Shown here one piece after another: positions 1 through 34,953 of a DNA stretch of 34,953 bases. Positions within the stretch are counted from its first letter, which is position 1. Every line of letters begins with the position of its first letter. The translations under genes were made by a program, and so were the position numbers. The stretch spans positions 1-34,953 of the forward strand of contig CAXNAD020000052.1 in assembly GCA_964200185.2 (NCBI GenBank), given 5' to 3'. Source of the DNA: Choristocarpus tenellus KU-1152. Taxonomy: Eukaryota; Protista; Phaeophyceae. The notes beneath the pieces were generated by a model, which was not told the origin of the DNA, made no database searches, and saw nothing but the letters and a program-made list of their open reading frames with translations.

Positions 1-30
1 ATGAAAATGGTGCTTTGTCTTATTCTTTGT

Positions 31-205
31 GACCCGAAGTATCTGGGGGGGGGGGTCTACACCAGGGTGTCCATTTGGACCAAACCAGGAAAAGTGCACA
101 TACATTTCTCCATCCGACTTATGGAACCAAATCACCCAAAAATCGCGACATGAAAAAATTGGCCCCAAATGGACAGCCGCCACCCCCCCCCCAGATACTT
201 TGAGC
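31..205 (+). mobile_element. MITE (~175 bp) with AAGTATCTGGGGG terminal inverted repeats
   Basis: TIR gaagtatctggggg...cccccagatacttt; an inverted full copy lies at 24149-24333, with partial copies elsewhere. Confidence 0.75.
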
Positions 206-995
206 CTGATGGAGAGGGGAAAAAAGGTATATTGTAGTACCCTCCTCCCCTTGTATGTAGTCTGTAGACAGTATAAAGCAGGGATACTGAATGAAGAAAG
301 TGTGTGCTGTTGTACGCAAAAGCAAACCATATAAACGAGAGTATTGATACGAAAGACTTCGCAAATAACAGGAGAAATGGTACACCACGGACTTCCTATT
401 GTGAAGGTGAAAATTGAACCTCTCAAAACCACCACCCCTCTGGATCCAAATGAAAGTGCTTTCCAATACGACGGAGAGTCTGAGCAGGAGCACCGACATA
501 GTATATTCCCTATCCATCCTACTACATGCTTCTCAAAGTATGTAGGTTACACAAAAAGTGATTTTACTTATTTTGCACCAAACAGTCAGAAATGAAATGT
601 AGTCGGAAATATTGCAACAGCCACAGTCAACGGATGGTACATCACCTGGAGCTATGTGCTACGGACAGAAAGGTTCCTCCTCCATCCCCAGACAAATTCT
701 TGTGCATGCACAACCCAGATAAAGTAATTAGGTAAGTTCATGAGCAGCAATGATCCACAGGCTCCATGCTAGTACACTTAGTTGCAACTCTGTAACATTA
801 TATATTGTACGAAGTGTATCTTCTGAATTGAGCTGGATCGACTATTGGCGCGAACCCCCCCGCTGTGTGACATGCAGATGAAGCCCCCGCCCCAGATTAC
901 CACATCAAGTGTTACATTTAATGTACATAGAAGCAATGCGCGGTGTTAACGCGAAAAATGCAACTATATGGCACCTGCAATGCACACGCACCAAT

Positions 996-1028
996 ATACA
1001 TACTTACATACATACATACATACATACA
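996..1028. repeat. (TACA)n microsatellite
   Basis: Directly visible. Confidence 0.9.
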
Positions 1029-1600
1029 TCATATGGGATAGTAAAGAACCTTGAATGAATAAATGAAAGGGAAGTAAAGAACCTTGAAGAGAAAAACACC
1101 TTAACTAAAAAGATCGTAAGGAGAAGAGAAGAAAGAAATCAAACAAAGGATGCAATAGGAATCAGGGCCAGAGGAAAACAGCATTCAGCAGGCAATGATG
1201 TTGGCAATGTTGGTGACTTGGTCGACCTTAGGTGTTGCTTTGGTGTGACGTACATTAGGCATCACAGCTTCCTTTGAAGGGAATTTGTCCTACGAAGCTT
1301 GTTGTGCCATCACCCATACACTCATACCACTTCTGTTGGTTAGTGGCAATGGTGCTCCTGTAGTCTACTCCAATCTCTACCTTGTCAAGGTCATCTTGGA
1401 GGCATGTTTTCCAGTTCTTCACCTGACGACCTTTTGTTTTCGTTTTCCAACCTTAAGCTCCCCAAACATCAACACTTTCGGAACTAGTTCATCCCCAGTG
1501 CGAACAATTGACACAACAAATAGGAGCCTTCGCTTGCGTACTGTTAGCTTGATACTCTCACACCCAGTCTTCATAAGAGCATATTCATAGGGGAGGATAA
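996..1600 (-). mobile_element. 3' fragment of a decayed RTE-like non-LTR retrotransposon
   Basis: Minus-strand translation KTGCESIKLTVRKRRLLF..GDELVPKVLMFGELKVGKRK/GRQVKNWKTCLQDDL..KW matches the post-RT C-terminal pattern of RTE LINEs (one frameshift). The (TATG)n tract at 996-1028 is a plausible 3' tail. Confidence 0.72.
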
Positions 1601-3286
1601 GATATGCGCGTTCCCGTTCTTGAAACTTACGCGTTAGAGGAAGAATTTATGCAGATAGAACGAACCTTCAGTTAATGAGCGTGGTTGAGCGTCCATTTCA
1701 AAAACCTATAAAACAGGAGTTAAAATACTTCAGCTTTGAGCATACGAATCAAGTAAAACACCTGATTTCCTGTCATTAAGCACTTGGATAAATTTTCGGA
1801 AGCAACCCCAACCTTTCTGAATCCTCCAGCTCATCTCAGCAATAATAATAGTATACGTAAATAACAATGAAATGTATTAATAGTGGTGTGTTCTGACTTT
1901 TATACATCCTCCAAAATGAATGTTCTATATATTGATAATATATATAGAAGAACGTATTACCATAACCCTTTTTCCAAATAATTTAAAAGTTATTTGGAAA
2001 AAGTCTTGAACCTATATTTTGAGCTCTGATCGTTTATTGTGTATGTCATGAAGCAAGGTGCAATCATTGGGTGTGAGGAAATACAACTTGAGAGTATGTG
2101 AGACTCCACAAGTAAGCAAGGCTTCAGAGGTCAACAATCCATGTCGGCAGAAAAAGTGATATGGAATCTCGGATCCGTTCGCTACAAATACCTCACGATC
2201 ATTCTGACTCTCAACGACCAGTATTCCAGAGATGCTTGGTGGTGGAACATCCATGAACATCTCCAATCGATGATACTGCCCTCAGTGTCATCATTCACAA
2301 AGACGTGTGTGCAGCAAAACAATTATCACTACGATCAGCTCCCGACGGAATTTGTTCGTCACATCTCTCCCCCCCCCCCAGTCTGGGCTCTGTCTGTACA
2401 CGAGAACAGAAATGACTGCCCAACAGATCAGCGACAGTTCCGTGGGAGAAAAAAGTAAATATCGAGGTATCCCAAGAATGTTCAAGTGGTCAATCTGAGA
2501 GCATTCCTTGAAAGTTGTCATCTCAGACTATGTGTATGATGAAAAATGTACTATTAAACGACACAAGATCTTTGGACTTCAGAGTCGCTCACTGAAAGAT
2601 GGAGTGACATTCCGCAGATATCGAATTTCTTTGGCTATTGAGTTCTGTGAGAGGGAACGAAAAAAATGCAATTTTCTCATGCGTTGTACAGTTTGTCGTT
2701 GGTGGGAACCTTGTTAAAATGACGTCCAATCTGGTGCCGTGTCGTGCGCGTGCGCGCCCCTATGTCCGCACTTTATGCTGTATCATACCTACCTTACTCA
2801 ATGACGACGATGACACCTGTTTTTACTTGTTTGGTCGTACCTCCACCACATATTGTGCATGAACGTATGTTATTTGTGTTCCATTGCTACTATCGATACT
2901 ATTCTTAATTAATAGCAATGCTGCAACTGCTACCACTACATCTGCTCGCTACAGACACTGATAGCTGCACGAACACATTTTGATTATTTCCTGTACCTCG
3001 TCCTTCTCTCCCCCACCCCTTCTTCTAGAAGTGTTGTGTTTGTCAATGGCATTGCTCCCTATTTTTCATTGTCGATTATACCCACTTCATTATTACTGTG
3101 TAATACTAGTAGTAGTAATTATGCAAAAAACCGGAATAAAATGTAATGAGTAAACACCAGTTACGGTAATGCTACTGCTGTCGACATTGCTGTAGAAAAA
3201 TGGGCAAAAAATTAAAAACTACAAAGAGAAGTACTAGTAGTAGTAGCAGCAGTATTGTGTTGATGCAATGTTGAAGAGATGGAAAA

Positions 3287-3672
3287 TGTCAAACCACTTC
3301 CTGTCGGCTGTGCCAATACAACAGGACAACAAAAACAGTCATTCACCACAAAACAACAACCGTATCAACAACAAACCACACTCCCTCACCTAGGTTGGCT
3401 TACTACTTGCCACCAAATCCCAGATGCACTTATCAAGCTACAACAACAATCTAAGCTATCTCACAGGAAGGAGAAGAAAAATTGTGCGATAATGACGCCA
3501 TTTATGATACAAGAGAGGAGTTGCGGGGGGGATTAACAGCATTTTGTACTGAAGGGGTTGTCCAGATCTCTCAACTTTAAACGAATGATGAGCACGAGAT
3601 GCACGTTGTCAAGCCACTTCCTGTCAGCTGTGCCAATACAATACGATTGCAAAAAACGGCACTCACAACAAC
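3287..3672 (+). repeat. Diverged ~65-bp direct repeat (about 3287-3350 and 3607-3672)
   Basis: tgtcaa.ccacttcctgtc.gctgtgccaatacaa occurs twice. Confidence 0.7.
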
Positions 3673-3789
3673 ATGTCTGGTGAGTGCTTGTTACAAATTC
3701 AGCATCTAGAGAAGCGAGTACAGGAACAAGCTATCCGTGTTTAAAAAACCAAACATTTACAGCCGTGTATACCATTTTCAGGCACTTTA

Positions 3790-3903
3790 TATGCACTTAC
3801 AATATCCATCCGACACATGCAGCCAAATCGCCCAAAAATTACGACATGGAAAAATGGTCCCCAAATGGACAGCCGCCACCCCCCTCAGATATACTTTGAG
3901 CCT
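3790..3903 (+). mobile_element. Partial MITE copy (right half)
   Basis: ccatccgac..ccaaat..cgacatg..ccccaaatggacagccgccaccccc..cagata..ctttgagcc matches about 95-205. Confidence 0.7.
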
Positions 3904-5982
3904 ATGCTCCACAGTATACATCCTAGCGAAGGTATTTAGGTACACATTAATTGTCATACCTAATCCAGAATTTGGAGCACGAAAACAACCCATGATACTC
4001 TGGAAGGCGATCAGATTTCATTTAATGAATTTTGTATCTTACTGGAATCTTTTTCTTTGGTTCATTTGCTTAGGATTTTCCGGAAGTCGAAGGGCACCCT
4101 CTCCGCTCAGTAAGTCAAAGGGCAAGAGTAAGAGAGACTGTTCCCCAATGAACCTCGTGAGTTTGGACCCCATCAACGCCAGACTTCTTTTCACGGAAAT
4201 CTGGTTTCGGTGATCCCACTCCACTTGGTGTTGACTGCACATCGTTGTACCATTAATAGCCCAGAGTTCAGGAAGATAATATCCCAGAAACATAGGAAAC
4301 AAAAGAGATTATTTGGGTCATATGATCAGGTCACAATGCTCTAACTAATGCAGCTGTGAGTGGGCAACAGTTATCCCCTAATCTTGGTTTTGGGTTGCGC
4401 TAGGCAAACACAACAGGTGTCCCAGGAAGAACTATATTGAGGCGTAGTGTTTGAAGGAATTGGATCTGTGATTGCCCTTTAAGGGTGGATTGTTCACCCA
4501 GAATTACGCCTCGCCTACCTGAGAGCGTAAGGTCATGTAATTTTTTTTTTGTAAGCAAAGGAGTTGTTCTCTCCACTTTGAGTAATCTGGACACAGTCTA
4601 ATACTTTTTCGTGGCAAATGAAATCACCTTTTCGCCTTTCTTCATACATTGCTGTTCGGTAGTAACCCCGACGTCCAGAGATCTGGAGTGGTGAGGTTCA
4701 CTTGTCTTCCAGTTCCAAATCTTTGGACGTTTGTGGAGCAGAAGCTATGCATCTGCCTGCGACGATAACTATCTCCCTCGACTGAGTGTTAATGTTAATG
4801 CATGTACATCACCGACTGCTGTATCTCACCTGTACTACTTCGTACTGTATCTCCCTCGACTGAGTGAGCTCAAGACAAAATAGACCCTTATTTCTTTGAA
4901 GAGGCAAACCAACAAAAGAACCGAGGGATCTCAACAATTCCTGTTCAAGACAAAATGGACTCAAATCTATAAATCATATCTTGACCATCCACTTCAGCTA
5001 GTCTTTTTAAAGGAATATTTGAAGAGATTTTAGATAATGTAGCCAAATATATGAATTAATCTCCACACTGAGCCTCTACCAGAATTTGTCTCCATACCAG
5101 AAGGCGGAACTCAAAAATTTGTGGAGCAAGAAATGCTATCTCCCCAGCCTTCGACTGAGAACAATCGTACGCAAACACCTCCAACCTCTTCTCCGACTTT
5201 TCAGGTTGTGAGTACAAGTCATGGGAGGACACAGCACTGACTTCTGATATTTCGACCCTGATGACGCGATTAGCAAACCGGACTTTCAATCCCATACATA
5301 CTCTCGCAACATTCACCAATCATCAAACAACGTGGTGCATCATTTTGTTACTGCCCTCACAGCCACTGTGTCACCACAGGGCTCTAGCAGACACCTTCAG
5401 ACAAGTACCACCGTAGTGAGGCAGGCAGGTCCCACCAAGGGTGAGTAGAATCCCCTTGAGAGCAAGTGACACTGAACAAACCAGGTTTCAGAGAGGCCAG
5501 CGATCATACCGTGACGAAAAGGAATCTGGATTGTCGGACCTGTTCGATGGTTCTCTGTCTACTACCAGTATTATGGAGATTTTTAGAACATATCTTAGCA
5601 ATGGTTACTAAATGATTTGGGCAATGTCAACGATAAAGAAGTATGAGCGTGGATATAATTATGACTGAGATCACTTCTTGACAGGACCCGTCTGTCACAT
5701 ATACAACGCAGTAACAAAATGGTGCATTTTACATCAGTACATATCTTTCTTAAAACTACCTCCAATAGGTAAGTAGTAATACAATATCCGTTTCACACCA
5801 ATAGGAGTGGAGGTTTCACAGAATATGAACAAGGAGATCAAGTTGCAGACAGACCTGCCCAATGAAAAGATCTACCTAGAACATGTTGAGGGACAGAGGA
5901 GGGCATTCTTAGTCCACCCCGAGGTGTGTGCTATCACTGAGAGTGGGTTTGCCATTCAAAGCACAGACAAGGGGTGTTGTCC

Positions 5983-6070
5983 TGACACAAAAGATTTGGG
6001 GGGTTGGAGGTGGTGGCGATTGTCCTTTTGGAGCCCTTTTTTTAAGTCGCAATTTTTTGGGTGACTTGGT
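5983..6070 (-). mobile_element. Degenerate partial MITE copy
   Basis: Resembles 24149-24240 (caaa..gggggg..tgtcc..ttgg..gtcgc.atttttt.ggtg). Confidence 0.5.
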
Positions 6071-7115
6071 ACTATGTGTCAGATAAATAAGGTTCCAATA
6101 TTGGTCTTGTTTTCCACGGTATTATTTTTGTTTTAAATGGCACAGACATGTATGACTGATCTTGTTCATTGTCCACTTAACAGGTACTAGTACTACTATT
6201 AATATGAATTTTACACAATTTGGTACATGCAACAATCTGGTTCAGATGGTATCCAACCAAGTCTCTAAAAAGCATTCTTGCGAGTGACAGATGGTAATAC
6301 TTCTGAAAATGCATGCCGCTGGAATCATGTTTAAGTGTATATATGCTTAAATATGCTGCCCAAGTAATGTATAGTCAATACATTCTACCAAGTCGTGTTT
6401 ACCTGCTACCAAATTAACAAATAAATAGACGTGACGTTAGCAGCATAGGGAACCATCTCAGCAAGAGCCTGTCCATAACAAATATATATGTAGTGAATTC
6501 CACATGACATTTATTCCCGTGTCATTTTTATTGCTGTCACAGCTTCAGTCTTTTCACAATTTTTTCCGATCATTTGTAATGTACCTGCCGAGTTGGTGAA
6601 GGGCCAAACATGGACTTGAACAAATCATTCCAACACTTTGAAGTACAACAGAGTATTTCACGATAAACAGACTGAAAGTGGGTGATCTGTTGTATAGTAT
6701 AAATTCCCTCATGTTGACGGTCTTGGTAGATGACATTATCACACTATTGAGAAAGGGCAGGTAGACCTACATAGAGGCAACTAGCCATCATATGATACTA
6801 CTAACTCCTACCCTTGAGCAGGTCAAGTGGACCAGCAAGACCAAGGAGCTTTAACATGACTTACACAAAATATTTAAAAAAATTGCCAGGCAGAACAAAA
6901 AAAACAACAATATCCCTTCATTTGAGCAGGGAAAAACTACTATACACATATGTAGCCAAATTTTTACAGTCTGTAATAAAATGGGGAGCAATTGCAATTA
7001 TCAAAACCATCACAAAAAGATCAAACCATACACTCCAACAGCATGCAAGTTACTGCACATGTAGGTGCATGTCAAATCTAAACTATCGTCACTCATCGTA
7101 ACAACTTGTCTCACT

Positions 7116-10100
7116 TCAGTAGGCAATGCTCATATCAACATCCAAGATGGAGTTCCCACTTGGCCTAAAGGTAGTGATTGTTCCTCTCGCAGCTCTGTTT
7201 GCAGGTTGTCCATCCGATAAAGTTTTCACAACCTACTCTCCACCATAAAAAAGATCAAAAAATATATATTGTCAGTTTCAATCAACACTATATTTCGGGG
7301 GGTGGGGGGGGGGGGGGGCGGTTCCATNNNNNNNNNNTCGGAGGCGAGGTTTGTTTTTCGTGGGAAGGGGGCCGCGGAGGAAGCAGTTAGGGCGGTTCCA
7401 TTTTTACATGTTCACCTAATCAGATTTTACTACCAATACAAAACTTGAAAAGGAGCAAGCTCAGATGACTGATGTATTGTTTTATACCTTATCTAGACCA
7501 TGTTCCTAATACACACCTGTAAAAAATATAGCATTGCAACTTCTAGGAGGTTTGTGCTTAGCTGTACTAACAAAAAACAATAAAGATAGAAGCTAGAATG
7601 ATCTTCTAAATCAAATAAGAATCAGTTCGAGTACCACGATTGTTTGCAAGCACAACGACTCTCCACCCTTAGGATCGGAGGTAAACGAGTACCTTTGCTC
7701 GAGACTGGAGTATTATACCCATATTAATTTCTGCATGATGTTGAGATTGGCCATAGGGACGAAGACAGCCTCACAGTAAGACTCACTAGAAGGTCATGTT
7801 CATCATTGCCAACGATAGCAAAGAACATTTCATTGCAATGGAAATTTACAAAGTAAAAAACCTTGGTGTACATCGTAAGACTAGGTTAACTGTGCCGACC
7901 TTGAAGTAGGACACTAGTCGCCTCTGCACCAGGTCAAACCGCTCCAAGAGGCCGCTTTTCCTCTCCATACTACCTTCCCCCCTTGCTCGGTCTAGACTAG
8001 ACTTGCAAAGGGCAAACAGACGATCTATGGAGGCATACGGCAGCCAGTCCAACCCACCACCATCCTCCACGACCTGTTGACAGGAGAGTATTTGTATACA
8101 GTATTAAATAAGCTTAAATTTCAAAGAAAACCTCCTCTTCTGTCAACCGTAGAGAAACATCAAACAGTGTGAGATCATACTCATTGTTGCTATCGCTGAA
8201 CACAACCTTTTACTCAATCTGTTCACAGGTCAATTGTGTGTAGTGGCTGTCCCAGACCCCCACCTGATTTGTCACCAATTCAAGATCCACAGCACTTGTG
8301 TCTAATAACCGGGAGAGCAGGGAGCAGGCATCTTCTAAGCGCCCATCTCGTACATACCTTGAAAGGATGCAACACATTCAAGATTAAATACTGTTTTGAT
8401 CCATCAGTGCGCACACCGTGCTATCACTGCAGTGGGTACAGGCGTTGTACTGACCTTACACTCTAAACATGGAAAAAAGGGGACTGGAATAATTGACGTG
8501 ACTTCAAACTCTCTTTACATAAAGAATAAGAAGGACATTTCTTGAACCTACACAAATAGTACTTCTAGTTGTCTACACATTATCAAACCCCCAAAACTTT
8601 CCTTGCTTTACATAAACTCATGGAATAGACAGGGCGTATTACTTTACTTGTTTAGCAGTTCAATTTACAAACATGCATCAGTCATTGATCATCAACTTGA
8701 AATCACCCTTTATCAAAGATGCAACAGCAATAGGATTACAGCACACACCAACAGGTCATTCCAGCAAGAATATTTTTATGTTGATGCCCTTGTTTCTACC
8801 TCTGGATCTCACATGTTAAGAAGGATGGTTGGGTTTGCTACACCACATCCAAATGCCTTCCACGGAGCAGGTAGCCTAGAGGTCTCCGCTGGCTTTTCCT
8901 CCCCTTCTAAACCCCACGAGGTCATTCCTAAACAGCCTTGCTTCTGACCAATAAACGAGTCCTCTAGCCAATCAGGAAGCTGCTCCAGAGGCACAGGCCA
9001 TAGTAGGAAAGACAAAAAGAAGAAAAGATTAATTTGAAGTTACTATTGATCTAAAGGGTTGAAACAATTATTTTTTATGAAAAGACATCAAAGTGTTTAC
9101 AAGCGCAACGGCCCGCCACCCGTGAAAGACGAGGGCTAACGAGTGCTTTTGCTCGAGGTTGAGGACAGATATGTTCTCATTTTTCTGTGCACATCTGATA
9201 TTGGGACTTGCCGTGGGGGGTAGAACCAGCCAGTCTCACAGTATAACGTGCATGTGTATCATCAAAGTGTTTCATTTGTCAGACTAACACCCATCTATGC
9301 TATCAACCAATCAATTCTATGAGAAAGGACACACTTCATGCTGGATCAGAATCAACTGGACACCCTCTGGCTTGGCGGGGTCAGCTCTTTCAAGTCTAAC
9401 CATGGTCGGTCTTGCATGGGGAAAGAAGACTTCCTCATCACTTCCAGCTCAGTATTTTACCAGTCTTAAAACAAGCAAATCCCATACCTATTACAAACTA
9501 AGACCAAATAAAACAAAACCATACTAGGTTAACATAATCCAGATATAATGCAAAAATGTTTAACATTGCATGAAAATGGTCCCAACCCTCTTATGGAGAG
9601 GCACGTTTATATCATCGACATGTTGTGTGGAAATCTACGATATTTTGGGTTGTTGCACGACAACCTTAACAGCAATAGTGCAGCCACCTCATTCGAATAG
9701 AATCATGTTTATACTAATTGTAGCATGTGTACCTTCATAGATGGGGCAAGCTTCATCAACTCTCCAGCAGCAGTGGAATGGTATGAAAAGTTGTTCTGAG
9801 GTCCATCAAAACTTTCAACAATTGGCAACGGCAAAGGGCAGAATGCGAGCAAATAAGGGTTAGGGGTTATCTGCAAAAAGCCAAATAACTATTTCCACAT
9901 AGTTGGGACATTCATAATTTGAAGAAACCTACAGCATACATCTAATCAAACCCAGACAACACTCAAGAATACCTAAACTTAGAAAAACCGAAATATTTAT
10001 ATTAAAAATAATATCTCTTCGGCATGGACAGGTCTCCTTCAAAGGAATATTCCCACTCGAAATAGCATCCTGTTGAAATTACAGTTGTTGACATGAACAT

Positions 10101-13100
10101 TGATAAAACTATATATTTTTCAAGAAAAAAAATTGTCTGTAATGTTGTACCACATAAAACCCAGGTCTGTTTGAGTCACCCATAATGAAATTCTCATTTC
10201 AAAAAAAAAAAACTATGCCCCCTATGAGGCATCTACACATATACGGGCATCCTTGGCACCTGTACAACAGTCTTTGCAATACAAGCCACAAAGATACAGA
10301 GTGCCCATCCAATGCATCAGGACGACCTGGTACACATGGTTTCTCTCCATGTGGACCCCTTACCAAAGGAGGAAGACATGCTCTGTTGTCACAGGCAAGG
10401 TCACCCTGATAAACAATTCAATAATGAGTTCATCACATACCGACAGGGGAGGGGGTAGATGAGTTACTAGTTGACAAAAAAGAATGGGCAAGGTGAATTA
10501 CAGTAAAATTGGGGATATGAAGTGTCAACATATGAAGTTCGACTCTTCTAGGCACAAAAAATAACAGTACTGTGCAGTGCAACTTGTTTAGGACAAAATT
10601 GTTGAAAGAGTGTTAGGGTTAGGGTTGTTCTTCACCTCATGCATTCGATTTATGCCTAGTATAATACAAAATCTTACAAAATCTGCCTTCTAGGATAGGA
10701 TGTACAACTGTAGGAAAGGAATCAACTGCATCCTACTACCATACTAAAAAAATACACGGCAGGTACTTGACACAGTTATGGGCCACAAATTTTACACCTA
10801 TTTCGGGTGAGAGATCGTAGTTGATGTGGTGCAACATAACTATTTGGGGGGTTACAACTGCTCAACTTTCATATTGATACAGACCAAAAACAAAACAAAA
10901 ACAGCACAACTAAGCAGTACTCTTTGGACAAGCAACTACCTAAAAACCAAGGCACCACTTCTTTTTTTCTTTATAACAAGAGGTAAGTTATACATGTACA
11001 CAATATACAGGCGAGACAACAAGCTGATCAAACAATCTACACAACAGGCAACATACCTGAACACAGGCTTGTGCAAGGAGTTGAACAATACGGTCCATTT
11101 TGACCTGGAGAACCAAAGGCTAACATTGAAAAAAAACGTTAAGAGTGTGCACGAGCAGAAACACAATAAAATTGCAGCATGTGGAAAAAGAGTTAAATTT
11201 GACTCATACGGTAAAATATCTATCGACAGGAGTAAGAAGTAGACAAGGTCGAGATATGAAACATCAAAAGCGAGCTAGAGGTAACTAACTCCATACTCCT
11301 CTCTCAAACAGTCTCCTACGCTCACTTAAATAATACAGGCAGAGAAAAAAAACAAAGCCCACATCACAACAACACAACATCAACCTATATCCCTACCTGT
11401 GCACTCCAAGCCTCCAAGGCTAGATCAACTGCCTCCTCAAATCTCCCCTCCCTCGATAAGCTTTCGATGACATCTCCTTCTGACAATCGAAGAGCCTCTA
11501 CTTCACCTATGCTGGGACCCTCACTTCCATCGCCAGCAGGCTGTCCTGACACAGCCCAACGACCCACACCACTAAACTCCCCTCCCCCTCCCCTTGACCT
11601 CCGCCCCACAGCCTTCCTGCCTAGCTTCTCACTGGGATATAATCTTATTGCCCTTTCCCCAGCCTGAGCCTCCACCTCCACCTTTCGCCGTTCTCGAGCT
11701 GTCTCTGCAAGCAATATCCTAGCACGAGCAAATCCAACATCTCTACTTAGAGTCTCCACAGTGTTGAGCCCCACTGGCAGCCCGTCAGGGGAAATACGTC
11801 GACCACCACCACTACCAACACCACAATGACCACCGATCGTCGCATATCCGACGTTTTCACCGTTAGCTGGAGGAAAGAGAGCCACACCTTCTCCTCTCAC
11901 TAGACTCTCTTCCCCTTTACCAAAATCTTGAGCCACGAGTAACGAATTAAGTGCCGCCAGGCGTGCAAGCTGGGCAGGATAAGCTCTGGACAGACCACCT
12001 CCATCCACCACTGAACCTGCAATAGCGCCACTTCTTCCATGATCACTCTCTAGCCTTTCAGATGGAAACATAGGAATGTTCGAATGCCAACAGAAAGCAG
12101 GAAGGTAAGAGGATAGGATGAATGTAAGCCAAACTGGTCTGACGTGACCAGAATTGGGTAAGGAAGAGAAAAACGTTAAAAAAAAATACATATCACTTGT
12201 TGATCCACATTCCTTCTATGCTTCGCATTACTTAACCCTCATGTTGTTCAATTGCCACTTGTTCATGACCAAAAAAAATGTAGGAGCAAAATGAAATTGT
12301 ATCCCAAGTTAGCAACAAATCCTTCCTTCGTCTCTATCCTCATCAGTGTATTCAAGTCAGAAAAATATTTAGGAAGAATAGTCTTGACACCTTGAGGAAT
12401 ATATTACAATTCGGAATTCTTGTCTTCTCACCTCCGAAGAAGACACACTTGCGACCTAGCTGCCTCCACAAAATCATCCCGACTGACGTAGAATGCATGA
12501 AGGCACTGATAGTAGTTCACCTTGATCCCACTGAGCATACAAAAAAACAACAGCAAGGTTGAAGGAACTTGTTTCCCGATATAGCTTATTAAGTTAAATG
12601 CCACAAAAGTCAAATTAGACATCAGATTTTCAGTGGAAGTCATTGGAATGTGAGCAAGAAATTACCCTTACTGGAACAACCACAAAAAATGCAGTGTCAC
12701 ACCGACGAAGTAGGCAAGAGGATCCCATTGAACCTACAAACAATTTGAAATACTGCACAGGTACCGCACAAGCACCAGTACTAGAAGTGTGGGAAAACTC
12801 CTGTACAAAGTTGTGCAAAGCACAACAGGTCACAGAAATTGAAAATGTGTGTGTGGAATGCCTGCATCAAGCATCCAAACACTTCCTGAACATAACAAAA
12901 AATTTGTTCAACTATAAAACAAACACCCTGTTCTCCAAAGAAGAAATTTGTGAATAGCTGCCAGTACACACACCTGCTCTCTCCTCTCCAGGTATTAGCT
13001 TCCGCACGGTGTGCCAACTTCCAAAGAGTTGATTCAACAACCGCACCCCCATCTTCTTGCTCCCCAATCCCAATTGGGCATCTCTCCAGTGGAAGGGCAC

Positions 13101-16100
13101 AAAGGTCTTGCAGGTGACCAGAGTCACACATACGTCGAACTAGGGAGGACAGATTCTCCTGTTTCAAGGGCAACAAAGCACAAGTAACATAGAAGCATGT
13201 AGGGAAATGCAGAGGTACTTGTGAACACAACTTTTCACAGTTCACAATTTCAAGGAAAGAGTTATATAAAAAACAAACCAACAGAACACAACAATAATGG
13301 CAGAACACAAAAGAGGAGCAAAGTAGAGGTAGTACTATAGATGATTACAAATTGAGTGGGACCAGTTTAGGGTCACAATTTAAGGATAGATTTTTGGATC
13401 TATCTGTCCGTGACTGGTTCATTGTTATTTTGCAAATAAAAATTTAACAATAATATAAATTGCAGGAATCTTTTGTTAGCACACATATTCACAAACTGTC
13501 CCTTCCTACCTACAGGTAACTCTCCAGGGAACTCAGATCAAGCTCGTACCTTCTGGTAAAGGTACAACAGCCATCCCCACAAAGTGGGGCTCTTGAGAGA
13601 GGGAGAGAGGGAGAGAGGGGGTATCACTATCTTGGTCATAGCTATGTTCTCAATGTTCCTTACATTTATCAACCTTACGGGTATTTCAGCAACACCACTA
13701 CTATTGCCGACCCCGAACAAGCATCTTGAAAAGAAGCACCTCTTAGATCAACAATTGCATGGAAAATTTGGGCCAACAATCCAAGTAATAGCAATTGACA
13801 TGGTGCAAACAACTCTTCACCCCCCAATGCCCTCATATAACTGGCCTCTGAAGTGCCCAGACAAAATCCTCTCCCTGTGATGAACTCTCACCCTGCGATG
13901 TGACGGGTTCGGGTTTTGACAAAGAGCATGAAATGCCTTCAAAAATTCATTGGACTCTGTGGCGTGCACAAAGACCCTTTCACATAGTGATGACTCTCGT
14001 ACTTCAAAAGCACCGTCCTTCTCGGGATGTTGATTCAATGACCTGAAAAAGGGGCATGTTGCTGTTCTTCAGGATCATGATTACATCACAGCACTCACAG
14101 TATATAGAGGGGCATTCTGTCTACCTACTGTGCAAGGCGTGAGAGAATCGTAGTGCAGCGGCAAAGCTTCCTGCATGCAAGACTCCAGAAAAGTTCAATC
14201 AACCACAATCCGGTCCCTTTCAAAATCATACTGTTGGTCATCATTAAAACCTTTCAACCAAAATGATCCTTGTGGGAGTAAGGAGTACAATGAACCACCT
14301 ATATACAAGAAAAAACAAGAAAGTTAACCAATATATTGCTGATACGATGGATGTATTTCTATTACGTTTTTCTACGTTGCTCATTTGAATTTGAAATACA
14401 TTTAGGCAAGAACATTGAAATGGAATGCGAAACAAACTTGAGAAGATCATGAAAGACATACTCATGAATGTGCCAGCCGACAGGTCATACCATGCACAAC
14501 TCAGGATACTTCAGTACCATCAAGTACTGGAGATAAACAGAGGCAGGGTTGGGTTTATAAACTGACTATAGATAATACCACCCTCAGATTTTCCAAGGTT
14601 AGGTAGAATCTTTGATCTTCGGAACTGATGACACCCCTAGCGAATAGCCTGGAAACATAACATCCTTTTTGGTTGTGTGTGTCTCAACAGACAAGGATTC
14701 TAGGGGCAACGCCTATGCAGTATCCGGTTGTGCTTGGAAAAAAAAAGAAAAAGACTGTACAACAGAAATGCCAGTTTTGGAGTAACCCCAGACACATGAA
14801 AATTGTTACGACAACGTTAAAAAGCTACAAGCAGCAATGGGTGTAAAAAAACACACACACAGTAAAGTATCATCAGTAACTCACATTCCAATGCACCAAC
14901 CCTACCTCGCAGTCTTCAACACACTATGTGCCCTCTCCCCCAATTTCAGGGCTCGTGCGGCGGAGTATCCTCTTTGTCCTTCCACACCATTCAACTCCAT
15001 CCATCCCCCTCCTGCTCTTTCAACTTCCAGTAAAGCTTTCTCAAAGTGTGCTGCTGAAGCCTCTGCTAGGTCTGCATCATCATGGACATCACCTCCTGCC
15101 CTGTCCGTTCCACCCAACCGAGCAGGGTCGGCCCACAAAAACCACTCTGTTGCCTCATCCAGAAGGCGTCCAGCTAGGACTGAATCTCTCCGTGTAGCAG
15201 CTGACAGTGCCGCAGAACAATGACAACTCCCAACAGAGTTCAAAACAAACGCCGAAGGCCCTGTGAGTGAAACAGGCAGCGGAGACCACAGTAATATTCA
15301 AAAGACTATACAGGTGAGAACGGAGTCTTCTTTTACATACATTTGCACCCTTGGGCTGATTAGCAGTAATTCCGCCCCACTACTCCTTTGCAAGCGATGT
15401 CACCAGAAAGTATTCCTGACATAAGAAGCATGTTATGTGAAAGACATGAGAACGCAAAACACACTTAAATCTCCTACCAAGCATAGAACCACAAGTTGGC
15501 AGCCAGGAGAGAGGAAACACGCCAACCATTAACTGTATGGTACAAAATATGGGAAAGGGACATACAACCCTCCAGGCGACTTTTATCAGCTATACAGACT
15601 ACAACTTGCCAGCACAAAGCTGCACATAAAGACTTTCTCTGCCTACAATATTGCCCTTCATCTCTGTACTACCAAACTTGAGGTGATATCAGAATGCAAG
15701 CTGATGACTTACATACTGCTATTCACAAATCTCAAGCAATGCAATCTCACATTCTCTACAGGTTTCACCTGTATGGCCAATGTTGAAACTTCCTTCTCCA
15801 GTTGTAGGCCTCTCAATTGCATGCCCTAGCAGAGGTAAGGCAAGGCTATTCTGTCCGGTCAAGACCAGAAACTCTAGGAGGCTGTGAGTTCGAACATAAT
15901 TTTCCGTGTAGTGTTTCCCAGAATAACCAAATCCCCCATTAAAATATTGATGTCAATCCCAAAATAATGTAAGCAATTGAAAAGATTCCGAGACACAGAT
16001 TGGCAGGAAGGCAGAGTGAGGGAGAACACACAAGGAAAAGAGTGAGTGGGAAAAGGGTAGATATCTCAAGAGTGAACTGATCTTTACATTTAAATGTTAC

Positions 16101-19100
16101 TCTCAAGAGGCTGCCGCTCCATGTTTTTGATCGATAACATAAACAAAAGAAAAATATAATTGAAGAGGTTTTGCACAGATAGAGGGAATGAGTGTATTCC
16201 ACCACAAAAATATCACTCCACAAATGTTAAAATACCAAAATGACAAAAAGTTGGAGCACATCTGGGTCACGCAGAAGAATCAGACCCAAAAAAAACCACA
16301 TTGCACCCTCAGACTCACACTCCATCCTGAGAAGCTCCACCAGCTATCCCACGAAGACACAAATGCATCAGTGCAGTAATGTTTAGAGTCCCTTCCCTCT
16401 GACCAACATCTTTCCCGTCAAGGGTCTTGCTCCGTGTCAGCACCAAGCCTTGTAACACTGTGCAACCCGAAGGCAATCCTGCCTCTTGGGGAATTTGCAC
16501 AACACTACCCTCTGACACCTCCATCTCCACCTCTTCTATAGGCAAGCGTCTTCTTCCTTGTGCAAATGATTGGAGAGGATTGGTACCAAGGCGAAGTTTG
16601 CTCGAACCAACAGAGGACGCGATTGAACACCTGTGAGAAACAAATATACCACCCAGTGTACATCAGCAAAAAAGAAGGCAGGCAGGCGGGGGTGTCGATG
16701 GAAGGGATACAGAATTCAGGGTATGAATTTGCTAGCAAAACTCAAGTCTGTTTTATTGTGGTTAATTGTTAATGGGGCTCATCTATCTGTTCTTGTTTTG
16801 CGTCCACAGCAGAAACTCGCAGAGTAGAAATAGAGAATGCAGGAGATCATGAGGGGGTAATCGGGAGCTGAAGAAGGGGTTGCCTTTTCCATGCTACCAC
16901 TAGCCACCCCCACCAACCCCCTTCCTCTTCCATTCTACTGCTATTTGTGCTTCTCTTTGGATTTCAGCGACAGGTTCTAATCATTGCCCACATCTCATTC
17001 CTCCTTACGTTTTGTGTTGAAGCACAAAATATCTACATCACATGCAGCGTTATGGGCATCCAGTCTTCCAAAACAACATTGCAACCTTACGACCCTGCGA
17101 TAGGTGTGTTATGATCATGTGCTATCCAAAAGATGGAGCTGAATACATGATTGCGGGCATTTTATTTTTAGATGTGAATAGTTTGAAGGCGGTCTATGCA
17201 TTTTACTCTTGATGCAGTAAGGCTGAAAGAACAAGCATGTCAAAATACATCAAGCACATTGAACGATAACTAGGCCATACTTCTCATCACTATTTCTCAC
17301 ACAACAAATTGATATTCAAGAAAACAGGGCAAAAACGCCCACTACTCACCAGTTCATGTACCAAATTGCCAATGAGATCGATGTCCGTCTCAATTCTCTT
17401 GCAAGTGGTGTTTCCAGTCGACCCTAGCAAAACAAAAAACATAAAAGTGAAGATTGGACAAGAGGGATAAATTAAATCCAAGAGGAAAATCAATCCTACA
17501 CATTTCTACATAAAAAAAGTGTGGATCAGGATGCAAACCAGGGATGGGCATCGATTTTCTTTGATAACTACCAATTCAATTACCCCTTCAACAGTAACAT
17601 ACACAAGTAAAATCTCCCAAGGTACGGACTGGCCGCACATACAAGTAACCATTGGAACTGGAGATATTAAATTTCCTGAGATCATTAAGAAATTGCGATT
17701 GACATATTATCTCACCCGGTCCAGACATCCAAATGCATATTATCTAACAAATGTTGTCAAATCCACTCCAGGGCGACTCATCCCATCAAGTAGATACTAA
17801 ATGAAAGCCGACATCGGTATCCCTCGATCATGTTGGTCAGCGCTGCTAACTTGCAGTACAGCTTGCAAAATGGTGCACATATGCTGGAGTTGGGAATTAC
17901 ACTCTTCAGAGCTTTTTGCCGTTCATCCCCATGTTGACATGATTGTGTTAGCAATTTGTGGCTTAAAGCTTTTTTCATTGCCAGCTCTGAAGTTGACTCA
18001 AAGAGGAGGTACAAGCTCGTTCCTATAATTTGACAAGACAAAAACGTTCACCACCTTACGATAATTACGGTAATTCCTTACCATAAGGTGCTGGTTTCCA
18101 TTCATCATGAAATGGCAATCCCAGCTCTTACCGTTGTATCACCTCAGCTTGATCTGAATCCTTTATTTCTCACTTCTCTCATCATTATGAGGAAGCAAGG
18201 GATTAGATCAAACTGAGGCGGTACAGTCATAATAATGGTGTGATACATTGATAATGGATGGAAACCTCCACATTTTCGCAAGCATGTGCGAAGAAATTTC
18301 AGAAAGCCTTAGCAGAATGCCATGTGAATGTTAAGCGCCTACAAAGAAACTAAAAAAAGTAGAGGGAAAATATACATACAACAATCAAATGCCTGCATTC
18401 TACACATCTAGACTGCTTTGTTGCATATACTAAAATCAAAAGCAAAATCCTACATTATCTCCTGCCACATTAGCAAATCAACATTCTCACCAATGCTTTC
18501 ACCACCAAAGGGAACAAACCTGGTGTTGATGCTGAACATGCTGGTGAAGAAGAAGTTGCAGCAGGATCGCTGTATTCCGCAGCTCCTCATACCTAAAGCA
18601 AGGGAGGAGACGGTACAATGATGTAGTGAAAACTGTCAAACTAAGAGTAACTGCATTGTCCTGTTCATACATTAGAGATACGCCACATCAGTTTAGACAC
18701 CAGAGAGTTGGCTAGTTGAGTGTAGCAAGTAACCCAAGAAACAAAATCCCATACACATGAAGGACTCACTTGCCGTGAGTTCTGAGCAGGTTAACAGGTG
18801 CCCCTAAGTATGTAACAGTCTTGATTTCACACATGAAAACTACAGTGTGGCAAAGAAAGACATTTTTCACACATATATGAAAAATCACCTCTTTCCAAAA
18901 CTATGTATCTAAAACATTACAGTCACCATCAACATTAAAACCCCAGGTCCACAAGAGCTCACCTTCTTCGAAGTGCACGGTTCGCCAGGTCCGCTACTGC
19001 CCCGGCTGCTCGGGCAGACACAGTTCTTAACTCCCCTTCTCTTGTATCTGAGGTTTGACTTGTTGCCATAGAAACGCACTCGTTTTCACCAGGTTTCGGA

Positions 19101-22100
19101 CCCTGAGCAATACCCCATCCAAGGCAGAGGTTTCCTGGGTCTAGCCTGCAAGGCAGAGTATCAACAATCAAATGTCGACAAAGGGCAGAGATTGAGTTGT
19201 TAGACACTTGATGGTGCGCACATAGTTGAAAATTACAATAAACGTGTCAAGCACACAGTCCACAAACTTACTTCCAGACACAAGCAAACACACTACAATC
19301 GTGTTTTGGTGTGTACAAATTATCAAACGGTATCAAACGGAGAGTGATTGGCAAGTCTCAGGATTGACAACTTCAGTACCAGTACCACCTAACAAAAAAG
19401 GTGGGTTTTTTAAGAACCTGTGTGTCACACAGGTTTGTATGCCCCTGCAATGCGTGTGTCAGAGGGAAACTACCCCTGTTCCGCTTGTGTGCTAGTGCGT
19501 GGGTTTAATTTTGCACTGCTTTCTGCCCAACTATCGCATAGACAGATGGCTGAGCCACTGTCCGACTATGTCAGGGAGCTTGATACAGCGTGGTGAGATA
19601 CGACCAAATAGGCTCATCCTAAAATAACCTCTTCAACATGACATCCGCTCATATGCACATACTTGATCAGTAATGTGGAAGGTGCTGAGGAAAAAACCAG
19701 TAGGGCAAAAAACTTAAACTGACCCTACCCTGCCCATGTCTTACAGTTCAAGGTATTACATCGATTGCATCACATCTTCGATTTCTCACTTACAGTGTCT
19801 ACTGATACATTCTCCTTAATCACTGAACTAATGGAGTGTGAAGATTGAAGAATGGAAAAAAAGCATGCGTCATGTCCACGTTTCGTACCCTTCAACCAAT
19901 GAGTGCACGGCATCCATGACATCTCCCTCCACAGACAAAAGACGATCCACCTCCTGAGCAAGGAGAAAACCTCCATCACCTCCCCTACGAGCTTCTTCTG
20001 GTCTTCCTACCCCAAACAGAATCCGGTTCACCATTCCAGAGAGCTGTAATTAGCAATGAAACAGAAAGCAGGAAGCATAAGATAACCATTTACGCATAGA
20101 AGACTACACACTACACAAGGGTGTCAAAAGGATACGATCTCTATTGCATCTACTAGTAGGAAAGGTGGACATGTTTACATTTCCAAACAAAGCTATGACA
20201 AAAAATGAACAATAACAAAACCGCCAAAGCTTTCACTACTGTGGTCATGATGGCATTGATATTTCCCAACAGTGATACTTCCACCATATGGCAGAACTAA
20301 GCTTAAACTTCAGGCATCAATTCACAAGCCTTGAATCCCTTCCTACCATGATGAATAGTGGTGACATTTGAAAGAAAAATTTTCAAAAAAGGGGCTTACA
20401 AGACATAACTAAACAGTGTAAGTTGATACTCTATATAGCCTTACCATTCCTTGCACCCTGCCATCCAGAGTTTCTCCATCACCCCTGAGTCTCCACTGTA
20501 GGCCACCTGCACTCCTTTCCAAAGCCAACTCCACCGCCATGTCAAATGCTTGCAATGCAGAATAGTAAGGCCTGTCATGTGATTGTCGAGGATGTGTCAT
20601 AGTCCCTTGAACATTATCTCCAAGGCCATCAATTCTTTCATCTGATACCAACATAGCTGCCAAGGCAGGTTCCACCATAGACACCAGGGACTGCAAGGCC
20701 CCTGGGACACCTCCCCTTGACAGTGGAGGGGTAGCAGTTGGAAGCAGGAGCCCTGTCCGGCCTCTCCTCACCACCAATGGAGTGCCTTGAAAGGATCACA
20801 TGTTGGCGAAAGTGGCAACAAGGTATAGTTATTATTAAGCTCACAGAATAAAATATAAAACAAGGCATAGCTTGATGGCGACGCACTGTGAGGACAATCT
20901 CCTCACCCCTCTAACCTAGTACAAGATTCTACCTCTAAATACTTAAGAGTTGATGTGTTGTGACTCAGCAACATGTTTGAAACTTACCAGATGCAACATC
21001 ATGACCCTGGGCTAGTCCCATTGGAGCAGCCTCCACCCAAGCATATTCAGTGCACTTGGAAACAAAAGCTTTCCATTTATTGTGTATGGCATTGACGGCC
21101 CTCTTGATCATAACGGAGTAAATATTTGAGAGCAAGAGAATATTATTAGCTCCATGTAACACTTAAATTATCATTATTGCACGTGAAACAACATTCACTG
21201 TGAGGAAAAAACACTAGTTGACTCGGATAACTATTTAACATTTCAATGGTTTCTCTTTGAAATGTTTCTTAAGATCCATCATCATACACAAAATTTTCAC
21301 CAACCTCTGCTGCTGGAGATAAGACAACATCATCCCCTGCCACAGCCAGCTCAATATCCATAAGTAGGCTCTCATTAACTTCACGCATGCCTATCAGCAC
21401 CTGCAGGACCACTCAGACACAAGTCCACGATATTATCAATAGGAAAGAGGTGGATTTAACACAGATTTTCAAACAACTAGGTACATGCACCAGCTCATCT
21501 TTTGAAATGAATTCGTCTTTCTGATAATATGATTAAACCATTCAGATTAACAATGGCTTTATTTAGACAAATGACTTTACACTATTCAGATATCTTCAAC
21601 AAGTAGAACAGGAGGATAGGGCTCATAGCATAGATGACTTGTTTTTGGTGGCTTTGCTCACAGTGGATGCTGCCTTGTTTAATAATCGAGTTGGCGACAA
21701 CCTCACTAACAGATCCACCTTTCATAATCTTTGCCCATCCTTCCAAAGCCTTATTGGCCAAGGTGATGTTTTGTTGAAACAAAAAAACAAATCACAGCAC
21801 TTTGTGAAGGAAAAAATTACCAGTTTACAATTCTCACAAGAAAAAAGCACCCAAGTCATCACATATACTCTTCACATGGCAACTATCACCATCTTGATAA
21901 GCGCATAAGAATGGAACAAGAGTGTCTCACAAATAATCAAACAAACACTGAAGACTATTGGATGCAGTGAGATTGTACTATTCAACCTCGGTGCCTCATT
22001 TTATTTTATCTGCTCAAGTAGTGGACTCAGAATATTTGAGCCCCAATTTTGAGGGGCTTCTCCTCAACGTTGGAGACAACTACGACTCCACTCGGAGAGA

Positions 22101-25100
22101 TTCCCATTTTTAGATCGTCACTGCCCACAAATGAGCAGTTGGGCAAAAAGGAAGAGAAATATATACAAGCAAGAGGACAAATTATCTTCTCAACTAGTAG
22201 AAAAAAACTTAAGGCAAATTGGTAATATTCAACTATGTAAGGATCGGATGTGAAGTGAAAGATCAGTTCTCGCAACATTTCCGCATTCGACAGGACAAAC
22301 CTAAGGGATGCATTTGAAGGCATGTACTCAATAGCAGTTCAGTAAGAGTGTGATAGCTGCGTCACTATTTGAAGCGTAATTGAACACAATATTACATCTA
22401 CTTCTAGTCTTCAGCATGGAGGACTTACCCTTTGCTCCAATTCAGTCAAGGAAAGGAGATTTCCTGATACCCTTGTGGCATCATCACTCCTTCTCAGCTG
22501 TACGGTGAATAGAGTACCATCAGGCACAAACAAAAAGGTAACAAGGGACAGAAAAGAAAAAGAAAACATTATTAAACGAAGTAGCAAGTGAAATAAAATT
22601 AAATATCATAGTATTGAAAGAATAGTAAGGATGCACATTATTAAACGCAAAACAATTGAAAAATGCATCATTTGTAAAAAAAAATCTCTCTTTTCCTTTA
22701 TCGGCTTCAAGGCAGACCATCAGTAGTGTGCACATACTGACCACTAGAAAGCAACAAGACACTGGTTCAAACGACATTATAGCACAAACAAATCCACCTT
22801 TTATATATATTCAAGGCTAGCTTTTCTGATTGTGTGTGCATGCCATCAACTCATGAACCATCCCGCTACACACATTGCACTCGGAAAGACATCAATCATA
22901 CCATCTCCACTGCCGCTTGTGTTATCGCCCATCGTCCCATCCTTCCTGAAGACATCACTCTCCGTAAATGGAATGCCTCTATTATGCTCAGTGCCTCGAG
23001 GGCCATTTCAGTCGCTCTTGGAGCACCTGGACCAGTTTCCCCTTCAACAGCAATACTTGTGCTGTTGTTGGGACCTGTGGAGGACATGTGGGTTCCAACA
23101 AGGGCACTCCAGCTCCCTCCATGGTGTGCAAGAAGAGCACATAGTCCACTATCAGCTTTTACATCCTCTTGCAAGTGCTGTATGTTACGAGAAACAAGGA
23201 AGCATTGAAAGGTATGTGTTGAATTGATAATGTGTGCACAAAATTTACATATTTGTGGCACACTTCAACAAATGCATTGGCACATGTTCAAGAAGACTGG
23301 AATCTAGGGAGTCAATTACTCACATCAACTACCACGTCGTAAGTGGCAACATAAATTGAAAAGAGGCACAAAATGGACTAAACTGGTTTGGATAAGACAC
23401 AGGAGTGTTAGGTGCTCCGAAAACATCAGCACCAAAGAGATCATATGCCATGTTCCAATACACCAGTATTTAATCTAGCTTCAGCATGCAGGGGAGCCCT
23501 ACACAGTGACAGTGCTGACAAAGATTTATCATACATTGGCAGACTCTCTCGCAGGGCTCCCCTGATCTATACGAGCAACCTGATCAGAATTTTGCAATAG
23601 ATTCATTCGCAAATAGTTCAAACACCCTGAAATCTGGTACATGCAACATTGCGTAACAACAATGTGAAAATAATAGCAAATACAAAGCAAGTGATATTCT
23701 AAACGCACCACCTACAACAAATTAGGGTAATAAAAGACCAATCACCGGGAGACATTTATACTCTACAGACAACTAGGGGTACACACACCTGATCTATTGA
23801 TATCTCCTCAGATCCTTTCACCCATCTAATTACAGAGGCAGGGTTTTGTCCATCCTCTCCCCAACCTACCCCACCCCCTAGACCTTCCCTTCCAAACAGA
23901 GCATGACCACCATACTTTGCCAGTGACCCCGACCCATTCATGCTGGAAGACAAGTCTCCTCTTGCTAATGAGGAAATACTATCTGGGCGACCCCATAGAG
24001 CCCACACATTCAGGTCATTGTCCATCACAACATCTGTCAGTGGTCCTGTCCCAAGCATATTTAATAGGTGGAGTTAGGGCAACCATGAAACTTACGATAT
24101 ATAATCTGAGCATAACTTGGCAGCACAGGTTGTATAAAGTGTGGTGCCTCACTCAAAGCATCTGGGGGGGGAGGAGGGGGAGGGGCAACTGTCCATTTGG
24201 GGTCAAAATTTTCATGTCGCGATTTTTGGGTGGTTCGGTTAAATACATCAGATGGAAATGTAAGTGCATTTTTCCTGGCTGTGGTTCAAATGGACACCCT
24301 GGTGTAGACCCCCCCCCCCAGATACTTTGCTCTCATTACTTACATTTATACAGAAATAATTTTCACAAGTGAACATCCCACAGAGGTCAAAGGCAGGAAA
24401 AATGATTTTTTAGTTGAAGCACACAAGGCCTATTATTTAGTTTTAATATTTGTGTTACATGGGTATGGACCAAAAACTATGCAAGTAAATTCTTTCAAGT
24501 ATAGTTTAATAACAATTCATATAAACCAATACCTGCGCACCATGTTTTCTTCTTAGCTGTAGTTCATCTCTACTCCCAAAGAAACCACTAACACAAAGGA
24601 CAGTACAGTTCCTCAAATGCAATGTATACATACCACTGGATCCTGGAGCTTCCAGGAAAGCCTCTGGTTGCAGGTCAGTTCCATCAACAGCAACTGAGAG
24701 AGTTAAATGAACAGGAAGTCCTGAATGAAGGAAGAGAGTTTGTGGGTGAGGGAGACGATCACAGAAATTGTCCATTATTGAAAAGAATTGCACAAAACAA
24801 CTTCAATTGAACTCTGCAACCTATCCTACAAACTTCCTCTTCAACATCTGAACTACATCATACCATGCGCCCCCCAGCTTAAAGGGAGCAAAGGAGAACT
24901 GAGGGGATAATATATAGTTCAATATTTCAGAAACACAATTCCATCCTTAATGGAAACTCTTTGATGCTTGAGACCTCAGACATTTCATGATGATTCCGGA
25001 TGAAAGCGTTTCCTCAATGCAATACTGCATCAGTAGAGGGAGCTTTGTGTCCTCCTTGGTCATATCTAGTGTTTCCTATCCAATTAACCAAATACCTACT

Positions 25101-28100
25101 TCTACTATTCACATAATCATTCCCTCAGGTTAGGTCTTCCCTTCTATTCCTACCAAACCAATAATTTCAAGTCACTATCCAAGGCATTCATCCACAACCA
25201 CTACTCTTACACCCCACATATGCAATATTTTCACAAGCACAAAAGGTCTCTGACTCTTCATGTTGATTCCGGATGAAAGCATTTCCCCATATGCAATATC
25301 GCATCAGTAGAGGGAGCTTTTTGTCTTCATTGACCTTAGGAAATATTTAGGAAGATAATAAAAGCTTATTTCCACAACTCAATAAAAAAAAGACCTCAGA
25401 CTGTTCACATTGATTCCGGTTGAAAGCCTTCCCTCACGCACAATATCACATCAGTAGAGGGAGTTTTTCGTCTTCCTTAGCCTTGGCATGTGTACCCCCT
25501 TTCTCCCTAATGTGTTTGTTCAACAACTATATTTAATAATCACAAGTACAATTTGAGGAAAATATTATCCGAACTTGAATTCCCTTCAAAAACATCCGGA
25601 TCAAATCTTTATTAGACACAGCTCTCAACAATGCTATTACACCCAATACACAATGACTCTCACAAACAAAACAAAGGGGCCTACCTTATACCTCATCAGG
25701 CGTTACTCGTCATGAACTGAATAAAACGTGTTCCCTAAATCATTCTTCCCTTCCCGATTTAGTTATTGACTCGGATCTTATCAACATTGATGCACATAAT
25801 AAACCCAACGCATTGCCCAACAGAAAAAAAAGACCTCTTGACTCTTCATGTTGATTCCGGATGAAAGCATTTCCTCATGCACAATATCGCATCAGTAGAG
25901 AGAGCTTTTTGTCTTCCTTGACCTCAACATGGGTATCTTATTCTCTTACTGTCAAGGTGAGCAAAGCCTCTCCTGCAACTTCAAGATATACTCCTAAATT
26001 TGATTTCCCTTCAAATTTTCTTGTTTCATCTCTGTAGTAACCAACTGTCAACCTTCACATATGGAACAGACATCATATGCTCATACCTCCTGTCGCACCA
26101 ACCGCGATAACTAGGCAGACTCTTGGTTCCGTTCTAGCCTGTCTTTCAAAAGACCTAGAATCCATTTCATCATCCTCATCTCCAGATAGAAACAGTGAGG
26201 ATATGAAGCAAGATGAAGGGTCGACAGTGGAACCCTGAGGACGTTTGGTCAATGCATACAAAATGTTGACGAAAGGTATTCAGCGAAACACATGGCACCT
26301 TAAAAACAGCAAAAACAGATTTAAAACCTCTTATGCAATTTTGTGAGGGCAATTTGCAGTTGTCACTCAGTAGGATTCGTGTTTAACAACTCAATCTTCC
26401 CCACAGTTTTTCATATAATACAAGGTAGTGATATCGTTTGAGTGTGAAGGAATGAGATATATCAACGCGCGTATCAAAGGTTAAGTGCCTAGTATTACAG
26501 TCACAACACCATTGTTCACACTCAACACTCAAACCTAACAGAAGAACATACACGTTATCACCCATTTGCATTTCCAAAAGTCATCTCCATATAAACCCAG
26601 CTTTTCCCCAAGACTCAGAATCTTACTACTGAAAAATCAACAGTTTTAGACTCCAAATTTACTTTATTACACTCTCAAGGTACACACAGAGGTGATCAAA
26701 GTAATGAATACTTCAGCTTAGCATCTTATCACCAAAAGCAAATGTTGTAGAAATATATTATACCTATCCTTCGCTAATATCTGAACAGCTGATGATTAGG
26801 GTACTGAATAGCAAGCACATGATCTGGATAGTGATGTGTTCCAGGTGGATATTCAACAGGCTGCGAAATCTACCGAACTCGCTGCTCAAATGGCTAAGGA
26901 AAAGGCATAGAATCTCCCAAGCTTTCGGTGAGAATGAAAGTGAGTACCTATTCCAGGGCAGGGAATGGGGATCCTGTTGAGTGGTTTATTGAGTGATGTG
27001 GTTAATCAAGAGGGTAGTACCAAAATCGCATCTTACACACTGGACAAAAAGGTGCAGGACTCAGGTGAAAACTGAAAAAAATAGGAGGAGAGTATAATGA
27101 GTATAGGGATGGTCAGATAAAAAACGGAATTCCTACATATCTCGATTCTCGAGCAAATACCTGAGACAGTCTTAGACAGGGTCTGCAGTCTACACGACTG
27201 GTACAAGATCCTCTCCTTCCTCCAGCTCCCTCAACAGTCCATACCCGAATTGACCAGTCAGTGTGTAGACTTATCAGGATGGCATGTTGCTCCTAACAGT
27301 TGACAAGGTCGAAGAAGAGAACATTACAAGGTGTCAAGGCACTAATAGGTGGTGGGTACAAGGTGTGAAGGTGGTGGGTACAAGGTGGAAGGCACTGGAA
27401 GCTAGAAAGACAGATGAGTAAAACCTGATTCGCCTTACTAAAGGCAGTACTTCATATGGTTAACAATGAAAAAACAGTCTAGAACAACACAAAAAAAATA
27501 CTACGGATAAATTTTTCATGGAGTTGTCAAAAACTGAGCCAATAGCATTAATCAAGTCGAAATATTGTATTAGGAGCATTACCACTCAGTTACATGTGAG
27601 AAATTTTACCTCACTCAAGCTGAGAAGGCTCAAAAGAGTTGAAGAAGTAGGGTGATCAGGAAGACCTCCAAAGTGTAGAAGCATACTCAGAAGCAAATCG
27701 AGGAATCACTGTGGACAGTGTGATCATACAAAATGAGGTAGCAAAGAGATCAACTGCTTCGTATGGTGGTAAGGATTCTGATGCAGTTTAGGGCAAACGT
27801 TCTAGTCTAACACTTACCCTTTTTGTTACCAGAAGTAAAAAATATGTCATCATCTCCATCCCCACTCATTCATACGAGGATAGAGATTGCAACCTCACAC
27901 CGAACCTCAAAAGAAAAAGGTTGTATCAAGAGGGACCACAACTAAATGCAAATCCTGTTATCACTGGGCTAGTGAGGTTCAAAGCAATACAGGGCAATAC
28001 AGGGCAATACACAATTCCATCACATACAACATGACCTTATCGCTGTTGATAATGATGTTGCATTTGCAAATACATCATGTACAGCTGAGCTTGAGACACA

Positions 28101-31100
28101 ATACAGCACACACTGCACCAGAAGTGAAGATAACCAAGATACAGATGGAACAATTAAGTACGAGAGTAAAAACTTGAAGTTAAAGAGTACATGAAGGTAA
28201 AGAGTACAAGAAGGTAAAGAGTACATGAAGGTAAAGAGCACATGAAGGTAAAGGGTACATGAAGGTAAAGAGCACATGAAGGTAAAGAGTACATGAAGGT
28301 AAAGGGTGACAGGGAGAGTAGGGAATAAAAAATGGTGCTCCTATTATTGATGCAATTACTTACTGCTTCTTGCCAATATCCTTCTATGGCAACCACTGCT
28401 CTTCCAGCACCACCCCCAGGAAGTATGGAGGCCCACCCCTCCTTCATTCTTAACCATTCTCGAGATAATGACTCCGTCTGCAAAAAAGTACATGACAGGG
28501 AAAGTTACAGTTGGGAGTTTATATGGTTGACTGAGGTCAATACGAAAAAGCATGAAAATACTATCACAACACCAGGAAATTGATTTCAAATTTCAGTGAC
28601 TATCATTCTATTCTATCTTCACTCACAAATAAATACAACACTATTGAAGCAAATGTTCTGATTTTAGAAAACTAGTACTGAAGTGCTCACCTCCTGGCCA
28701 CCCCCCAATCCACCTGTTATTTTCACACACATCACACCACCATCCATGTAGCCCACAGTAAGTATATTTCTGGCCGTGCAGGGGGATAAGGTGAACACTT
28801 GTGAGACAAGAATACAGAGAAAAAGGTTAACACTTTTTGCAAAGGAGTACGCACATCTAATTTTGAAGTCACTGCAATCAAAGTATCCAAACATAGAGAC
28901 AAGGTACCAACTTGCTCACAACACACAACAAATTCCGTGTGACAGCAATGGAGACACAAGGCGGTCAAGAAATTGCCCACCTCAGACATTGTCACAAATC
29001 CTCACGCCCCCCATTGATCCCAAGAGGGGGTAATGTTGATGGGGGCTGCACCCTCCCCCTACACTCCAATACAGGAGTCTACCGAAGGGGAGGATGGGAA
29101 TTGAACACAAAACCAAGATGGGCAATGCCAAGGGTACTATGGAGCTGCCTGATTTTTGATCTTGGGAGTTTCAGCAGACGCCTGCAGGAGACCCAAGGAC
29201 AAATACTGCCCTGTGAAACTGCGGGCCCGTCAATCACCAATTGGTCATTCGGGCGCGTCATAAAACAACTGATCCCCTCATTTTTTCTACAAGCTATTTG
29301 AGTAGAGCAATTTCAATGCAGATAACCGTATCACAAAACAATATGGGTATTATCTAATCTCTACATCACCAAGTACATCTACACATATTACCTGAAATAC
29401 TGCCACAACCAACACCAGCACTGTGAAATAATTTACTCCAGGAAAAACTCAAAATCAGAAGGAATGTTTTAATGCCAGTGATGGGTGCTTGAAAATGTTG
29501 TACATAACCACTCTAGGGTTCTCAACACTCACTTGCAACGTAAGAACTTTTTGTGTTAGGATACTTGATGTGAGAATTAAGTTGAACAAGGTTAAAATAC
29601 AAGAGATACGAACTTCACTTCCACATGATATGGTGCCATCCTTTCTTTTCCCTGACCCTTGTTATTACAGGTCATGCTCTCATTATTACAAATATTCACT
29701 TACGGACTGATCCAGCAACATGGGCTAGTTGCACGATCTCCGCAGTGGCGAACAAACGCATGTCTACTGCTCTCTCTGCTCAGGGAAGATAGAATTGACG
29801 GTGCCTATCAAGTGTGAACAGCAGGAGAGGGAGGGGGAGCAAGTGTTGAAAACTGTTCACACAGCATAATACAAGGTATCCAAGCACAAACCACATTGAA
29901 TATCAATGCACTCTCAAACTAGAAAAGTATTTAGATACTTGACCATTCCCCAAGTTTACACCATTTTAAAATTCTATTCACGTATCATTCACTTCCTATT
30001 CTGTCACATATTTCACCCTCACTCAAGTCAACACAAGAGAAAAAAAGAACCATAATAACAAGATAACTTCCTTGCTACTGCACATGTATATATGGAAGCT
30101 CTGCCTTGCATTCAACATCCTACATTCCACAAGGAAAAGACAACGGAGATCTTGCATTCAATATCCTATATTCCACAAGGAAGAGACAACGGAGATCTTT
30201 TGCAAGACTAAAAAAACTACCATGTGTGCAAACCTGACCCTCGTAATAGGATGACATGTCATTGTTGCAATTCCCAATCTCTCTATGATGTGCCTCTGGA
30301 CAAGCTGTTTTTGCACCGTTAACCTCATATTGACTGAAGATATATTTCATACCAATTTGCTGATGAAATGACCAATTCCTTTTACCTCTTGTTTTCTAGC
30401 CAGGGCTTGTAAAAATCAATTACACTGCAATCCTAATCGCTGTCTATATGAACATTGAACAATTGCACGTACTATTATGCAAAAAATCGACTTTTACGAA
30501 AATGGAACCACTGTTCCTCTCTTCCTGAAGTGACACTTCTCACCGGCACAATTTCCCGGTTAGCAGTGCCATGACTTGAGCGCCGAGGAGCTCTGACTAT
30601 GATTCGATGAACTATACCCTGATCTGTAAAGGCACAGATGTAAATGTTGGAACGATCTGTCTCTCCACCAAATATTCTTACAGCACCCTTCTCAGCAATT
30701 GATCCTGAAGAAAAAATAAAAGGGGGGGAAGAGAGAGGTAGTACAATTGCAGAGTTGGGAATTGGGAAGAGGTTCAGCTGCATTTGGTTTTGTGGATGTG
30801 TGGTCTTGAACAGACAGGGTTTTATGTATTGAGGGTTGAGAGGATTTCCTATGTTCGAATCAGCTCCACACGCACAACTTTGACAAAAAAAATTCCCATG
30901 GAGAGCTCAGTAAAACTTTATGGTAGTGCACTGTGTATCAAAGTAGGAATGCATATGCACGCGCAATTTTTGAAAAGTTTACTAAGGTCATACTGTAGGT
31001 TGAAGTTTTACACAGTGTAGCTCCAGACAAGCACTACCTGTTGAGCAACTGAAAAACTTATGGCTTTGTTACATCCCTACAAAATGAAATGCGTATTAGG

Positions 31101-32081
31101 CATGGTTTGGAACACAAATATGAAAACGACGTTACTAGCATGGCATGGACCAATCACCAGCAATACTTGAGTACTGTGTCAGGGCCTCAGAGCATATTTA
31201 GGGTTTTTGTACATCATACGGCAACAAGAGATGGTCATAACACGCAATAGATGCAAAAGTTGGAAAACGTCCAGACGAGGACTCAATCTTGTCTAGATTG
31301 TTCCAAGAGTTATCCACAAATCTGGAAGATCGCACGGATTGACATATTATAGTTCCTGTAAAGAGAATAGTTTTTAATAATCTCAATCTTCTGCCCTGTA
31401 ACAGGTACTCCTTGACTACAAAGATTGTGTACTGTTCTGCTTGCTTCTTAGAGACAACCACAGGATATGGGGGACATGTGTCAACATAGGTGCACTCAAC
31501 ACGCCTCCCTCGATGGACGACAAAGCAACTTCGCATGAAGCAGGTCATGTAAGATTACCAGTGGAAAAATTGAGGAGAGAGGTATCAGTTGTTCGAATTC
31601 AAAATGTCTTGGATCTTACACCCTTGCATAAAAAGGATAGGAACTAAACGGGTGCGTTAGCCCCGTACCTTGCAGACGAATGAAAGCCCTTGCCCCAGTG
31701 AGGTCCTTATCGAGACTCTGTTCCTCTAGCCATAGACCAGAACCGTGAGCCCTCCATAACAGATGACGTCTTCGATCACCAGGAAGGGCAGAACTGCAGC
31801 CAGACACATCATTCGCCTCCAGTGGAGCGGGGGGGGGGGGGGGAAGGGGGGCGATGCGCCCATCGCCCCCCCCAACAAAGGAAACCCCAACTCCCGCNNN
31901 NNNNNNNGATCGCGTCTCCCACCCCCGGGGGGGGAAGACCGGCCCCCACAAACATCTTCCCCCCCCGGGGGGGGGGGGGGGGGGGGGGAATGCGGTCGAT
32001 GCGCCCATCGTCACCCACAACTAAGGAAACTCCAACTTCCGCATCTTCTATGAATCCCACGTGTGTTTCAACCACCCCCAT
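7116..32081 (-). CDS. NUP160: Nuclear pore complex protein Nup160 (Nup120/160 family), 33 exons, about 1,800 aa
   Basis: Exons in transcript order, all GT-AG and phase-consistent: 32081-31669 (interrupted by an N gap), 30704-30544, 29804-29704, 28769-28691, 28477-28364, 27292-27161, 26234-26087, 24720-24634, 24045-23789, 23579-23535, 23177-22902, 22497-22429, 21400-21305, 21102-20988, 20785-20445, 20043-19889, 19145-18963, 18592-18520, 17423-17350, 16630-16319, 15881-15769, 15260-14906, 14042-13892, 13158-12974, 12530-12432, 12054-11397, 11104-11057, 10405-10260, 9811-9733, 8979-8813, 8357-8264, 8073-7900, 7232-7116 (TGA). Collinear Nup160-like motifs: RRHLLWRAHGSGLWLEEQSLDKDL..FTDQGIVHRI (propeller start), LHTDWSIRVW, FHLRRVMSSGRM, KWKAFVSKCTEY, AFHALCQNPNPSHRRENLSSLVRRMCDSGHLQDL, VNYYQCLHAFYVSRDDFVEAA, LPDWLEDSF..LLNMYVRDGRLEDACSLL, WLPYASIDRL. 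A few acceptor choices and the start codon are inferred. Confidence 0.9.
7638..7776 (-). ncRNA. Candidate box H/ACA snoRNA, copy A
   Basis: Diverged paralog of 9091-9241 retaining H box ACAUCA (7736-7741), loop strands CUCGUU / CGUUG and ACA (7641-7643); stems differ in sequence but still pair. Lies in intron 32. Confidence 0.52.
9091..9241 (-). ncRNA. Candidate box H/ACA snoRNA, copy B
   Basis: Hairpin, then H box AUAUCA (9196-9201), an internal hairpin, and a 3' hairpin with an internal loop (CUCGUU / CGUUG) 14 nt before ACA (9094-9096). Homologous to 7638-7776. Confidence 0.55.
9340..9448 (-). ncRNA. Box C/D snoRNA, SNORD12/snR190-like (LSU GGGGAAAGAAGAC antisense)
   Basis: Perfect 6-bp terminal stem GCUGGA/UCCAGC, canonical C box GUGAUGA and D box CUGA. 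The 13-nt element GUCUUCUUUCCCC (9418-9430) is antisense to conserved LSU GGGGAAAGAAGAC. Lies in intron 29. Confidence 0.82.
18135..18225 (-). other. Long intronic hairpin (about 30-bp stem), pre-miRNA-like
   Basis: tgtatcacctcagcttgatctgaatccttt ... aagggattagatcaaactgaggcggtaca; on the host strand the stem has two G-U pairs, two mismatches and one bulge. Confidence 0.4.
22021..22128 (-). ncRNA. Box C/D snoRNA, SNORD79 (U79)-like, LSU Am guide
   Basis: GUGGGC-a-GUGACGA (C)..UGGGAAUCUC-U-CCGA (D')-hairpin-UUGAGGA (C')..CUGA (D)-GUCCAC terminal stem. The 10-nt guide is antisense to conserved LSU GAGAUUCCCA; D'+5 gives GAG[A]UUCCC, the site I recall for SNORD79. Lies in intron 12. Confidence 0.8.
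24149..24333 (-). mobile_element. MITE copy, inverted, in NUP160 intron 8
   Basis: Reverse-complement match to 31-205, including both TIRs. Confidence 0.75.
24972..25061 (-). ncRNA. Box C/D snoRNA, SNORD100-like (18S Gm436-equivalent guide), copy 1
   Basis: Minus strand: GACC-a-AGGAGGA (degenerate C)..GCUCCCUCUA-CUGA (D')-hairpin-UGAGGA (C')..UCCGGAAUC..CUGA (D)-GGUC. The guide is antisense to conserved 18S AGAGGGAGC; the D'+5 rule hits the first G of GGG. Lies in NUP160 intron 7. Confidence 0.8.
25245..25335 (-). ncRNA. Box C/D snoRNA, SNORD100-like, copy 2
   Basis: GGUC-a-AUGAAGA (C)..GCUCCCUCUA-CUGA (D')..UGGGGA (C')..UCCGGAAUC..CAGA (D)-GACC terminal stem. Confidence 0.8.
25392..25482 (-). 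ncRNA. Box C/D snoRNA, SNORD100-like, copy 3
   Basis: GGCU-a-AGGAAGA..ACUCCCUCUA-CUGA..UGAGGG..CCGGAAUC..CUGA-GGUC. Confidence 0.72.
25694..25792 (-). ncRNA. Candidate orphan box C/D snoRNA within the intron-7 cluster
   Basis: CAUCA-AUGUUGA (C-like)..CUAA (D'-like)..AUGAUUU (C'-like)..CUGA (D)-UG; about 100 nt; sits between SNORD100-like copies 3 and 4. No convincing target recognised. Confidence 0.45.
25832..25923 (-). ncRNA. Box C/D snoRNA, SNORD100-like, copy 4 (degenerate D box)
   Basis: GGUC-a-AGGAAGA..GCUCUCUCUA-CUGA (a C>U change gives a G-U wobble)..UGAGGA..UCCGGAAUC..AAGA-GGUC. Confidence 0.68.
28182..28306. repeat. Minisatellite, 17-bp unit AAAGAGTACATGAAGGT, about 7 copies
   Basis: Directly visible tandem units in intron 5. 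Confidence 0.9.
30117..30199. repeat. Short direct duplication (~36 bp x2) in intron 2
   Basis: atccta.attccacaaggaa..gacaacggagatctt occurs twice. Confidence 0.8.
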
Positions 32082-32664
32082 AGTTTCTTTTTGTTGGTGT
32101 TCAGCACAAATTTTTGTTGGAGGGTACGAATATCTGGCTGGTGTTGGAATGCAAGACACGGGAAATTGATAGTCTGAAGAGGCGGTTGCCGCGCGGTGAC
32201 TTTGCAAGGTATGACAGAATGGCGACTGATGTTACTTGTAAGCAATGTGTGGCACTGAAGGATGGTGGAAGTGTGTTGTGACATATTGGGGGGTTGTGGT
32301 GAGAAGCAAATGTTACCGACGGTTGAGAATATCTTCGACCGACGAAAACACATATTTTTTTCATGGTTGTGAGCCATTCAGTAGATAGGTTGTGAGTGGT
32401 GAGATTACATGTAAATATCTACATCTATTTTGCGGGTTCAAACGCCTTCCACACTGGACTTCTTTTCACAGAAATCTGGTTTCGATTATGTTTTTGAATG
32501 TGGAAAACTCCAACGGATTGTACACCTATACTTCCAAAATAATGTAGTAAGTCTGTTCCGCGTTGTCCATAACTTTTGAAGATGTTGCTAAAATTCATTT
32601 CTGAAAGAAGATTTGGAATCCTTCACGAATTTCTGGTTAGGGTCAGCTCTTATCATTATTATTA

Positions 32665-34390
32665 CTCCCCATCCATCACAATTGTATCAACCACAGAAAA
32701 GGCCTCCATGTCTACCTTTGCGTCTTTTCAAGCTCACCAGACAACTGCCTCTTCCTTAACCCTGTGAGCTCCATACTGAAGTCATTCCCCCCTTTGTATC
32801 TAAGTACTTGATTGTACACCACAAAAAGGAACTACCAAGCCCTCTCAAGTGTGGTTTCATCATAGTCTTCATACTGTTCCTTAATGACCTTCACCATCTC
32901 CTCAACGGACCCAAACTGCTCCCCCCATCACCCAGCATATTTCAAAGACCTGAAGAAGCACAGGTCCATGATATTGAGGTCGAGGGAGTTAAATGGCTGT
33001 GTCACAAGCCTAATCGACCACCCCTCAGTCTTCCCTGCCCCTGGCGAGATTTCTGTGTTGCCCTTGCCCTTGTGGGGGGTGGCACCATCTTGTTGACCGA
33101 CAACGTGCTTCCACTGCAACCAAGGCATCTTGGTCTTGATTGCAGGCAGTAACTCCTCTGCGTACCACTTGCTGTACCGCAAATGGTCTAAAGTACAGAC
33201 CTGCTCATACACCTTCCCCTTTTTATGGTTTCTCTTGCTCGTCCGTCTGTCGTTTTTGGCGCGCACACATGCCAAATACCAACCTTTCCATCAAAGCTGT
33301 GAGCCGAATCTGGGCGGGCGTTGGCTGCAATGATCATGATTTTGGGGATATGAATCTTGTGCTGCACAGTGGGGGACCCTGGAAGGTCGCTATCATCCTC
33401 ATGCGGAAATACCCTAACCCTTCCCCCATCAGCCGTCACATAAAACCAGGTTTCATCCACATGGATCGTGTTTGCCATGGAGGCATTCACACCACATTTC
33501 GGTTCCACTCGCAAACAAACTCCATTCTCTATACCTTTTACCATGATTTAAGCTTGGGTGTGATCCAGCGGCGATTCGGCATGGCCATCATATCATCCAA
33601 CCACATGTTTTTGGTGCTCGTGCTACAATTTAGTCCCTTGGCGGCCATCTTCATTCTCACCTGACACACTGTGGATGAATGATTATTGGAGTTGATACTA
33701 TCTATTGCAGCCATCTTGGCCGGTGTGAGCTCCGAAGACCGCCCAATACATGCCGCCACCCCTAGGTCAAGCGTGTGGCCACAGCCGAGCTGATCGGCGA
33801 CGTCCTCCCAGAGCCCTCGCACGTAACGCTTGGACACTCCAGACGCTGCTGCGAGGGCCATCCCAACGTTTCACGGCAGTTTATGCTCACCAGGGACCAT
33901 TGTGAGGGTGCGCCACACTGCAAGCGCAACCCTTGTATTCAGGGACACTTGGGCACCCTTCCTACGTGGGGTGGTCAATGAAGGGGTTGCCACACCGATG
34001 TTCTGACCCTCAACGTGCCCAGTTCTGGCCTCAAAATCACCCCCGAAGACCCCTACTTTGATGACTTGAAGCACCTCGTATTTGTACCTGAAGATCCTCG
34101 ACCGCCACCTTTTCTGAAAGCTGAGATTGCCGACCTGATTTCATTCTGTGGGGTTATCGTCCGATTCGGCGCCATTATCGCTCGGCGAGTCCAGATGTTT
34201 CGCGGCACAAACTTATGGCACAGAGGTAGTAATATACTAACACTTTGTATATCTGCCACAAATTGTTGGATCAGGGGGAAGGTGGAAACTTTGAGGTCAG
34301 TCCAGCACATGATTTGAGAGAGTAGACTGAGCTACGAGTGGTTGGTGCACTGAAACAAACAGCTGAGAAGTAGGCCAGGAATGGAGGCAG
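32665..34390 (-). mobile_element. Decayed Tc1/mariner element, plant-type (DD39D-like) mariner, about 1.7 kb
   Basis: Ends TA|CTCCCCATCCAT (32665) and ATGGAGGCAG|TA (34390) resemble CTCCCTCCRT-type TIRs with a TA target duplication. Encloses transposase motifs HVDETWFY, QQDGATPH and QPFNSLDLNIMDLCFFRSLK. Confidence 0.85.
32760..34175 (-). pseudogene. Mariner transposase pseudogene (frameshifts and stops)
   Basis: Catalytic triad split across ORFs 33188-33544 and 32928-33275; N-terminal pieces at 33538-33861 and 33871-34074; in-frame stops present. Confidence 0.85.
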
Positions 34391-34927
34391 TACAGTTAGT
34401 AATAGTTGTCACAACAGTTGGTCAGTACTGAGTATGAGAGAAGTAGTGCACCGTGAATAATGCCTCTGGCCACAGAATGGGATAATCCTGAAATTACGAT
34501 AACGACATTGTGATGCAAAAATAATTAAAATAGAAATATTAGCATTGAGGCGTCATTTCTGTTACTACTGTTCTACTGTGATTACTATAATGTACAACTA
34601 GTATATTAACATCGTTCTGAACAGTATTGACAACGTGTACTTGGCAAAAACTACGCAACCACCCAAATCAATGTGTACACACTCAATCAGATAATATCCT
34701 CCCCCACGATGAATCAGAGTGGAAATGGTCACCATCTGGTTCTTTGTGAAGAGTAAACCCTGTTGAACATTTCAATGCCAGTAATTTGTGAAGCACAACC
34801 CTAGCCTGGACAAAAATGGAGAGGTCATCCATAAGGTATTATAGTTGATATACTATCTGGTAGCTGATTGTGACTTGCTACAGATTATTGACACCCATCC
34901 TTGTCGTCAATGACATTTTATCCCTTG

Positions 34928-34953
34928 TGACCCAAAGTATCTGGGAGGGGGGG
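34928..34953 (+). mobile_element. Left TIR of a MITE copy truncated by the window end
   Basis: tgacccaaagtatctgggaggggg matches the left end at 31-55. Confidence 0.65.

Follow-up and report, generated by a model that had tools for sequence, protein, structure and literature searches.

Candidate SNORD100/snoR30-like box C/D snoRNA genes with a predicted accessory 18S pairing in one NUP160 intron of the brown alga Choristocarpus tenellus

Two described box C/D snoRNAs provide the frame for this locus, human SNORD100 (HBII-429; RF00609) and plant snoR30/Z108 (RF00046). Their Rfam models both belong to clan CL00073 and carry an identical guide and D' string. SNORD100 is listed for 18S G436 (PMC12288042) and is an RNA with a single D' guide, encoded one per intron. 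In Arabidopsis, SnoR30 is assigned to guide 18S Gm392, the homologous site, and its D guide has been assigned to 25S Um803 (PMC8053127).

A second feature of interest is extra base-pairing beside the site of methylation, which van Nues et al. described and tested in 2011 (PMC3116282), HBII-429 being among the human cases. Such accessory guides, also treated by van Nues and Watkins in 2016 (PMC5389607), are known from yeast and human. They lie mainly in the second guide region, or else between D' and C', at a distance from D or D', sometimes overlap the guide by 1-2 nt, and stimulate methylation up to five-fold; those remote from D/D' are not expected to act as methylation guides themselves, and van Nues et al. 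also noted guide overlaps that may regulate methylation (PMC3116282). Both the RNA family and this kind of helper pairing are already described in plants, yeast and human. As regards organization, intronic snoRNA gene clusters were first found in rice (Liang et al. 2002) and then in Drosophila, as cited in PMC2780460. The brown-algal snoRNAs reported so far are computational predictions only (Ectocarpus; PMC4513859).

Here we describe four repeated units in a 34,953-nt window, the whole of the stretch analyzed, on contig CAXNAD020000052.1 of Choristocarpus tenellus (GCA_964200185.2). An earlier sequence-only reading had tacitly placed them in a plant setting; the source is a brown alga. In our view the units are probably four paralogous single-guide box C/D snoRNA genes, the functional counterpart of SNORD100 and snoR30/Z108, each predicted to carry an accessory guide.

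The host gene and its eighth intron

The host is a minus-strand gene of the NUP160/Nup120 family. Its annotated protein, P0001, maps to the minus strand by tblastn and contains the Pfam domains Beta-prop_Nup120_160 (49.1 bits, cut-off 30) and TPR_NUP160_120_M (48.6 bits), which bears out the initial identification as NUP160. The intron that houses the units (24720-26085, minus strand, 1366 nt, GT..AG) is delimited by the joint 24719/26086 of a spliced contig from run X3, with CT..AC ends. It is flanked upstream by coding exon 8 (26086-26233, minus strand; spliced contig pieces, tblastn residues 265-318 of P0001) and downstream by coding exon 9 (24633-24719, minus strand; spliced contig joints, residues 315-347). 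Mapping the exons of P0001 by tblastn makes this the eighth intron of the annotated coding sequence, and not the seventh as previously numbered.

All four units share the minus strand with the host gene and lie inside this one spliceosomal intron. Repeat searches, alignments and covariance-model matches confirmed the description of four host-strand repeats of about 90 nt separated by unrelated spacers. Searches by BLAST, by pattern and by covariance model found no further copies in the 164-Mb assembly, so the dispersed high-copy repeat that would have argued against snoRNA genes is not what we have here. The NUP160 gene of another brown alga, Pylaiella littoralis, contains no homolog of the units, a covariance-model search included, and for this reason the location is not conserved among brown algae.

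The intronic clusters of rice and Drosophila likewise group several genes within a single intron of a protein-coding host, in sense to it; unlike those, all units here are paralogs of a single family and the host is a brown-algal nucleoporin gene. The arrangement likewise differs from the one-per-intron organization of SNORD100, and the host organism is a stramenopile. In the RNA-like run X3, coverage extends over the full length of the host intron at depth 8-20 and the spliced mRNA contig has a depth of 244, while three neighboring introns are at or near 0 outside a repeat. This coverage is a hint of expression, and it should be read as coverage by assembled contigs, which carry no information on discrete 90-nt RNAs, RNA ends or strand. 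No run registered as RNA contains the locus.

Anatomy and divergence of the four units

All coordinates in this section are on the minus strand. Copy 1 (24972-25062, 91 nt; Rfam snoR30 at 18.8 bits, model R1 at 111 bits) has the C box AGGAGGA (25050-25056), the guide GCUCCCUCUA (25034-25043), D' CUGA (25030-25033), C' UGAGGAA (25010-25016), the accessory element UCCGGAAUC (24992-25000) and D CUGA (24976-24979), closed by a 4-bp terminal stem, GACC/GGUC. Copy 2 (25243-25337, 95 nt; Rfam SNORD100 at 27 bits, E 0.0045; model R1 at 127 bits) reads AUGAAGA at the C box (25324-25330), followed by its guide (25308-25317), D' (25304-25307), a degenerate C' UGGGGAA (25283-25289), the accessory element (25265-25273) and CAGA at the D-box position (25249-25252), within a 6-bp stem, AAGGUC/GACCUU.

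Copy 3 (25390-25484, 95 nt; model R1 at 115 bits) consists of the C box AGGAAGA (25471-25477), the guide ACUCCCUCUA with its first base altered (25455-25464), D' (25451-25454), C' UGAGGGA (25430-25436), the accessory element ACCGGAAUC (25412-25420) and D CUGA (25396-25399), with the stem AAGGCU/GGUCUU. In copy 4 (25829-25924, 96 nt; model R1 at 118 bits) the C box is again AGGAAGA (25912-25918), the guide GCUCUCUCUA (25896-25905) has a C to U change that gives a G-U wobble at guide position 6, and D' (25892-25895), C' UGAGGAA (25871-25877) and the accessory element (25853-25861) precede AAGA at the D-box position (25836-25839).

It is important to note that the copies are not uniform, contrary to what had been implied: two guides and two D boxes are altered and every C box is non-canonical. 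None of the four has the canonical RUGAUGA, one or both U positions being replaced with both GA dinucleotides retained, and box D is CUGA in copies 1 and 3 only. D' is CUGA throughout, with C' as UGAGGAA, UGGGGAA or UGAGGGA. The GA dinucleotides of the C and D boxes, which are needed for the kink-turn, are retained in all four copies, and we infer that snoRNPs could assemble on these unusual boxes. Terminal stems of 4-6 bp are likewise present in every copy (91.7% of cells paired with one double change, short of significance for four sequences); over the stems, 90% of cells are paired versus 31-72% in slid controls. Stem covariation is indistinguishable from shuffles, there being four sequences only, and the predicted folds show no greater stability than shuffled sequence (z −0.07 to +0.98).

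When 4227 Rfam models were searched against the 1.3-kb region, the only matches at E <1 were SNORD100 (27 bits, E 0.0045) and snoR30/Z108 (18.8 bits, E 0.56). The SNORD100 likeness proposed from sequence stands as far as the best matches go, and falls short in that no copy reaches a gathering score (27 versus 58 bits for RF00609 and 18.8 versus 60 bits for RF00046). Together with the anatomy, these matches support box C/D snoRNA-like genes with the SNORD100/snoR30 guide. Like SNORD100, the units carry the identical guide and D' string GCUCCCUCUACUGA, are intron-encoded and have a single D' guide, predicted to target the 18S Gm436 equivalent; unlike it, their C and D boxes are non-canonical. 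With snoR30 they share the D' guide GCUCCCUCU, a similar C' box (UGAGGA in the plant RNA) and the homologous site Gm392.

The RNA bodies are 74-89% identical, their 60-nt flanks 41-61%, the level of shuffled sequence, and similarity among units ends at the RNA boundaries. The leading alternative, which we consider unlikely although it deserves attention, is that only some copies are functional, most likely copy 1 and perhaps copy 3, the others being decaying duplicates in which an altered D, C' or guide blocks snoRNP assembly or guiding. This would fit CAGA and AAGA at the D-box positions of copies 2 and 4, the UGGGGAA of copy 2, the guide pair lost in copy 3 and the wobble in copy 4; moreover, the metagenome homolog described below shows that canonical boxes exist in the family. 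However, the two copies with altered D boxes, 2 and 4, are the most alike pair (89%) with flanks at only 41-52%, which argues for constraint or gene conversion after their split, and no copy has lost its GA dinucleotides, its terminal stem or either antisense block.

Pairing with 18S rRNA

The D' guide is GCUCCCUCU, followed by A-CUGA, in copies 1 and 2; the consensus given in the sequence-only reading thus holds for these two and not for copies 3 and 4, which have one change each (ACUCCCUCU and GCUCUCUCU, respectively). The 9-nt guide ends 1 nt before D'; eight perfect pairs remain in copy 3, and copy 4 has a single wobble. Opposite the initial G of 18S GGGAGC stands the fifth nucleotide upstream of D', in keeping with the assignment of D'+5 to the human Gm436 equivalent.

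The accessory core CCGGAAUC does not vary among the four copies; the base before it is U in three and A in copy 3. It sits between C' and D, ending 12, 12, 12 and 13 nt before box D in copies 1-4, and, preceding U included, is complementary to the 18S stretch that adjoins the guide duplex on its 5' side. Guide and accessory element each match neighboring parts of 18S as perfect antisense over 8-9 nt, with one A common to both, and together they are antisense to 17 contiguous bases, just as the claim of two abutting halves of one stretch of about 17 nt had it. Among 200,000 shuffles of the C'-D interval, 871 (0.4%) gave an antisense match of at least 8 nt no more than 12 nt from the guide duplex. 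An intact 18S gene was not found in the assembly, which holds decayed rDNA-derived copies only; the majority consensus of three of these is identical to the 18S 17-mer that had been quoted.

Units transcribed within the NUP160 pre-mRNA would be released from the eighth intron, and the 9-nt guide upstream of D' would pair with 18S AGAGGGAGC. The fifth-nucleotide rule would then place 2'-O-methylation by fibrillarin at the leading G of GGGAGC, which corresponds to Gm436 in human and Gm392 in Arabidopsis. Within the second guide region, which has no other use here, (U)CCGGAAUC would pair with 18S GAUUCCGGA, sharing one A with the guide duplex and extending this short 9-bp pairing to about 17 bases in all, on both sides of the C'/D' motif; we propose that methylation efficiency would be raised as a result. 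Its location (in the second guide region, 12-13 nt from box D and abutting the duplex) is what suggests the accessory-guide role, and it agrees with the earlier view that the element lies outside the D+5 rule and behaves as an accessory pairing. That view further held that the element might open this 18S helix or take the place of the vertebrate Um428 guide, and that the units might be freed by endonucleolytic cleavage.

The same location argues against the element being a true methylation guide within GAUUCCGG (e.g., for the vertebrate Um428 equivalent, which by arithmetic from G436 it does span) that would operate through a cryptic D-like box such as the (A/G)UGAA motif after the element in all copies. 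There is no CUGA-like box 1-2 nt downstream, the metagenome homolog reads AAAUUAUUAU at the motif position instead, in Arabidopsis no 18S Nm site is listed from G246 up to G392 (PMC8053127), and accessory elements at such a distance from D/D' are, in the published account, not expected to guide (PMC3116282). We regard a second guide as very improbable.

The accessory pairing is not new in kind, contrary to what had been implied. Extra base-pairing was published in 2011 with HBII-429 included (PMC3116282), so that a conserved extra pairing with rRNA is a further likeness to SNORD100, the human case being compared here by its listing. The elements in Choristocarpus resemble the accessory guides of van Nues et al. 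in being conserved, complementary to rRNA, beside the methylation site, in the second guide region and overlapping the guide by 1 nt; they differ from those yeast and human cases in belonging to a stramenopile and in that a stimulatory role is here predicted from sequence. In snoR30, too, C' is followed in the Rfam consensus by an accessory-like GAAUCGAAC, which is antisense to 18S GUUCGAUUC and overlaps the same GAUUC. The register is shifted, however: plants pair with GUUCGAUUC and the Choristocarpus RNA with GAUUCCGGA. Unlike snoR30 with its D guide to 25S Um803, the Choristocarpus region before box D is unconserved, its 12-13 nt differing among copies, and does not resemble the plant consensus.

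A metagenome contig (Ga0209906_100714, hereafter L021) contains two homologs with canonical CUGAUGA and CUGA boxes. They occupy a pair of short consecutive introns, one in each, within a clathrin heavy chain gene whose product is 39-58% identical to Choristocarpus exons. The L021 pair has the same guide, D', C' and accessory blocks, the last about 10 nt from box D, and differs in its canonical boxes, short D'-C' loop and single copy per intron. The long blocks that do not vary between the two sources are the guide plus D' and UCA(U/A)CCGGAAUCA; exactly the two antisense blocks are conserved in a second, unrelated eukaryote.

This comparison also bears on the bases just upstream of the accessory element. 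The second region together with an upstream GCU(NN)CA could form a competing, near-full-length 18S antisense of regulatory character, or fold back onto the 5' edge of the guide to close a helix within the RNA. All four copies share an unchanged GCUUUCA, and GCU..CA is seen again in the L021 homolog and the snoR30 consensus; AAAGC/GCUUU is paired in the predicted folds of copies 1 and 2, L021 has GAGC/GCUC at the same positions (a compensating change), and van Nues et al. do note possibly regulatory overlaps (PMC3116282). Yet the folds, as given above, are no more stable than shuffles, two lineages yield only one covarying event, and the wobble-rich pairing to 18S 436-441 requires a bulge. We judge this alternative improbable, less so than the second guide. 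Least probable of all is a non-functional local tandem repeat with coincidental box-like and antisense features, which the non-canonical boxes and sub-threshold Rfam scores might suggest, given two abutting antisense blocks on one of the most conserved 18S stretches, similarity restricted to the RNA body, the same two blocks kept in an unrelated eukaryote with canonical boxes, and best Rfam matches to the two families that guide this very site.

A stramenopile member of a known family

On their sequence features, we consider these units to be probably real snoRNA genes, adding one more member to a family already described. They would add a stramenopile to a methylation-guide family known from animals and plants, and the current picture of how box C/D snoRNAs work and are organized is unchanged by them. 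Their value lies in a clean comparative case, in which the guide and an accessory pairing of the kind described by van Nues et al. are equally strictly conserved between very distant eukaryotes, with brown-algal copies that appear to tolerate unusual C and D boxes.

Two broader points are offered tentatively: that the accessory pairing of SNORD100/snoR30 may be as old and as constrained as the guide itself, and that brown algae may build functional snoRNPs on C boxes without both uridines and on CAGA-type D boxes. The former is based on a pairing that is the same base for base in a brown alga and an unrelated eukaryote, occurs in a shifted register in land plants and is reported for the human RNA. 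If true, it would point to a requirement set by local rRNA structure, in the helix 13 region, that is older than the split of the major eukaryotic groups.

The intronic array and its host gene

Read over window positions 24700-26200, the four related units have a box order that is sensible on the minus strand only. The four-copy array put forward in the sequence-only reading was borne out by a repeat search and two MAFFT alignments; from stem to stem, the copies lie on the minus strand at 24972-25062 (copy 1), 25243-25337 (copy 2), 25390-25484 (copy 3), and 25829-25924 (copy 4). With a covariance model made from these units, each copy scores 111-127 bits and the window yields no further unit, and nhmmer detected no decayed units in the spacers, such as a 147/441-nt spacing had hinted at.

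From 5' to 3', each unit opens with one short strand of the stem and continues with a heptamer resembling box C (AGGAGGA, AUGAAGA, AGGAAGA, and AGGAAGA in copies 1-4), a spacer rich in A, the guide (copy 3 has ACUCCCUCU and copy 4 GCUCUCUCU in place of GCUCCCUCU), an A, box D' (CUGA), a small hairpin, and box C' (UGAGGAA, UGGGGAA, UGAGGGA, and UGAGGAA). Then come an invariant GCUUUCA and, directly after it, the second conserved or "accessory" element, (U/A)CCGGAAUC. After it, 12-13 nt of variable sequence lead to box D, which is CUGA in copies 1 and 3 but CAGA and AAGA in copies 2 and 4, respectively, and the second stem strand completes the unit. Because all four C boxes and two of the D boxes are noncanonical, some copies may be weak or dead; against this, copies 2 and 4 both have an altered D box, yet they are still 89% identical while their flanks are randomised.

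Of the cells in the terminal stem and the D'-C' hairpin, 90% are paired, a share that falls to 31-72% with the partner slid, a difference that with four sequences is inseparable from shuffles. Folding energies are no better than those of shuffled units, and stem covariation did not reach significance (n=4 sequences). Directly 3' of the terminal-stem 3' strand there is a U run, of four U in copy 2 (25233-25242) and eight in copies 3 and 4 (25380-25389 and 25819-25828, all minus strand), which may be a processing or protein-binding signal, or merely pyrimidine-rich intron sequence.

Identity among the RNA bodies is 74-89%, compared with 41-61% in the 60-nt flanks, a value that shuffled sequence also gives; the similarity therefore stops where the RNAs are predicted to end. 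Searches of the 164-Mb assembly by BLAST, by the covariance model, and by a pattern joining guide and accessory element found only these four copies. A dispersed high-copy repeat, the outcome that the sequence-only reading had named as fatal to its case, can be set aside because there are no copies elsewhere in that assembly. One extra pattern match, in contig C15671, has no boxes and was attributed to chance.

The locus is present in three runs, two of them DNA-like and the third (X3) RNA-like with spliced contigs, and in none of the runs recorded as RNA. A 971-nt contig of X3, at a depth of 244, skips 24045-24632, 24720-26085, and 26234-27159, with CT..AC ends at each skip; the three segments are GT-AG introns of a minus-strand gene. 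Searched one by one against Pfam, the host exons gave no usable match, and a weak Streptophyta lead from an Atlas search with the long exon was misleading. Against the representative library, the long exon retrieved P0001 (1793 aa), 100% identical over the exon and recorded at NCBI as an unnamed protein product of Choristocarpus tenellus, a brown alga. P0001 passes the Pfam cut-offs for both Beta-prop_Nup120_160 and TPR_NUP160_120_M, which identifies the host as a NUP160/Nup120-family gene; another protein that the representative search gave, P0002, is a bacterial HYR-domain protein with no relation to it. When P0001 is mapped to the window, the cluster falls between coding exons 8 and 9, that is, in intron 8 and not in intron 7 as originally read.

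Other features of the gene should be recorded here. The next NUP160 intron holds a very high-copy repeat (24170-24437), whose summed word depth is ~10^4 in each of the three runs; loose ends are numerous at 24189, 24319, and 24329, and translated motifs resembling it recur at 1-546. Other introns of NUP160 contain two box C/D-like candidates, also on the minus strand and both closed by a 6-bp terminal stem: 9340-9447 (GUGAUGA ... CUGA) and 22021-22127 (GUGACGA ... CUGA); neither has an Rfam match. Short N runs, seen as X in translation, occur at ~31800-32000 and ~7300-7350 beside proline/glycine-rich repeat translations; they represent sequence that was masked or withheld.

Family relationship and predicted 18S target

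No Rfam family reached its gathering threshold in the window. With E-value reporting, the whole-window scan gave a match to SNORD100 only, and over the 1.3-kb region the best match was SNORD100 (27 bits, E 0.0045), followed by snoR30/Z108 (18.8 bits), both below gathering level. A plus-strand snoR44_J54 match at 24885-24970 (E 4.6) was taken as chance. SNORD100 and snoR30/Z108 belong to one clan, and the consensus guide-plus-D' string of both is that of the Choristocarpus units, whereas the D guide of the plant family has no equivalent in them. SNORD100 is given as the guide for G436 in helix 13 of 18S (PMC12288042), and SnoR30 is assigned as the guide of Arabidopsis 18S Gm392 and likewise of 25S Um803 (PMC8053127). 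Taken together, the sub-threshold scores and the common guide and D' suggest a divergent functional counterpart that is a non-member by the Rfam score criterion.

BLAST and pattern searches of the assembly found no intact 18S/rDNA, only decayed 18S-like copies (contigs C9714, C4430, C8146, and C5582; L001-L005). The sole near match to the 17-mer quoted earlier as conserved 18S lies inside the C9714 copy; the others are 76-82% identical to that copy, with universally conserved positions mutated. The majority consensus of three decayed copies is exactly GAUUCCGGAGAGGGAGC, which equals the quoted 17-mer. The guide matches AGAGGGAGC in antisense over 9 nt without a mismatch, with the first G of GGGAGC paired to the fifth nucleotide upstream of D'. 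The accessory UCCGGAAUC likewise has 9 nt of perfect antisense match, to 18S GAUUCCGGA; the two duplexes thus abut with one A in common, much as the sequence-only reading had described. When C'-D intervals were shuffled, an antisense match of at least 8 nt within 12 nt of the guide duplex arose in 0.4% of trials.

The proposed accessory element

Van Nues et al. (2011, PMC3116282) described conserved elements of snoRNAs that pair with the rRNA directly next to the methylated position. The elements lie mainly in the D'-C' interval or in an unused second guide region, do not adjoin the D/D' box, in some cases share one or two nucleotides with the guide duplex, and raise methylation up to five-fold; the 17 further human cases that the authors name include HBII-429 (SNORD100). 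The second element of Choristocarpus has every sequence feature of such a pairing. At the corresponding place, the Rfam snoR30 consensus has GAAUCGAAC, antisense to 18S GUUCGAUUC, so the same GAUUC is overlapped in a shifted register. An alternative is that the element itself guides 2'-O-methylation, inside 18S GAUUCCGG; its distance of 12-13 nt from box D speaks against such a role, which we consider very improbable.

Further support for an accessory pairing comes from a metagenome contig, Ga0209906_100714 (L021), the single contig with matches in one exact-pattern scan of metagenome contigs. Both of its matches, at 5350-5439 and 5977-6064, were aligned by the covariance model and are identical to each other. 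Their boxes are the canonical CUGAUGA and CUGA, whereas the Choristocarpus C boxes are noncanonical; guide and D' are the same, C' is AUGAGGA, and UCAUCCGGAAUCAA stands ~10 nt before box D. Each sits in its own intron, the two short introns being successive ones in the clathrin heavy chain gene of a eukaryote. This clathrin shares only 39-58% identity with the clathrin exons of Choristocarpus, and its alignment with the mammalian clathrin heavy chain scores 534.5 bits over 413 residues, on which grounds we take the organism to be no close relative. When all six sequences are aligned, the long blocks that stay invariant are two, the guide with D' and the accessory element, and the remainder has diverged. 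This two-block conservation is the strongest evidence in the analysis that the accessory element would be functional.

A conserved GCU(NN)CA just 5' of the element (25274-25280 and equivalents; 5397-5402 in the metagenome contig) could form a helix with the guide's 5' edge (AAGC/GCUU in Choristocarpus, GAGC/GCUC in the contig) or, if wobbles are allowed, with the methylation site in 18S.

In the NUP160 gene of Pylaiella littoralis (protein P0007, locus L012), no unit homolog was found by pattern, nhmmer, or covariance model, which makes the location lineage-specific. A weak nhmmer match and two guide-like matches there were read and judged to be chance. A DDE_1 transposase gene is called at 46688-48234 of that locus, within the 48.5-kb range of the gene.

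Expression and processing

In X3, the cluster intron is covered over 24763-26081 at a depth of 8-20, and bins in the other three introns range from 0 to 1.6, the high-copy repeat excepted. This coverage fits a longer-lived intron or precursor, contigs being blind to discrete RNAs, their ends, and their strand. The 3' end of the first unit lies 252 nt from the 3' splice site, and the gaps between units are 53-344 nt. The vertebrate one-per-intron release route cannot apply unchanged to such a cluster. Intronic snoRNA clusters occur in plants and Drosophila (PMC2780460, citing Liang 2002 and Huang 2005), and by analogy with them endonucleolytic or spacer-directed processing is a reasonable inference.

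The core of the sequence-only reading, a SNORD100-type guide with accessory pairing in an intronic cluster, was right. Both features have already been described, and the brown-algal units add to a known kind of snoRNA in an under-studied lineage.
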